A program made the position numbers and the translations under genes. From Candidatus Latescibacterota bacterium (GTDB lineage Bacteria > Latescibacterota > UBA2968), in NCBI GenBank assembly GCA_965222605.1, contig OZ244960.1, positions 3,232,001-3,296,000 of the forward strand: a stretch of DNA of 64,000 nt, written 5' to 3'. A model generated the notes under the pieces. The model saw only the letters and a list, made by a program, of their open reading frames with translations. It searched no databases and was not told where the DNA came from. This document shows, in pieces, positions 1-64,000 of this stretch. Position 1 is the stretch's first letter, and every line of letters begins with the position of its first letter.

Positions 1-2
1 AT

Positions 3-1226
3 GTGACGCAAGATGCCGACGGTCTGTTGTGGTTTGCGACGTCTGGTGGGTTGGGCTGTTATGATCCCGATGGCGATGCGCCCGAAACACTTCTTTTGGT
101 TCCGCCAGTTCAAATTGCGCCGTATCAAAATGCGTTGTTTGAATTTTCGGGGCAGGATGTGTGGAAACAAACGCCAGACGGGTCATTGCAATATTCATGG
201 CGGCTCAATAGGGGTGCGTGGTCGGGTTTTTCGCGCAATAACCGGGTTTTGTTAGAGGACCTCGATGCTGGCTCTCACAAGTTTGAAGTGCGCGCTATGG
301 ATCTGGCTTTTAATGTGGATAGGATACCTGCTGTGCAGGTATTTGAAGTGCTGGCGCCTGTGTGGCAACGGCCCTGGTTTGTGGGGTTGAGTGGTGTTTC
401 GCTGCTCATTGTGCTGGTCACGACGGGATATGCGTTTCAAAAGCACAAACGCTGGCGCATAGCACAGACTCAGTTGATTGATGAATTGGAGACGGAACTT
501 CAGGAAGCCCACGATATGCAGATGGGGCTGTTGCCCCGCGCACCCGTGCGCGAAAAGGGTTTTGAGGTGGTGGGTAGATGTTTGCCTGCCAATCATGTCG
601 GCGGTGATTATTTCACGTATTTCTGGTTGGACGACGATCAGCAAACACTGGGGTTTGGAGCCGCAGATGTGTCGGGCAAGGCGATGCAGGGTGCTGTGCG
701 GGCCATGCAATTGAGCGGGATGTTGCACTATGAGGTTCGCGCGGCACAGATGCCGGTAGATGTGTTGCGGAATCTGAATGTTGTTTTGCAAGAGCAGTTC
801 GATGAGGCGAGTTTTGTGACGTGCTGTTTGGGCACGTTGGATTTAGAGACCGGGGAGATTGTTTTGGCCAATTCCGGGCATCCTTATCCCTATCGGGTGT
901 CTGCCGATGGCGGTTTGTATATGGTAGAATTGATGTCTGTGCCTCTGGGTATGACATTGCCGCCCGAGGTCGATACCGAACCCAAAGAGGCGCGTGTGTT
1001 TTTGGATTTTGGCGATATGCTGGTGCTCTACAGCGATGGGGTGACGGATATGCAAAATGCAGCAGGGGAGTTTTACGAGGAGGCGCGCCTGGAAGCGTTG
1101 CTCAAAAAACACGCGGGTACGAGTGCCGATGTTTTGATCGATACGGTGATAGATGATTTGGTTCGGTTTCGCGCGTCGGCGGCACAGACAGATGATGTGA
1201 CGCTTTTGGTTATTAAGAGGCAGTGA
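3..1226 (+). CDS. SpoIIE/PP2C-type Ser/Thr phosphatase with N-terminal propeller/Y_Y_Y sensor region (5'-truncated by window edge)
   Basis: LWFATSGGL propeller repeat, Y_Y_Y-like segment (YSWRL...HKFEVRAMD), one TM helix, then VGGDYF, ADVSGK, NSGHP, YSDGVTD and DDVT PP2C motifs. Confidence 0.88.
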   Translation: MTQDADGLLWFATSGGLGCYDPDGDAPETLLLVPPVQIAPYQNALFEFSGQDVWKQTPDGSLQYSWRLNRGAWSGFSRNNRVLLEDLDAGSHKFEVRAMDLAFNVDRIPAVQVFEVLAPVWQRPWFVGLSGVSLLIVLVTTGYAFQKHKRWRIAQTQLIDELETELQEAHDMQMGLLPRAPVREKGFEVVGRCLPANHVGGDYFTYFWLDDDQQTLGFGAADVSGKAMQGAVRAMQLSGMLHYEVRAAQMPVDVLRNLNVVLQEQFDEASFVTCCLGTLDLETGEIVLANSGHPYPYRVSADGGLYMVELMSVPLGMTLPPEVDTEPKEARVFLDFGDMLVLYSDGVTDMQNAAGEFYEEARLEALLKKHAGTSADVLIDTVIDDLVRFRASAAQTDDVTLLVIKRQ

Positions 1227-1247
1227 GACGTGAAAAAGGAGGTTGGT

Positions 1248-3131
1248 ATGCGGATTTTTGTCGCGGTATGTGTTTTGATGATGCTTCAGGGCAGTGCCGC
1301 ATTGGCTCAGAATGAAGCTTCGTTTGGTGTAATAATAGAGCCAAAGGCGGCGCGCGTTGGGGAGGCTGTTACGGTTTGGATTGATGTGGATCTTTCCGAC
1401 GACTGGCATATTTATTCGGCAACTACGCCGCCGGGTGGTCCTTATCCCACGGAGATTGCGCTATCGGGCGAGGCGTTTCGGCAAGTGGGGGCGGTGATTC
1501 AGCCCGATCCTATTGTGGAATACGATCCAAATTTTGATATGAATGTGGAATATTACCACCCCAGGGTGCGGTTTGGGTTGCGGGCCGAGGTGGGTGAGGG
1601 GATGCCGGGCGAGAGGGTGCTGGCGGGTGAAGTGACGTATATGCTTTGCAATGAGACGCAGTGTTTGCCGCCAGATACGTACACTTTTGAGGTTCCCGTG
1701 ATGGTAGAAGCGGGACCTGCGCGGGCTAAGTATGTATTTTCTGCTGTTGAAGCACCTGCGGTGCCGTTGGATGGTACGGGTAGTGTGGACGATGTTGAGC
1801 GTGCGATTACAGAGGGTTTGAGCGCGTTTTTATACCTGTCTTTGTGGATGGGTTTTCTGGCTTTGCTCACGCCGTGTGTGTTTCCGATGATTCCCATTAC
1901 GGTATCGTTTTTTACCAAGCAGGAAACACAGAGCCGGGGGGAGTCTGTTGCCAAGTCGCTGGCTTATTGCGGGGGTATTATTTTTACGTTTACCGGGCTG
2001 GGTATGGTGTTGGCGGCGACTTTAGGTGCGTCTGGTGCGGCGCAGTTTGCGGCCAATCCCTGGATCAATTTGTTGATTACTGCGATTTTTGTGGCTTTCG
2101 CGTTGGCATTGTTTGGGTTGTTTGAAATTCGATTGCCCTATGGTTTGCTCAATAAGTTGAATCAGGTTCAGGGGGGAAGTTATGGCGCGATTCTGGTTAT
2201 GGGGTTCACGTTTTCTCTTACGTCGTTTACGTGTACTGCGCCTTTTGTGGGTACGCTGCTGGTGCTGACGTCTCAGGGAACGTGGGCGTGGCCCATTTTG
2301 GGCATGCTGGCATTTTCGACTGCGTTTGCCTCTCCGTTTTTCTTTTTGGCACTTTTTCCCCAATCGCTTTCTTCGCTGCCCCAAAGCGGTGGCTGGTTAA
2401 ATTCCGTGAAGGTGGTGATGGGGTTTTTGGAATTGGCCGCTGCGTTGAAATTTTTGAGCAATGTAGATCTGGTGTGGCATTGGGAGATTATTTCGCGCGA
2501 GGTCTTTATTGCGGGATGGATCGCGATTTTTTTCCTGTGTGGTCTTTATTTGCTGGGCAAAATCCGATTGCCGCACGACTCTTTGCTCGATACGATTGGT
2601 CCGCTGCGGTTGTTGGCGAGTAGTGGGTGTTTGGCTTTTGGGCTGTATTTGATGACGGGTCTTTTTGGTGCTCCCCTGGGCGAATGGGACGCATTTTTCC
2701 CGCCTTATGGGAGTTATGGCGAGATTGCCAAAATAAGGAGTGGTGAACCCGAGCTGGCCTGGCGCGATGATTATGAAGCGGGTTTGGTAGAGGCAAAGGC
2801 GACGGGCAAACCGGTATTTATCGATTTTACGGGCTATGCGTGTACTAATTGCCGCTGGATGGAGGCGAATATTTTTCCCGAGAAGGAGGTATACGCGTTA
2901 TTAAAACAGTTTGTACGGGTTCAGTTGTACACAGATGGGCGGGAAGAAGAGCACAAGCGCAATCGCGATTTGCAGGAGGCTAATTTTGGTACGGTTGCAC
3001 TGCCTTTGTACGTGATTATGTCACCTGACGGCAAAGAGATTGCACATTTTCCGGGGATGACGCGCGATGTGGATATCTTTGTTCGCTTTTTGAAACAGGG
3101 GATCAGTCCAGCATTGGTAAGTGTGAAGTAG
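1248..3131 (+). CDS. dsbD: Protein-disulfide reductase DsbD (N-domain, TM domain, thioredoxin)
   Basis: Signal peptide; WHIYS...CNETQC N-domain; LTPCVFP and FTCTAP membrane cysteines; DFTGYACTNCR thioredoxin motif; GGAGG RBS before ATG 1248 (track starts at GTG 1230). Confidence 0.9.
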   Translation: MRIFVAVCVLMMLQGSAALAQNEASFGVIIEPKAARVGEAVTVWIDVDLSDDWHIYSATTPPGGPYPTEIALSGEAFRQVGAVIQPDPIVEYDPNFDMNVEYYHPRVRFGLRAEVGEGMPGERVLAGEVTYMLCNETQCLPPDTYTFEVPVMVEAGPARAKYVFSAVEAPAVPLDGTGSVDDVERAITEGLSAFLYLSLWMGFLALLTPCVFPMIPITVSFFTKQETQSRGESVAKSLAYCGGIIFTFTGLGMVLAATLGASGAAQFAANPWINLLITAIFVAFALALFGLFEIRLPYGLLNKLNQVQGGSYGAILVMGFTFSLTSFTCTAPFVGTLLVLTSQGTWAWPILGMLAFSTAFASPFFFLALFPQSLSSLPQSGGWLNSVKVVMGFLELAAALKFLSNVDLVWHWEIISREVFIAGWIAIFFLCGLYLLGKIRLPHDSLLDTIGPLRLLASSGCLAFGLYLMTGLFGAPLGEWDAFFPPYGSYGEIAKIRSGEPELAWRDDYEAGLVEAKATGKPVFIDFTGYACTNCRWMEANIFPEKEVYALLKQFVRVQLYTDGREEEHKRNRDLQEANFGTVALPLYVIMSPDGKEIAHFPGMTRDVDIFVRFLKQGISPALVSVK

Positions 3132-3198
3132 GTAGGGGACGGTCCCCGTGCCCCCGTATAAAGTCACTACGGGGCAGGCTCCCGACTGTCATCGCGGC
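3119..3198. repeat. REP-like intergenic palindromic repeat, copy 1
   Basis: aagtgtgaagtaggtaggggacgg...cccgtataaagtcactacgggg caggctcccg..tgtcatcgcggc, near-identical to 6597-6667. Confidence 0.8.
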
Positions 3199-4448
3199 TA
3201 TGATAGGCCGAGGAATGCGCCCAGGACGAGGGCAACCACGCCGAGGAGTGATAGGAGAAGGGTACCAATGGCTATGTGAAGCATTTGGGGTTCAAGGTGG
3301 TCAAGCCAGTTTTCGAGTGTTTCGATGCCCGAGCGCAATGCGCGTTCGATGGGGTCGGGAAGATGCTTGATGAAGGGCATTTTTCGCCGAGATATTTCGT
3401 CGATGTATTGAATATTTTTGATGTTGTGACGGGCATTGAAGGTGTGTTCGACGAATTTGCGGATTGCGAAACGCTGCACCGGGTCGTGAATTTCGGATAG
3501 GCGAAGAGTTTGTGTATCAATGGTGTTGGACAGTTTGAAGCAGTGTGTGGTCTTGTCGGGGTCGTCTGGGTCGGGTTCGAGTTCGCCTTTGACAACGCGC
3601 CCCAAGATGGTGAGGTCGTGATAGTTGAGGTAGTGATAGCGTCCGCCTTTTTCGCGGCCCAATAGGCTTTCAATGCGTTGGCGCAAGATATCGGGATCGT
3701 CTTTGCTTTGGCGAAGATGTTCGGAGATTTTGATGTTGAAGCATCGCGCATAAAATTTGAGAAAGTCCCGGACAACGGGCGAGGTATAACTGCCTTTGGC
3801 GTTGATGAGACGACGCACAAAGCCGAGGTAACGGGGGTTTGTGTATAGTCGCGCGGCGATGTCGAATGAGTCTTTGCCCGATTCGCGCATCTGTGTTTTG
3901 ATGGCGGCGTCGATTTGTACGCTCATCTGGATCAGTGCGGCGTCTTCGTCGTCTTCGCGCACGATGGACCGGGTGGGGTCCTCGGGTTCGGCGCGGGCGA
4001 GAAAGGGCGTGGTTTCGCTCGAGGCAAAGCTGCCAAGCCCGCCTTCTATGCCCTGTCTGATCATGATTTGAGAAGCGGCTTCTTCTATTTCCGCTTCTGT
4101 TTTTTTTATGAGTTCTTCGGGGAGTTCTGCGTTTTGTTCGGGTACGAGGGCAGAGATGTTGTCTGCAAAGATTTGAACTTGAGATTTGTTGTTGAATACG
4201 TTGAGATAGGGTTGTTGCATTACTTCGGGCAACAGATGCTGTGTGAGGGTGTTGCCCCGCTGTCCTTTGAAGGCGGTGTAGAGTGCTTCGTGCAGTGAGG
4301 TGAAGGGAACTACGCGCGTTGCGACCATTACGCGATCTGCGCCATAGGTGAAGACATAGAGATTTTCCCAATAGCACTTGCGGTAGTATGGGCGGTCGGT
4401 TTTAGAGGAGAAAGCGAAGCGGTATTTTGGATCGACAATGCGTTCCAT
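3198..4448 (-). CDS. Hypothetical protein with C-terminal membrane anchor
   Basis: Long ORF with AGGAGG RBS before ATG 4448 (MERIVDPKY); hydrophobic C-terminal helix; no recognised motifs. Confidence 0.75.
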   Translation of the reverse strand: MERIVDPKYRFAFSSKTDRPYYRKCYWENLYVFTYGADRVMVATRVVPFTSLHEALYTAFKGQRGNTLTQHLLPEVMQQPYLNVFNNKSQVQIFADNISALVPEQNAELPEELIKKTEAEIEEAASQIMIRQGIEGGLGSFASSETTPFLARAEPEDPTRSIVREDDEDAALIQMSVQIDAAIKTQMRESGKDSFDIAARLYTNPRYLGFVRRLINAKGSYTSPVVRDFLKFYARCFNIKISEHLRQSKDDPDILRQRIESLLGREKGGRYHYLNYHDLTILGRVVKGELEPDPDDPDKTTHCFKLSNTIDTQTLRLSEIHDPVQRFAIRKFVEHTFNARHNIKNIQYIDEISRRKMPFIKHLPDPIERALRSGIETLENWLDHLEPQMLHIAIGTLLLSLLGVVALVLGAFLGLS

Positions 4449-4513
4449 CGGTTCCTCCTGGGCGGGGAATGGACGGTGGGTACAAAATAATAGCATTAAT
4501 TCGAAAGGAAAAG

Positions 4514-6604
4514 ATGAATTATTTTCGGGGCAATCGGTTTCTCAATACTTTGCCCGATTGGGAAACGGGTGAGCCGATAGACGGTGCGCTGGAAAATTAT
4601 TTGCCGCGCGTGCGCGCGCTGTTGCACCGCATGGATAATCCCCAGGCGCGGTTTGGCTCTGTTATTGTGGGGGGTACAAATGGCAAGGGCACGGTGAGTT
4701 ATTTGCTGGCTGAGTTATTGCGGGCAGCGGGTTTTCGCGTGGGGCTTTATACGTCGCCGCATTTGCACACGGTGCGCGAGCGGATATGTGTTGATGGCGA
4801 GGTGCTCGCGCGCGCTGTGTGGGCCGAAGGCGTCGCGCATTTTTACGAAAAAAGCCGTGATTTTGGGCGCGAAGGCTGGGGTGCGTTTAGCAAGTTTGAG
4901 GCGCTCACGGTTTTGGCGGCTCATCACTTTGCGCGGGCCAATGTGGATTGGGCTGTTTTTGAGGTGGGGCTGGGTGGGCAATTTGACGCGACCAATGCGT
5001 GGGATTCAAAAGTTGCTGTGTTGACGGCTATTCATCTGGATCACACGGATGTGTTGGGCGATACGCTGCATGAGATTGCGGCGGATAAGGTACATATTGC
5101 GCGATCGGGAAGGCCGCTGTTTACGGGTTCACAGCAGGCTCCTGAAGTTCTTAAATTGCTGAAGAGGGCGTGTGTGCATCGGGGTGCGGCGTTGCATGTG
5201 GTCGATAAGGAAATGGACGATATTGCGGATCGACCGGCTACTTTTCGAGAGAATGCCGCGCTATCAGTGGCGGTGGCGCAGCATATTGTAGATGGGTGCG
5301 GGATGGTGTTGCCGGATGAGCGGGTGCGGGATGTGATTTTGAAGGGTTCGTTGCCCGGGCGATTTGAGGTGGTTCGGAAAGCGCCTCCTTTGATTTTAGA
5401 TGGTGCCCACAATCCGGACGCGGTTCGCGCATTGGTCCGGGATTTGCAACTTCTGTCGGATAAGTGGCGATTTGTGGTGGGTGTTAATAAAGGGCACGAT
5501 GCACGGGGTATTTTGCAGGCGATTGCGCCCCTGGCCTCCGAAGTTGTTTTGACGCAGTCGGCGCATCCCAAAGCCATTTCTGTGGCGAGCTTGAGATCAC
5601 GGGTTCCAGAAGGGCTGTGCGTGCGGTGTGAAAGTGGGGGATTGGATTTTTTGACGCAGGTAGGAGGACCCACGTGTGTCCTCGGGTCGCTGCATCTGGT
5701 GGCGTTGGCGCGCGAGATGTTGGATTTGCCCAGGGAGACGGATAGTTTTGGGGAGGATGTGATTTTAGAGAGTTTGCGGTGTCTTGAAATCGCGTGTCGC
5801 AATTTGGGCGTCGGGTATGAGGCGGTGTCGGCAGATGGCAATGTAATTCGGGTGGAGAGGGACGGAAAGCCGCTGTATTTTTTGCGAAATAAACATCCGT
5901 TTAACGATTATGTTTCTGGAAAATTGGCCGAGGACAAAGGGTATCAATACGAGCTGTTTGATCGGACGAATATCACCGTGCCCAGGACGATGACGGTGTT
6001 TAACCCTCTATCTGACCGGCGGTTTGATCGGTATAAGACGCATGCTTCTGTCGCAGATATTGTGAGCGATGTGGTGCAACACATGTCGTTTCCCGTTGTG
6101 CTGAAACGCAATCACGGGTCTATGGCACAGGGTGTGTATTTGGAGACGAATGCAGGGGATTTGCACTCGCGTTTGCAAGAATTGTGTGAGGAAAGCAGCC
6201 GATTTGATAATGTGTTGTTGATCCAGGCTTATGTTGAGGGGCCTGAGTATCGCATTGTGGGCAGCGAGGATGAGTTGTTGCTCGCATATGAAAAGCAAAA
6301 TGATTCAGATATTGAGGGAGAGGATATCAATCCCCTGCATCGGGCGGGGAGCAGGGCGGTTGCGGTTGTGGATGAGAGATTATTAGAGGATTTTCGCGCG
6401 TTGACACAGGCGTTAAGTCGGGTGTTGGATTTGGGCTTTTACGCGGTTGATTTGATCGCGGGTTCCAATGGGTTTTTTGTTTTAGAAGTGAATCCCAATC
6501 CTATATGTCACTTTTACAACGCGGATAATGGACGAGGCGATTTTGTGCAAATTTATCAGTATCTGGTGCAGAAATATTTGCTGGGCGAGAAGGGAAAAGT
6601 GTGA
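4514..6604 (+). CDS. FolC-type Mur ligase fused to a C-terminal ATP-grasp domain
   Basis: GTNGKG, YTSPHL, EVGLGG.FDATN, DHTDVLGDT, PGRFE and DGAHN (FolC); then AEDK, FPVVLKRNHGSMAQGV, EYRI, YAVDLI and VLEVNPNP (ATP-grasp). Confidence 0.85.
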   Translation: MNYFRGNRFLNTLPDWETGEPIDGALENYLPRVRALLHRMDNPQARFGSVIVGGTNGKGTVSYLLAELLRAAGFRVGLYTSPHLHTVRERICVDGEVLARAVWAEGVAHFYEKSRDFGREGWGAFSKFEALTVLAAHHFARANVDWAVFEVGLGGQFDATNAWDSKVAVLTAIHLDHTDVLGDTLHEIAADKVHIARSGRPLFTGSQQAPEVLKLLKRACVHRGAALHVVDKEMDDIADRPATFRENAALSVAVAQHIVDGCGMVLPDERVRDVILKGSLPGRFEVVRKAPPLILDGAHNPDAVRALVRDLQLLSDKWRFVVGVNKGHDARGILQAIAPLASEVVLTQSAHPKAISVASLRSRVPEGLCVRCESGGLDFLTQVGGPTCVLGSLHLVALAREMLDLPRETDSFGEDVILESLRCLEIACRNLGVGYEAVSADGNVIRVERDGKPLYFLRNKHPFNDYVSGKLAEDKGYQYELFDRTNITVPRTMTVFNPLSDRRFDRYKTHASVADIVSDVVQHMSFPVVLKRNHGSMAQGVYLETNAGDLHSRLQELCEESSRFDNVLLIQAYVEGPEYRIVGSEDELLLAYEKQNDSDIEGEDINPLHRAGSRAVAVVDERLLEDFRALTQALSRVLDLGFYAVDLIAGSNGFFVLEVNPNPICHFYNADNGRGDFVQIYQYLVQKYLLGEKGKV

Positions 6605-6718
6605 AGTAGTAGGGGACGGTTCCCGTATAAAGGCACTACGGGACAGGCTCCCGTGTGTCATCGCGGCATGGTCCCCTGCTTAAAGCATGCAGGGGCATGC
6701 TTGAGCCGCGACCCAGAG
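6597..6718. repeat. REP-like intergenic palindromic repeat, copy 2 (longest)
   Basis: Same core as 3119-3198, extended by gtcatcgcggcatg-cccctgc..gcagggg-catg..gccgcgacc nested hairpin; lies between convergent genes. Confidence 0.8.
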
Positions 6719-6723
6719 GTTTT

Positions 6724-9700
6724 TCATATCTCAACCGGGACCATTTTGTGCGTCTGGGGCTGATATGCCATGCCGGTGAGCAATTTTTCGAGTGTGTTGG
6801 TGATGCGGAAGACAACGCGATTTTTGCCTTGTTTGAGATAGGTTGTTTTGCCAGTCCAGCTATAGGGTGGCCAGGCGCGCACGCCCAAAGACTGACCGTT
6901 AATGGTTATTTCGACGATGTCGGCGAGGTTTTTTACGGTGTGTTCGAGGTCAATTTTGAAACGCGCGGTTCTGGGAAGGGTTTTGAAATCGATGTCTCGG
7001 GTGTATGACACGGTGCCAGCATAGAAGGGTAGCCCCTGCGTTTTGAGGTCAAAAATTGGACCGTTATCTTGAAGGAGTGCGAGCCTGGGGTAGATGTTTC
7101 GCCAGGATTTGAGTTGAAAACGTCCAAAGAGATACAGGGCATCGACGAGGCCATCGCCCGAGCTGTTGTTTTCCACACGGATGGCGATCACATTTTTGCC
7201 CTTGTTTATGCGTTGTCCTACAGAACACGTCGCGTTGGCGTGATCGAATCGGAAGGTGGGACGAAAAGCATTGCTCGGCAATTTGAAACCGTTGATGTAG
7301 ATCTGATACTCCCCTTGAATAGCACTTCGATCCATGACCAGGGATAGTTTACTGGGGACGATGTCCGAGATAAAGGTTGTTCGGTACCAACAAATCGTTT
7401 TCTCTTTTAAGTCGTCAAAAGGTTTCGGGCGCGTTTCGAGCCACCTGCTATCGCTATAAGCTGGTTGATGCCAGCCCTGTCGCTTGCCTGTGTTAGACGG
7501 GTCGAGTTTCATTTTGAATTTGTCCAGGCGCAGGGCGTTATCTTCTTCTGTATCGACTTTCCAGGGACCTGTTAAATCGAGTTTGAGTGTTTCTATCAAC
7601 GGCTCTTCTTTTTCTTTTTTTTCAGAGCCTGTTACGATCATATGTGATTGCAGCCGATCAAAGGAGAGGTTGATGCGGCTCATTTCTCCGGTGGGTTCGG
7701 CCGCAAGCGGTGTGCGGTTGCCCGTTTCTAAATCCCATTTTTCTATCTGTCCATCGCAGGCGGGCATATAAATTTGGGTTGCAACGGGCGAATTCTCCTG
7801 ATTGGAAAAAAAGAATATGTGATGTTTTTCATGGGTGCGGTGGTGATATTGTATTGCGTCGGTGCTTTTCCCTTCTGACATGATGCGTACTCGCCGGGGC
7901 AGAATTTCGTCGAGCAGGCGTTCCAGCATGGATGTCGCTTGATTTTTTTCTACAGTACCCCCCGTGCGGATAAACAAGAAGTTGTCTCGACTCAGCAGGT
8001 GGACGCCCGATTCGTGGCCTGTATAATCGCGAATCATTCGCCCGGGGTCCATGTCGGTCAATCGCGAAAATCCCTCGACGACGGATGTGCCCTCTTGAAT
8101 ATCCTCAATGGGCAATAACCCCAGGGCGATGACGAGACCGCCTGCAATGATAAATGCGCGTAGCTTATCAAAAGCTTCGCGTTCCAGATTGGTGATAGGG
8201 GGAATGATCAGGACCTTGTAGCGCGTTTTGCCGATCTGCAATTGGCGGTTGATGATTTCTGCCTGGGCGAGAAGGGTCGGGTCAAGGCTTTGAAATGGTC
8301 GCTGCATCTGATACAGGGCGCGGGCAATACATGCCCAGTCGGCAACGAGGTGATTGGTCAGTGTTTCTTCATCGGGATCATAGCCGATATAAGACCAGTT
8401 GTGAAACGGGTGTGCGAGATGTGACCACAGGCTGGTGACGGGATCGAGGAGTGCTATATCGGCTACTTGCTGTCCCTGGCTTAAGAGATGTGCGAGTCGC
8501 CCCGCGTAGTCAGACAGCAGGTGGAAGTGTTTCCAGTAGGGATTTTGGTGAAATATAGATGTGGCGTGTTTGCGCAACCCGTCGAGTGTGTAGTAGAGGG
8601 CGTGGGGGGCAAAGAAGTTGGTTCCGTGGATGCCGAGGGTATCGAGCTGTGCTTTCATATCTTGTAGCGTGGTCGCCCAGCCCGTGTTTTGGAAACAGGT
8701 ATTGAGTACGCGGGAAGTGCTTGTTTGCGCGGCGAGTGCGGTTGCAAATTCTGGGCTGTGGCGATATGATACGGCGTATTCTTTGGCGCGTTTAACGCCG
8801 AGGCCACCGCTTGTACCAGGTATGGGTATGGAAGAGCGATGGGCATTGCGAAGCGGGGTTATATCGCTCGCATAATTGAGGTCGTGCTCTTTGCACCAGT
8901 CGGCACTGCGCGCGCTGTCGTGTCGCTGTTGCAGTTCGCCCAGGGTTTGGAAATAATCGTAGCGAATGCGGCTCGTGTTGGGACCAAAGTAGGTTATGAG
9001 GGCAGGCAAGCAAGGGAGGAGATTGTAACCATTGCGCGTTTTAAAGTATTCGGGCAATACGGGTGACCAGAGCAGGCGATCGTTGGGGAAATGCGTTTCT
9101 GCGGTTAAAATACCCTTTAAGGTTTTGCCCTGATAAGCGGAAAAGTGCTCGATATAGGGTTGTTGAATGGTCTGGTGCAGGGTGCGGACAGACTCTGGAT
9201 TGAACCGATCGAGGTGTGAGCCAGGACAATCGCTGGTTGCCGAGGGTTCTTGCAAAAAAACGAGCACGCGCCAACGTCCGGCAGGTGCTTTCCAGTACAG
9301 TCGTCGGGTGGGATTAAAAGATACATAAGTGTAGGGATGGTAGGCGGTCAAAGCGTTGTTGCTGTGCAATTTGTGGTGTTGATGATTGACCCCCAGATAA
9401 GCACTGATATCTTGTTTGTCTTCCCACAGACAGCGGTCTCTTCGCAAGGGAACGGCAAGTGCTTGCAACACGGGTGCCCAGGGCAGCGTGAGGTCAACTT
9501 GTTGCCCGCCCTGTACAACGGTTTCGCGAAAGGTGAGTTGTTGTGCGATGAATTGGGGATGATTTAAGGTGATTTGGGTTGATCCAATACCACCTGGATA
9601 GCGGTATTCGTCGTGGATCCAGACATGGAGGCCACATTCTTCTGCTGTTTCGAGTGCCAATTTTACGCGATCGAACCATATGTGAGACAAATAAGGCGTT

Positions 9701-9870
9701 TTTAGCCCAGGACCTGTTGATAGGCAAAATCCACCAAGCCCTTTTTCGCTCATTTCGCGAATTTGACGAACGAGTTCGTTTTCTTCTATGATGCCGTTCC
9801 ATATCCAAAATGGAACGAGGCGGTCAGCAGCAGGGGGGGTGATGAAATTTTTAGGGTTCATAAGTTTCAA
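6724..9870 (-). CDS. Glycoside hydrolase family 106-like (alpha-L-rhamnosidase-like) protein
   Basis: PFWIWNG...GLGGF...WIHDE..YPGG N-terminus, RIRYDY, HALYYT, C-terminal beta-sandwich (PFYAGTVSY, GVRAWPPY). Confidence 0.78.
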   Translation of the reverse strand: MKLMNPKNFITPPAADRLVPFWIWNGIIEENELVRQIREMSEKGLGGFCLSTGPGLKTPYLSHIWFDRVKLALETAEECGLHVWIHDEYRYPGGIGSTQITLNHPQFIAQQLTFRETVVQGGQQVDLTLPWAPVLQALAVPLRRDRCLWEDKQDISAYLGVNHQHHKLHSNNALTAYHPYTYVSFNPTRRLYWKAPAGRWRVLVFLQEPSATSDCPGSHLDRFNPESVRTLHQTIQQPYIEHFSAYQGKTLKGILTAETHFPNDRLLWSPVLPEYFKTRNGYNLLPCLPALITYFGPNTSRIRYDYFQTLGELQQRHDSARSADWCKEHDLNYASDITPLRNAHRSSIPIPGTSGGLGVKRAKEYAVSYRHSPEFATALAAQTSTSRVLNTCFQNTGWATTLQDMKAQLDTLGIHGTNFFAPHALYYTLDGLRKHATSIFHQNPYWKHFHLLSDYAGRLAHLLSQGQQVADIALLDPVTSLWSHLAHPFHNWSYIGYDPDEETLTNHLVADWACIARALYQMQRPFQSLDPTLLAQAEIINRQLQIGKTRYKVLIIPPITNLEREAFDKLRAFIIAGGLVIALGLLPIEDIQEGTSVVEGFSRLTDMDPGRMIRDYTGHESGVHLLSRDNFLFIRTGGTVEKNQATSMLERLLDEILPRRVRIMSEGKSTDAIQYHHRTHEKHHIFFFSNQENSPVATQIYMPACDGQIEKWDLETGNRTPLAAEPTGEMSRINLSFDRLQSHMIVTGSEKKEKEEPLIETLKLDLTGPWKVDTEEDNALRLDKFKMKLDPSNTGKRQGWHQPAYSDSRWLETRPKPFDDLKEKTICWYRTTFISDIVPSKLSLVMDRSAIQGEYQIYINGFKLPSNAFRPTFRFDHANATCSVGQRINKGKNVIAIRVENNSSGDGLVDALYLFGRFQLKSWRNIYPRLALLQDNGPIFDLKTQGLPFYAGTVSYTRDIDFKTLPRTARFKIDLEHTVKNLADIVEITINGQSLGVRAWPPYSWTGKTTYLKQGKNRVVFRITNTLEKLLTGMAYQPQTHKMVPVEI

Positions 9871-9923
9871 GGGATTATGACTCGCGGTGAAGTAATGGCA
9901 TGAGATTTTTTGGGCAAAATACG

Positions 9924-10157
9924 TTAGTTGACGTCAGCACAAGTCTGACAAATATATGTTACTACCCGGCCGTGCAGACGAATACGGGTGAGTTTAATCT
10001 CTCCTTCTCGCTGTTTGCACTGCGCGCACGGACGGTCTAATTTGGGGGAGGTAAGGGCCGCGCAGGTATCACAGCGATAAAGGACGCGTTTTTTTCCGTT
10101 TTCGATATGCGTTTGCGCTTTTGTTGCCGGAACTTTGCCACATTGTTCGCAAATCAA
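9924..10157 (-). CDS. Small Cys-rich protein with two McsA-N-like CxxC...CxxC modules
   Basis: CEQC...CDTC and CAQC...CQTC; GAGG RBS before TTG start. Confidence 0.6.
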   Translation of the reverse strand: MICEQCGKVPATKAQTHIENGKKRVLYRCDTCAALTSPKLDRPCAQCKQREGEIKLTRIRLHGRVVTYICQTCADVN

Positions 10158-10346
10158 TGGCGTAACCTCGCGTTTTGAGATGCCCGCGCTCCGTTTGTTT
10201 ATAACCCCGAAAAATTTAATGCCTGTATAAAAAAAGTCAAGGTATTTTAGTAAATTATTGTTTTATCAAGATCTTAAAAAAAGATATAAGCTATTAAAAT
10301 ACGCACTTGTCAACAGAAAGCCTTATCTTTATACTATCGAGGTATT

Positions 10347-10958
10347 ATGAACGAGCAAATTTATGGTCTTGTGCTGGCCGCGGGTATGGCGCGGCGCATG
10401 GGGTCAACCAAACAGTTGTTGCCTTTTGGCGATAGAACGATTCTTCAAACGGTGGTCGATACACTACACGGTGCTGATCTGGCTGGTGTCGCGGTGGTTT
10501 TGGGACACGATGCAGATGCTGTGCGGAAGAGTTTGCACGGTCGGCCCGTGCTGTGTTGTGTGAATGACGCCTACCGCGAGGGGATGTTTTCCAGTGTTCT
10601 TTGCGGCCTACGCCATTTGCCTGCAGATGCAGATGCCGTGCTTATCGCTCTTGGCGATCAGCCTCAGATTGAATTGCGCGTTGTTCAGGCTGTGGTGCAG
10701 GCATACCGCGAAGGCGACCGGGGTATTGTGATTCCCATATCGGGTGGGAAGCGCGGGCATCCGGTGCTGATCAATTTGTCGCGTTACCGGGGCGAGATTT
10801 TGGAGCTTTCAGGAGATGAGGGTCTCAAGCCGGTTATGCGCGGACACTCGCACGACACACTGGAGGTGCCGGTAGATGACGAGGGAATTTTGCGGGATTT
10901 GGATACGCCAGAAGATTATCGATCTGAGATTGAGAGGCGGAGAACAAGTGGAGAATAG
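10347..10958 (+). CDS. MocA/MobA-like nucleotidyltransferase (molybdenum cofactor cytidylyltransferase family)
   Basis: LAAGMARRMG.TKQLL, GMFSS, LGDQP, RGHPV and DLDTPEDY motifs. Confidence 0.88.
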   Translation: MNEQIYGLVLAAGMARRMGSTKQLLPFGDRTILQTVVDTLHGADLAGVAVVLGHDADAVRKSLHGRPVLCCVNDAYREGMFSSVLCGLRHLPADADAVLIALGDQPQIELRVVQAVVQAYREGDRGIVIPISGGKRGHPVLINLSRYRGEILELSGDEGLKPVMRGHSHDTLEVPVDDEGILRDLDTPEDYRSEIERRRTSGE

Positions 10959-10961
10959 CAG

Positions 10962-12011
10962 ATGTTAACAAAAGATGTCGAGAGTGCATTAAAAAAAGGG
11001 CAGGTGATTCCCGCACATCCATTGGCGCTGACTGCCCAGCGGAAGTTGGATGATCGGCGGCAGCAGGCGTTGTCGCGCTATTATATTGCAGCTGGTGCGG
11101 GGGGATTGGCCGTGGGTGTGCATACGACGCAATTTGAAATCCGCGATCCCGAATGGGATTTGTATCGGCCCGTTTTGGAGTTGGCAACGTGTGTGATGGA
11201 TGCCGATGCGCCGGCTGATTTTATCCGCGTGGCAGGCATTGTGGGCAATACGCGACAGGCGGTATCAGAAGCAGAAATAGCGCGTGATTGCGGTTATCAG
11301 ATCGGGTTGGTGAGTTTGCGCGCTTTTGCCAATGCGGGTGTGGATGCGATGGTTGCACACTGCCGTGCCGTGGCCGATGTGATTCCGGTGATGGGGTTTT
11401 ATCTGCAACCGGCTGTGGGAGGGTGTGTATTGCCGTTTGATTTTTGGCGGCGTTTTGCAGAGATTGAGTCTGTGGTGGGTATTAAGATCGCGCCTTTTAA
11501 TCGGTATCAGACGCTGGATGTGATTCGCGGGGTTGTGGCTGCGGGACGGGTAGAGGATATTGCGCTATATACGGGCAATGACGACAATATTGTGATGGAT
11601 TTGTTGACGACGCACCGGTTTGTGTGCGATGGCGCGTGTGTGGATGTGCGTATTGTGGGTGGGCTTTTGGGGCACTGGGCGGTGTGGACAAAGCGGGCGG
11701 TGGAAATATTGAGGAAGTGTCACAAAATAGCCCAATTGGGTGCTGTGCCGCAGGAAATGCTCACGCGGGCGATTGAGGTGACAGATTGCAATGCGGCGTT
11801 TTTTGATGTGCCCAATGCGTTTCACGGGTGTATTGCCGGCGTTCACGAGGTGTTGCGAAGGCAGGGGCTTCTCGAGGGTATCTGGTGTCTAAATCCCGAA
11901 GAGGGTCTGTCGCCGGGACAAGCGGAGGAGATCTATCGCGTGTATGCTGCTTATCCGCATTTGAATGACGACGCATTTGTGGCGGAACATTTGGATGCGT
12001 GGTTGCAGTGA
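10962..12011 (+). CDS. Dihydrodipicolinate synthase-family (class I aldolase) protein
   Basis: GVHTTQF, GFYLQP, GIKIAPF (Schiff-base Lys) and YTGNDD motifs. Confidence 0.82.
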   Translation: MLTKDVESALKKGQVIPAHPLALTAQRKLDDRRQQALSRYYIAAGAGGLAVGVHTTQFEIRDPEWDLYRPVLELATCVMDADAPADFIRVAGIVGNTRQAVSEAEIARDCGYQIGLVSLRAFANAGVDAMVAHCRAVADVIPVMGFYLQPAVGGCVLPFDFWRRFAEIESVVGIKIAPFNRYQTLDVIRGVVAAGRVEDIALYTGNDDNIVMDLLTTHRFVCDGACVDVRIVGGLLGHWAVWTKRAVEILRKCHKIAQLGAVPQEMLTRAIEVTDCNAAFFDVPNAFHGCIAGVHEVLRRQGLLEGIWCLNPEEGLSPGQAEEIYRVYAAYPHLNDDAFVAEHLDAWLQ

Positions 12012-12124
12012 GGTGAGGGATGAATTTTGTTGACTTGCAATGTGTCGCTGTGCATGATGAGTGGGCTGGGAATAAAATAGAAGCTCGATAATGGTAATTT
12101 TTAACTGATTGAAGGAGGTTTGCC

Positions 12125-13534
12125 GTGAAGATGCATATTGGTGGTCAATGGGTGGATAAGTCCGAGAAGATCGATGTGATCAATCCATTTGACAATTCGG
12201 TGGTGGATACGGTGCCAAAAGGCGATGCCGTAGATGCAGAGGTGGCGATTGCGACAGCCGTGCGAGGGGCCAAAGCGATGGCGGCTTTGACGGCTTATGA
12301 GCGGTATGAAATTTTGCATAGAGCCGTGAATTTGATGCATGAACGGGTTGAGGATTTGGGGCGCACGATTACGCTGGAAGAGGGCAAGGTTCTGGCTGAG
12401 GGCATCGGCGAAGCCAGGCGGGCGATTGAGACGATGACGCTGTCTGCGGAGGAGTCCAAGCGGTTGTACGGCGAGACTATTCCGCTGGATGGTGGTTCGG
12501 GGGTGCGCGATCAGTTTGGTTTTACCCTGCGCGTGCCGTGTGGGGTGGTGCTGGCGATTACGCCGTTTAATTTTCCCCTGAATCTGGTGTGCCATAAGGT
12601 GGGACCTGCACTGGCTGCGGGCAATGCGGTGATTGTGAAGCCAGCAACAGATACGCCGCTTTCGGCGCTGAAGCTGGTGGAGATATTGGTGGAGGCCGGT
12701 GTGCCTGCCGAGGCGGTGCAGTGTATTACGGGACCGGGGGGCGATTTGGGCAATGCGCTGTGTTCGGATAGCCGCGTGCGCAAGATCAGTTTTACGGGTA
12801 GCCGCGATGTGGGCGAGACGATTTGCAACGTGGCGGGGTTGAAGAAGGTGACGATGGAGTTGGGTTCTAACGCGCCTTTGATTGTGATGCCCGATGCGGA
12901 TTTGGATCAGGTGGCTGCTGCGACGGCAGCATCGGGTTTTGCCAATGCCGGGCAGGTGTGTATTTCGGCGCAGCGGGTGATTGTAAATGATGCGGTTTAT
13001 GGCGATTTTATCGATGCGTTGACGCCAAAGGTCGAGGCGCTGACAACGGGCAATCCCATTGCTGATGGCGTGACAATGGGGCCGATGGTGAGGGAGCGCG
13101 ATGCCGAGCGCGTGCAAGCGTGGATTCAGGATGCGGTGGGGGCTGGTGCGCGTCTTGTGACGGGCGGCGAGCGCGATGGTGCGATTTATCAACCGACGAT
13201 TCTTGCGGATGTGGATCCGAGTATGAAAATTTCATGCGATGAATTGTTTGGGCCTGCGGTGGGTATTACGCGGTTTGACGATATTGACGCGGCTATTGCG
13301 ATGGCTAATGATACGAATTACGGTTTGAGTGCTGCGTTGTTTACAGAGAATATCCACTGGGCGATGCGGTTTGCGCGGGAGGTTCATTCGGGCAATATCC
13401 ACGTCAATTGGGGTACGCAATGGCGTGCGGATTTGATGCCCTACGGTGGGCTGAAGGATAGTGGGATGGGCAAGGAGGGTCCGAAGTACGCGGTGGAAGA
13501 GATGACGGAAACAAAGATGGTGGTGTTTCATTAA
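12125..13534 (+). CDS. Aldehyde dehydrogenase family protein
   Basis: ITPFNFP, FTGS, MELGSN, GQVCIS, ELFGP and GMGKEG motifs; GGAGG RBS before GTG. Confidence 0.95.
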   Translation: MKMHIGGQWVDKSEKIDVINPFDNSVVDTVPKGDAVDAEVAIATAVRGAKAMAALTAYERYEILHRAVNLMHERVEDLGRTITLEEGKVLAEGIGEARRAIETMTLSAEESKRLYGETIPLDGGSGVRDQFGFTLRVPCGVVLAITPFNFPLNLVCHKVGPALAAGNAVIVKPATDTPLSALKLVEILVEAGVPAEAVQCITGPGGDLGNALCSDSRVRKISFTGSRDVGETICNVAGLKKVTMELGSNAPLIVMPDADLDQVAAATAASGFANAGQVCISAQRVIVNDAVYGDFIDALTPKVEALTTGNPIADGVTMGPMVRERDAERVQAWIQDAVGAGARLVTGGERDGAIYQPTILADVDPSMKISCDELFGPAVGITRFDDIDAAIAMANDTNYGLSAALFTENIHWAMRFAREVHSGNIHVNWGTQWRADLMPYGGLKDSGMGKEGPKYAVEEMTETKMVVFH

Positions 13535-13552
13535 AGTTGTCTATAAGGTACG

Positions 13553-13586
13553 AAAAAACGGCTTCTCAATTGAGAAGCCGTTTTTT
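13553..13586. terminator. Bidirectional intrinsic terminator
   Basis: Perfect palindrome aaaaaacggcttctcaa/ttgagaagccgtttttt between convergent genes. Confidence 0.9.
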
Positions 13587-15128
13587 TTACCAATTCTCCA
13601 CGAGTCCAGCATAAGGCGCGTGTTCAAATCGGCAGGGCGATTCGACGAGGCGCGGGTCGTTTTGTTCGCGCAGGATTTGCATGAGTGCGGTGGAGAGTTC
13701 TTTGCGGATGGGGTCGTATTCGGGGTCGTCGGCGATGTTGTTCAGGTAGTGCGGATCAACGCGCAGGTCGTAGAGTTCTTCACGCGGGCGTTTGCCAAAG
13801 CCAATTTCGAATAGTTCTTGTACGTCTTTTTCTGCGCGGTGGTGAATCATATAGGCTTTTGTTGGGCTGGCATCCATGTCGGGATAGGCGACGCGGGTGT
13901 TCCATGTCAGGTCTTCAGCAGAAGGGGCTTCTGCATGCAGATCGTCGAGTCCTTGTGGATCGCCCATGGGCCAGCGGTCGGGTGCAAAGTTGTGGATGTA
14001 GAGAAAGTTGCCAGTGCGGATGGCGCGTTGCGGATAGGGCAGTTGGCCTTCTCTTGCGGTGCCAACGTGCCGTTCTCGGCCGGTGATGACAAAGGTGCGG
14101 TTGGGGTCAACCAGACCGCTTTGGTCGCTTTTGAGAACGGGGAGCAGGTTTTTGCCGGTCATGGTATTGGGGATGTTTACGCCTGCGGCTTCGAGGAATG
14201 TGGGGGCGAGGTCCATGAGGTTGACAAAGTCGTCAACGGTGCGTCCCGCGGGGATGTTGTTGGGCCAGCGTGCGGCAAGGACGACTTCGCAGCCGATGTC
14301 GTAGAGGTTGCATTTGCCGCGTGGAAAGCCCGGTATGCCGTGGTCGCCGCTGACGACGATGAGGGTGTTGTCGAGTTCGCCGATTTCTTCGAGGCGCTGG
14401 ATCAAGACGCCCAGGCCGGCGTCAACGGCCTGACATTCGCCCAGGTAGTCGCATACGTCTTCGCGGATGTCGTGTACATCGGGCAAGAAGTCGGGTAAGC
14501 GGCCTTTGAGGTCGTCGGGTTCCAGGTCCCATAAGGCTTTGCCCGAGCCGCGTTCCCAAGTGCGGTGGGTGTTAGTGGGGCCCCACCAGTAGCAGAAGGG
14601 TGTGTTTTGGGGACGGGCGTCGAGGAATGAATTGAAGTTGTCGCGGGTTTCGTTCAGGAGGGCTTGTTTGGCACCTTCAACGCCCAATTCACCGGCGTTT
14701 TTGGTTACCCAGTGCGAGAATCCCCGATAGTTGGTGCCTGCGGATTCATAGCGGGTTCGGTCGGCGCCATAAGGGGCATTGGCGGCTTTTCCGGGTGACC
14801 AGACTTTGTAGGTGTAGCCGATGTGGTATCCCGCTTTTTCGAGTTCGAGGGGGTAAGTGGGGATGCTTTCGTCCCATATCGCACCTTGCAAGATCGCGCC
14901 GAGGCCGGTTTGCCAGAAGTATTGTCCAGAGAGGATGGAGCTTCGGCAGGGGGTGCAACTCGGCGCGGGTACAAAGGCGTTGGTGAATAATGCGCCTTCG
15001 CGGGCTATGCGATCAAAGTTGGGGGTGTCGATGAGCTGGTTGAGCGAGTTGGGGCCTTCAATGCGCTGATAAGCGCTGGCGTAACGCCCCCAGTCGTCGG
15101 CAAATGCAAAGAGGATGTTGGGTTGCAT
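13587..15128 (-). CDS. Sulfatase (Cys-type, formylglycine-dependent)
   Basis: PNILFAFADD start, CTPCR signature, GDHG, GKCNLYD and ELYDL; GGAG RBS before ATG 15128. Confidence 0.93.
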   Translation of the reverse strand: MQPNILFAFADDWGRYASAYQRIEGPNSLNQLIDTPNFDRIAREGALFTNAFVPAPSCTPCRSSILSGQYFWQTGLGAILQGAIWDESIPTYPLELEKAGYHIGYTYKVWSPGKAANAPYGADRTRYESAGTNYRGFSHWVTKNAGELGVEGAKQALLNETRDNFNSFLDARPQNTPFCYWWGPTNTHRTWERGSGKALWDLEPDDLKGRLPDFLPDVHDIREDVCDYLGECQAVDAGLGVLIQRLEEIGELDNTLIVVSGDHGIPGFPRGKCNLYDIGCEVVLAARWPNNIPAGRTVDDFVNLMDLAPTFLEAAGVNIPNTMTGKNLLPVLKSDQSGLVDPNRTFVITGRERHVGTAREGQLPYPQRAIRTGNFLYIHNFAPDRWPMGDPQGLDDLHAEAPSAEDLTWNTRVAYPDMDASPTKAYMIHHRAEKDVQELFEIGFGKRPREELYDLRVDPHYLNNIADDPEYDPIRKELSTALMQILREQNDPRLVESPCRFEHAPYAGLVENW

Positions 15129-15205
15129 GAATTTCTCCGTATAGATGAAGAGGTGATTGCTTAAAAACCATAAGGAACTACAGATAGAAGGATATTTAAA
15201 CAAAG

Positions 15206-15245
15206 AAAAACGCCGCGCTGGTATGACCAAGCGGGGCGTTTTTTT
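15206..15245. terminator. Intrinsic terminator downstream of the DUF5131 operon
   Basis: aaaaacgccgcgct...agcggggcgttttttt hairpin flanked by A/T tracts. Confidence 0.65.
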
Positions 15246-15331
15246 AGAGAGCACCCCAGACACGCATCAAGGTAAAAGAGAACACTTTATCTCTTTAACA
15301 CTTCATTAGGATGAGCTTAGCCAGAGGTCGT

Positions 15332-16099
15332 TTAGAATAATGATGTCTGTGAGGTCTGTTCTTGATAGGACGACAGGCTGGAAGAACGAGAGAAGACAGG
15401 AGGCATTTCGTTCCATTCCCGACCTTCCAATAACCGTCCAGCCTTTTTTTTATTTGTACCTCCCCATTGTTTAAAAAAGAACGGGACCTTAGCATCTAAG
15501 CACTGATCTCGGATATTGATAACCCATTCCTCTTTCATGATACGGCTGCGTGGTCCCGATTCACCTCCGACAATCACCCAATTAATCTGGTTGAGTTCCA
15601 AATTATCAATAGGCCCGAGAAGTGGTTCTATCGAAAGAAATTTGATAAAGGCATTGGTCGTTCTGAGGCAATCAATACGCCAAGTGTAATCACAATTCTC
15701 GACGCTAACACCCATCCAAACATTATTGGGCCAATCGATGAACTCAGAAACTTGCTGCAGGCGGTCTGCTCGTTTGGAGAGTATCTGAAACTCATGCCAG
15801 TGAGCCCTTCTCATTACATCGAAGCACTTCTGGATAAAGGAGATAGGCACATCTTCGTGAAACATATCGCTCATAGAATTTACAAAAACGATTCGTGGCT
15901 TCTTCCACTTCAGTGGCAGTTCTAACATATGCTCGTGAAGCGCGAGGTCGAATCCATTTTTGTAGTTCCGATTGCTCATTGCCTGCAAGCGTTTTGCCAT
16001 CCTTTCAGCATAGCAAAATTTACAACCAGGGCTGATCTTGGTACATCCGGTTAAAGGATTCCAAGTCGCCTCAGTCCACTCGATCTTTGATTTTGTCAT
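15332..16099 (-). CDS. DUF5131 / phage Gp37-Gp68 family protein (three-Cys motif, radical-SAM-like)
   Basis: [28 protein letters not shown] (Cx6Cx2C), [23 protein letters not shown] and FFFKQWGG. Confidence 0.93.
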
Positions 16100-16939
16100 T
16101 ACATAGCTCCCCTCTATTGTGAAAAAATATCTTCGACAATATTCGCTGCAACCGGCTGCTGTGAAGCAAAAAAGAGGTAGTAAAGCGTTGCATCTGTCGA
16201 ATTTTTAAAGGGGAGGGGGACGGTACATATTGGAAACCGGCTTTGTTTTTGAGTCGATCTTGAAACGCACGGGCAACAATGTCATTATCGGCAACTTTTT
16301 CGATTGCATTATTATCGAAAAGATGAATCTGTTGTGACTCGGAATAAACAATATCACGCCAAGACTCATCGCCCCAAAAGGCATTCATCCGATTGATATT
16401 GTTTTGTGAAACTTTTTCGGGATGTCGCCAAAATACATTTCGATTCATGTCCATTGTGGGGAAGTTCAGAAATATTTCTACACTTTTCATTTGACCAGCT
16501 TGTAAAATAACCTCCCAATTTAAATCCAGTTTGTAGGGATCCAGAAGGCAGAGTGCTCTTCGATAGTCTTTATATTGTACTTCGGGGAAAATACGATTTA
16601 TCAATAAGTTGTTACAGTCTCCATTGCTAATATGGACACGATCATGGTTTTGGGCAAGGTCTTCTAAAATGTCTGTTTTATTGCTGTCCATATCAATGAA
16701 GTAGTAATCATCAAAGCGTGTTCGGTTTCAAGGGCTATCCAAGGACTACCTTGTATAACTCGACCTTTGTCTGTTTTAGAAAGGTGAAAACCTGGTCCTG
16801 AGAAAGCATCGATGTAGGCATGGGAAAGATTGTCTTGTTTGGATAATATCACGGAATATGCACTTGCATATTTCTGAATAATCTCCAGCTTTATTTCTGA
16901 CCAAAAGCCGATTTCATCTATGTTTTCAAATTCTGCCAT
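16099..16939 (-). pseudogene. tcmP: Three-Cys-motif partner protein TcmP, disrupted
   Basis: WSEIKL..Y, YIDAFSGPG, GSP, GDCN, LLDPY, NFP, FWG and YYLFFAS motifs spread over three frames: frameshifts near 16717 and 16205 and an in-frame TAG at 16114-16116; original TAA overlaps the next ATG (TAATG at 16097-16101). Confidence 0.85.
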
Positions 16940-16961
16940 GGTGTTTCGTTTTTCATAATCA

Positions 16962-17699
16962 TCACGTACCGTCAGACGAATTAAATTGAACAATCTTCTT
17001 CCATAAAATTTGTCCTTCCGAATCACAAAAGGCTTGCATAAACTCCATAGTAAATTTGTTGACGACCTTACTGTACTCATTCAAAAACTGATCATTCTTT
17101 TCTTTCGCTTTATGCCCAAGCGGCTCAATAATCTCAGTATATAAAGACTCATTTCCCGAAATAAATGACCAAAACTGCTGTCCGCACAATTTGAGGTAAT
17201 CTCCTTTATTTGGCCGACTTTCTCTGCCATAGCAACATCCATTGACGGCCACTATATTTGTATAATAAACATTACCTCCCAAAATCCTTTTGGCTTTACT
17301 GAAATTATCCCGCATCTTTCCAATTTGACTGCTATTTCCCCAGTTTGGGCCAGATTTGATAGAGACGATATATTTTGTTTGATCTCGTTCAAACTCCAGA
17401 TCAATTCCTTCTGCCGAGGACTTTCTTCCGCCAAATACTTGATTACAGACAAAAATAGCCAGATCTTCCAGGAATCCTCCAAATAATCCTTCTTCTGAAG
17501 AAGACAAAAAGGCGTCCAGAATATTTTTAATGAGATCACCTGCGGTAGTGATGTTTTTGGCCTTAAATAGATAGGGATTTTTTCGTTTGAGAACGCTTTC
17601 CAGCTTTAGTGTCTCAAGCTTTTCCAGGCGGTTTTGATGAAACCGAGGAATATTGAATTCAACATACTCAACAATTTCATGCTGTGTGATGGGTTTCAT
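16962..17699 (-). CDS. Type II restriction endonuclease, PmeII-like
   Basis: KRKNPYLF, SSEEGLFGGFLE, GIDLEF, SIKSGPNWGNS (PD-D/ExK variant) and CGQ.FW; overlaps the 3' end of the MTase gene. Confidence 0.82.
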   Translation of the reverse strand: MKPITQHEIVEYVEFNIPRFHQNRLEKLETLKLESVLKRKNPYLFKAKNITTAGDLIKNILDAFLSSSEEGLFGGFLEDLAIFVCNQVFGGRKSSAEGIDLEFERDQTKYIVSIKSGPNWGNSSQIGKMRDNFSKAKRILGGNVYYTNIVAVNGCCYGRESRPNKGDYLKLCGQQFWSFISGNESLYTEIIEPLGHKAKEKNDQFLNEYSKVVNKFTMEFMQAFCDSEGQILWKKIVQFNSSDGT

Positions 17700-18588
17700 A
17701 GGAGGCTTTTTCTTCAAAAAGAGTGTATTGTTCTGGCGTAACATTTTTTTTTGCCAGTTTATAGTTTTCCGGCAAAATTTCAATTCCCATCGAGTTTCTA
17801 CCCATTTCAAGAGCTACCTGACACGTTGTACCGGAACCCACAAATGGATCGAGTACCCAATCGCGCTCTTGCGTAAAGAGTTTTATAAACCATTCGGGCA
17901 GTGTTTTGGGGAATGCCGCGCTGTGATTTTTATTTTGGCATTCTGTTGCCAGATGAAGGACATTGGTCGGATAAACTTTATCTCGTCCCTGCCAGTTGGA
18001 TACATTTTTTCCAAACCCACTTTGCGCTTTGGATTCATCTCGGGTTTTGTCTGTCGCACTCAAGTTTCTCAACCGGGCGTCTGCCCAATCGCCCACCGGC
18101 ACCATGACTGCCTCTTGATACATATTAATTTTTTTATTTTTATTAAATTGCAAGCAGCGTTCCCACGCATCGCGAAACCTATTGGGCCATTTTCCAGGAT
18201 AACAATTTTTTTTGTGCCATATAAATTCTTCTGTCCATAACCATCCTTGTTCTCTCATCCCCAGAATCAACTTCAATACATAAGTATGTCGCTCACCGTT
18301 GATTGCTTTCTCTTTAATATTTAAAATAAATGTTCCCGTAGGTTTCAGAACTCTGAGCATTTCTTGTGTTCTGGGCAAAAACCACTCGACGTACTTATCT
18401 GGCTTAATCCCGCCATAGGTATTTGCTCGACTATCGGCATAGGGGGGAGAAGTGACAATCAAATCAAATCGGTTGTCTGGGATTTCTGAAAGCACTTTCA
18501 GACAGTCTCCGAGACGAATATCTGTCTCAATTTTTTGACCTGCTATCTCAGTCATGCTCGAATTACTCGCCTTCATACACCGCTTCAT
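17677..18588 (-). CDS. Site-specific DNA methyltransferase, beta class (N4-C/N6-A)
   Basis: TSPPY (motif IV) N-terminal, HSAAFP, and DPFVGSGTT (motif I) C-terminal; GGGAG RBS. Confidence 0.93.
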   Translation of the reverse strand: MKRCMKASNSSMTEIAGQKIETDIRLGDCLKVLSEIPDNRFDLIVTSPPYADSRANTYGGIKPDKYVEWFLPRTQEMLRVLKPTGTFILNIKEKAINGERHTYVLKLILGMREQGWLWTEEFIWHKKNCYPGKWPNRFRDAWERCLQFNKNKKINMYQEAVMVPVGDWADARLRNLSATDKTRDESKAQSGFGKNVSNWQGRDKVYPTNVLHLATECQNKNHSAAFPKTLPEWFIKLFTQERDWVLDPFVGSGTTCQVALEMGRNSMGIEILPENYKLAKKNVTPEQYTLFEEKASYETHHTA

Positions 18589-18706
18589 AGAAATCTCCCT
18601 AATTCATGTATTTTTTTAGATTTTTTAGGGGTACAATACCCTCCCTATCGTTGATATACTCACACAATGTCGATTTGTCAACCTTAGATCCGATCTTTGT
18701 TTTTTA

Positions 18707-20050
18707 TTATAGAGCGTATTCAGCCGCGTTTTCGCCCGCGATGAGGCCATACGCGAGGCCCATGCACAAGCCGCCTGTGTAGCCGCGGGTGTAAATGCCC
18801 CCACAATCGGCACCGGCTGCGTAGAGGCCGGGGATGGGGCGGTCGTTTTTGTCTAGGACTTGCGCTTTGGCATTGACTTTGGCTCCGCCGTAGGTAAAGG
18901 TGATGCCGGGCAGTGTGCGGATGGCGTAATAGGGCGGTGTGTTGAGGGGGATGAGGCCGCCGGATTTTGGTACTGAGAGGGTTTGGCCGTTGCCGGTGGC
19001 GCATGCGGCTGCGTATTCGGCCATTGTTTTTTCGAAGGTGTGGGCGGGGATGTGCCAGCGATTGGTCAATGCGCGGGCGAGTTCTTGAAGGGAGGCTGTT
19101 TCGATGACTTCGCCGCCTGCTTCGCGGATGTTTTTGACGCGGTCGTTGTCCGGGGTGGGCCATTGGGAGAGTGCGTTCTGGTTGTCGCGGATGTGCTGGT
19201 CAAAGACGAGTATGGCGGTGGCCTGGGGTTGTTGGACGAGGGTGTGGCAGGTGACTTCGTCGCCTAAGTATTCGTCGTCGAATCGCTCGCCTTTGAGGTT
19301 GATCAATACGGCGTATTCGCTGAAGTCGGGTTTGACTTTGAGGAAGTTGTGCAATCCGACTTGCGCGGGCGGTGCCGGGAGGAGGTGGCCGTAGAAGCGG
19401 TTTAATGGTCCGACGGGTTGCGCCCCTGCTTCGAGTGCGCTTTGAAATCCTCCGCCGGTGTTTTGGGGTACGGCGCGGACGATCATGTGATCGGATTCTG
19501 TGCCGAAATATTGCGCGCGCAATTTGGGGTTGCCCTGATATCCGCCGGTTGATAGGATGACGGATTGGGCTGTTATTTCTGAATGTGTGGTTTGTACGCC
19601 TGTGATGGGTTTGCCGTTGCCGCCGATGAGGCAGGTCAGGCTGGTGTGTGTGAGGATGGTGCCGCCTCTGTGTTGGAACTGATAGCCGAGGATTTCCATT
19701 GCGGTGCGGACGTCGGGCATGAATTGGTAGATGGTGCGTTGAAATTTGTAGGGGTTTGGTTCGTCGCGCGCTTGCAGGGATACGCCCTGTTTGAGAAGCC
19801 ATTCGATGCCTGTGTAGAAGTGGTCGATGAGCGCGTTGCCGAGTTCTGTATCGCCATTGGGCTGCACTTTGAGCCATTCGTCTATGTTTGATGCACACCA
19901 GATGGTCCCGCCCGATGCGGCCGCGGAGCCACCGATTGTTTCGGCTTTTTCGATGATGGCAACAGACGCGCCTTTTTCCCGAGCACGCAGCGCCGCACAC
20001 AATCCGCCAATGCCCGCTCCGGCTACTATGACGTCGTAATGGTCAGACAT
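18707..20050 (-). CDS. FAD-dependent oxidoreductase (flavocytochrome c / TcuA-like)
   Basis: GAGIGG FAD motif, GGSAAASGG, STGGY, GERFDDE, TFTYGG and IPGLYAAG. Confidence 0.85.
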   Translation of the reverse strand: MSDHYDVIVAGAGIGGLCAALRAREKGASVAIIEKAETIGGSAAASGGTIWCASNIDEWLKVQPNGDTELGNALIDHFYTGIEWLLKQGVSLQARDEPNPYKFQRTIYQFMPDVRTAMEILGYQFQHRGGTILTHTSLTCLIGGNGKPITGVQTTHSEITAQSVILSTGGYQGNPKLRAQYFGTESDHMIVRAVPQNTGGGFQSALEAGAQPVGPLNRFYGHLLPAPPAQVGLHNFLKVKPDFSEYAVLINLKGERFDDEYLGDEVTCHTLVQQPQATAILVFDQHIRDNQNALSQWPTPDNDRVKNIREAGGEVIETASLQELARALTNRWHIPAHTFEKTMAEYAAACATGNGQTLSVPKSGGLIPLNTPPYYAIRTLPGITFTYGGAKVNAKAQVLDKNDRPIPGLYAAGADCGGIYTRGYTGGLCMGLAYGLIAGENAAEYAL

Positions 20051-20121
20051 TATGTTTCTCCTGTGAATTATTCAACGCAAGACGCATCCTAATACAGTTT
20101 ACACCCGCTGTCAAGGCAAAG

Positions 20122-20162
20122 AAAAGAGGAGGTGACATGTTGTGATGTCACCTCCTCTTTTT
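20122..20162. terminator. Stem-loop / probable terminator
   Basis: aaaagaggaggtgacat-gttgtg-atgtcacctcctctttt long perfect inverted repeat. Confidence 0.75.
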
Positions 20163-20216
20163 GTATATTTATTGTATTCTTTTAGAAAAAAAATATTTCG
20201 CCGTTGTCTAATGTGA

Positions 20217-20256
20217 CAAAAAATGGGCTTACGCCAATCCGACGTAAGCCCTTGTT
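20217..20256 (-). terminator. Terminator hairpin downstream of tRNA-Leu
   Basis: gggcttacg...cgtaagccc followed by a T-tract on the minus strand. Confidence 0.65.
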
Positions 20257-20260
20257 TGTA

Positions 20261-20347
20261 TGGTGCCGAAGGTGGGACTCGAACCCACACGGCCTTGCGG
20301 CCACTGGATTTTGAGTCCAGCGCGTCTACCAGTTCCACCACTTCGGC
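20261..20347 (-). tRNA. tRNA-Leu(CAA)
   Basis: GCCGAAG acceptor stem, GGTAGAC D-loop, CTGGA-CTCAAAA-TCCAG anticodon arm, long variable arm, GGTTCGAGTCC and encoded CCA. Confidence 0.97.
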
Positions 20348-20393
20348 ACCTGAAGTTCCGTGCTGAACAATATCCCAAACGCGGGATTGTGTG

Positions 20394-20960
20394 TCAAGGG
20401 TTTTTGAAGTGATCGCTCTCCGCGCGTGGCGGTCCGATGATTTCGTTGTAGATGATGGCTTTTCGGATGGTGTTGGGTTCAAAATCGAGTTTTATGCGTC
20501 GTTTTTTGCGTTTGGGGCGAATGCGTGTTTGGGTTTCAGATGAGCGTATAAATGGGGTTTTGCCTTCGATGTAAGACGATTGGTCAGAGACCGGGCGTTT
20601 GCCTTCAACTTCCTGAAATTCCGGTCCTGTGTCTGCTTCTGAAACGGGACGTTTGCCATGCACTTCCCGAAATTCCGGTCCTGTGTCTGATTCGGAGACG
20701 GGGCGTTTGCCCTGTACCTCCTGGAACTCTGAAGGGGGTTTGGGTTCGGGTTCAGGTTCGGGAGATCCGAAGAGCACTTCCCATTCAGACAGGTCAATCT
20801 CCTCTTCAAAGGGGTCGTCGGCACCTATATCGCGGGACGGGTGCCTGCGCTGGAGTTTGGTTTCATCGGGTTCTCTGGCCCCTCGCAGCTTTTTTATGAG
20901 CGGCGATAAAAGGCCGAAGAGGAGAAACACGATTATCGGTATAATTACTTCCAGTTCCAT
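20394..20960 (-). CDS. Membrane-anchored hypothetical protein (YqfB-like position after floA) with three 18-aa repeats
   Basis: N-terminal TM helix; EFQEVQGKRPVSESDTGP-like repeat x3; C-terminal KAIIYNEIIGPPRA. Confidence 0.75.
   Translation of the reverse strand: MELEVIIPIIVFLLFGLLSPLIKKLRGAREPDETKLQRRHPSRDIGADDPFEEEIDLSEWEVLFGSPEPEPEPKPPSEFQEVQGKRPVSESDTGPEFREVHGKRPVSEADTGPEFQEVEGKRPVSDQSSYIEGKTPFIRSSETQTRIRPKRKKRRIKLDFEPNTIRKAIIYNEIIGPPRAESDHFKNP
20584..20729. repeat. 54-bp in-frame tandem repeat (about 2.7 copies)
   Basis: gaaattccggtcctgtgtctg recurs at 54-bp spacing. Confidence 0.85.
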
Positions 20961-20990
20961 AATGTAGAGCCGTTTGTTAGGGGTTAATGA

Positions 20991-21968
20991 TTAGTTATTG
21001 TCTTCTTCTTCGGTTTCACCGGCGATGCCTTCGCGCATTTGCGTATCGGCTTCGATGTTGCGCATGCGGTAGTAGTCCATGATGCCCATGTTGCCACTGC
21101 GGAAAGCTTCGGCCATTGCGAGGGGTACTTCGGCTTCGGCTTCGACGACGCGGGCGCGCATTTCCTCAACGCGGGCGGCCATTTCTTGTTCTTGCGCGAC
21201 GGCCATTGCTCTGCGTTCTTCGGCGCGTGCCTGTGCGATGTTTTTGTCGGCTTCGGCCTGATCTGTCTGGAGTTTTGCGCCGATGTTGTCGCCCACATCG
21301 ACGTCGGCGATGTCGATGGAGAGGATTTCGTAGGCCGTGCCCGAGTCGAGGCCCTTGTCGAGTACGGTTTTGGATATCATGTCGGGATTTTCGAGTACGT
21401 CTTTGTGGGTTTCTGCGGAGCCGATGGTGGTGACGATGCCTTCACCCACGCGGGCCATGATGGTTTCTTCACCTGCGCCACCGACCAGGCGTTCTATGTT
21501 GGCGCGAACTGTGACGCGAGAGGTGGCTTTGACCTGTATGCCGTCTTTGGCAACGGCGGTGACCATGGGGGTGGAAATGACTTTGGGGTTGACGCTGACC
21601 TGTACGGCTTCGAGTACGTCGCGCCCGGCCAGGTCAATAGCTGCCGCGCGTTCGGGCGTCAGTCCTATGCCAGCTTTGTCTGCGGCGATGAGGGCATTGA
21701 CGACGTTTTCGACATGGCCGCCGGACAGATAGTGGGCTTCGAGAAATGCGGTGGAAATGTCGAGGCCCGCTTTGGTTGCGTTGATTTGCGAGCCGAGGAT
21801 GACACGCGGGGGGACGCGACGCAGGCGCATGCCGATGAGTTCGCCAATGCCGATGCGCACGCGCGCGGCAATGGCGGAGATCCAGAGGCCGACGGGGATG
21901 AAGTAGAAGAAGAGGGAGAGTCCCAGAATACCTGCAACAACAATGAGGAGGAGAAAAATGGCGTCCAT
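20991..21968 (-). CDS. floA: Flotillin-like protein FloA (YqfA)
   Basis: [42 protein letters not shown] and QTDQAEADK. Confidence 0.96.
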
Positions 21969-21996
21969 AAAAAAAGCTCCTTAAAATTGGTCGGAT

Positions 21997-23331
21997 TTAT
22001 GCGTCTTCGGTTTTTCGCACAATGACGCGACTGCCTTCGATTTCGATGATTGTGATGGGCGTGTCTTTGGTTAAGTATTCGCCTTCGGTCGATACGCTGA
22101 TGCGGCGACCGTCAAATACGCCGGTGCCTCCGGGGCGCAGGTCTGTAAATGCGATGCCTGAAGTACCTGAGAGGTCGCTGTAGGGTGCCGCAACATACCC
22201 CTCGGAAGCTTTTTCTTCGGTATCGAGTACCAGGCGATTCCAGATTCTGGATTTTGGGAGGGAACGCAAAATGAGAATGGCCAGGGCACCGGTGAGAATG
22301 AAAGATAAGAGCAAGGGGGTGAGTGCGGCGTTGATGTCGTTCCAGGTCCAGAGGTCATAGCGCCCCATGAGGCTTAAGAACAGGCTGGTTAAGATCAGGA
22401 TTGCCCCGGGAATGGCGAGTAGGCCAAAACCCACGACGAAGAACAGGTCGATGAGGATGAGCGCGATGCCGATAAAGAAGATGAGGATTTCAGACCAGTC
22501 GGCGAGGTTGACGAGCAGGTGGCTGCCGAAAAATAGTCCCAGGCAGATTAAGCCGATGGTGCCGCCGATGCCCCAGCCCGGGCTTTGGATTTCGAATATC
22601 AGGCCCAGAAATCCCAGGGTCATGAGTAGCGAGGCGAGGTAGGGGTGGGTGAGATAGCGCACGGCTTGTTCGGCCCAGGTGGTCGATTGGTGAATGATGT
22701 TGGCCTGTACGAGGTCGTAGTGTTTGAGTACGGCGACGAGTTTTTCCGATTCGTTTTTTTCGGCGATTTTGTGTTCGGCTATGCCGTTTTCAACGGCTTC
22801 TTCAGTGGTCAGGGTGAGTAGCTTGCCTTTGGGGGCAAGGCCCTCGACATCGACGTCTTCATCGACCATGGCTTCGGCCAATTTGGATGAGCGGCCGGTT
22901 TTTTCGGCTGTGGCTTTCATTTCGTTGCGGAAGTAAGAGATGATTTTTTCACTGGCTTTGTTGCCTTGTATATCGACGGCTGTGGCCGCGCCAATGGTGC
23001 CGCCTTCGACCATGATGATGTGGTCGGTAGATAGAGAGATGAGGGCACCGGCAGATATTGCGCGGGGGTTGATAAAGGCGATGGTTTTGACTTCGCTGTA
23101 GAGTATGGCGTCTCGGATGGTGAGCGCGGCATCGAGGGCACCGCCAGGGGTGTCGATTTCAAATATGACGGCAGCGACGCCCGCGTCTTCTGCGTCGTTC
23201 ATGACGCGCGTGACAAAAGCGGCAACGCCGCCTTCAATGGTGCCGTTGATTTTGGCGACGTGTACTTCTTCTGCCCGGGTGGGCAAACCGAGTCCCAGAA
23301 TGAGTACGAGGAGTGTGAGTACAGGTTTCAT
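21997..23331 (-). CDS. nfeD: NfeD family membrane protein (ClpP-like serine protease domain)
   Basis: IDTPGG, AISAGALI, AEAMVD, GKLLTLT, TM region and C-terminal TDLRPGG OB domain; directly upstream of floA. Confidence 0.92.
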   Translation of the reverse strand: MKPVLTLLVLILGLGLPTRAEEVHVAKINGTIEGGVAAFVTRVMNDAEDAGVAAVIFEIDTPGGALDAALTIRDAILYSEVKTIAFINPRAISAGALISLSTDHIIMVEGGTIGAATAVDIQGNKASEKIISYFRNEMKATAEKTGRSSKLAEAMVDEDVDVEGLAPKGKLLTLTTEEAVENGIAEHKIAEKNESEKLVAVLKHYDLVQANIIHQSTTWAEQAVRYLTHPYLASLLMTLGFLGLIFEIQSPGWGIGGTIGLICLGLFFGSHLLVNLADWSEILIFFIGIALILIDLFFVVGFGLLAIPGAILILTSLFLSLMGRYDLWTWNDINAALTPLLLSFILTGALAILILRSLPKSRIWNRLVLDTEEKASEGYVAAPYSDLSGTSGIAFTDLRPGGTGVFDGRRISVSTEGEYLTKDTPITIIEIEGSRVIVRKTEDA

Positions 23332-23386
23332 CGATAGGATCCTCCATAATATATTTCTATGAATACCTTATATTGAGGTGGTTGTC

Positions 23387-23442
23387 AAGTGTGAAGGGTG
23401 AAGTAGGAAGTGTCATCGCGGCATGATGTTGAGCCGCGATCC
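23387..23442. repeat. REP-like palindromic repeat, copy 3 (short)
   Basis: aagtgtgaag...gtgtcatcgcggcatg..ttgagccgcgatcc matches both ends of the 6597-6718 copy. Confidence 0.7.
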
Positions 23443-23494
23443 ACTGGGTGGTGGCAGGGTGGGGCTGACCGCTGATAGCTTGTTTTTCCAATGC

Positions 23495-23523
23495 TTGACA
23501 CTATAAGCGTTTTCCTGTATTTT
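23495..23523 (+). promoter_or_regulatory. Sigma70-type promoter of tRNA-Met
   Basis: TTGACA-17 nt-TATTTT, 19 nt upstream of the tRNA. Confidence 0.7.
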
Positions 23524-23542
23524 TCTCGCCCTGATATCATGT

Positions 23543-23615
23543 GGCGGCATAGCTCAGCTGGTAGAGCAGTGGAATCATAATCCATGGGTCGGGGGTTCGA
23601 GTCCCTCTGCCGCTA
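23543..23615 (+). tRNA. tRNA-Met(CAT), elongator type; CCA not encoded (CTA follows)
   Basis: GGCGGCA/TGCCGCT acceptor stem, AGCTCAGCTGGTAGAGC D-arm, GTGGA-ATCATAA-TCCAT anticodon arm, GGTTCGAGTCC; lacks initiator hallmarks. Confidence 0.95.
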
Positions 23616-23670
23616 CTAATAAATATAAGAAAGCCCGTCAATCGGTGGTGATCGACGGGCTTTTGTTTGT
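23612..23670. repeat. Left-end (att-like) direct repeat, copy A, with terminator-like hairpin
   Basis: 52/59 ungapped identity to 31332-31390; the last 41 nt are 40/41 identical; begins inside the tRNA 3' end (gctacta). Confidence 0.92.
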
Positions 23671-23847
23671 ACTCGAGGCGAGCAGAGGGGTATAACTACG
23701 ATAGCAGTTTATCAGCGTCCCTAAAGGGCGGTTATGAAGATGAACATTGGACTTGACAGTGCCGAAGCCGCGCTTGACGAACTATATGACTTCAGCACCT
23801 CAATCAGCACAGGGAGGAAGATGGTTTGCACCATTACCCATTCCTGA

Positions 23848-25818
23848 TTACTGAGAGGATAACGCGGTACACATTTTATACCGCCACAGGCCAATATGAG
23901 CGGTTTGCCTACTTCCAACATACCGAGGATTTCGTCCTCTCCTTTCCTGTGCTGGAAAAGACGCTGCACCTTTTACGCGGTATATTATTCGATGTAACTC
24001 TACTATTTCATTGCCAGCAGTCGCCTCACCAGCTAGATAACTTAGCTGGTCGTCATCGCCTCTCACCGCAAACACGACTCCATGGTCATTTGGCGTGGAG
24101 TCATAAAGGTTTGTCACCCTTGGATCATTCAAATATAAATCATGCATGATGAGGAATACCAAAGATTGTGATACACTCCCTATTCCCCCAGAATCACCTA
24201 ACAATATACTATCCAGATTATTATCCCCCTGCACAAATTCACCAGTTCCGCTAATCATCCGCAGATTCGCATCCTGTTGACTAAAATGACTTAAGACTTT
24301 GCCAGTGTATATAACATGTTCTCCACAAAAGAGGTCATGCACAATTTCATTGTAATTGTTTTGTGCTTTCAATTTTCTATGGAGAACCTCTGCGTGACGC
24401 CATCCGATTAAAGATGCAAATCTATGATTGGGGAAAACGCTCAGGAGTGTTTGTTTGGTGTAAATGAGACGGACATTGAATCCCCTTGTACGCTCATAGC
24501 TTTGATACTCCAACAGTCGAATGCGAGGATTCATATATTGAAATAGAGCATAACTATAAACCATAGCCTCAATGTCATCAGCAGTAAAGCGATCCCCATA
24601 ATGAGGACTTTCTGTGCCTTCAAATGCAAAATTCGATCCCCATATCGGTTTATTCAAGCTCCCGTGACAAGTCTGACAAGTTGACGGGTTAGTGATAGTG
24701 GGTGGCGTGTTGGAAAAGTCTATCACACCGGCTATCCACCGCGCATTTTCAACATCGGTTTGCAGGAATTCCACCTGCTCATTGGAAGAACTTTCGGGAT
24801 TTGTCGTCCACGTCAGAATAAAATCAGCCGTTGCCCCCCACGACACGACTCTTGGATGCGCTTTAGATATAAAGTCTTTTGCCGGACTTTTCGATTCAAA
24901 AACAGTCACAAAAAACTGCTTGTACAGTTGCGGTAACGCAGCTATGAACGCTTCCACAGACGACACACTATGCTCGGAAATATATGTTTCAACAACCGAT
25001 TGAGTCAGTATCTCTGGAAGCAAATCCGACGGAACCTGTGGCATTGGCGCATAAGTTGCAGACCGTTGCAAAGCAACAATGCTTTCATATTGGGCACGAT
25101 TTTGTGAATTTGACAGCAGATCACCAGTATCACCATACCGATTTGATGGCGTGCTGCCACCACTTCCGCCACCACTTCCGCCACCACTTCCGCCACCACT
25201 TCCGCCTGAAAATATTGGTCCCGCTGCCGGGATCACAGGGATGCCTAAAACAGGCGATGACCAGTCACTTGCTCCGCCGCCATCCGTCAGCGTGCGTACC
25301 CTCACCAAATACGCCTGTCCGTTGAGCAGTCCTGTGATGATCAGGCTGTCCAACTGACTGCTGACACGTTGAGTGCCTGCCCATTCGTCGCTATCTTCTT
25401 GTGGCGGATCGTATGGGTCCAGCCGCTTTCGATGGGCTACCTCATATCCGGTTACAGATGGCTTGCCATCCTCATCAAGCACGGCATCCCAACGCACCGT
25501 CAATTTGCTATCACCGTCTTCAACGACCACATTTGCAGGCACAGTGGTCGTTTTCTCGGAGCTCACTGTTTTGCCAAAGTCATCGACAAAGAGCAGGAAA
25601 TCAGGAATACCAATTACACCATTGCCATCGAGATCATATTTTGCATCATACAGTTCTTGACCCACCCTTGACCCAAACGCATCGACAAAGAGCAAAAAGT
25701 CGGGAATATCTACAACACCATTCCCGTTAAAGTCGGGAGATTTCACTGTTTGAGCTTCTACGGCCAATACAACAGCCGAGAAAACAACAACTAAAGTTTG
25801 CAACATGAACTTGTACAT
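23848..25818 (-). CDS. Secreted multidomain protein: dockerin-like EF-hand pair, fibronectin type III domain, (GGGS)n linker, CxxCH-containing domain
   Basis: Signal peptide; DFNGNGVVDIPDFLLFVDAFG / DLDGNGVIGIPDFLLFVDDFG; LTVRWD..VTGYEV..ITGLLNGQAYLVRV; GGGS x4; CQTCH. Confidence 0.8.
   Translation of the reverse strand: MYKFMLQTLVVVFSAVVLAVEAQTVKSPDFNGNGVVDIPDFLLFVDAFGSRVGQELYDAKYDLDGNGVIGIPDFLLFVDDFGKTVSSEKTTTVPANVVVEDGDSKLTVRWDAVLDEDGKPSVTGYEVAHRKRLDPYDPPQEDSDEWAGTQRVSSQLDSLIITGLLNGQAYLVRVRTLTDGGGASDWSSPVLGIPVIPAAGPIFSGGSGGGSGGGSGGGSGGSTPSNRYGDTGDLLSNSQNRAQYESIVALQRSATYAPMPQVPSDLLPEILTQSVVETYISEHSVSSVEAFIAALPQLYKQFFVTVFESKSPAKDFISKAHPRVVSWGATADFILTWTTNPESSSNEQVEFLQTDVENARWIAGVIDFSNTPPTITNPSTCQTCHGSLNKPIWGSNFAFEGTESPHYGDRFTADDIEAMVYSYALFQYMNPRIRLLEYQSYERTRGFNVRLIYTKQTLLSVFPNHRFASLIGWRHAEVLHRKLKAQNNYNEIVHDLFCGEHVIYTGKVLSHFSQQDANLRMISGTGEFVQGDNNLDSILLGDSGGIGSVSQSLVFLIMHDLYLNDPRVTNLYDSTPNDHGVVFAVRGDDDQLSYLAGEATAGNEIVELHRIIYRVKGAASFPAQERRGRNPRYVGSRQTAHIGLWRYKMCTALSSQ
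25157..25206. repeat. 12-bp tandem repeat (ccaccacttccg) x4 encoding the GGGS linker
   Basis: Directly visible in the sequence. Confidence 0.9.
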
Positions 25819-25919
25819 AATCTATACCTCCTGGTTTGATATGCACAGTCAGTGCGTATCGGGTTGTGGAATAAGATCAAGTCCAAAAAGTTCTGTAAAA
25901 AGGTAGCTCCGTGATATAG

Positions 25920-27625
25920 CCCGACTAATTCATGAACAGTAATGTTTTGGTGTGTATGGCCTGTGCAATCGGTTCCAATCAGCAAAATTAGTGTGCTTGC
26001 CGTCTTATCAGCCCGCTTTGGCGTCTTCATAAGGAGCAAGCCGCCCAGCATCGTCACCTGCCCGGCCTTGAGGGTGTCAAAAAGTACAGCCCCCTTGCCC
26101 GCTCTGTGTGTGGGCAGGTCGGTGTATTTGTAAAGTCAAGACGTGATGGCGTAGCCCCCTTCCCCTCCCCCGTTGACGAGTTATGGCACAGCTTTTGCCA
26201 GATTGCTCAGGATTTTATCAAAAAGGTGTGGCAATGGAAATGACATAGGCAGATGGAAGGTGATCTTGGTTTTCAACTCACAGACGCGCCCGGCGACTTT
26301 CAAAAAGCGATTTTGGATGGTATTGACCTGTGCGTTTATCCACTTTGTGCCTTGTAATCCGATGTGCGCTAAGGTGTGCAACAAGACATAGGCAGCCGAA
26401 TGGAGGAAGAGGCGGAACTGATTGGCTCCAAATGCGTGACAGGATGTGCGGTCTGAGTGGAGAAAGGTTTTGTGATTTTTAATGAAGTTTTCCATCTGTC
26501 CGCGTGCACAATAGACGCTTTGGTAGATAAAGGAGGCCTGAGAACTTTCAAGGTTGGTCACGACAAAGCGTGTGTTTTGGCCTCGGTCACTGATTTCTGC
26601 CTTGCATAAGATGCGTCTGGCAGCAGACCAAGTCTGGGCCTGGTAATAAAATGAGGTAAAAAGTCGCACGGGCTTCTCGGTCTGTGCATAAAGGCTTTTG
26701 GCCTGATCCATCAGGGGCTTTGCCAAGGTTAAGAGCCGGGTATTGGCGGTCTGTCCGAGGATAAAATAGAGGTCGTGGGTCAAACAGAAGTCTTGCACTT
26801 GTGGACAAGAAAAGTGAGCATCACCCCGCAAAAAGATCGCCACCCCTGGCCAAGCGGCACGCAGATAGACCACCAACCGCTTGAGGATGGCGACAAGCTG
26901 TGGACCGCTTGGACGCACACCCGGACGCAAAATCGTCGTGATCAGCTTACCACTTTGCCCTTCATATATATGCAAGGGCTGGTAGGCGTAGGCATTGAAA
27001 TAGCCATTGAATAAGGATAATTGCTGCGTCCCATAAACCGTATCCTGTGTATCATCGATATCTAAGATGATCGCCTTGGGCGGCTTTTCATAAGAGGCAA
27101 TAAAACCATCGACAAAGGCGCGAGCAATCCGATATAAGTCGCTTCTGCTCATCTAATTCTCAAAACGACTCATCGTGGGTTGACTGCCCAAGTGCTCACC
27201 ACTTATGGGCAAGCGATCACAGGCCGCCTTGAAACCCGGATCGCTACGTAAGGCATCGCAATCGTTGGCATCTTCATACCCGCAGGCAATCTGAAACACG
27301 CGCTGTTTGACCAACTCTGACACCGAATGAGCCACATAACTTGGATGCCGACGGTCTGTAATCGCCGCAATGATGCGGGATAGAATGCCAGATTTAGCCG
27401 CGACTTCTCGCAGCAACAAAACACCGCTATCGCTGGTGAGAATGCCCCCATCAAAGGCGATGTTGACACGTTTGCCGAAAATGCTTGCCAAAGGAACCTT
27501 GCTATGATTATCTTTTCTACTCACGGTAGTTTCCTCCAAGTTCATTGTTGAACGGTTATGTCCATAACCATATAATAATACAATAACTTGAATAAGGAAA
27601 CTACCTTTTTTATGAATTTTTCAGG
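25920..27625 (-). mobile_element. IS1380-family insertion sequence
   Basis: Imperfect terminal IRs CCCGACTAATTCATGA / CCTGAAAAATTCATAA; 4-bp target duplication ATAG at 25916-25919 and 27626-27629. Confidence 0.9.
26181..27545 (-). pseudogene. IS1380 transposase with in-frame TAG at 27153-27155
   Basis: FDGGILTSDSG, GYEDAND, SQPTMSRFEN*, LDIDDT, LRGDAHF, YCARGQMENFIK and DRTSCH. Confidence 0.9.
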
Positions 27626-27630
27626 ATAGG

Positions 27631-29063
27631 GAGGTTGTGCCTATATTAGTTGAAATAGTAGAGGCTCCGATGTAAATTGGATACAGCAAATTCAATCCCG
27701 AAAACGCTGTGTCCACAACCAAAGGAGCCCGTGATGAAAAAAGTATCGCACAACGCCCCGAAAGTCAAGACAATCCACCAGGCAGAGGCAACGCCTGAGA
27801 CACGCAGAGAAGAAGAACTGGGCGCACTGGATACCCGTATCGCATTGATCCAGGCCCTGATTCCCTTAGGATTAGACGCCGTGGCAGAAGAATTGCAGAA
27901 TGAAGTGAGTCGCTTGGCCGGGCACAAATATAGTCGCAAGGACAGTGCTAATCCCAATCGTCGGTGGGGCAGTCAACAAGGGTCTGTGTATCTGTCTGAT
28001 CAGAAAGTGCCCCTATCCGTGCCGAGGGTGCGTAATGTCCTTACGGATGAGGAAGTCTCTCTTTTGACCTATCATCATCTTCAGCGTCCCCAAAAGATGG
28101 ATGATGGGTTGCTGCTTCGCATGATCAAAGGGATTGCCACACGCTCATATAAAGACTGTGCCGAAGCGGTCCCAGAAGCCTTTGGACTCTCCTCTTCCAC
28201 GGTATCGAGACGTTTTATCAAGGCGTCGGCAGAAAAATTGAGACAGTTTCATGAACGCTCTTTAGCTGATTATGACCTGGTGGCCTTATTTATAGATGGG
28301 AAGACCTTTGCAGATGAGCAGATGATTATTGCTCTTGGTGTGACCATAGAGGGACACAAAATCCCATTGGGCTTTATTTAGGCTGCCAGCGAGAACGAGC
28401 GCGTCTGTCGTCAGTTTATCCAGTCGCTCATAAAACGTCACTTGTCCTATCACAAGGGCTTACTCTGCTTGATTGATGGCTCGAAAGGCTTGTATGGGGC
28501 CGTCAAAAAAGCATTGGATGGTTATGTGGCTATCCAACGCTGCCAATGGCACAAGAGGGAAAATGTGGTTGCCTATCTGCCTAAAGGCGCACAAGAAGAC
28601 GTGAAAAAAGCCCTGCAACAGGCTTACGATCTGCCCACCTACAAAGAAGCCAAAGCGGCCCTTCAGGCTCTGAAGCCCTCACTCTGTTTGATGAATGAAT
28701 CAGCACTAAACAGCCTTGAAGAAGGAATAGATGAAACTCTGACCCTCCATCGCTTGGGACTCATGCCGCACTTGAAACAGTCCTTTCGCACCACCAATTG
28801 CATTGAGTCCCTCAACTCAATGGTGGCACAACTGACCAGAAATGTGAAGCGATGGACAAACTCTAATCAACGCTCGCGCTGGTTAGCCACCGCACTGTTG
28901 GATATTGAACCCCGCCTGCGAAGGATCAAAGGCTTCCGTTGCCTTCCCAGGCTCAGGCTCGCGCTTCAAAAGGACTTGAAGATAGATACGGACTGGCAAG
29001 ACGCGCTTGCTGCTGATTGAAACCACCGGCCTCGATTATTTCAACTAAAAATAGCACTTGACC
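27631..29063 (+). mobile_element. IS256-family insertion sequence (element B)
   Basis: IRs GAGGTTGTGCCTATATTAGTTGAAATAGTAGAGGC / GGTCAAGTGCTATTTTTAGTTGAAATAATCGAGGC; 8-bp TSD GATATAGG, right copy at 29064-29071 and left copy split by IS1380. Confidence 0.88.
27677..29020 (+). pseudogene. IS256 transposase with in-frame TAG at 28379-28381
   Basis: VPRVR, GIATR, SSSTVSR, FIDG, IDGSKGL, QRCQWHK and TTNCIESLN; both track ORFs are in the same frame. Confidence 0.9.
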
Positions 29064-29073
29064 GATATAGGGG

Positions 29074-29243
29074 TCAGAGATTTTGTTTCAAATCTGTCAT
29101 GTCCAGATAGCGTCTGCCTGTGATCCACTCTTCAGACCATTCCATACACAACGCGCCGATCAGACGTTCACAAGCCTCTTCATTGGGGAAGATCTGCACC
29201 ACATCAGCCCGTCTTTTGATCTCTCGGTTGAGTCGTTCTAAAA
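29074..29243 (-). pseudogene. C-terminal fragment of a second IS256 transposase (element A); its IR lies at about 25875-25901
   Basis: LERLNREIKRRADVVQIFPNEEACERLIGA...W...RRYLDM; IS256-like end ttttacagaactttttggacttga on the minus strand becomes adjacent once the nested ISs are removed. Confidence 0.8.
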
Positions 29244-30867
29244 TTGGCATAATGTGTTCTACGCCCATATCACCTGCAAGATAGATGAAGATGTCTTTTC
29301 GGTCTTGTTTGATCGTGAGCAAGGCCGTCCCAATGCGTCTGTGCGCCGCTTGGTGTCGATGATGATCTTGAAAGAGGGCTTTGGGTGGAGCGATGCGCAA
29401 CTTTTTGAGCATTGTGGGTTCAACATTCTGGTGATGCGTGCTTTAGGGTTGATGAATCTGTCGGATGAGGTGCCTGTGGCTTCGACGTATTATCTGTTCA
29501 AGCAGTCCGTGTATGCCTATGGCCTGCAAACGGGTCGCAATCTGATTGGGGAGACTTTTTTTAGTTTAACCAAGACACAGGCGAGAGTCTTTGGCGTGAC
29601 GGGTGATCAGGTGCGAATGGACAGCAAGTTAATCGGTGCCAATATTGCCACCTGTTGTCGCTTGCAGTTGGTCGTTGGGTGCTTACAAGCGTTCTGGGGC
29701 TCGTTAGACAAGGGCGCAAAGGAACGATTATGCGCAGCAGACCGCGAGGTTTTGGACGCCTTGCTCAAGGTGAAGCCGCATCAGGTTGGGTATCCACTCA
29801 GCAGTGCAGAAAAAGGGGAGAAGCTCGAAGCCCTCGGTTTGTTAGTGTGCAGACTGTTGGCGGCCTATCAGGAGCAAGACAGCGATGAATATGGTCTGAT
29901 CGTGCGTGTTTTTTCTGACCAATACACCGTCCGTGTCTCCGCCAGTGAAAAATCAGTGCTTCCCAAGCCATCACAATCTATTTCTTCTTCCTCCTTACAG
30001 TCTGTCCATGATCCAGATGCGACCTTTCGCAGAAAAGGGGTGCAGAAGGTCAAGGGATATAGTGTCAATCTCACTGAGACCTGTGATGGGGAGGGCCTCA
30101 ATTTGATCACGGATGTAGAAGTCAAACCTGCAACGGCTGCCGATAACGCTTTTGTCCAACCGGCCATAGAACGGACACAGGAGGTGGTCGGACAGGTCTC
30201 GGACGTGTCGATGGATGGGGCTTACCATGCGGCTTGCAACAGTGCGTATGCCGACAAAGAGGACAAGCAATTCTATTACAGTGGGCTACAAGGCAGACCG
30301 GGACGTTTGATATATGAACGCACAGAAGAAGGGGTTGAAGTCATTGATCGAGAAAGTGGAGAAATTCAGCTTGCACAAGAATATAAACCGGGCAAATACA
30401 AACTCTTCATCGCAGGGAAGCCGCGATATATTACCCAACAAGACATCCTTGCCTATCACCGGCGAAAACAGATTGAAGACATGCCTGTGCACATCCGCAA
30501 TCGACGCCATAATGTTGAGGCCAGCATCTTCCAATTGAGCTATCACACAACAGGGGGTAAAACGCGTTATCGTCGGCTTTTGCCCCATCAAGTCTGGGCA
30601 TGGTGTCGCAGTTTATGGATCAATCTGGTAAGGATCAAGAATTATCTCGCCCAGCCAAATGAAGACCCCCAATAGGTGCACCCTGTTGACCCAAACATGC
30701 ACTTTGTAACCTCGTCAGCACGCCTGCAAAGCACGGGCACTCTATACACGACCCCAATACCATACGTTACCACCAAAGGCGACACAGACAGACCCAACGC
30801 TCACAAAAAACCTATAATCTCTATTACACTCTATTACACTCTATTACACCCTTTTCGGAGGGGACTC
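29242..30867 (+). mobile_element. 5'-truncated IS1182/IS5-like element (transposase ORF 29254-30675)
   Basis: GRPN...MMILKE...WSD (DUF772-like), RMDSKLI, DPDATF, KGYSVN, DGAY and R..VEA; probable right end ttttcggagggactc at 30867; no RBS or true N-terminus. Confidence 0.75.
30821..30849. repeat. 10-bp tandem repeat ctattacact x3
   Basis: Directly visible, inside the IS 3' end. Confidence 0.85.
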
Positions 30868-31331
30868 AGTCTTGATAGCGCAACATTTTTATAACAGGCA
30901 CTTTGATCTGGATATTGTTCTTTAATCATTTTCCAAAATTTCCTTCTTTGTCTTTCCTTGCTTTTAAGCTGGAGTAATGGCTGCAACCGATAGACAGAGA
31001 GAAAATCCAATCTTGGGTCTGAGTCATCTATTTTCAAGATGAAATCTTTAATTTTCTCATCCAGTTTTAGCAACTGTAAAATCAAGCGGGTTTTGGTTCT
31101 CGAAATTCTCACCCTTTTTGCAAGTGCTGTCTGAGATTGAACATAGCCCTTTTCAAGAAGCTCGTGATAATATAGGGCTTTTTTGAGATAATTGGGATGG
31201 TGCAGTTTTTGGATAACGAATTGTTTTTTCTTTTCATGTCCGATAGCGATAATGGGCTTATTGTTTTTGCGGAAGTGATGTATGGGGAAGTGGTCCCATA
31301 CGGTAAAAAGTTCAGTGAGTGGAACGGTTGG
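30868..31331 (-). pseudogene. HTH/ParB-like protein of the kind found beside large serine recombinases; 5' end at the att junction, 3' end cut by an IS
   Basis: KALYYHELLEKGYVQSQTALAKRVRISRTKTRLILQLLKL HTH pattern; the reading frame crosses the 40-nt right-end repeat. Confidence 0.55.
31284..31323. repeat. Right-end direct repeat, copy A
   Basis: ggggaagtggtcccatacggtaaaaagttcagtgagtgga, 39/40 identical to 32245-32284. Confidence 0.93.
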
Positions 31332-31522
31332 GCTACTAAAATAATAAACAAAGCCCGTCAATCAGTGGTGATCGACGGGCTTTTGTTTGTGGAGTTGTTT
31401 TAGTGAATAGCGTAGAAGGTTCAACCCGATCATCCTGTGCCATTAGTTTTTCATAGGTGATGGGTGATTTATGATATGATCCACCAAAACGGGGGAACTC
31501 CACCCTTAAATTTTCTCTTTTG

Positions 31523-31546
31523 ATATATGTCATATTTGACATATAT
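31523..31546. promoter_or_regulatory. Palindromic operator upstream of the TA operon
   Basis: ATATATGTCA-tatt-TGACATATAT perfect 10-bp inverted repeat, 7 nt before the toxin ATG. Confidence 0.75.
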
Positions 31547-31553
31547 TTCTTTT

Positions 31554-31889
31554 ATGAGTTCTTCTGACAAACCGCTGGTATGGCTTCACGGACAAATCAA
31601 AACGCCTCCATTTTCTCCATCTTCGAGAATTGAAGCGGGTTTTCTTCTGCGAAGTCTTCAAGCCGGTGAACTGCTTTCAATGCCTCAAGCCAGACCAATC
31701 CCCACTATAGGAATGCATTGTTACGAATTGAGAATTCGAGATCAGAATGAGACCTGGCGAATCATCTATCGCATTGATTCGGATGCCATCATCATAGCAG
31801 AAGTTTTCAAAAAAAGGACTCGTCAGACGCCGAAAAGAATTATTGATATTTGTAAAAGACGGCTACAACACTACGATTCGATAGGATGA
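31554..31889 (+). CDS. RelE/ParE (Gp49-like, HigB-type) toxin
   Basis: KPLVWLHGQIKTPPFS, GFLLRSLQAG, CYELRI, WRIIYRID and FKKRTRQTP. Confidence 0.9.
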   Translation: MSSSDKPLVWLHGQIKTPPFSPSSRIEAGFLLRSLQAGELLSMPQARPIPTIGMHCYELRIRDQNETWRIIYRIDSDAIIIAEVFKKRTRQTPKRIIDICKRRLQHYDSIG

Positions 31890-31892
31890 TTC

Positions 31893-32204
31893 ATGAATAA
31901 AAAAAAGAAAAAACTTCTCGAGGCTGCCGGGTGGCGTGTGGGTTCAACAGACGATTTTCTGGGTCTGACCGACGAAGAAGCCGCCTATATTGACCTCAAA
32001 ATCACGTTGAGCAAGAAAGTGCGTCAATGTCGTGAGCGAGAAAACTTGACCCAAACACAACTGGCTAAGTGTCTCAAATCCAGTCAATCTCGCGTTGCCA
32101 AAATCGAAGCGGGCGATCCCTCAGTTTCTGTAGATCTATTAATTCGATCCCTCTTCGCGCTTGGGGTCACCAAATCCGATCTCGCCAAAATGCTCGTATC
32201 GTAA
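31893..32204 (+). CDS. XRE-family HTH antitoxin (HigA-type)
   Basis: LEAAGWRVGS..DFLGL, LTQTQLA...SSQSRVAKIEAGDPSVSVDLL. Confidence 0.9.
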   Translation: MNKKKKKLLEAAGWRVGSTDDFLGLTDEEAAYIDLKITLSKKVRQCRERENLTQTQLAKCLKSSQSRVAKIEAGDPSVSVDLLIRSLFALGVTKSDLAKMLVS

Positions 32205-32244
32205 TACCGTGCATTTAAGAAGTGTTGTGCAAATGACGGGATCA

Positions 32245-32284
32245 GGGGAAGTGGTCCCATACGGTAAAAAGTTCAGTGAATGGA
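32245..32284. repeat. Right-end direct repeat, copy B
   Basis: 39/40 identity to 31284-31323. Confidence 0.93.
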
Positions 32285-32365
32285 TCAGCGTGTAACTGTT
32301 TTTTTTACTATTTGCCAAAAAATAACTATAATTCTCATTTGGTAACCATTTTTCAGGGATGCGCT

Positions 32366-32755
32366 ATGGCTAAACACGATCAAAGATATACAAGCTGGCG
32401 GGGTATGCGGCACTGATTGAGCAGTACGACCTTGACGTCGGCGGAGGCGCTTTTCCGATTCATTGATCAGACCATTGATACCGAACTCGCCGATGAGCTG
32501 GCCTTCCTGGCTAACTACGATGCGACCAAAGAAGCGATCCAAAACATCGTAGATATGCCCGACCGACAGATTGACCTCTTTATTCGTTTTTGCCTCCAAA
32601 ACAACGGTCGCCTGTCCGCAAGAAAACGTGCAAGCCACTTTGAGGATCTTGCGGATGAGGAAATCGATTCTATGGAACAGACTGTGCAATTCCCTGGGAA
32701 AATTGATACCAGCGAGCATACAGGATTTGATCCTTTCAATGCAGATTTGGAGTAA
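32366..32755 (+). pseudogene. Internally deleted Fic-family gene
   Basis: N-terminal LAGYAALIEQYDLDV joined out of frame to C-terminal IVDMPDRQIDLFIRFCLQNNGRLS..KR; no HPFxxGNGR core. Confidence 0.65.
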
Positions 32756-32894
32756 TCTGTCGATCACCAGAGCCGTCATCGCGCCCAAAAGGCTGGATGA
32801 GGGTGGGGTTTCAATACGAGCTAATTTTATACTATTCAACTGAAGAATGACAGTTTCTGTTGTCCACTTTTCTCACTTTTCCTGGAGATTTCCT

Positions 32895-33236
32895 ATGATT
32901 TACGACATGCGAACCTACGATTTGAATCCCGGTGCTTTGCAAGCCTATATGGATGCGGTGCGCGAGGTGGCGCTTCCACTGCGCGAGGACTATGGTATCA
33001 AGCTTGCCGGGTGGTATTATACCGATATTGGGAGATTAAATCGCGTGGTTCATATTTGGGCGTATCGCGATTATACCCATTTTGATCAGGCGCGACAGGC
33101 TGTCCGCAGCGATCCCCGATGGGTTAATGACTATCTACCTCGCGTCAAGGGGCTGGTCGCGCGCCAGCAAGATCAAATTATGCTCGCGTCCGATTTCTTC
33201 GAGTCCCGGGTTCCGGCTCTTTCGGAAGATCCGTAA
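32895..33236 (+). CDS. NIPSNAP family protein
   Basis: MIYDMRTY.L.PG, TDIGRLNRVVHIWAY and DPRW; GGAG RBS. Confidence 0.88.
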   Translation: MIYDMRTYDLNPGALQAYMDAVREVALPLREDYGIKLAGWYYTDIGRLNRVVHIWAYRDYTHFDQARQAVRSDPRWVNDYLPRVKGLVARQQDQIMLASDFFESRVPALSEDP

Positions 33237-33247
33237 TTCCATTTTAT

Positions 33248-34210
33248 TCAGTCGTCATCCTCGCTCGGAATGTTCAGGCGAAACAGCACGGGGTGGTGAT
33301 CCGAGTAGTGCTGTGGAAATAAGTTCTTATCGTATGGGGCGCCTGGATAGGCACTGTTGCCTTGCCAGGTGTCGCGCATTTGATCGATCAGGTTGATTAC
33401 CTGGAAATCAAACACCTCATCTATCTCGTCTAACGCCGCACGACTGGCTGGGCGATACATAACGTGGTCATAAGGTTTACTGCTCCCTGCCGCTGTGTTT
33501 GTCTTTCGACACTCGTCATTCAGAGATATAAATCCCGCTGGTATTACTGCTTCAAGTTCCGCGGCATTTTCGATATTCATATCTCCTACGATGTAGAAGT
33601 CCCGCTCTTGCGCGTCATTGAGATCGATCCACTGGGCTATGCTCAAAAGTTCGGCTTTGCGTTCTTTTTTCTTGTTCCCACCGGGGGATAAGTGGACGTT
33701 GATGACGACAAAGTCCATTTTGCCATCTATAGTGCGGAAGCCGTGGGCGTGTGGTACGCGGGGATATACGGGATGGGCAGAGCGGTCTTCTGATAGGTAT
33801 CCGTGGGGTAAATCATCTGCAATTTTCAGTTTGCCGGGTTTGTAAAAGACTACGGACCATTCGGTGCTCGATCCCCTGTTGTGGATGTTTTCGCCTCTTC
33901 CCGTGTCTTCACAAGATAGGGAAAATTTAAAGCCTTGCGCGATCATGGCGTCGAAGAATGCATCGGCTTCGGGGTCTTCGCGATAGGATGTACCATCGCA
34001 GTATTGACCGTTATCAGGTGGGGCAACGAGTTCCTGGACGATGACCATGTCGTATTTTTCGACCAATTTCGCAAGTGCGTTGTTGTTCTTTTTTTTGTAC
34101 AGACCGACGAATTTGATGTTGAAAGAACAGACTGTGATTTGTTTGTCAGAGACTTGTGGTTGGCAACCGAATAACAACAGTAGAATGAAAAATAAAAGGT
34201 GTTTTTTCAT
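33248..34210 (-). CDS. DNase I-like endonuclease/exonuclease/phosphatase lipoprotein
   Basis: Lipobox LFGC; SFNI, QEL, NVHL, GDMN, YDHV and SDHHPV. Confidence 0.87.
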   Translation of the reverse strand: MKKHLLFFILLLLFGCQPQVSDKQITVCSFNIKFVGLYKKKNNNALAKLVEKYDMVIVQELVAPPDNGQYCDGTSYREDPEADAFFDAMIAQGFKFSLSCEDTGRGENIHNRGSSTEWSVVFYKPGKLKIADDLPHGYLSEDRSAHPVYPRVPHAHGFRTIDGKMDFVVINVHLSPGGNKKKERKAELLSIAQWIDLNDAQERDFYIVGDMNIENAAELEAVIPAGFISLNDECRKTNTAAGSSKPYDHVMYRPASRAALDEIDEVFDFQVINLIDQMRDTWQGNSAYPGAPYDKNLFPQHYSDHHPVLFRLNIPSEDDD

Positions 34211-34312
34211 GGCGTTCCTGTGATGGAAACAATTTTCATCGCGGTTTTTTTATAAATATAAATAGGGTGACAAATCCAATACGGAGAAAGCCGGTTTCGG
34301 GCTGCGATATCT

Positions 34313-34876
34313 TCAAATTTGTGTTGCGATGGTGTTCAATTTGTAACCCGGCAGGTCGAATACCACATAAGATGGCAGGTCCAATTGTTGCCAGAGGTCG
34401 AAGCCATTTGTCCGGGTTTTTTGAGCGACGAATAAAGAGATGACGGTGCCGTGGGTGGCGATGGCGATAGTTTTGTGAGGGTGCGTTTTTACTGCTTTTT
34501 TAACGGCTTGAGTAAATCGTATGCGGGCCTGATTTGCCGTTTCATTGCCAAAGATCAGGTCGCTGGGGCGTGCAAAGAAGGTTTTTACTGTGGTGTGCCA
34601 GGTTTCTTGGGGGATAAGGGGTACGCCTTTGCGGTCGTGTTCGTGAAAGTTGGGTGCTGACGAATAGGGGATTTGAAGGGCGTCGGCGACCAGTTGACCC
34701 GTTTCTCGTGCTTTGGGTTCTTCGCTTGTGATGAGAAGGTCCGGTTTGTAAGGGCGCAACGCATCGGCAAGAGGGGTGCAACTTGCGCGTCCGCTGTCCG
34801 ATAGTTGCCAGTCTGGGGCGGATTTTGTCTCGTCGATTTGAGACATGGCGTGTTTGATTAAGATGAGATGGTTCAT
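34313..34876 (-). CDS. Histidine phosphatase (phosphoglycerate mutase) family protein
   Basis: LILIKHA (RHG-like), LSDSG, TS.E.KARET, GNET and ATHG. Confidence 0.8.
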   Translation of the reverse strand: MNHLILIKHAMSQIDETKSAPDWQLSDSGRASCTPLADALRPYKPDLLITSEEPKARETGQLVADALQIPYSSAPNFHEHDRKGVPLIPQETWHTTVKTFFARPSDLIFGNETANQARIRFTQAVKKAVKTHPHKTIAIATHGTVISLFVAQKTRTNGFDLWQQLDLPSYVVFDLPGYKLNTIATQI

Positions 34877-35226
34877 AAATGCTCCGGTTGATGTTAATAT
34901 AACTCTGGCGTTTTTGAATATAAATATACTCAAAAAATGACCCCTGCGTAATCCGCACGATAGGAAATATCCTCCCTGGGCAGAATATGGCGTTATTGCA
35001 TGGGAGAATAGGCGCCTTTGTATCGAGTTACGCCGCGTGCTGATAGATATCGATTTGCTGATGAAAAAAACGCACGAGAGCGGGATGCCACACGCGGATT
35101 GGTGGATTCAAAATCGGTATCCCGGGGCAGTGATCTGAGGAGTATGAACTTCTTCGAAAAAAAAGAATGGGTAGAGAATTGTAATGTCCTCTACCCGTTT
35201 TTATGTTCTTTAAATCAAATTGTGAC

Positions 35227-35433
35227 TTAAGCCACTGGAGGTTGCACTTCTGGCCCTTTCAATACCTGATTAAGTGTAGCCCGACCAGATTCGACAGCCA
35301 TGATGGCTCTCAGGACATGCAATTCAAACATCATGTCATCGTTGGGAAACTCAGATCTGACTTGATTGCATAGCTGATTTAGTTGCACATCTGTGAGGCC
35401 GATGCGTTGTGCGGCATTGAGATAATCGAACAT
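35227..35433 (-). CDS. Small hypothetical protein
   Basis: AGGAG RBS; 68-aa helical ORF (VRSEFPNDDMMFELHVLRA). Confidence 0.6.
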   Translation of the reverse strand: MFDYLNAAQRIGLTDVQLNQLCNQVRSEFPNDDMMFELHVLRAIMAVESGRATLNQVLKGPEVQPPVA

Positions 35434-35615
35434 CAGGTGTGCTCCTGAGTCTAAACAAGTCTTCTATCTAATATACAATATATAAAAAAAACCAAAACAA
35501 TGGGCTGCGTTCTGATGTTACGGGGAGGGGTCAAAAAAAACACTTGAAGTCCTCCTGAAATTTCTCGACCATGTGCGCGAGCAATCATCTGACAATTCTG
35601 GATAGGAGATTTATT

Positions 35616-36173
35616 ATGAGCGATGGACAGATCATTTTTCAAGATACATTTGATGGCGCGCTCGATAGCGGCTGGTCGTGGTTGCGGGAACAACCCGATG
35701 ATTGGCGGATTCGGGATGGTGGTCTGGAGATTTGCGTGCGTCCCGGTGTGAAAGATACGGTGCAAAATGCTTTGCTCAGATCCGCGCCAGATCGCGGTGA
35801 CGGTGCGTATGCTGTCGAGGTCACGATCACGAATCACAGCCAGCCGACGCAGCAATACGAACAGGCGGGTATTACGTGGTATCACAATGGGGAACCGGTG
35901 TTCAAAGAGGTCAAGGAACTCATTGACGGCGATCTGTACATTATTCCCGGGAAGCAGCCTATGCCCACACAGAGCGTTCGCCTGCGTCTTGTTGTTACCG
36001 CCGGCACATGGGAGGCGCAGTATTGCGCCGAGGGTGAGACCGCATTCCAGACCGCTACCGATGGTGAACTTCCGCCTCCGGGCGATGATCAGGTGAGTAT
36101 CCAGTGCTACAATGGCCCGGAAGAAGGCGACCATTGGATACGGTTTTCGGATTTTTGTATTAAGCGTGTATAA
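35616..36173 (+). CDS. ConA-like beta-sandwich protein (DUF1349-like)
   Basis: AGGAG RBS; DTFDGALDSGWSWLRE, QYEQAGI and RFSDF. Confidence 0.65.
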   Translation: MSDGQIIFQDTFDGALDSGWSWLREQPDDWRIRDGGLEICVRPGVKDTVQNALLRSAPDRGDGAYAVEVTITNHSQPTQQYEQAGITWYHNGEPVFKEVKELIDGDLYIIPGKQPMPTQSVRLRLVVTAGTWEAQYCAEGETAFQTATDGELPPPGDDQVSIQCYNGPEEGDHWIRFSDFCIKRV

Positions 36174-36208
36174 AAAAAGCACCATCTCGTTTTGAGATGG
36201 TGCTTTTT
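36174..36208. terminator. Bidirectional intrinsic terminator
   Basis: aaaaagcaccatctc-gtttt-gagatggtgcttttt between convergent genes. Confidence 0.9.
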
Positions 36209-36232
36209 GCTTAATTCTGAATTTATTTCAGA

Positions 36233-36433
36233 TTATGGCTTGGTGACATTCGCTGCCTGGAGCCCTTTAGGGCCCTGGGTAATGTCAAATTCGACCAAGT
36301 CACCTTCGGACAAAGACTTAAAGCCTTCGGCTTGAATCGCAGAGAAATGGACGAAAACATCTTCGCCCCCTTCTTGCTCAATAAAGCCGAATCCCTTGGC
36401 GTCGTTAAACCATTTAACTCTTCCTTCTGCCAA
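36233..36433 (-). CDS. cspA: Cold-shock protein
   Basis: [13 protein letters not shown] (RNP1), DVFVHFSAI (RNP2) and [10 protein letters not shown]; TTG start. Confidence 0.97.
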
Positions 36434-36652
36434 CGTACTTCACCACCTTTCTACATCGAAAATTGCACCATCAGAACGAAAAAAAGGCAAGAATCAGCAG
36501 TTTCGATTCTTGCCATACCGTCTTTTCAGGCCGATTGTACAGGAAACAAAACAACACATTCTTAATACTTGGGCACAAATACCCATTATACATGGGCAAA
36601 GATACCCTTTATTATCTCAGAAGTCAACGCTTTTTCAAAAAAAAGTTCCATT

Positions 36653-39600
36653 TCAAACTGTAGCCCCAGCGAGCATCATCTGTCCTTTTTCCGTGTACTG
36701 CGCTTTATCCTCTGGTGCTACGGTGCGCCAGATCAGGAATTGTTTGCGTAGCGCGTTCATAAAATTCTTGTTGACCCGCCGCCATGACGAGGCATCGCCC
36801 GATAGCCGATCTATGGTCAATGTCATGGCAAAAATATTGTGCTCACCTGTGGGTATAGCTTCAAAATGCACCTGCTGGCTCACGCCCAAATCAAAAGGTG
36901 CCAACCAGATTGTTGTGTCAATTGTATGTCCCTGTCCGGTTGCGGTTTCAACTGAGCCGAGTCGCGCACCGTCTGTATAAAATGTGCCCAGGCTTTCACC
37001 TGCATGCGCTTGAAAATAATCGACGAGGAACACGGACAGGCCAAATACGTCTTTGCCGCCTACGGTAAATGGAAATTCAAAATGCCATTGGTCGCCTTGC
37101 GGATCGGGAAATTTCCAGCGGCGCGTCACGTCGGGCACGGCCATCATGGATGCCTGGCGCGCGGGATAGATTGACGAGAGCAAGACCACCAGCATGACCA
37201 GCATTGAGGATGTCACGGTCGAGAGTGCCGAATAGTTTACGGTAAGGCCTTGTAAGGCATCTTGCCACAGTAAAACTTTGACGACACTTTGTCCCAAAAG
37301 ATACCCGCCAACGGTTCCCAAAACAGCGTAAACACATGCCTCGGCAATAAACAAGAAGGCGATGTGCACGGGTGCTAATCCCACAGAAGAATAAATGCCG
37401 ATCTCTCGGAAGCGTTCGTACACCGATCCCATCATGGTATTGAGCACGATCAGCGCGGCGACCAGAATGGGGATAAACAAATTGGCCATGCCCTGCAAAG
37501 ATGTATTGCCCAGCGAACTGTAAACCGCGACGCGTATGCCGCCATCTGCTGTTGGAATGCCGGCAAATAATACCACCGATAACCGCGATAAAAACGACTT
37601 GATCTCGGCTTCTACATCTACTTCTTCGTGAAATCGCACGGCTACGGACTGCAATGGACTGCCCACATCGCGCAACAAGGCATAGGGTACGATCAAAATA
37701 TCATCGGGGTCCAGATGCTCAAATGGCATGGTCTCGACTTCGGGGCGCTCCAATCCTTGCCGCTCGCGGGTCTCGGTTTGCGACATGACGGTAATAAATT
37801 CGTCTTCGGTGACTTGAAAATCTGCCGGCGTCAGCGGTTCCTCATCCAGATCGACAAACAGACGCATTTTCTCCGAACTGATCAATCCAATCACCGTGAG
37901 TTGCTTGCCAAAAAGGCGAATGTACGCCTTGCCGACCTCTTGCTCTGTGATACCCAGGGTCTCCGCCATTTGATCGGGCAAAATACAGGCAGACTCGCCC
38001 GGTTGAAACCAGCGTCCAGCCCGCAACAGGGTATCGATCTGCGTCACTTGTGTCTCTTCGGGTGCCGCCCCCAGGATCCCCTGGACGCGAGAATTTCCCT
38101 TTTTATAATGCACCACGGCTTTTGATTTTTTGTCTTCTCTTGTGGCAACATACCAGCTTCGGGGGGTTACGGTTCCTCTGTCTTTAAAATTTATCCGCGC
38201 GTAATCATAAGCCGTATCTTCCAGTGGTCCCCAGAATTTGCTTCTGATCAGTACGCCGGGATACGCGCCTTCCGCATCGCGCTGAAGCTGGTGGAATTCC
38301 AATGCCGATTTAATAGATGTAAAGGATAGCACGGTAAATGTCAGCAATACCAGGGTTACAAATGTCAACCAGGTGCGCAATTTGCGCTTTTTCATATTGG
38401 CAATGCCCAGTTGAAACGCCGCTACTGATGCGCTGATCCGTCCCACGTCGGTTTCGTGTAGTAATACCTCGGCACTGCGGAGTCGCCGAATATTCTCGCT
38501 GAATCGGCTCGATAAAATCGAGATCACAAATATTGCCAGTGCCAGAATGACAAAAGCCAGCAAAATCACAAAGGGGTTGGAGAGATCAAATGCGGGGTGT
38601 ACCTGAGACAGAAAAATCCAGATGACCACAAAGACGATGCCGATCCCGCCGATTTGCAGGCGAATATCGGAGAAGGTAAAAATCAACCGCTCGAGGAAAA
38701 ATGCACAGGGAATGACGAGTAGCATGAAGAAAATCACGCCGCGGATCACATCGTTTTGCGTTGTTTTTACGTCTGGATATGCCCGCGATTCAATGCCCAT
38801 GCCCGCGCGCGTGTGTTTGACAAAAGCATCCCATTGTTTTTCCTGCATTGCGGTTTCTGCTTCGTCTAAATGTTGTTTGGCCTGTGCGTGCAATATTTCC
38901 AGTCGCTGATTTTCAATTGAGTACTGGCGCAATTTTCGCATGCGCGACTCGTTCAGCATCCACATGTCTCGCGCTGCCTGATAGGGCGTGCGAATTAGTG
39001 AGCCTGATGATAGGGTTTGAAATCCCTCCCCCCGGGCATCCCATTCGGTGTCTGCGCTTTTTGAGTTGAGCAACAAATAGCGCACGCCAATCGCGCCTGC
39101 GCGCATCGCTATTTTTACTTTTTCACCGGGCGATGTATAGACCACGCCGACGGGTTCGTCTGGACCAAATCCGATGTCATAACCGTATTCTTGCGGTGCG
39201 GTATTGCCTGCGCCATATACGCTGATATTGGATAATGTGTTCAAATACCGGGGATCGACTGTGCCGTAAAAATCGGTTGCCACACAGGGAAATAGAATGA
39301 CGGTTTGTTTTGTGATCCACCAGTTCATATTGAAATGGCCGCTGTAAATTTTACCCTGCCGTCCCTGATTGGGCGCGTATGTGATTTCGCCACTGTGCGG
39401 ATCGATGTAGTATGCCCGCACGTGTACGCGGCGCTCTGCCACGCCCGGGATATAGTATTCGCCGTTTTCATCTGCGAGATCGTAGTAAATGCGCCGCACG
39501 CCTTTGACCGATTTTTCCAGGCCCATCCGCATGGCCGCTATCGCATCTGGGCGCGATTTATCGGGGGTGATACTGCGCCGAGGAAATGTGCGTACAAATC

Positions 39601-41179
39601 CCTTGAGGCCGCGCATGCGATCGTCGGGGTCCAGTTTGTAGTCGGGCAAAAATTCCGCGTCATTGAACGACAAATCCAGCATGCCCGCAAGTACGCGAAT
39701 CTGTTTGGTCAAGTTGGTGTAGTTCACATACTCGGCCTGGTCCAGGGGGGTATCTACCCTGAATCGCGCGTCGTTTACGGTTGTCAATGACAGTGCTGGG
39801 GTGCCGGCATAAAGTACGACTTCGCTATCGCTTTTGACATTTTCGCCGGGGATGTACATATCCCAGGTCATGCCGCCTTTGGGGTTGATGCCATCGACCA
39901 TTACGTCTTTTGACGTCACGCCCATGCCTTTGGCAATGGCGGTTGCATAGCGTATAAAGGATTTGCTAAATGTGGCAAAAAATCGCGTGGAGAAATAATT
40001 GACCGCTGTATTGACCCCAAATCCCGCTGTTTGGGTCGATACGCCCATTTCATCTGTTTGGCTCGAGAGATCCAATCCGATGAACAGGTCGATGTCGATG
40101 GGTTCGGTCATGAGCGCGGCAAAGTGCTCTTCTTTGCGCGAGTGCCGGTTCAGAAAGTCGCAAATCCCTCGGAATCCCAGGTGGTGTGCCGAAGATGCGA
40201 GGAAGAGTACGGTGTATTTGGGGCGGTGCGCTTGAAAATACTCGGCCAGACGCATGAGTCCGACGATACCACACGCCATTTCAGCGCCGGGTGCCTGTGC
40301 GGGTACGACAGACATGGCGTCGTAGTAGGCGTTGATGACCACAACTTTTTTGCTCATTACTGGATCCGATCCTTCGATCCAGCCCAATACGTTGGATATG
40401 TCGTTTTTCTTCCAGGGCATCCGGGATTCGAGTTGGACTTCTATTTCGCCCTGGTCTGATAGGAGAGCGCGCAATTTTTTTCCGTGTTCGCGGTCGATCC
40501 AGAATCGCTCTACGCTGTTGGGCACTTGCAAAAATTTGGTTTCGGCCTGTGTATAAGATGTGGTGTCTGGCGCAATAAAAATGATTTGTTGCGCGCCCAG
40601 GACAGCGGCGTCGAGCCATCTGTTCCAGGTGTTAAAGTTCAGAAGGACGACGGTGTTTTCCACGTCTTTGCCGTCGTATGCCTTAAATTCGCCGTCGCCT
40701 CCGTCGATCAGACGCGTTCGCACACCGCCCGGTGGCAATGTGGAGGTTTTGACCAGGTTGGGCCATAGTCCGGAGAGCGGAAAGACTTCGCCGGATGAGA
40801 CGATTGTCAATTGGCTGCCTTCATCGACGGGTGAGGTCACGCCGTAGGTTTCTGTTTCTACGTTTTTTAAGCCGAGTGCGCGGAAGCGTTGTTCGATAAA
40901 TTGCGCGGCGGCATCGTGACCCGGGTAGCCCGGTACGCGGGATTTATATTGGGTAAAGGTCGCCATTAATGCGCGCACCTCTGCTTCTGTGATTTCGCGT
41001 TTGACGCGATCAGCGACGACTTCGGCACCCGGAACAGGTGCTGGTTCTACGGGTTCGGGGGTTTGCAATCCCAGTGTTTTTTGTAGCAATGGATTGACCG
41101 TATCAGGTCCCAAAATAACTGCGCCAAACCCAAATACGACAACCCCGAGCAATGCGAACCAACCGATGCGACGATACAT
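36653..41179 (-). CDS. Large membrane protein: M28/PA peptidase-like ectodomain plus FtsX/MacB-type permease
   Basis: SRVPGYPG, PA-like region, NVLG..INAYYD..PGA; TM bundle; MacB-like periplasmic segment (AGRWF); NTMMGSVYERFREIGIYSSVGL FtsX motif; AAAGGA RBS before ATG 41179. Confidence 0.85.
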   Translation of the reverse strand: MYRRIGWFALLGVVVFGFGAVILGPDTVNPLLQKTLGLQTPEPVEPAPVPGAEVVADRVKREITEAEVRALMATFTQYKSRVPGYPGHDAAAQFIEQRFRALGLKNVETETYGVTSPVDEGSQLTIVSSGEVFPLSGLWPNLVKTSTLPPGGVRTRLIDGGDGEFKAYDGKDVENTVVLLNFNTWNRWLDAAVLGAQQIIFIAPDTTSYTQAETKFLQVPNSVERFWIDREHGKKLRALLSDQGEIEVQLESRMPWKKNDISNVLGWIEGSDPVMSKKVVVINAYYDAMSVVPAQAPGAEMACGIVGLMRLAEYFQAHRPKYTVLFLASSAHHLGFRGICDFLNRHSRKEEHFAALMTEPIDIDLFIGLDLSSQTDEMGVSTQTAGFGVNTAVNYFSTRFFATFSKSFIRYATAIAKGMGVTSKDVMVDGINPKGGMTWDMYIPGENVKSDSEVVLYAGTPALSLTTVNDARFRVDTPLDQAEYVNYTNLTKQIRVLAGMLDLSFNDAEFLPDYKLDPDDRMRGLKGFVRTFPRRSITPDKSRPDAIAAMRMGLEKSVKGVRRIYYDLADENGEYYIPGVAERRVHVRAYYIDPHSGEITYAPNQGRQGKIYSGHFNMNWWITKQTVILFPCVATDFYGTVDPRYLNTLSNISVYGAGNTAPQEYGYDIGFGPDEPVGVVYTSPGEKVKIAMRAGAIGVRYLLLNSKSADTEWDARGEGFQTLSSGSLIRTPYQAARDMWMLNESRMRKLRQYSIENQRLEILHAQAKQHLDEAETAMQEKQWDAFVKHTRAGMGIESRAYPDVKTTQNDVIRGVIFFMLLVIPCAFFLERLIFTFSDIRLQIGGIGIVFVVIWIFLSQVHPAFDLSNPFVILLAFVILALAIFVISILSSRFSENIRRLRSAEVLLHETDVGRISASVAAFQLGIANMKKRKLRTWLTFVTLVLLTFTVLSFTSIKSALEFHQLQRDAEGAYPGVLIRSKFWGPLEDTAYDYARINFKDRGTVTPRSWYVATREDKKSKAVVHYKKGNSRVQGILGAAPEETQVTQIDTLLRAGRWFQPGESACILPDQMAETLGITEQEVGKAYIRLFGKQLTVIGLISSEKMRLFVDLDEEPLTPADFQVTEDEFITVMSQTETRERQGLERPEVETMPFEHLDPDDILIVPYALLRDVGSPLQSVAVRFHEEVDVEAEIKSFLSRLSVVLFAGIPTADGGIRVAVYSSLGNTSLQGMANLFIPILVAALIVLNTMMGSVYERFREIGIYSSVGLAPVHIAFLFIAEACVYAVLGTVGGYLLGQSVVKVLLWQDALQGLTVNYSALSTVTSSMLVMLVVLLSSIYPARQASMMAVPDVTRRWKFPDPQGDQWHFEFPFTVGGKDVFGLSVFLVDYFQAHAGESLGTFYTDGARLGSVETATGQGHTIDTTIWLAPFDLGVSQQVHFEAIPTGEHNIFAMTLTIDRLSGDASSWRRVNKNFMNALRKQFLIWRTVAPEDKAQYTEKGQMMLAGATV

Positions 41180-41431
41180 GGGGGTCCTTTCAAAGATGCG
41201 ATATGTCGTGTAATCCAAAACTCAAATACTATCATGCACAAAAAGACAGATTGTTCCAAATAAAATTAAGGCTACTAAACTTTACAAAAAAGGCAGGCCA
41301 GGTCGCGCTTTAATGATCCGTGCGAACAAGTCTGCCTTCGACTATTTGCCAAAATCTGATTGCTAATTGGGACTATTTACAGGAGTCTGAGATTATTCCT
41401 CGAAACCCGGCTTCTGATTTTAGTATGCCAC

Positions 41432-41833
41432 CTATGGCACCATTGTGGATATAGCTGCAGTTTGTGGTTCTGTATCGATGTTGTCATCTGAAAAGCTGAT
41501 AACGTTAAAGGTTTCTGGATTAAATTCTGATTCTCGGCGAACTAACTCGCTGAATGAGACAAATTGAACAAGTAGTCCCACATCAAATGCAGCACAAAGT
41601 TTGTGCAATATTTGTACTGATGGTGGGCCACTATCAGGGTCTTCCAATTCGGCTATTTGGCTCTCGGGAATGCCACTGTACTTTGCAAGATCCTTTTGTG
41701 TCCACCCTCTCGCCCTCCGAAGAGCGCGGATTTGGAAAGGAACCTCAATATCAAACTGCCCCTCGACATAACCTTTCCGATATTCCTTATCTTGTAATTC
41801 TTCCCAAAGTTCAGAGCTTGAATTCAAGTTCAT
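41432..41833 (-). CDS. XRE-family HTH protein (probable antitoxin)
   Basis: LQDKEYR, FQIRALRRARGWTQKDLA and AFDVGLLVQFVSFS. Confidence 0.8.
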   Translation of the reverse strand: MNLNSSSELWEELQDKEYRKGYVEGQFDIEVPFQIRALRRARGWTQKDLAKYSGIPESQIAELEDPDSGPPSVQILHKLCAAFDVGLLVQFVSFSELVRRESEFNPETFNVISFSDDNIDTEPQTAAISTMVP

Positions 41834-42176
41834 GAGCTTCTCCTCTTTGTATTTCGGAGTGACGTGTTACCGCCGTCTTATATGCGTTTGGTGGTTTATA
41901 TATGTTGCCTTTATGGGTAAAACCACACAAAAATGTTATCTGCCTTAACGATGGAAAGTAACAGAATATTCGATGTGGTACACGGTGTTCACCGGGCCAA
42001 CGCGCTTCGTGCAATGCTTGAAATTTGTCAAAGTAAGGTCTTTGGAGTTGAGTAAGTTGTTTTACAATACGCAAAAACCGTTTAAGACGCGATCTGTTGT
42101 TCGGAGATAATCTCTGATACCAGTCAGTTACAGGGAGCCGACCATTTTTACTTTGATATTCTTGGAAATACCACAC
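41811..42176 (-). CDS. RelE/ParE-like toxin
   Basis: YQSKNGRLPVTDWY, LHEARW, HRIFCY and LCGFTHK; overlaps the downstream HTH gene. Confidence 0.72.
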   Translation of the reverse strand: MWYFQEYQSKNGRLPVTDWYQRLSPNNRSRLKRFLRIVKQLTQLQRPYFDKFQALHEARWPGEHRVPHRIFCYFPSLRQITFLCGFTHKGNIYKPPNAYKTAVTRHSEIQRGEAHELEFKL

Positions 42177-42330
42177 ATCTACCCCACTTCACAGGCCCTA
42201 CGCAGGTGTACAAAGTAAATTAAACGATGACGAGATGAAATAAATTAGCAAAGCGCATATCTGAAAGCAAGGGAATAAATTTTGACAGGACATAGCTACA
42301 TTTGCGAACAGAGAAATGGATAGTTTTTAA

Positions 42331-44676
42331 TTATTGTTCCATAATTCTTTCTATGGCCTTTTGGTATCTATCTGAAAGAGTCTCTTCCTCTCGCTTTGTT
42401 ACTCGTTCATTGATTTCATTTTTGTTTAAAATAAACAGTGCCTCTTGAGAGCTTGTTTGCTGGCTTATCAAATCATGAACCACAACTTCAATCTGATAGA
42501 GACCCGGTTTTAATTTTTCTGTATCCAATTCAATATATACCGGCTCTGTGGTGCTGTTTCCATTATAGTCAGAACTAATCGAGATCTCTGGCTTTTTGTC
42601 GGTAACTAATTTGCCCAGGAAATATGATATGCTGCCCAATAGACTGGCATTTTTTCGTACATCTTCCCATATCGTGTATTTAATGCGGAATTTCGTTTGA
42701 CCAAATGCATCTTTTTGCAAATTGTAGATTTCGTAATAGATATTAACTGCCTGATTTCTGAGATAATTTCGCGTGGGCATGGGAATGACCCAAACATCGC
42801 CCTTTTGAAACTTGTATGATTGGGGTTCGGTGAAAATGTGCCAGGCCATTTCAATATCGCTTATGCTCAGTGAATCAACAGCATAATTTGGGATGTGAAT
42901 TTGCTGTTGAAAGAACCCCCATTTTCCAGAATTTTGGTCCGTGAGATGAATGATGAGTCGATAGTCTCCCGATGAAGCTTTGAGAGACATGGCATCAATC
43001 GCGATACCGGATTGCATATTTGACAAAGATACCGTCTGTTGAGAGCTGTTGATGACAACACCTTCCTCATTCACAAGAGATGCCGTCCAGTTAACAAGTG
43101 CAGGGGTTTTTGAGGTGTCATTTGGGGCAAAAATATCCTTTGGCAATAATCCAAGATAAATATTCTGATCTGTTTCGCGGTTCTTTCCCCGGAATGTCGC
43201 CAGGTCATAGTAAAAGTTCAAAATATCAGTGCCGGGTATTCCATTATAAAAATCCGGTGCCTCTTTGGCATGGTGCCCAATAATAACTTGAGGATGGAAA
43301 TCTTGTGCTGCTACTGCCATTTTAGGACTCTTGGGAGGGAGCGGATAATCCCAACCGCCACTCATAAATCGATCCGTAAATACAATTTCTATGCCTTTGC
43401 CAATACCGAGATAAATCCACGATTCCCATGGGACTATGGGCGAACCACCGCGATCGCGATCTATCGGATAAATAGGATCTGTCAGAGCACCTTTACTCTG
43501 CTTGCGCTTCAGTGTGTTCCATTCGGGAACTTGCTCTATGCGCTCAGCCCTTTGAATATTTAAAGCAAGTTCGTAAGCCAATCTTTCCTTCAAAAATTCA
43601 ACAGATAGGGGAGGGACTGTGCCTCCATGATTTCCGCCAAATTTATGATCCGGTTCACCAAATTTGATATACACCTCGCCGCGCCGATCCCAGGGTTGTT
43701 TCCCGTTAAAAAACTGGCGTGCATACCATACTCGTCGATAGTGTTCTATTTTCCTGATATTGGCCTTTACACTCAATAAGGGGTCTCGCTTCTTCCAAAA
43801 TTCATTTATGAACATTCCTCGTTCTTCTTGTTTTAAGCTGCTAAAGATATTTTGTTCTTCGGGCGACATCATAGATGTGATGTTATCGTAATATCTGCGC
43901 TCATCTTCTGGAATCAAACGCAGGAACCGGTGAAATAAATAATCAGCCACCTTTACTTCACCCATGGCTGCGTAGGCTTGAGCCTGAAGCGGTAACCAAT
44001 AGTCTTTGTCCGCGTGACTTGCTGGTAATTGTTCAATAATCTCTAAAACCATCTTATACCGATAGTCCTTTGCGTAATTCAGTGCCATTTGATACAGAAA
44101 GTCCGCATCTTGTGGAACTAACTGAAGATATGACTTAAAATACGCCAGCATTTTCTGTTCGTTTTTTTGTTCGGCATACCATTCTGCAAGTGCCATGTGA
44201 GCAGGTGCATATAAAGAATCATCCTTGACAATGCCTTTTAGAGTTGATACGGCATCGGTACTTTTGTCTTTCATTTGCAGATGTACAATATCCATTTTTA
44301 CTTCTGTCATATTTGGATCTATGGCAAGTGCGCGACGAAGATTATAAAAGGCTTTTTGCAGTTTGCCTTTTTGGTTCGCGTATGTTAAGCCCAATCCGTG
44401 ATACGCTTGTGCTGATTTTGTGTAACGAATGGCTTTTTTAAATGCTTCTTCGGCCTGCTTAAAGTCTTTCTGCTTCAACGTCAGCCAACCCAATTGCATA
44501 TAGGCATCTCCGTCTTTGGAATTATCCTGTAAATGGGATGTAAGAACCTCAATAGAGTCTGTTAACGACTCGAGATTTAATTGGTCATACGCTACATCAG
44601 GCTGATTCTCGATTCCCCACAATATTTGCGGAAATAAGAAGATCCAGAGCAGCAACCAATGGTTCTTTTTTTTCAT
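42331..44676 (-). CDS. TPR- and GWxTD-domain secreted protein
   Basis: Signal peptide; TPR repeats; FWKKRDP...EHYRRVWYA...PWDRRGEVYIKFGEPD; C-terminal SISDIE, YYEIYNL and PGLY Ig-like region. Confidence 0.85.
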   Translation of the reverse strand: MKKKNHWLLLWIFLFPQILWGIENQPDVAYDQLNLESLTDSIEVLTSHLQDNSKDGDAYMQLGWLTLKQKDFKQAEEAFKKAIRYTKSAQAYHGLGLTYANQKGKLQKAFYNLRRALAIDPNMTEVKMDIVHLQMKDKSTDAVSTLKGIVKDDSLYAPAHMALAEWYAEQKNEQKMLAYFKSYLQLVPQDADFLYQMALNYAKDYRYKMVLEIIEQLPASHADKDYWLPLQAQAYAAMGEVKVADYLFHRFLRLIPEDERRYYDNITSMMSPEEQNIFSSLKQEERGMFINEFWKKRDPLLSVKANIRKIEHYRRVWYARQFFNGKQPWDRRGEVYIKFGEPDHKFGGNHGGTVPPLSVEFLKERLAYELALNIQRAERIEQVPEWNTLKRKQSKGALTDPIYPIDRDRGGSPIVPWESWIYLGIGKGIEIVFTDRFMSGGWDYPLPPKSPKMAVAAQDFHPQVIIGHHAKEAPDFYNGIPGTDILNFYYDLATFRGKNRETDQNIYLGLLPKDIFAPNDTSKTPALVNWTASLVNEEGVVINSSQQTVSLSNMQSGIAIDAMSLKASSGDYRLIIHLTDQNSGKWGFFQQQIHIPNYAVDSLSISDIEMAWHIFTEPQSYKFQKGDVWVIPMPTRNYLRNQAVNIYYEIYNLQKDAFGQTKFRIKYTIWEDVRKNASLLGSISYFLGKLVTDKKPEISISSDYNGNSTTEPVYIELDTEKLKPGLYQIEVVVHDLISQQTSSQEALFILNKNEINERVTKREEETLSDRYQKAIERIMEQ

Positions 44677-44757
44677 TATGTACCTCCTATTGGCACATGT
44701 TGAACAATCAAACTCAGGTCATTACCTTTATACAGTTTTATACAGCAATAGTTTCGA

Positions 44758-46743
44758 TCAATACCATTTATGAACCGTATGTCCGCGGGGCATGAACCAT
44801 AGCGCATCTACAATGAGGCCCAGTGCGGTTGATAAGATGTATGCCACGAGCATGCCGACAAAAAACGGCTTTGAGCGGCGGTAAAAGGGCGCTCCGCCAA
44901 TGCGCAATAATGTGAATTTGATCAGCCAGGCGGCAAAGATGGTGAAGCTGGTGAGGCGGGCGAGCATGGTGCCCGATAGGGCGAGTCCGATGGGGTGCAG
45001 GGGCCACGATGTGAATTGGTATCGCAAGAATAGCAGGGCGTACATGGCGAGTGCCCCGATAAGAAAGAACCAGTAGTCGATCACTTCCATCGGTTGCGGC
45101 GATACGATTGCGTTGACGGAATTTTGATATCCGCCTACGCCAGCGCGAATGATGAGCCAGTTTGGCGAGAAATTATACCCGCCAATGCGATAGCCCAGCC
45201 ATATTGTAAATAGGGTGGATGAGACGATACCGACTACAAAAGCCACGCAGAGGCCGCCAAAGAGGGGGCGTTTGTTGCCGGGGATGAAGTCGGATAGGCG
45301 GTTGAGGTGCGTACCCACGGAAAAGGTAAATCCGCGAAAGTGATTGATGGCAACAGATGCGGGATAGAGCATGGCGTGTGTTGCTGCGGGAATGGCGCGG
45401 GCGCCGCCCATGAGCGCGGTTGTCAGGGACCAGGCCGAGGCCGGCGCATTGACGTAAATAAGTCCAGAATCGGCCAGGATTTTTGATACAGCGCCGTATG
45501 TCAAGAACATGGTTGGCAACAGGATGGCGATGACTTTCCACGCAATGCCCGATGCCGACAACCAGACCAGTGCGTAGGCGATTGAAACGGCGAGGCCGCA
45601 AAAGGCCGCGCGATAGGACATGAGTTCGCGGCTGTCGTCTATGTGCTCGCTTTTTGGATAAAGGGCTTTTTGAAATGCCTCTTTTAGATGTGCCCGCGCA
45701 ATCCATACCCACCACAGAGATAGGGCGACAAATGCGCCTGTTGTTTGCCAGGAATAGCGTTTGGTGGCATAGTAGCGGTGAAAGGCCGGTACGCCCAGTT
45801 GATCGAGAATGCCGGATTCTACGGTGAACATGAGATCGAAGAGCCACAGGCTGAGCAATACTTCCAGGCTCGCAAAATACGAAAAGCATATTCCGACGGT
45901 GCTTACGAATACCCACTGCGGCGGAAAGTTCCGGCCTATGGGTACCCAGGTGCCACCAGCGGTTGGAAATCTTGGCAGCGCGGGATGAAACCACGCGATG
46001 ATGTTCCAGACGAATATCACGCCTACCACGCCAAATCCGGTCCAGAACATCCGACCTTGCATAAATTCGGGCAAATAGGTCCGCCCGGTGCCGGGCTGTG
46101 TGGTCAGTTCAACGATGGGTTCCATCGCGGGATAGACCAGTTTTTCGTATTCTGCCCATTGTTTGCGCATGATGACCGAGGCACAAAAGCAGGCGAGTGC
46201 CACTGCACATATAAAGGTGAACCACCAGAAGAGCGGTCCGATCCAGACGGACCAGGGCACGGGCGCACCGGCGGGCAAGCCATCGTAAAACCAGTTCATT
46301 GCGCCGTCGCGATTGGATGGGATAATCCAATCGGGCAGGTACGGATGCAAAAACTCTGCCCATCGGTTTTCGGGTGTGGAAAAATAGTAGGGGGTTACGA
46401 TGACGCCGACGAGATATCCGCTTACGCCATAAGTGGGACCGAGGGAGCTGATAAAGCCCATTGAAAAGATTACGAGCCATTCGCTCGGTGAAAAGGCAAA
46501 GGGTTTGCCAAACCACCGCGCGAGCACACTGCAGACAATCAGACACAATAGTGTGAGCATCAGATTGCCCATGGGCATGTGGCTGTAGGCCATGAAGGAG
46601 CTGTGCAAGATATATCGCACGACTGTTGCCAGTGCGCTGATTGCTATGACCAGCACAAGCCCAAAGATCAGTGATCGGACTGTGACCCCTTTGTTCGCAT
46701 GATCTGGCGAATCTGCGATTGGATATGTTTGTTCTGCGCTCAT
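44758..46743 (-). CDS. DUF6785/DUF6784-like polytopic membrane protein (OPT-like)
   Basis: GVTVRSL, PYYFSTPENRW, VPWSVWIGP..WW, RKQWAEYEKL.YP, WPLHPIG and GG..YRR.KPFF.G. Confidence 0.8.
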   Translation of the reverse strand: MSAEQTYPIADSPDHANKGVTVRSLIFGLVLVIAISALATVVRYILHSSFMAYSHMPMGNLMLTLLCLIVCSVLARWFGKPFAFSPSEWLVIFSMGFISSLGPTYGVSGYLVGVIVTPYYFSTPENRWAEFLHPYLPDWIIPSNRDGAMNWFYDGLPAGAPVPWSVWIGPLFWWFTFICAVALACFCASVIMRKQWAEYEKLVYPAMEPIVELTTQPGTGRTYLPEFMQGRMFWTGFGVVGVIFVWNIIAWFHPALPRFPTAGGTWVPIGRNFPPQWVFVSTVGICFSYFASLEVLLSLWLFDLMFTVESGILDQLGVPAFHRYYATKRYSWQTTGAFVALSLWWVWIARAHLKEAFQKALYPKSEHIDDSRELMSYRAAFCGLAVSIAYALVWLSASGIAWKVIAILLPTMFLTYGAVSKILADSGLIYVNAPASAWSLTTALMGGARAIPAATHAMLYPASVAINHFRGFTFSVGTHLNRLSDFIPGNKRPLFGGLCVAFVVGIVSSTLFTIWLGYRIGGYNFSPNWLIIRAGVGGYQNSVNAIVSPQPMEVIDYWFFLIGALAMYALLFLRYQFTSWPLHPIGLALSGTMLARLTSFTIFAAWLIKFTLLRIGGAPFYRRSKPFFVGMLVAYILSTALGLIVDALWFMPRGHTVHKWY

Positions 46744-47101
46744 AAGGGGCTGGGAACAGGAACCACCGAACAGATACTGTCATGAGCAACCAATGATAGC
46801 ATAGTTACCCCGGCAATCCCGCGATCAGTTCCCTGGATGTCAATGAGTAGTGTCCGAACATTTCGAGAAAAAGCACGGCGCCCCGCGTCTGTCCGAGGTT
46901 TTCGTGCGTTTCAAAAGATTCCATTCCCGTGCGGTTTTCACTTTACCATTGTTTTTTTAGAGCGGTAAATTTTCGTGGCTTATCACCGCTATGTGTGACT
47001 ATATTAGCCCAACTCAATCGCAAAGTTACGTGACATATTTTGAAATACAAGAAAATTTGGGCTTGCTTCAAACGCAAAAAAGTCCATTCCTCGAAAATAC
47101 T

Positions 47102-49090
47102 ATGGCCCTTCCCAAAACTCTGTCTCCCATATCTGAAGATGCCCAAAGAAAAGAGGCGCGCATTACGCCTCGCAGTATCGCGTTGGGGCTTCTGATTTCA
47201 TGTTTGGCGAGTGCATGGGTGACGTATTCTCGCACGGCTGCCAATACTTCTGCCGTCAATATTACGCATCTTCCGGTTTCCATTTTTGCCATTTTTCTGT
47301 GTGTTTTTATCGCTAATACGCTCTTGAAAATTCGGTTTGGTAGGCAGGGGCTGGCTTCTCGAGAATTGGCTGTTATTTTCGCGATGGGCCTGATCGGTGC
47401 GATTATTCCCGCGCGTGGGCTAACCGGTGTCTGGCTGGGGCTGATGGCCGCGCCTCATTATCTGGCAACGCCGGAGAACGGATGGATTGGCAATGTTCAG
47501 CCCTATCTTCCGTCCTATCTTTTTCCCTCCAATGAACACGGCCAGACCACGTTTCTGTACGAGGGGCTACCATCGGGTGTGCCCATTCCGTGGGAGGTCT
47601 GGGTGGGTCCGGTTTTCTGGTGGGTTACGCTTATTTTGGCCGGGTTTGTGGTGTGTTTTTGTCTGGTGGTTATTCTTCGCAAGCAATGGGTTGAGAGCGA
47701 GCGTCTGGATTATCCCTTGCTCGCGCCTGTTCTCGAGATGGTTGCCGAAACACGCGATTCTTCGGGACGAAGCGGCTGGCCGGTCCTGTTTCGGGGGTAT
47801 CTTTTTTGGATTGGTTTTGGTCTGGCTTTTGGGATTATTGGCTGGAATATTATTACTTATTTTTCCACCACGGTTCCTCGCATTAGCATGAGTCCCAATG
47901 CCGGGCTTTTTTATTTTGCGCGCCTTTTTCCACCGCTGTTGACACATATTAATACTTATACGATCGGTTTCGGATATTTTGTCAATCTCGAAATTCTTTT
48001 TTCGATATGGTTTTTCCACTTTGTGCTGATGGGCGAAATTGCTCTTATCCGAAAAACCGGTTTTCAGTTTGGACGCATGCACCAGAAGGGCGGTGGATGG
48101 GGTGATCCCCTGGTGCAGTGGCAGTGCATGGGCGCGCTTTTTGTGTTTGTGGCGTGGGGTCTCTGGACAGCGCGACGGCATTTGAAGGCGGTTTTTCGGA
48201 AGGCATGGAACGACGATCCCGATGTGGATGACGCGGATGAACTTCTTTCTTATCGCACCGCGGTGATCGGCTTGATTGTCGGCATTGTCTATATCATTGC
48301 CTGGCTTCTGAAGGCGGGGGTCGCGCCGGGTCTCCTAATGATCACCATTCCGGCTGCTATTGTGATCTATCTCGCTCTTGCACGCTTTGTGTGCGAGTCG
48401 GGTACGCTGTACCTGGGTATTCCCACGACGCCTCTCGATATGGGATTTCAACTCATCGGCACTGTTACCATTGATCCGAGGACGATTGCCGTGGGTTCTA
48501 CTGCCCACGCGCTGCGCTGGATGCTGTTTATGCCGGCTCTGTCGCAGTGTGCCAAAGTTTTTGACCGCGTGCCGGGCAATAAGCGCGTGCTTTTTTGGGT
48601 GTTGCTTTTGGGGTTGGGCGGTGCGCTGGTGGTCAATATTTCGATGGTGCTCTATCTGGGCTATACACACGGGGCGTACAATTTTACGGAGTATCCTTTT
48701 ACGCGGTACGCACCTCGTCTTTACGACGCTGTTGTGAACAACATCAAATCTCCAGAACCAGCGTCATGGGAGCGGGTAGTGCTGTTCGGCTTGGGGGGCC
48801 TCATTTTTGCGATTCTCACTGCTCTTCGGTATCGTCTGCCCTGGTGGCCTATCCATCCCGTGGGTTTTATTATTACGACGACCAGTATCCTCCACGAAAT
48901 TACGTCTCTTATTATTGTCTGGCTGTTCAAAGCTATTGTCACCCGGGTGGGCGGTGTATCTCTCTACCAGAAGTACCGTCCGCTCTTTTTTGGTATTATT
49001 GCGGGCAGGGCCACGGGTGTGCTCATTTCGTTTATTGTCGATTTGATCTGGTTCCCCGGCGGGGGTCACGGGGTACACGGTTGGGCGTGA
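47102..49090 (+). CDS. DUF6785/DUF6784-like polytopic membrane protein (divergent paralogue)
   Basis: PHYLATPENGW, IPWEVWVGP..WW, RKQWVESERL.YP, WWPIHPVG and GG..YQKYRPLF.G. Confidence 0.8.
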   Translation: MALPKTLSPISEDAQRKEARITPRSIALGLLISCLASAWVTYSRTAANTSAVNITHLPVSIFAIFLCVFIANTLLKIRFGRQGLASRELAVIFAMGLIGAIIPARGLTGVWLGLMAAPHYLATPENGWIGNVQPYLPSYLFPSNEHGQTTFLYEGLPSGVPIPWEVWVGPVFWWVTLILAGFVVCFCLVVILRKQWVESERLDYPLLAPVLEMVAETRDSSGRSGWPVLFRGYLFWIGFGLAFGIIGWNIITYFSTTVPRISMSPNAGLFYFARLFPPLLTHINTYTIGFGYFVNLEILFSIWFFHFVLMGEIALIRKTGFQFGRMHQKGGGWGDPLVQWQCMGALFVFVAWGLWTARRHLKAVFRKAWNDDPDVDDADELLSYRTAVIGLIVGIVYIIAWLLKAGVAPGLLMITIPAAIVIYLALARFVCESGTLYLGIPTTPLDMGFQLIGTVTIDPRTIAVGSTAHALRWMLFMPALSQCAKVFDRVPGNKRVLFWVLLLGLGGALVVNISMVLYLGYTHGAYNFTEYPFTRYAPRLYDAVVNNIKSPEPASWERVVLFGLGGLIFAILTALRYRLPWWPIHPVGFIITTTSILHEITSLIIVWLFKAIVTRVGGVSLYQKYRPLFFGIIAGRATGVLISFIVDLIWFPGGGHGVHGWA

Positions 49091-49299
49091 TGGGGTGTGC
49101 GGACATATCTAACTCTGGCTGTCTTTATATTACAATTGGCGATGATTATGAATAGCGTATGGGGGCTGCTAATCCGAGCCATTTCACACATCAAGGCCGT
49201 GTGGGCTTGAATTATGCACACCCCTCATTTATATGATTGTCTTTTGAGGAATTTAATCTATATTTCTTCACAAAAGCAATGGGATCCCGGAGAAAGCAC

Positions 49300-49482
49300 A
49301 TGATACAAAAAGTCGTTCAAAAACGAAATCTGACAACGCATTCTCAGGCAAAAGAAGATCTGGCCTATTGGCTGAGTCGGCCCGCAGAAGAGCGGGTTTT
49401 GGCTGTAGAATATCTCAGGCGACAACACCATGGGAGTACAGGAAGACTTCAAAGAGTTGCTCGCATTATTAAACGCGCATGA
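49300..49482 (+). CDS. Small partner protein of a nucleotidyltransferase (putative antitoxin)
   Basis: GGAG RBS; DLAYWLSRPAEERVLAVEYLR...RLQRV pattern; overlaps the next gene. Confidence 0.65.
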   Translation: MIQKVVQKRNLTTHSQAKEDLAYWLSRPAEERVLAVEYLRRQHHGSTGRLQRVARIIKRA

Positions 49483-49877
49483 TGTTGAATATGTGATCGT
49501 GGGTGCTTACGCGCTTTCACATCATGGTGTACCGCGATACACCGGAGATTTGGACATTTTGATTCGGGCAGAAACCGAAAATGCGCGACGAATTTTAGAT
49601 GCTTTATCTGAATTTGGATTCGGAAATCTGGAATTGACATTGACAGACTTTACCATGCCCGATCATGTCATTCAACTTGGATATCCTCCCGTGCGTATTG
49701 ATCTGATTACGTCACACAGGTGTCTCATGGGAAGAAGTAGCAGAAAACAGGGAAACGGGAATATATGGCGGCATTGAGGTCTTTTATATCGGGCGACCTC
49801 AACTGGTGAAAAACAAACGTCTTACTGGTCGCCAAAAAGATTTGGCCGACCTGGAGGCACTCGAAGAAAGCGAATAA
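49430..49877 (+). pseudogene. Nucleotidyltransferase (DUF6036/AbiEii-like), frameshifted near 49715
   Basis: VGAYA..HG.PRYTGDLDI and PPVRIDLIT; continues in another frame as GVSWEE...LVKNKRLTGRQKDLADLEAL to TAA 49875-49877. Confidence 0.78.
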
Positions 49878-49907
49878 AGATCACCGATGTGCTGTTCTCC
49901 ATTGTAT

Positions 49908-49944
49908 AAAAAAGCCTTGCAGAATCCTCTGTGAGGCTTTTTTT
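49908..49944. terminator. Probable bidirectional terminator
   Basis: aaaaaagccttgcaga-atcc-tctgtgaggcttttttt. Confidence 0.7.
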
Positions 49945-49954
49945 ATTAATCTTT

Positions 49955-50073
49955 TCGAAATCGCCTATCAGACTGATAGCGATGGAGAAACTGCGTGTTC
50001 CTGTCCTGCCGTGTGCATCGGTGACAGTCACGGTAAGTGTGAAAGTGCCTCTCTGTGTTGGCGTGCCTTTCAT
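49955..50073 (-). pseudogene. Remnant of a putative-Ig (He_PIG) domain / dockerin junction
   Basis: GTPTQRGTFTLTVTVTDAHG..GTRSFSI..IGDF with no flanking coding context. Confidence 0.5.
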
Positions 50074-50219
50074 CGCTTCCTACAATATCCGTCTAATTCG
50101 ACCAGGTGCCGCCATTTTCTCTCTGCTGATATTGATACTTCTCGATGGCAGACCATGCAAAAGCCTCGTCTGACAAAGGTCAAACGGGGCTTTTAATATT
50201 GGCGGGTATATCTGCGGAC

Positions 50220-51371
50220 TCAAGCGTTTTTCAAGGCATTTACCGCTTCTATCAATCGCCGATCGGCTTTGTAGCGCAACTCTAAGATCGCGTCTATATC
50301 CGCCAGTGCGTTCGACTCGGCCTGCAGGCGGCATACGTCAATGCGGTCTGACAGGGCATTCATCACCAGGTCCAGCAACATCAAATCTGTGACATCGTCG
50401 GCAACCATACACTCATCTGCCAGAACTTTGCGGACCATTTCCAGGGGTTTTTTGAGTGCCTCGGCGTCTGGGATGGTTTCGCGGTTTCCATAGTTGACCA
50501 GTTCGGGCGACAAACTGCCGAGAAAGCCTTCGCTGATAAATTGCCGCGTTTTGTCTTCGGTCCACGATTGCGCCAATATTTGTGTCAGTTTGTTCGACGG
50601 TTGATCGGGTTTCTTTTCTCGACTGCGATCGCTTGTGCGCTTTGAAGACCGCTGCCTGTTCTGATTGCTTTGTTCGTTGCGCTGGCGTCCTTTAGGTTGG
50701 CGAGACACATTGCGCGGGTCTTCTTTTTTTGGTTCATTTCGCGTGTTTTGAGCGGGTGTTTCGGTTCGCGCTTGCGGTTGTGCTTCTGGCTCAGCAGATG
50801 CTTCAACGGGTTGCTCTTCTGCGTTCGCGTCCTGCCGTCGAGTGGGTTGGGCAGGTGTGGTTACGCCAACGCGGTCTTGCCAGCCGATTGGTGCCGACCG
50901 CCTTGTTCGACGCCCCCATTGCATTTCTTCGGTTTGTGCATCCTGGGGTGTTGCTTCTCCAGTTTTTTGGTCTTGTGCAACAATTGCTTCGGTCTTTTCG
51001 GTCTCTCTGCGCTGTCTGGATGGCGGCGATGAAATCACCGTGCGCTCTTCCTGTTCGGCTGGCATTTCAGCCTTTTTCGCAGGCTTTTTGGCTTTCTGCA
51101 CAGGCTTTTTGGCTGATTGCTTTTTCGCTGTTTTTTTAGATGGCTGCTTTTTCGCAGGTTTTTTGGACGACCGTTTTTTCGATACACGCGGCGCAGGAGA
51201 TTTGGTGCTTTCAGACGTTTGTTTTTTTTCAGTCGTACGCGTTTTCTTAGCTGGCTTTTTGGCTGTTTTTTTTGTTGCCTGCTTTTTTGACGGACGTTTT
51301 GCTTTTTTTGCTGTGGATGTCGCGCCTTGAGTTTCTCGAGGTTCATCAGCCTGGGGTTTCGTTTTTGCCAT
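50220..51371 (-). CDS. Hypothetical protein with histone-H1-like Lys/Ala-rich disordered N-terminus and helical C-terminal domain
   Basis: KKxAKK repeats; AAGGA RBS before MAKTK. Confidence 0.75.
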   Translation of the reverse strand: MAKTKPQADEPRETQGATSTAKKAKRPSKKQATKKTAKKPAKKTRTTEKKQTSESTKSPAPRVSKKRSSKKPAKKQPSKKTAKKQSAKKPVQKAKKPAKKAEMPAEQEERTVISSPPSRQRRETEKTEAIVAQDQKTGEATPQDAQTEEMQWGRRTRRSAPIGWQDRVGVTTPAQPTRRQDANAEEQPVEASAEPEAQPQARTETPAQNTRNEPKKEDPRNVSRQPKGRQRNEQSNQNRQRSSKRTSDRSREKKPDQPSNKLTQILAQSWTEDKTRQFISEGFLGSLSPELVNYGNRETIPDAEALKKPLEMVRKVLADECMVADDVTDLMLLDLVMNALSDRIDVCRLQAESNALADIDAILELRYKADRRLIEAVNALKNA

Positions 51372-51455
51372 ACTATCCTTTCGCAAATGGGTTGCTCAAA
51401 TTTGGTTTAAGTCTATGCATAATATAGACAAAACTTCCCATAAATTCAAACAAAC

Positions 51456-51488
51456 AAAAAAAAGGGGCTGACCAACGGTCAGCCCCTT
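51456..51488 (-). terminator. groEL intrinsic terminator
   Basis: aaggggctgacc-aac-ggtcagcccctt with a T-tract on the minus strand. Confidence 0.9.
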
Positions 51489-51519
51489 GCGGAGGTTGAG
51501 CATATTTTGACAGCTCAAT

Positions 51520-53139
51520 TTAGTGCATGTGCCCGTGATCGTGGGCGGGCGCAGCACCTTGATTTTCTTCCGGCTTATCTGTCACCAGGGCTTCTGTTGT
51601 CAACAACAACCCGGCTATTGATGCGGCATTTTCTATCGCGGTACGCACCACTTTTGTGGGATCGATCACACCGGAATCTACCAGGTTTTCATATTCCTCG
51701 GTGCGTGCATTAAACCCATAAGCGCCTTCGCCTTCGGTCACTTTTTGCACGACAAGGCTGCCTTCTAAGCCGGCATTGTCGGCGATCTGACGCAGCGGGG
51801 CTTGCAGTGCGCGACGCACGATATCTACGCCTGTGCTCTGGTCGCCATGCACACTTGTTTCGTCTAATGCGTCAAGACTGCGCAGGAGAGCGACCCCCCC
51901 GCCGGGCACAATGCCTTCTTCAACTGCAGCACGCACGGAGTGGAGTGCGTCTTCGACGCGGGCTTTCTTTTCTTTCATTTCTGTTTCGGTTGCCGCACCA
52001 ACGTTGATGACGGCCACACCACCGGCCAATTTCGCCAATCGCTCTTCGAGTTTTTCGCGGTCATAGTCAGAGGTCGTGTCTTCAATCTGCCGACGAATCT
52101 GACTTGTTTGGCCTTGAATATCGGCTATAGACCCCGCACCTTCTACGATTGTGGTGTTGTCTTTGTCGATTACCACGCGCTTGGCCTGCCCGAGATCGCT
52201 AAGTTCGACGTTTTCGAGCTTGATGCCGAGATCTTCCGTAATCACGCGCCCACTTGTTAGCACGGCGAGATCACCCAACATCTCTTTGCGGCGGTCGCCA
52301 TATCCCGGTGCTTTTACCGCACAGGCAGCGAGGGTGCCGCGCACTTTGTTGACGACAAAAGTGGCGAGAGCTTCACCTTCAACATCTTCGGCGATTACCA
52401 GGAGCGGCTTGCCTGTGCCGGCGACTTTTTCGAGCAAGGGCAATAAGTCGTTCATGTTTGACAACTTTGCCTCGTGGATGAGGATCAGCGCGTCTTCCAG
52501 TATGGCTTCCATGTTTTCTTGATCGGTCACAAAATAGGGCGATAGATAACCGCGGTCAAACTGCATCCCTTCGACCACGTCCAACGTTGTCTCGATGCTC
52601 TTGGCCTCTTCGACTGTGATGGTGCCGTCTTTGCCGACTTTGTCCATTGCATCGGCTATAATCTCGCCGATGCTGCTGTCGCTGTTGGCGGAAATTGTCC
52701 CTACTTGTGTGATTGAATTGCGGTCTTTTACCGGTTGGCTCTGGCTTTCCAATGCTTTGACCACGGCTTCAACGGCCGCATCAATACCGCGCTTGAGGTC
52801 CATTGGGTTGGCCCCGGCGGTCACATTGCGCAAGCCTTCACGGAAGATCGCTTCGGCGAGTACTGTCGCTGTGGTTGTGCCGTCGCCTGCAATGTCAGAA
52901 GTCTTGGAGGCGACTTCTTTGACCATCTGCACACCCATGTTTTCGTAAGCGTCTGGGAGTTCGATTTCTTTTGCAACGGTCACGCCGTCTTTTGTCACGG
53001 TGGGAGATCCCCAGGATTTGGCGACAACCACATTTCGTCCAGCAGGTCCCAACGTGGCCTTCACGGCCTTGCTCAAGAGCGTTACACCATCCAGAATACG
53101 CCCGCGAGCATCTATTCCATAGGCAATTTGCTTTGCCAT
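51520..53139 (-). CDS. groEL: Chaperonin GroEL
   Basis: [39 protein letters not shown] and GIVPGGG. Confidence 0.99.
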
Positions 53140-53154
53140 AATATCAATCTCCTT

Positions 53155-53442
53155 CTACTGAATAATGCCCAATACGTCATCTTCGTTTACGATCACGTAA
53201 TCATCGCCGTCAACTTCAATTTCTGTGCCGGCGTATTTGCCAATCAAAATTTTTTCCCCAGATTTTACCGCTGGCACGATCACGTCGCCATTTTTGTTGC
53301 GTTTGCCCGGGCCAACGGCAATGACTTCTGCTTCCTGAGGCGTTTCTTTCGCGGTATCGGGGATGATAATGCCTCCCTTCACTTGCTCTTCAGCATCCAC
53401 CCGTCGCACCAGAATGCGATCGGAAAGCGGACGGACATTCAT
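53155..53442 (-). CDS. groES: Co-chaperonin GroES
   Basis: RPLSDRILV, GGIIIPDTAKE, AVGPG and KYAGTE; AAGGAGG RBS. Confidence 0.98.
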   Translation of the reverse strand: MNVRPLSDRILVRRVDAEEQVKGGIIIPDTAKETPQEAEVIAVGPGKRNKNGDVIVPAVKSGEKILIGKYAGTEIEVDGDDYVIVNEDDVLGIIQ

Positions 53443-53492
53443 GAGAACCCTCCTTGAAAAACAGTTGGTTAAGTGTAATTTTTTATGTGTTG

Positions 53493-53519
53493 TTAGCACT
53501 CTATTATTTCGAGTGCTAA
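53493..53519. promoter_or_regulatory. CIRCE element (HrcA operator)
   Basis: Perfect TTAGCACTC-N9-GAGTGCTAA upstream of groES. Confidence 0.97.
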
Positions 53520-53568
53520 GGGCGGGAAAATATACAGAAGCACCAATATTTGCGCAAGTGTAAAAGGG

Positions 53569-54039
53569 CTAAATATCAACCAGCTTTGTTTTTTTTTCAG
53601 CCAATACTTTTTCAAGATGATCAATTTGCTCTTTGAGCAATTCGGGTTTTTCCGGCGCGCCTGTTTCTTCCGGTGGCGGCGGTATTTCAGCCGGCAAATG
53701 CGCATCTTCCCAGTCTCCGTATCCGCCGTCCATCGAAATCACGTTTTCGTATCCCATGGCTTGCAAGGTTTCGCCAGCTAAGAGGGATCGCACGCCGCCT
53801 GCACAGATTACAATTACTTCACGCGATTTGTCGGGCATTGCCGCTTCTGCCCTGGGTTCTAATTCACCGCGCGGTATGTGTACAGACCCTTTCAGGTGCC
53901 CGCGTTCCCATTCATCCAGTCCTCGCACGTCAAGTAATACGGGATCATTGCCCTCTTTTAGATACTCATGTACTTCCTGTACGGTCATTTCCGGAATATT
54001 TTGACGCGCATCATCCAACAAATTTTCACGCGACTTCAT
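53569..54039 (-). CDS. Rhodanese-domain protein
   Basis: LLDVR..EWERGHL.G, CAGGVRS active-site loop and MDGGY..W; C-terminal coiled coil. Confidence 0.9.
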   Translation of the reverse strand: MKSRENLLDDARQNIPEMTVQEVHEYLKEGNDPVLLDVRGLDEWERGHLKGSVHIPRGELEPRAEAAMPDKSREVIVICAGGVRSLLAGETLQAMGYENVISMDGGYGDWEDAHLPAEIPPPPEETGAPEKPELLKEQIDHLEKVLAEKKTKLVDI

Positions 54040-54061
54040 AGACTTATCTCCTTATTGCTTC

Positions 54062-57000
54062 TCAAGCTCTTCCATGGCAGTGTTTGTACTTTTTTCTACT
54101 TCCGCACGGACATGGCGCGTTTCGCCCTACCTTTTTTTCAACGCGCACCGGCTGTTTTTTTGGCTCATTGCCTTCTGTAGAATTGGCGGTCAATTCATCG
54201 GCACCCGGTTCGGGCATGCCGGCAAAGCCCATTCCCGTGGCATCGCGGTGCTCCAATGACAGGCGTGCGGGCTGTTGGGTGCGCGGTTGTGCGGGTGTTT
54301 CTTCAATAGAAATGCGGAATAACAATCGCAATGTTTCGCGGTTGATGTCTTCGAGCAATGCCACAAACATTTCATAACCTTCGCGCTTGTATTCGATCAA
54401 TGGATTTTTTTGTCCATAACCGCGAAGGCCAATGCCCTCTTTCAGATCGTCCATCTCGCGGAGGTGTTCTTTCCACTTTTCGTCAAAGACGCTCAGGTAA
54501 ATCATGCGTTCTATCTGGCGCATGCGGTCTTCCCCAAGGACCCTTTCGCGGCGATCATAAGCCTCGCGAATCCCGCGCAACACGCGATCTCGCAAACCCG
54601 CTTCGCGCAATTGGGGCAGATCTTCATCGGGTATGACGGGTGCTTGCAAAAACACATTGCGCAAATCTTCCATCAAGCCATCAAAATTCCAGTCTTCGGG
54701 ATGTGCGTCGGGCGGTATATGAATATCGAGTAGTGCATCGACGGTTTCGTCGATCATTTCGCTGATCATCGCCGAGATATCTTCTTCTTCCAGCGCGTGT
54801 CTGCGTCTGTCGTAAATTACTTCGCGCTGTTGATTCATTACGTCGTCGTAATCCAGCACCTGTTTTCGAAATTCAAAATTGCGCGCTTCAACCCGTTTTT
54901 GCGCGGTCCCAATGGACTTTGTCACCCAGCTGTGTTCGATCACTTCGCCTTCTTCGGCTCCCAGGCGGTCCATGACACGGGCAATGCGCTCGGATCCAAA
55001 CAAACGCATCAAATCGTCTTCCAGTGAAATGAAAAACCGCGAGCTTCCCGGGTCTCCTTGCCGCCCAGAGCGACCGCGCAACTGCCGATCTATGCGCCGG
55101 GATTCGTGTCGTTCGGTGCCGATGATAGTCATGCCACACGGGACTTCATCCCGACACCCGTACTCGTCTATGTAAGGACACAGAGGCTGGGTGTTATCGG
55201 GATCTGCAATCAATGCACACTGATGTCCTTCGGGTGCTTTTACGATGCCGAGTCCCAGTTTGATATCTGTACCGCGCCCGGCCATATTGGTTGCAATTGT
55301 CACCGCGCCCGGTTGCCCGGCTTGCGCGATGATCTGCGCTTCTTGTACATTTTGTCGGGCATTGAGCACCTGGTGTTTGATTTTTTTGCGCGCGAGCATC
55401 CGCGAAATCAACTCGGAGGTTTCAACGGAAATCGTGCCGACCAGGACCGGCAATTTTTGCTCGTGCAGATGCTCAATTTCATCGATTAGGGCATTGTATT
55501 TTTCGCGTTTTGTGCGATAGATCCAGTCGTTAGAATCGATGCGGCGCACCGGCTCATGCGTTGGGATTGCCACCACATCGAGCTTGTAGATTTGATGAAA
55601 TTCTACGGCTTCTGTCTCGGCAGTACCCGTCATTCCCGCCAATCGGTCATAGAGCCTGAAATAATTTTGCAATGTAATGGTTGCCACCGTTTGCGTGTCG
55701 CGTTCGACCTTCACCTTTTCTTTGGCTTCCAATGCCTGGTGCAAACCGTCGGCAAAACGGCGTCCGGGCTGTGGTCGTCCCGTATATTCATCGATGATGA
55801 CAACTTTGCCGTCGTCGATCATATATTGCACATCTTTTTCGTACAGAGAATAGGCTTGCAACAGCTTTCGCACGCTGTGGATAGATTCATTTTTTTGAGC
55901 GTAATCCTGATAGGCGGCTTCCTTTGCCTGGTCTTGTTCCGCGTCTGACAGCGATTTGTTCTGTTCGATATCCTGAAGCACTTCATCCAGATCGGGCAAT
56001 ACAAAGTCGTCTGGGTTGTGGCTTATTTCGTCGCGTCCATTTTCGGTTAGATCGATGATATGGCTTTTTTCATCGATGCTAAAATAAAGGTCTTCGTCCA
56101 GTTCTCCCGTGCGCTTGTCGCGGATATAATCGGCTTCAACCCGCTGCACGAGGCGCTTGATGCCCTCTTCCTGAAGTCGCTTCATGAAGCGCCTGTTTTT
56201 GGGCATTCCGCGCTGAACCTGCAATAACAAAATGCCGCCCTCGTATTCATCTCCGGCCTCGAGTTCTTCTTCTGCTTGCTTTAAAGTATTATTTACGATT
56301 TGGGTTTGCGTGCGCACCAATTTTTCGACCAGCGGGCGCATTTCTTCATACCGATGCGATGTGGATTCTGACACTGGTCCCGAAATAATCAGCGGCGTGC
56401 GCGCCTCGTCAATCAGGATGCTATCTACTTCGTCAATAATTGCAAAATAGTGCTCGCGCTGTATCAAATCTTCGGGGCGAATCGCCATGTTATCGTAGAG
56501 GTAATCAAAACCAAACTGGTCTTTTGTGCCGTACACGATATCCATAAGACAGGCGTCTTTGTGGTCGCACACGCGCATGCGATACCCATCTTCGCCCTCT
56601 TCTTCCATAATAAAACCTTCCACACCCAAGGCGCGGTCCTGTATCACGCCTACGGTGAGGCCCAGGAACAAATACACGGGTCCCAGCCACATGGCGTCGC
56701 GCTTGGCCAGGTAGGAGTTTACGGTGACGAGATGTACACCGTGCCCGAGCAAGCCATTCAGGTACAAAGCCAGGCCCGCGGCCAGTGTCTTGCCTTCGCC
56801 CGTGGCCATTTCGGCGATCTTGCCCTGATGCAATACGGTCGCACCGACCAATTGCACGTCGTAGGGTATTTCATGCCATTCGATTTGATCGCCAGCCCGA
56901 TCCCAGGATTTGCGCCGCTCCTTGAAGCGGCGGCACGTTTCCTTAAAGACAGCATAAGCTTCTGGGTGAATTTCATCGAGTACATCGCGCTCAATATCCT

Positions 57001-57280
57001 TGATTTCGGTTTCGACTTCGGCAATGGTTTCCAATTGTTCGGTGCGGTCTTCGTCTCGCTGCAACGCGGCCAATTCTTCTTTGAGCTGAATGAGATGTTT
57101 TTGAGTATCATCAGTCGCTTCGGCAATGCGCGTGCGGAACTCCGTTGTTTTGTCTTTTAATGCCTCGTCGGACAAAGAGGCATATTCTTTGTAGAATTGA
57201 TTGATTTCATCCACAACCGGTTGCATCTTTTTGACATCCCGATCGTGTTTGCTGCCGAAAATTTTTGTCAGGAAATTCAT
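54062..57280 (-). CDS. secA: Preprotein translocase ATPase SecA
   Basis: EMATGEGKT, DEVDSILIDEARTP, TNMAGRGTDI, RHESRRIDRQLRGRSGRQGDPG and SEC-C CPCGSRKKYKHCH. Confidence 0.99.
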   Translation of the reverse strand: MNFLTKIFGSKHDRDVKKMQPVVDEINQFYKEYASLSDEALKDKTTEFRTRIAEATDDTQKHLIQLKEELAALQRDEDRTEQLETIAEVETEIKDIERDVLDEIHPEAYAVFKETCRRFKERRKSWDRAGDQIEWHEIPYDVQLVGATVLHQGKIAEMATGEGKTLAAGLALYLNGLLGHGVHLVTVNSYLAKRDAMWLGPVYLFLGLTVGVIQDRALGVEGFIMEEEGEDGYRMRVCDHKDACLMDIVYGTKDQFGFDYLYDNMAIRPEDLIQREHYFAIIDEVDSILIDEARTPLIISGPVSESTSHRYEEMRPLVEKLVRTQTQIVNNTLKQAEEELEAGDEYEGGILLLQVQRGMPKNRRFMKRLQEEGIKRLVQRVEADYIRDKRTGELDEDLYFSIDEKSHIIDLTENGRDEISHNPDDFVLPDLDEVLQDIEQNKSLSDAEQDQAKEAAYQDYAQKNESIHSVRKLLQAYSLYEKDVQYMIDDGKVVIIDEYTGRPQPGRRFADGLHQALEAKEKVKVERDTQTVATITLQNYFRLYDRLAGMTGTAETEAVEFHQIYKLDVVAIPTHEPVRRIDSNDWIYRTKREKYNALIDEIEHLHEQKLPVLVGTISVETSELISRMLARKKIKHQVLNARQNVQEAQIIAQAGQPGAVTIATNMAGRGTDIKLGLGIVKAPEGHQCALIADPDNTQPLCPYIDEYGCRDEVPCGMTIIGTERHESRRIDRQLRGRSGRQGDPGSSRFFISLEDDLMRLFGSERIARVMDRLGAEEGEVIEHSWVTKSIGTAQKRVEARNFEFRKQVLDYDDVMNQQREVIYDRRRHALEEEDISAMISEMIDETVDALLDIHIPPDAHPEDWNFDGLMEDLRNVFLQAPVIPDEDLPQLREAGLRDRVLRGIREAYDRRERVLGEDRMRQIERMIYLSVFDEKWKEHLREMDDLKEGIGLRGYGQKNPLIEYKREGYEMFVALLEDINRETLRLLFRISIEETPAQPRTQQPARLSLEHRDATGMGFAGMPEPGADELTANSTEGNEPKKQPVRVEKKVGRNAPCPCGSRKKYKHCHGRA

Positions 57281-57308
57281 TGTGATTTATCCTGTGGATA
57301 ATGAGGTG

Positions 57309-58058
57309 TTACATCCCCAATTCAATGCGCTCGGCCAAAAAAGGCGGAAGTCCCGCCGATAGAATTTTGGCCTGTGCTGCTGCCACATCGTAAGACACGC
57401 GGCGCAATTGGAGGTTCCCTTTTTCTCGATCCCATACGACAAAAGCCGCCCGCGCATCGCCGTCGCGAGGTTGTCCCACACTGCCGACATTTACGAGGTA
57501 GCGGTCATTATCGGACAACTGCACTTCTCCTTCGCGCATAAGCACTGTTTTTTGAGATGCCGAGCACACAAATGCGCGGTGAGAATGACCCACAAAACAC
57601 ATCTCAAAGTCGGTTTGAGCGAGCATTGACCAGCCATCTTCGGGGTCGAACAAATAGTGCCACAACTCGGGTTCAATTGGCGAAGCGTGGGCATAACAAC
57701 AAGCAGATTCATTTTGAAAGGGTTGGTAAGATCGCAATAGCGAGGCGTTTTCATCACTCAGCATCTGAACGGTCCATTGTATTGCCGCCAGTGCCACGGG
57801 GTTAAAAAATCCCGGATCTTCCAGGCCCACAGCTGCCCAATCGTGATTGCCCGCCAGCACGAGGTCCGATACTTCGCGCACGCGTTCTATACACATATTG
57901 GGGTCTGCGCCGTATCCAACTATATCGCCCAAACAAATAATTCGATCTACCTGTGCTTCTGCAATTTTTCCCAGCACGGTTTGCAAGGCTTCGAGGTTTC
58001 CGTGTACATCTGAAAAAATCGCAATACGTCCAATACTATCCATTGGGTTATTCCGCAT
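57309..58058 (-). CDS. Metallophosphoesterase family protein
   Basis: SDVHGN, LGDIVGYG, GNHD, GHSH and NVGSVGQPRD. Confidence 0.93.
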   Translation of the reverse strand: MRNNPMDSIGRIAIFSDVHGNLEALQTVLGKIAEAQVDRIICLGDIVGYGADPNMCIERVREVSDLVLAGNHDWAAVGLEDPGFFNPVALAAIQWTVQMLSDENASLLRSYQPFQNESACCYAHASPIEPELWHYLFDPEDGWSMLAQTDFEMCFVGHSHRAFVCSASQKTVLMREGEVQLSDNDRYLVNVGSVGQPRDGDARAAFVVWDREKGNLQLRRVSYDVAAAQAKILSAGLPPFLAERIELGM

Positions 58059-58065
58059 TCATCAG

Positions 58066-58467
58066 CTATTCTTTGGACAGGGTGTCGAGAATACCATTGA
58101 TAAAGTTAGAAGCATTGGCTTCGCTAAATAGCTTGGCCAGCTCTATGGCCTCGTCAATAGAGACTTTGTAGGGAATATCTTCGAAATAGCGCATTTCCGC
58201 AAGTGCCATCCAGAGCACGATGCGATCGATGCGCGAGACCCGGTCTAATGACCAATTTTCCAGCACGGGTTCAATGGATGCGTCCAGTTCTTCGCGGTGT
58301 TCCCAGGCTGTTTGGGCCAGATTTATCGCAAAATTCGAGGTTGATGCCGAAAGGCGTGCGCGGATGCACATGGTCTGCGCTGTCTGTTGTACTGGGTCGC
58401 CCACACTTGCGGTCCAATAAAGTGCTTGCAACGCAGCCCGACGCGCTTTGCGTCTCGATTTTATCAT
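58066..58467 (-). CDS. nusB: Transcription antitermination factor NusB
   Basis: [30 protein letters not shown] and FINGILD; follows ribH. Confidence 0.96.
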
Positions 58468-58940
58468 TTTTTTGCCTCCCAGGCTGCGATAACCCCAATC
58501 ATTTCAATTGCGCCCAGCGCGGCTTCCCAACCCTTATTGCCGGCTTTTGTACCCGCCCGCTCAATCGCCTGTTCAATGGTATTGGTTGTCAAAATGCCAA
58601 ATATGGTAGGCACACCTGTTTCGCGACCAACAGCTGCCACGCCTTTTGCGGCTTCATTGCATACGTAGTCAAAATGCGGTGTGCTGCCTCTGATTACTGC
58701 GCCCAGACAGATAAGCGCGTCATATCGACCGCTTTGCGCCATTTTTTGTGCTATTGTGGGAATTTCAAAACTACCCGGTACCCACACCACGTCTATGGCA
58801 TCTATATCGCCACCGTGTCGCGCAATACAATCGAGCGCGCCGCCGAGCAATTCTTTGCTGATAAACGCATTGAATCGCCCTACTACAATGCCAAATCGTT
58901 TGCCTTCTGCCGATAGCTGACCTTCATAAACTTTGGGCAT
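58464..58940 (-). CDS. ribH: 6,7-dimethyl-8-ribityllumazine synthase
   Basis: [25 protein letters not shown] and [11 protein letters not shown]. Confidence 0.98.
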
Positions 58941-60180
58941 CGCGATCTCCTTCTTCGCCTAATTGCAATTCGTCCTCTTTAAATAAATGCCCCATCTTTT
59001 CCTGCTTGGTTCGCATATATGTCAAATTCCACTTGTTGACTTGAATAGCGACGGGGATGCGGTCTATAATTTCTATCCCATACGCTTCCAATCCCACGCG
59101 TTTTGATGGGTTATTGGTGATGAGTACGACTTTTCTGATCCCCAAATCCGACAAAATTTGCGCGCCAATGCCGTAGTCTCGTTCGTCCATTTTAAACCCG
59201 AGTTTCAAGTTGGCTTCTACAGTATCATATCCCTCTTCCTGCAGTTTGTACGCATGCAATTTTGCCCGCAGGCCAATACCTCGTCCTTCCTGCCGCATAT
59301 ACACCAGTGCTCCGCGTCCTTCTTTTTCGATCATCTCGAGTGCGGAGTGTAAGTTTTTCTCGCAATCACATCGCAATGAGCCGAGTGAGTCACCCGTCAA
59401 GCACTCGGAATGCATCCGCACCATTACGGGCGCGTCATCGGAAAGGTCGCCTTTTACCAGTGCGACGTGCTCGCGTTCATCCACATCGCTTTCATACAGG
59501 TGCAACTGAAAGGCACCAAATCGCGTGGGCATATCCACTTGCTCGACACAGCGCACCAGTTTTTCGGAACGGCGGCGATAGGCAATCAGATCGTGAATTG
59601 TCGTCACTTTCAAGCCGAATTGATCGGCAATTTTCAGAAGTTGTGGCAAGCGGGCCATGGTGCCATCTTCGTTCAGGATTTCACACAGTACACCGGCGGG
59701 ATACAGGCCGGCCAAACGCGCCAGATCTACTGCTGCTTCTGTGTGTCCCGCCCGTCGCAACACTCCGCCGGGCATTGCGCGCAGTGGAAAAATGTGCCCG
59801 GGTCGGCCAAAATTTTCAGACCGCGATTTGGGATCTACAAATTGTCGAATTGTTTCCGCTCGATCATGTGCGGAAATACCGGTCGTCACACCGTAGAGTG
59901 CGTCGAGGCTCACCGTGAATGGCGTGCCGTGAAGTGCTGTATTGGTATTGACCATCATGTCCAGGTCGAGTTCTTTGAGGCGGTCGGGTGTTGCGGGCAA
60001 GCAGACCAGTCCGCGTCCATGGCGCGCCATAAAATTAATGGACTCAGATGTTACTTTTTCTGCCGCCATAATAAAATCGCCTTCATTTTCCCGGTCTTCG
60101 TCATCAACGACAATGACGATTTTTCCCGCTTGAATATCTTCGAGGGCGTCTTCGATTTTTGCGATTTTGCCCATACACAC
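58924..60180 (-). CDS. ribBA: Bifunctional DHBP synthase / GTP cyclohydrolase II
   Basis: [40 protein letters not shown] and TNNP. Confidence 0.98.
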
Positions 60181-60191
60181 CTTCCTGTAAA

Positions 60192-60836
60192 CTATTGGTC
60201 GCTCATCATTGCCCGAATGCGATCTTCTGTGAGCTTATTTTTACCATCTCCGAGCTGCACCAACCGCTCCAGATAACGCGCGATCATATCCACTTCGATA
60301 TTTACCCGGGCACCCGGATATTTTTCCGATAATGTCGTAACTTTCAGTGTGTGCGGAATTGCCGCGATCGAAAAGGTGCGGTCGGTTACTGAAACCACTG
60401 TCAGGCTGATTCCGTTGACGGTGACTGATCCTTTCTCGGCAATATAAGGGGCCAATTCAGACGGTACTTCAAACTCAAATACAATTTGATCGGGAGATTC
60501 CGTGCGGCCTGTCACGCGGCCCACGCCATCAACGTGTGCGGCAACGAGATGGCCGTCGAGGCGGTCGCCGAGTTTTAATGACCGCTCCAGATTAACGCGG
60601 CTACCCACGCGGCAATCACCCAATGTCGTTCTTTGCAGTGTTTCTGCTATGGATTCGATCACAAATGTGTCGGCATCAAAATGTACGACGGTATGGCACG
60701 CACCTTCGATGGCAATGCTGTCGCCTATTTTCACGCCATTGAGTACCTGCTTCGCTGCAATGGTCGTGCGCTGGTAACCCGCGCGCGATTCAATATGCCG
60801 AATCGTTCCCACTTCCTCTACAATGCCAGTAAACAT
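60192..60836 (-). CDS. ribE: Riboflavin synthase
   Basis: [31 protein letters not shown] and IPHT. Confidence 0.97.
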
Positions 60837-60842
60837 GATCAC

Positions 60843-61535
60843 TCAGACGTTTTGGGACAATTTTTTCACGCGAGCAGTGAACAAAAAATCATCGCCGATG
60901 GATTCGACTTTCACATTTTCGAGTGCAATTGCATCGGTTATCGAAGCAATATCTAATGATCCGATTGAGGGCAATCCCGCGCCCATGATTTTGGGCGCGA
61001 CAAATGCGGCTATTCGATCTACCAGGCTCAGGCGCAATGCCGATGCAGCAACGCGACTGCCGCCTTCGATCAGGATGTGTCGCAATCCCATCTGGGCGGC
61101 TTTTTGCAAGACTGCCTTCAAATTTATTTGACCATTCAGTATTGGCAACTGCCAGACCTGCGCCCCTTTGTTTTTTCGCTCTTTTATCCGTTTTCTGCAC
61201 ACCTCTTTAGTCGTTGCTATAATCAGAGGTGCTCCGCCAAAAATCCTGGCGTTTAATCCGATTTTTAGCTGAGTATCCAGAACGATCTTTGTCGGGCTGC
61301 ATCCATCGACATAGCGCACGGACAATTCTGGATCGTCGGCCATCACTGTGCCGCGCCCGACCAGAATCGCGTCGGCCTCTGCGCGAAGTTGATGGCCGCG
61401 CACCCGCGATGCCTTTGATGTGATCCACTTCGAGTCGCCTGTGCAGGTGGCGATGTTGCCGTCTAATGTTTGCGCCAATTTTAAGGTGACAAAGGGCAAT
61501 CCGGTTGACCGATATTTGGTTTCGAATTTGTTCAT
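60843..61535 (-). CDS. ribD: RibD C-terminal reductase domain only (no deaminase domain)
   Basis: PFVTLKLAQTLDG, SKWIT, DAILVG.GT..DDP.L, IEGG and APKIMG; begins at the usual linker position. Confidence 0.85.
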   Translation of the reverse strand: MNKFETKYRSTGLPFVTLKLAQTLDGNIATCTGDSKWITSKASRVRGHQLRAEADAILVGRGTVMADDPELSVRYVDGCSPTKIVLDTQLKIGLNARIFGGAPLIIATTKEVCRKRIKERKNKGAQVWQLPILNGQINLKAVLQKAAQMGLRHILIEGGSRVAASALRLSLVDRIAAFVAPKIMGAGLPSIGSLDIASITDAIALENVKVESIGDDFLFTARVKKLSQNV

Positions 61536-63580
61536 TATTTTACTTCAAAAACGGTTTTTCCAACACCCACGTTGCCCAGTGCATCTTCCGCTTTCACTAC
61601 GAGTGTATAAGAGCCGGCTTTCAGATTTTGAATAGAAAAATTCAGTGTCTCTATCGGCGAATCAAAAATTTGGTCAGTGGGAAAGACCACCTTCCAATCG
61701 TCGGAATTGAGTGAGTACGCTGCCTTGTGAATCGCAGTGGCAGCATCTTGAATTGAACCGGTTACACTCACCTTTTTGTCGGTCTGCCTTATGTTGTGCA
61801 ATTGCACAGTTGGTGCCGAATTATCAATGTCAAAGGGCGCACTGACCGCTTCGGCTGTTAATTCGAGGGGATTGTCCAATCGGTCTGATGCAATGACCTT
61901 GACTTCGACTGTGCCATCGGGAACAGCTTCGGTGTGCCAATAATAATGTGAGGCCTTCAAATCGTCTTTTAATAGCCGCCAGTGCGATTCGCCAATACTT
62001 CTAAAATACAGGGTATAAATCAAGGTGTCGTCGTTGGCATCACCAGCAGTCCAATCAATTTTCCACACGCCTTTTTCCATAAACTCCGGGTTTTCATCTT
62101 CGTTGCCAGACAGGTCGGTCTCGGCTTTAATCCGCAATATTCTGGGATGAACATTGTCCTGCAAGCCCGCGAGTCTGATAGAACGCACCAGAGGTGTCGC
62201 ATTTTCCGATCGCGTCTTCAAGACCAACCGATATTGCAAAAAGCGCCCCGGGCGACTGGTAATGGATTTTCCCGATGTGGTGATTGGCTCTGACCACGCG
62301 CTCCATGTATCATCGGGTTCTTCACTGTTGCCGGACCGCGTTTGAATAGCGACCGATGTTTCTGACGGTGTTTCGCTTTGCCAGGATACGCGCCCCCAAT
62401 GCGATACCCGGTCAAAGTCATAAGGTTCGGAAGTGAGTTGCCCTTCCACAGCAAATCCTTTTTCTATTCGATAAATCTCACCTGATCCACTGCATCCAAT
62501 CCACAATGCGTCTTTGTGCGCGGCAACCATAACCCAGGGATTTACATTTTTTAATACTGCGAGCAAAGTGGCGTTGCCATCGGGCCAAACGCGATGCACG
62601 CGGCCGTGTTTTCCCGTGACCAATTTTACTGTTCCATTGGCATCTATTACAGAATCCAACAACATCGGGTCATCGGTGTTCCACAGTCGCATTGCCGATC
62701 CCGAAGGTCGGATCGCATACAGTGTTGCGCCGGATTGATCTGCCCCTTTTTGCTCTCTCCCATTTCCTTCCGTCCGACCGCTTTGTGCCATCGCTGTCGC
62801 ATAAATTGTGCGATCGGGCCCTACACTTAGCGAGTGAATCTCTTTTTCACGGGCATCGTAAAGCACATCTGCACCGCCTTGATCGCGCACCCGATAAATT
62901 AGGCCGCTGTTATCTGTGCCCGCATAAACCTCACCCTGAGCACCCAGCGCGAGCGATACCACATTGGGGTCCTTGCTCGCGTAGAGCGCGACGACTTTGC
63001 CCTGTTTGTCAATTTTCAAAATGCGTCCGCGGTCACCACCTGTACCCGCGTATAATCCACCGCCCGGACGCGCGATTAGTGCAAATACATGGCGATCGCC
63101 TGTCTGACAAAATTCCGTGGGTTCTCGTCCCGGTTCGATGCGATAAATCAGCCCGCCCGGCGATGTGCCTGCGTAAATAGCACCATCTGCGCCAATAGCG
63201 AGGCTAAAAATGTGAACTTCGGAGGAATCAAATTCGGAGGAATCAAATAACAATTCTGCCCGATCACTATCGGGTTTGAGCATGTAAATTCGACCTTTGT
63301 TACCGGTTCCGATATACAGGGTTCTGTTCGCATCCACAGATAGTGCCCACACAAAGTCTTCACCTGTATCTGCTACCATTTTATAAGCTGGTGCCAATGT
63401 CACCGTACCTTCTTGTGTGAGCGACACGCCATTGGGTTCTCCTTTCAGGAAAGCCGTCTGTGAATCTTCTCGCCAAATTTTGGGCGAGACCGCCTCGGCG
63501 ATTGTCCCAAGGAAAACAAAAAGCAGCACATGTGTGATACCTGTCTTCAATATTTTATTGCTTCTGTTCACCCGAACCAC
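61535..63580 (-). CDS. Secreted beta-propeller (WD40-like) protein with C-terminal Ig-like domains
   Basis: Signal peptide; repeated lYaGTg..G.IY blades; TRSGN...WSAWS, S.PGRFLQYR and DNSAP. Confidence 0.8.
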   Translation of the reverse strand: MVRVNRSNKILKTGITHVLLFVFLGTIAEAVSPKIWREDSQTAFLKGEPNGVSLTQEGTVTLAPAYKMVADTGEDFVWALSVDANRTLYIGTGNKGRIYMLKPDSDRAELLFDSSEFDSSEVHIFSLAIGADGAIYAGTSPGGLIYRIEPGREPTEFCQTGDRHVFALIARPGGGLYAGTGGDRGRILKIDKQGKVVALYASKDPNVVSLALGAQGEVYAGTDNSGLIYRVRDQGGADVLYDAREKEIHSLSVGPDRTIYATAMAQSGRTEGNGREQKGADQSGATLYAIRPSGSAMRLWNTDDPMLLDSVIDANGTVKLVTGKHGRVHRVWPDGNATLLAVLKNVNPWVMVAAHKDALWIGCSGSGEIYRIEKGFAVEGQLTSEPYDFDRVSHWGRVSWQSETPSETSVAIQTRSGNSEEPDDTWSAWSEPITTSGKSITSRPGRFLQYRLVLKTRSENATPLVRSIRLAGLQDNVHPRILRIKAETDLSGNEDENPEFMEKGVWKIDWTAGDANDDTLIYTLYFRSIGESHWRLLKDDLKASHYYWHTEAVPDGTVEVKVIASDRLDNPLELTAEAVSAPFDIDNSAPTVQLHNIRQTDKKVSVTGSIQDAATAIHKAAYSLNSDDWKVVFPTDQIFDSPIETLNFSIQNLKAGSYTLVVKAEDALGNVGVGKTVFEVK

Positions 63581-64000
63581 TCCTCCCTAAAAAAGTTGCT
63601 CTACCATCTTTGCCCACGACCAGAATCGCCGTCTGACTACCGGTCAATACATAATCGGTCATCAGATGTTTTTGACCATATACCGACTGCTGTAATTTTT
63701 GCACGACATCTGATCCACGAGCCAGTGATAGTGCTGACATGACCGATGTGGGCAATCCCGAAATTTCGCGTCCGCCCATTGTCACGCCGGGGCGGGAAGC
63801 TACAAAGCGCGCAACGAGCACATCATTGCGCCCCGATTTCTCAATCAGACCAATCAATTCTTCCAGTGTTTTGGGTTGATAAGCGATACGCTTTATATCT
63901 TGCAATCGCTGTTGGCGCTCATTTACAACCTGCAATATCAAACGCCCTGGTGTTATAAACTCGGGGATTGGCAGGGCGATATCTACGATCTCGCGCTTGC
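63555..64000 (-). CDS. C-terminal part of a gene cut by the window edge; possibly a SpoIVB/S55 peptidase-domain protein
   Basis: Frame appears open to the edge; PKTLEELI...RND and LPTSV..L resemble C-termini of S55-family proteins that often precede such propeller genes (inference). Confidence 0.45.
   Translation of the reverse strand, partial: KREIVDIALPIPEFITPGRLILQVVNERQQRLQDIKRIAYQPKTLEELIGLIEKSGRNDVLVARFVASRPGVTMGGREISGLPTSVMSALSLARGSDVVQKLQQSVYGQKHLMTDYVLTGSQTAILVVGKDGRATFLGRSGSGEQKQ

Follow-up and report, generated by a model that had tools for sequence, protein, structure and literature searches.

A tRNA-Met locus of a Candidatus Latescibacterota genome as a probable fossil of large serine recombinase islands

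Integron cassette arrays and CALINs may resemble the locus described here in their short units, hairpin-containing boundaries, fixed site and internal toxin-antitoxin (TA) cassettes. However, no integron integrase adjoined the present site, its hairpins were T-tailed bidirectional terminators, and its units bore large genes of their own and a conserved end gene. In the Streptococcus rumA ICEs and IMEs, as described in the available part of PMC4701971, one of the repeats lies inside the integrase gene, whose ORF has its 3' end exchanged on integration. The elements studied here were similar in carrying a Resolvase + Recombinase + Zn-ribbon enzyme at the element end and short direct repeats. In contrast to the rumA elements as outlined there, insertion was targeted to the 7 nt that end a tRNA gene, and sub-lineages made use of several tRNAs. 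A whole ParB/Noc-like HTH domain of ~130 aa was detached instead of a short tail, and the detached part had its own GTG at the joint in most copies. In the SSV family of "suicidal" tyrosine integrases, attP is part of the integrase ORF, the gene is split when the element enters a tRNA gene, and decayed copies accumulate (PMC7253208, in excerpt). Our elements likewise appeared to have attP within a recombinase ORF, two gene pieces flanking a tRNA-integrated element, and accumulated decayed copies. However, on that account the SSV enzymes are tyrosine recombinases of archaeal hosts, whereas the enzyme here was a large serine recombinase (LSR). The SSV split destroys the catalytic protein, whereas here the catalytic LSR part would stay whole and only an extra C-terminal domain would be removed. 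CIMEs and tandem accretions of the ICESt1/ICESt3 type are decayed, recombinase-less elements stacked at one site (PMC5704250, in the portion available). Such elements were also stacked behind one attachment site here. However, a CIME as described there keeps attL and attR, whereas our locus had attR-type junctions and no attL (P') arm, and the cognate recombinase was gone from the whole genome.

We analysed a 64,000-nt stretch of DNA (the window) from genome G000. An earlier note, made from the sequence alone, had read the region behind its tRNA-Met gene as two tandem integrase-less cassettes with shared left (L) and right (R) ends. The features are given in Table 1. The tRNA was called by ARAGORN and scored 67 bits against the Rfam tRNA model. 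The repeats that the note had described were all reproduced by a repeat search of the window. L (23612-23670) and L' were 88% identical over 59 nt (52/59), R and R' were 98% identical (39/40), both L and L' started with GCTACTA, and 8 nt lay between R and L'. The blastn search that the note had advised gave five copies of the L hairpin and three copies of R in the 6.34-Mb genome (E 1e-13 to 1e-16), and chance was therefore excluded as the source of these repeats. The unusual tRNA-Met end was also reproduced: the discriminator A at 23615 was followed by CTA, not CCA. CCA was encoded by tRNA-Leu(caa) and ended 40 of the 49 ARAGORN tRNAs of the genome. Of 19 relatives fetched, 15 had an unchanged tRNA-Met (100% identity over 73-74 nt), and the remaining 4 had it at 97-99% identity. 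Since CTA was common to 6 of the 19 relatives examined and occurred on the tRNA and on attR cores alike, a lineage mutation seemed the simpler reading.

Table 1. Features of the tRNA-Met locus (window positions)
Feature	Position	Strand	Remarks
tRNA-Met(cat)	23543..23616	+	G1.U72 wobble; putative B arm of attachment site
Core copy 1, GCTACTA	23612..23618	+	last 7 nt of tRNA as transcribed, including CCA position
AT-rich spacer + L hairpin (23630-23663) + Lflank	23619..23717	+	bidirectional terminator; B'-like arm
656-aa secreted-type protein	23848..25818	-	Pfam fn3 1.6e-8; large paralogous family
IS256-type fragment	25877-25916 + 29067-29243 (span 25877..29243)		flanks contiguous elsewhere (blastn against genome)
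Degenerate IS1380-like copy, interrupts IS256-type fragment	25917-27628		
Degenerate IS256-like copy, interrupts IS256-type fragment	27630-29064		
DUF772-type (IS5/IS1182-like) element	29244..30876	+	Pfam DUF772; 98% to one copy at 3.93 Mb
ParB/Noc-like HTH ORF	30834..31325	-	HTH_ParB 25.0 bits, cut-off 22.6
R (31284-31323) + 8-nt spacer	31284..31331	+	putative P arm of attP; box AAAGTTCAGTGAGTG at 31307-31321
L': core copy 2 GCTACTA (31332-31338) + AT-rich spacer + hairpin (31350-31383)	31332..31390	+	attR-type with R (P-core-B')
Dispersed repeat, about 104 nt	31399..31502	+	77-90% matches at other loci
Type II toxin-antitoxin pair	31527..32204	+	Gp49/HigB-like toxin 31527-31889; HTH_XRE antitoxin 31893-32204
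R', 40-nt relic of ParB-like ORF start + P arm	32245..32284	+	putative attR of tRNA-Gln(ctg) island; core + terminator deleted
Right flank: 184-aa ORF, NIPSNAP gene, 320-aa ORF	32285..34210		

What had been taken for 7.6 kb of cargo was one 656-aa fn3/dockerin gene and four nested or adjacent IS relics. The Dockerin_1 match of this protein (0.0019) was weak, below its Pfam cut-off, and blastn found about 40 diverged genomic copies of the N-terminal 170 nt of its gene. The IS copies at 25877..29243 matched about 10 genome copies at 85.7% and about 6 at 81-84% (blastn), and their DDE_Tnp_1_4 and Transposase_mut domains were each broken over two ORFs (Pfam). The DUF772-type element was a recent insertion, by which the ParB-like ORF had its last codons clipped. 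This ORF was not the HTH remnant of the earlier description. It was nearly full length, with 83% identity over 145 aa to a 151-aa relative (P0001), an altered tail, and GTT where most copies start with GTG. The fold of the protein matched Noc/ParB/Spo0J/KorB. The TA pair (Pfam: toxin Gp49 1.9e-11, antitoxin HTH_31 1.3e-9) had paralogs of 93-94% at 5.277 Mb in G000 and orthologs in the arrays of G004 and G014. The ~104-nt repeat matched loci L013, L047, L049, L055 and L056, and occurred three times in the tRNA-fMet island of G007 (L083).

Occupied and empty sites were compared at tRNA-fMet. Empty sites were found by coordinates in 7 of 20 relatives (G014, G015, G005, G017, G002, G008 and G011) and by sequence in G020. 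In the empty sites, left and right flank queries overlapped by exactly 7 nt, GCTACCA. The inserts were 32.2 kb in G000, 41.6 kb in G007, 7.2 kb in G019 and 2.0 kb in G004. At their right ends, the inward-reading ParB-like ORF and R were followed by N8, GCTACCA and the native hairpin, which gave a 7-nt direct repeat. The same R end preceded the cores of other tRNAs, GCAACCA (Gln), GGAGCCA (Asn), GCGACCA and, at tRNA-Met in the window, GCTACTA. As judged from these genome comparisons, insertion at tRNA 3' ends, with empty sites, was evidently real. This supported the earlier note in its reading of insertion at the tRNA 3' end; the locus was a hot spot of site-specific integration, with GCTACTA as shared core and R as a true element end. 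GCTACTA, the last 7 nt of the tRNA, would be the crossover core, in which we inferred the exact crossover dinucleotide. An assembly artefact was a very improbable source of the repeats. Short-read contigs did break at L and R; however, the genome was a single 6.34-Mb contig, and the same junction types occurred in many independent genomes. Pieces with 0 differences also covered both sides in runs X10 and X11, which may come from the source sample itself and so lend no independent support.

The resolvase domain PF00239 had 14 matches in 5 relatives. Four were large, with ORFs of 550-577 aa and Resolvase, Recombinase and Zn_ribbon_recom domains, and each of the four genes adjoined the 3' end of a tRNA and was directed into it. 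The LSR at tRNA-fMet in G007 was the left end of the island whose right end was ParB-R; the others were at Gln(ctg) and Gln(ttg) in G014 and at Asn in G020. An earlier hint at large serine recombinases was thereby borne out. In the LSR-bearing elements, the P' arm was the 3' coding end of the LSR (TCTCGCTGAACTTT box). A box TC[G/A]CTGAACTTT was inverted on both sides of the core, 11-13 nt away. The dyad was best centred on the T of GCTACCA; in all three attP-like junctions tested, the two arms matched without a break at positions 19-26 from this point. The AAAGTTCAGTGAGTG box in R appeared to be the inverted partner of the LSR-end box, and R would comprise the first 13 codons of the ParB/Noc-like HTH ORF and the P arm of the LSR attP. 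In fMet-, Gln- and Asn-type elements, the frame of the LSR (..VQRD..GS) coincided with that of the ParB-like ORF (GS PTV PLTELF..); as the relatives are kin, these are not three independent observations. Two LSR + HTH_ParB fusions, P0305 and P0344 (658 and 666 aa, with an extra PF17762), were present among 120 listed of 494 LSR homologues. P0305 read ..SGSPTVKSTEPLFMWDD.. at the predicted LSR/ParB joint, and the ParB-like protein aligned to fusion residues 530-656 (E 5e-26) and 533-659 (E 3e-13). The fusions may have arisen at tandem junctions, or they may stem from elements with attP elsewhere. Among 1.84 billion representatives searched with HMMER, the ParB-like domain was found only in proteins of 58-317 aa, so that fusions were either rare in assemblies or hidden under LSR-only cluster representatives. 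Because the two frames were continuous across attP and two natural fusion proteins exist, integration would split an LSR + ParB-like gene. The ParB-like ORF would be the right-end gene of the islands and, in the circle, the C-terminal domain of the recombinase ORF. The LSR presumably catalysed these insertions.

In the region from 23.5 to 32.3 kb, no site-specific recombinase was found by Pfam, as the earlier note had stated. The matches there were only DDE/Mutator/DUF772 transposase fragments, the fn3/dockerin protein, the HTH_ParB ORF and the Gp49 + HTH_XRE pair. The genome had 10 PF00589 matches, none in the window, and 0 matches to PF00239. G000 kept a 137-aa LSR C-terminal remnant adjoining tRNA-fMet (ORF 433642-434055), which corresponded to LSR residues 404-541 at 72% identity and was interrupted by an IS. 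An LSR was once present in the G000 lineage and is now lost. The recombinase had been supposed to act in trans or to have been lost since; the loss held, and cassettes excised in trans seemed unlikely.

These results made it fairly likely that the window was the fossil of LSR islands inserted at the last 7 nt of tRNAs, with the LSR lost from the genome. In relatives, the tRNA and 7-nt core of an intact island were followed by the P' arm, the cargo and the ParB/Noc-like HTH ORF, and then by the P arm (in R), 8 nt, a further core copy and the native tRNA terminator. The P' arm was the last codons of an LSR gene that itself reads into the tRNA, and the ParB-like ORF at the right end was directed inward. 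After excision, P-core-P' of the circle would be a dyad-symmetric attP of ~53 bp, within one ORF (LSR + ParB-like domain) that integration would cut in two. In the window, the order tRNA-Met, GCTACTA, spacer, L hairpin and Lflank would look like an uninterrupted attB. ParB-R, 8 nt, GCTACTA and L' would be an attR-type relic, whose partner attL and LSR are gone, with four IS copies within. The TA pair would be island cargo, and R' would be the stump of another attR, moved by rearrangement among repeated island modules. The elements of the window are likely no longer mobile. A point against the island reading was that no recombination was observed and that no circle or empty-site read turned up; the reads available were short-read contigs, which break at these repeats.

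The earlier note had regarded L as the shared left end of the cassettes and R|L' as an attP-like junction. The L hairpins were strong bidirectional terminators by folding and terminator scan (-23 to -26 kcal/mol, z -5 to -8.7; -22.9 kcal/mol and z -5.0 for the copy behind tRNA-Met). In G005, the AT-rich spacer, L hairpin and Lflank stood directly behind tRNA-Met-CCA without an insert, collinear with the window up to 23717 (95% over 219 nt). This stretch of G005 ran on collinearly over ~10 kb with the flank behind the last R-core-L-Lflank in G004 and G014, and the arrays of these two genomes were therefore inserts relative to G005. The TCTCGCTGAACTTT box was missing from both L and L' in the sequence comparison. 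Since this P' box was absent and L followed tRNA-Met in G005, R|L' appeared to be attR-like (P-core-B') and tRNA|L attB-like, not attL. L would be native tRNA-Met flank and no dedicated element end. R-core-hairpin junctions recurred around variable cargo behind tRNA-Met in the arrays of G004 and G014. These recurring junctions would be expected if two CIME-like L...R cassettes, mobilisable in trans, had inserted serially at one attB and stayed excisable, with R|L' as attP-like site. Both G000 (at tRNA-Met) and G004 (at tRNA-fMet) had L...R units with the two end types and differing cargo. The 2-kb unit of G004, with L hairpin and Lflank on its left and ParB-R on its right, fitted an L...R unit better than a native flank. 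L hairpins also lay at the left of tRNA-fMet inserts in G019, G012, G003 and G009, and tandem accretion of decayed elements is documented for other integrases in the portion of PMC5704250 available. However, L lacked the P' partner that the R box has in LSR-bearing elements, and it stood with Lflank directly behind tRNA-Met in G005. The tRNA-fMet of G009 had a lone L hairpin in place of the native terminator and no cargo, R' came from a tRNA-Gln island flank with its core gone, and G000 had no serine recombinase. A weak further point was that the short-read contigs of 4 runs contained no R/R' or exact L/L' deletion joint. Such cassettes were unlikely; the R end and the recurring junctions of the two-unit proposal stood, and L as an end and R' at this attB did not.

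R' had a context of its own. In G014 (L063), ParB-R-N10-GGGCAACCA-hairpin2 preceded the orthologue of window 32293+, 20 kb from the LSR at tRNA-Gln(ctg), and in G009 (L065) a partial R was ahead of the same flank. The orthologue of the 32285..34210 flank was preceded in relatives by the tRNA-Gln(ctg) island and not by tRNA-Met. R' appeared to be the stump of a tRNA-Gln(ctg) island attR, relocated by rearrangements whose order we inferred, and not the close of a second unit at the same attB, as had been proposed. This context also bore on the other reading offered earlier, in which L/L' would be the attL/attR of a single classical tyrosine-integrase island and a 961-bp duplication would be unrelated. 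Islands of this kind are usually recognised by an imperfect direct repeat that starts in the tRNA 3' end, as the 59-nt repeat here does. However, R/R' was no local duplication, the element ends matched LSR elements, and no PF00589 match was found in the arrays of G000, G014, G004, G007, G019 and G005, which left this reading with hardly any credence. The only nearby PF00589 gene (~310 aa, syntenic), taken to be a putative Xer-like gene by size and score, was 30-75 kb off in relatives and 600 kb off in G000.

Several attR-type junctions with the same B'-like arm could stand behind one tRNA. The spacer and L hairpin occurred again after the tRNA core, with no P' arm, in the window as in the arrays of G004 and G014, so that the inserts relative to G005 were bounded by a ~59-nt repeat. 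A simple attP x attB reaction with these arms would not predict such a repeat. It would suit homologous recombination, in which the 59-97-nt L hairpin/Lflank and ParB-R served as portable homology for the exchange of circles or transformed DNA and, in the same way, for rearrangement of the chromosome. The G005-type flank was indeed split in G000 (441 kb and 2.695 Mb) and rearranged at these modules. However, homologous recombination as the mover of the units leaves unexplained the exact 7-nt overlap at tRNA-fMet with the native terminator on the right, the tRNA-matched core changes and the constant position of LSR genes at the tRNA end. We found it quite unlikely on this basis; it probably added to LSR action and did not replace it. 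A further point in its favour was that the TA cassette was inverted relative to its flank at locus L069 of G014 and in X11 and X12 contigs.

The window probably holds relics of islands that a large serine recombinase (LSR) family had placed at tRNA tips and that have since lost the LSR, and this was the best explanation of our results. The interpretation given in the earlier note was supported in part. The repeats on which it was built were found again by a repeat search (L and L', 88% identity over 59 nt; R and R', 98% over 40 nt), and both L copies opened with GCTACTA, as had been stated. The tRNA-Met carried CTA after the discriminator A, also as read before; CCA ended 40 of the 49 tRNAs of G000, the genome holding the window (6.34 Mb, single contig). 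L and R were searched against this genome, a check that the note had proposed. The L hairpin was present in five copies and R in three, and these low numbers excluded chance as the source of the repeats. The L/L' hairpin folded with -23 to -26 kcal/mol, an energy that 0 of 200 shuffled sequences reached, and formed a strong terminator on each strand. An Rfam scan of 23000-33500 at E<=1 returned the tRNA, a sub-threshold sRNA match over the tRNA and L, and nothing else, so that neither R nor L belonged to a known RNA family. On inspection by eye, an HUH/IS200-type end and a tRNA-like 3' fragment were both rejected as identities of R, because it had no T-arm and was coding. R as unusually conserved DNA was dropped as well, since among 18 distinct copies it was not clearly above the rest of the ParB-like ORF. 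The acceptor stem of tRNA-Met(cat) was topped by a G1.U72 wobble in every genome examined (window and 19 relatives), and its discriminator was followed by CCA in 10 genomes, CTA in 6, TTA in 2 and CCC in 1. Elongator tRNA-Met and lysidine tRNA-Ile are the candidate identities of this tRNA.

Location of the features in the window and of the large LSR genes in relatives of the same genus
Feature	Location	Strand	Remark	Evidence
tRNA-Leu(caa)	20261-20347			ARAGORN
tRNA-Met(cat)	23543-23616			ARAGORN
L	23612-23670			repeat search
fn3/dockerin-type gene, 656 aa	23848-25818	-		Pfam, genome self-blast
IS256-type fragment, split by degenerate IS1380-like and degenerate IS256-like copies	25877-29243			Pfam, genome self-blast
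DUF772-type IS, recent	29244-30876		98% to one other copy	Pfam, genome self-blast
ParB-HTH ORF	left of L'	-	5' end = R	Pfam, genome self-blast
R	31284-31323			repeat search
L'	31332-31390			repeat search
Dispersed 104-nt repeat	after L', before R'			genome self-blast
Intact Gp49/HigB-like and HTH_XRE pair	after L', before R'			Pfam
R'	32245-32284			repeat search
LSR	G007, at tRNA-fMet		left end of island ending in ParB-R	
LSR	G014, at tRNA-Gln(ctg)		20 kb from ParB-R-GGGCAACCA end	
LSR	G014, at tRNA-Gln(ttg)			
LSR	G020, at tRNA-Asn			

A 161-nt query spanning R and L' matched 15 of 21 genus genomes, and many of the copies ended 13-24 nt past R. The order at these junctions was ParB-like ORF, R, 8-10 nt ending in GG, the 7-nt tRNA 3' end (the core) and an A-rich spacer, followed by one of several terminator hairpins or by the box TCTCGCTGAACTTT. 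The cores were GCTACCA (fMet), GCTACTA (window tRNA-Met), GCAACCA (Gln), GGAGCCA (Asn) and GCGACCA. For an insertion test, two separate queries were run against 20 relatives, one from the tRNA-fMet side and one from the sequence that follows the G000 R copy (465.9 kb) on its right. In 7 of the 20, the left and right matches overlapped at tRNA-fMet by exactly the 7 nt GCTACCA. The genome's own terminator lay directly after tRNA-fMet in G014 (locus L079), and G020 (L081) was alike with a small indel further on. The inserts at this tRNA measured 32.2 kb in G000, 41.6 kb in G007, 7.2 kb in G019 and 2.0 kb in G004, and all four had the same right junction, ParB-like ORF reading leftward from R, N8, GCTACCA and the native terminator. 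They are therefore genuine insertions, each sitting at the tRNA tip between copies of a 7-nt direct repeat. A short direct repeat and uninterrupted sites in relatives, which characterize an LSR element, were thus both found at tRNA-fMet. At the tRNA-Met of the window, the repeat was about 59 nt; G005 had no insert there, and G004 and G014 had arrays. The G000 region between tRNA-fMet and its native terminator (433587-471821; L071, L072) was variable over about 32 kb and contained dockerin/LRR/FG-GAP proteins, a sigma-54 activator, IS copies, and FRG, DUF1016 and HEPN genes. It also enclosed a displaced segment of L, Lflank (the DNA after the L hairpin) and sigma-54 gene that is found after tRNA-Met in G005.

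The recombinase was found in relatives. PF00239 gave 14 matches in five of them, four of which were large. All four large proteins had Resolvase, Recombinase and Zn_ribbon_recom domains, and all four genes adjoined a tRNA 3' end and read into the tRNA. The box TCTCGCTGAACTTT was the LSR's own C-terminal coding sequence. PF00239 had no match in the window or anywhere in G000, and none of the 10 PF00589 matches in G000 fell within the window. The statement that no recombinase is present therefore held, and the recombinase search that had been suggested led to large LSRs against tRNA 3' ends in relatives and to none in G000. Tyrosine integrases were rejected as candidates, because neither the 10 PF00589 matches of G000 nor the 24 of five relatives lay inside the arrays. 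Beside tRNA-fMet of G000, an IS-cut ORF corresponded to LSR residues 404-541 (72% identity; a 137-aa C-terminal remnant). Short scars with the box TCTCGCTGAACTTT before a hairpin followed tRNA-Gln(ctg), tRNA-Asn and a tRNA fragment of the same genome. These remains indicated that every LSR had been lost from G000. At locus B of G000, 20 ORFs were scanned and contained no recombinase except the LSR stump. A recombinase at one end, also characteristic of an LSR element, was present in the elements of relatives and absent from the window and G000, so the units of the window are relics and not working members; the window itself holds only fossils of the family. At 2,524,8xx of G000, a tRNA-like 3' fragment that ARAGORN did not call was followed by the LSR-end box and hairpin2, the terminator hairpin of the tRNA-Gln(ctg) island flank; it looks like the scar that an element left at a tRNA copy which has since degraded. 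In two metagenome contigs from other organisms (L090, L094), LSR homologues of 54-60% identity lay directly against tRNA-Asn, indicating that tRNA-tip targeting extends beyond the genus.

The attachment site lay within the recombinase gene. In R, the box AAAGTTCAGTGAG was the inverted partner of CTCGCTGAACTTT, the box at the LSR end. In all three chromosomal junctions of R, core and P' (P and P' being the arms of the LSR attP), the best dyad centre was on or beside the core T. At the same three junctions, 15-17 of 30 positions matched, with a contiguous block at 19-26 from the centre. This placement suggested an attP-like site of about 53 bp. An attP of about 50 bp is expected for a serine integrase. 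An imperfect dyad of this size, again characteristic of an LSR element, was thus found at these junctions, and the R-core-L' junction of the window was without the right-hand half. In the junctions read from fMet-, Gln- and Asn-type elements, the LSR (..V Q R D x x x G S) and the ParB-like ORF (G S P T V P L T E L F T V W D H..) shared one reading frame, with no intervening stop. The excised circle would therefore encode a single LSR-ParB-like fusion protein. As predicted, an extra HTH_ParB domain was present in two LSR homologues, P0305 (658 aa) and P0344 (666 aa), among the 120 listed of 494 at E<=1e-30. The joint in P0305 reads ..SGSPTVKSTEPLFMWDD.., and the 151-aa ParB-like protein P0001 aligned over its full length with the C-terminal part of each (E 5e-26 for P0305 and 3e-13 for P0344). 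The fusions were found only with the LSR query and not with the ParB-like query. A word-index search for the ParB-like protein among longer proteins gave no match; an exhaustive HMMER search gave 177 representative matches, all of 58-317 aa. The free-standing form belongs to a narrow family, with 139 matches of nearly the same length. One homologue was named as Candidatus Poribacteria and six as Gemmatimonadota/Gemmatimonadetes bins, names that give a weak lead to Poribacteria for the genus. A related-locus search for the DNA encoding P0305 gave eight other loci, L090 and L094 among them, and not the P0305 contig. In most integrated copies, GTG was found one codon before PLTELF; the window copy had GTT.

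The ParB-like protein matched PF17762 with 25.0 bits for the window copy and 31.2 bits for P0001 (cut-off 22.6). Its AF2 model had a pLDDT of 85.5, and the top Foldseek matches were Noc, ParB, Spo0J, KorB and SopB (E from 2e-3, prob 1.0, TM about 0.5). Profile and modelled fold together predicted a ParB/Noc/KorB-type DNA-binding domain.

Based on the relatives, the ends of the units were read differently from the earlier note. The spacer and L hairpin followed tRNA-Met in 8 of 19 relatives examined, and in others one of three different hairpins took its place or, in G011, the 3' end of an LSR gene. In G005, tRNA-Met, CCA, L and Lflank continued over some 10 kb, across a sigma-54 activator and an LRR gene, to the genes that in G004 and G014 lie behind the final R-core-L-Lflank junction. 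This collinearity meant that L and Lflank are the flank of the uninterrupted site and that the G004 and G014 arrays are inserts. The proposed look for an empty tRNA-Met ending in CCA thus succeeded in G005 as regards the missing insert and the CCA; L as part of an inserted unit was not supported, because it stood directly behind the tRNA there. By this reading, tRNA-core-L in the window would be attB-like, and R-core-L', which had been taken as attP-like, would be attR-like. R' had been taken to close a second unit. The sequence to its right (32293 onward) sits elsewhere in relatives, where it was preceded by ParB-R-N10-GGGCAACCA-hairpin2 in G014 and by a partial R and truncated hairpin2 in G009. 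This context indicated that R' is the attR stump of a tRNA-Gln(ctg) island; its core and its terminator are deleted, as is the ParB body that should precede it on the left. A CIME keeps attL and attR and has no recombination genes; in the window, the attR-type R-core-L' was present and the tRNA side had no P' arm.

The cassette between L' and R' contained two genes 3 nt apart, the toxin gene first. Gp49 scored 44.3 bits (cut-off 23.9) and HTH_31 38.7 bits (cut-off 27), predicting a type II toxin-antitoxin pair of the HigB/Gp49 kind. The cassette was found inside the G004 array and, in the opposite orientation, beside the same 32293 flank in G014. The segment 31516-32293 was reversed relative to this flank in G014 locus L069 and in contigs of X11 and X12, two sequencing runs that match the window, where the joint 31519/32293 joined opposite strands. 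The opposite orientations meant that the cassette had been inverted at least once.

Directly after the tRNA-Met core, G000, G004 and G014 had spacer and L again and not P'. Compared with G005, the inserts thus have a flanking repeat of about 59 nt. Three routes to such arrays are possible. The P'/LSR side may have been lost, recreating tRNA-core-hairpin; the LSR may have exchanged attL and attR across tRNA loci; or homologous recombination may have passed through L. At tRNA-fMet of G004, the 2-kb unit had L and Lflank on its left and ParB-R on its right. Five distinct R-core-P' junctions inside chromosomes showed that tandem joining also occurs. In G000, Lflank was broken at window position 23717 and its remainder lay at 441 kb and 2.695 Mb, indicating that the chromosome was rearranged at island modules. 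A PF00589 gene of about 310 aa, which we take to be Xer-like from its size and score, lay 30-75 kb downstream of tRNA-Met in G004, G005, G007, G014 and G019. The G000 copy (2,655,688) lay about 600 kb from tRNA-Met on the other strand, a position that agrees with a large inversion or translocation whose ends fall in island arrays. The window matched sponge-associated metagenome runs. Logan contigs of four runs had no joint 31324->32285 and no exact joint 23612->31332, and such contigs, which break at repeats, bear no information on rare excision. The joints present were 23639->31376 (with the loop of another hairpin), 31046->31519, about 25913->29067, and 31519/32293 on opposite strands; they correspond to paralogues or other strains.

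We regard it as rather unlikely that the split of the recombinase gene is a built-in switch. The full LSR-ParB/Noc fusion would then be encoded by the excised circle only, which would integrate at the tRNA tip. Integration would detach the DNA-binding domain from the recombinase and leave a small protein with its own GTG start, and loss of the domain would change or abolish LSR directionality. P/P' arms common to several tRNAs would let the LSR join attL and attR across loci. Such a switch would explain stranded elements decaying into arrays, and, through cross-locus recombination, tRNA genes would trade terminators and the large chromosomal rearrangements of this sponge-symbiont genus would arise. 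For the window alone, the preferred reading as LSR-island relics has a modest meaning: the repeats are scars of dead islands, which explains IS-ridden, rearranged DNA. The wider family comprises serine integrases that target the final 7 nt of tRNA genes, and its sub-lineages use fMet, Met, Gln and Asn at the least. Because attP is part of the recombinase ORF, insertion separates off the ParB/Noc-like DNA-binding domain. Nature provides here a set of related attP/attB pairs whose cores are short and defined, and the family gives a handle on genome reshuffling in an uncultured sponge-associated genus.

Related arrangements are known. The serine integrase of rumA-targeting streptococcal ICEs has its att repeat in its own 3' end, and integration alters the C-terminus (PMC4701971); splitting of the gene by integration into tRNA genes is a hallmark of archaeal SSV-type tyrosine integrases (PMC7253208); and stacked decayed elements are known as CIME accretion (PMC5704250). 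The LSR family combines the three features in a new way and would parallel the archaeal 'suicidal' integrases in bacteria and with a serine enzyme. A search of a library of open-access papers found no description of a tRNA-tip LSR-ParB family. Integrons and CALINs have attC boundaries, and integrons also an IntI tyrosine recombinase at attI, whereas the boundaries here were T-tailed terminators and a coding R end; PF00589 was absent in and beside the arrays of six genomes.

Small repeats were also observed in the window. A dispersed element at 23385-23483, just upstream of the tRNA-Met promoter, had a core of about 33 nt (23411-23443) with at least 10 genome copies of 87-100% identity. Contigs of X10, X12 and X13 had 27 other letters in place of 94 nt within it, and many loose contig ends began at 23411 and 23443; the element may thus be a small insert of the MITE/REP kind. 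A minus-strand ORF of 188 aa (20394-20960) that had no Pfam match contained, at 20584-20745, three 54-nt units in tandem (100, 83 and 65% identity). In the fn3/dockerin gene, the 12-nt repeat GCCACCACTTCC was present in three to four copies at 25156-25215 and is probably a Gly/Ser-type linker of variable length.
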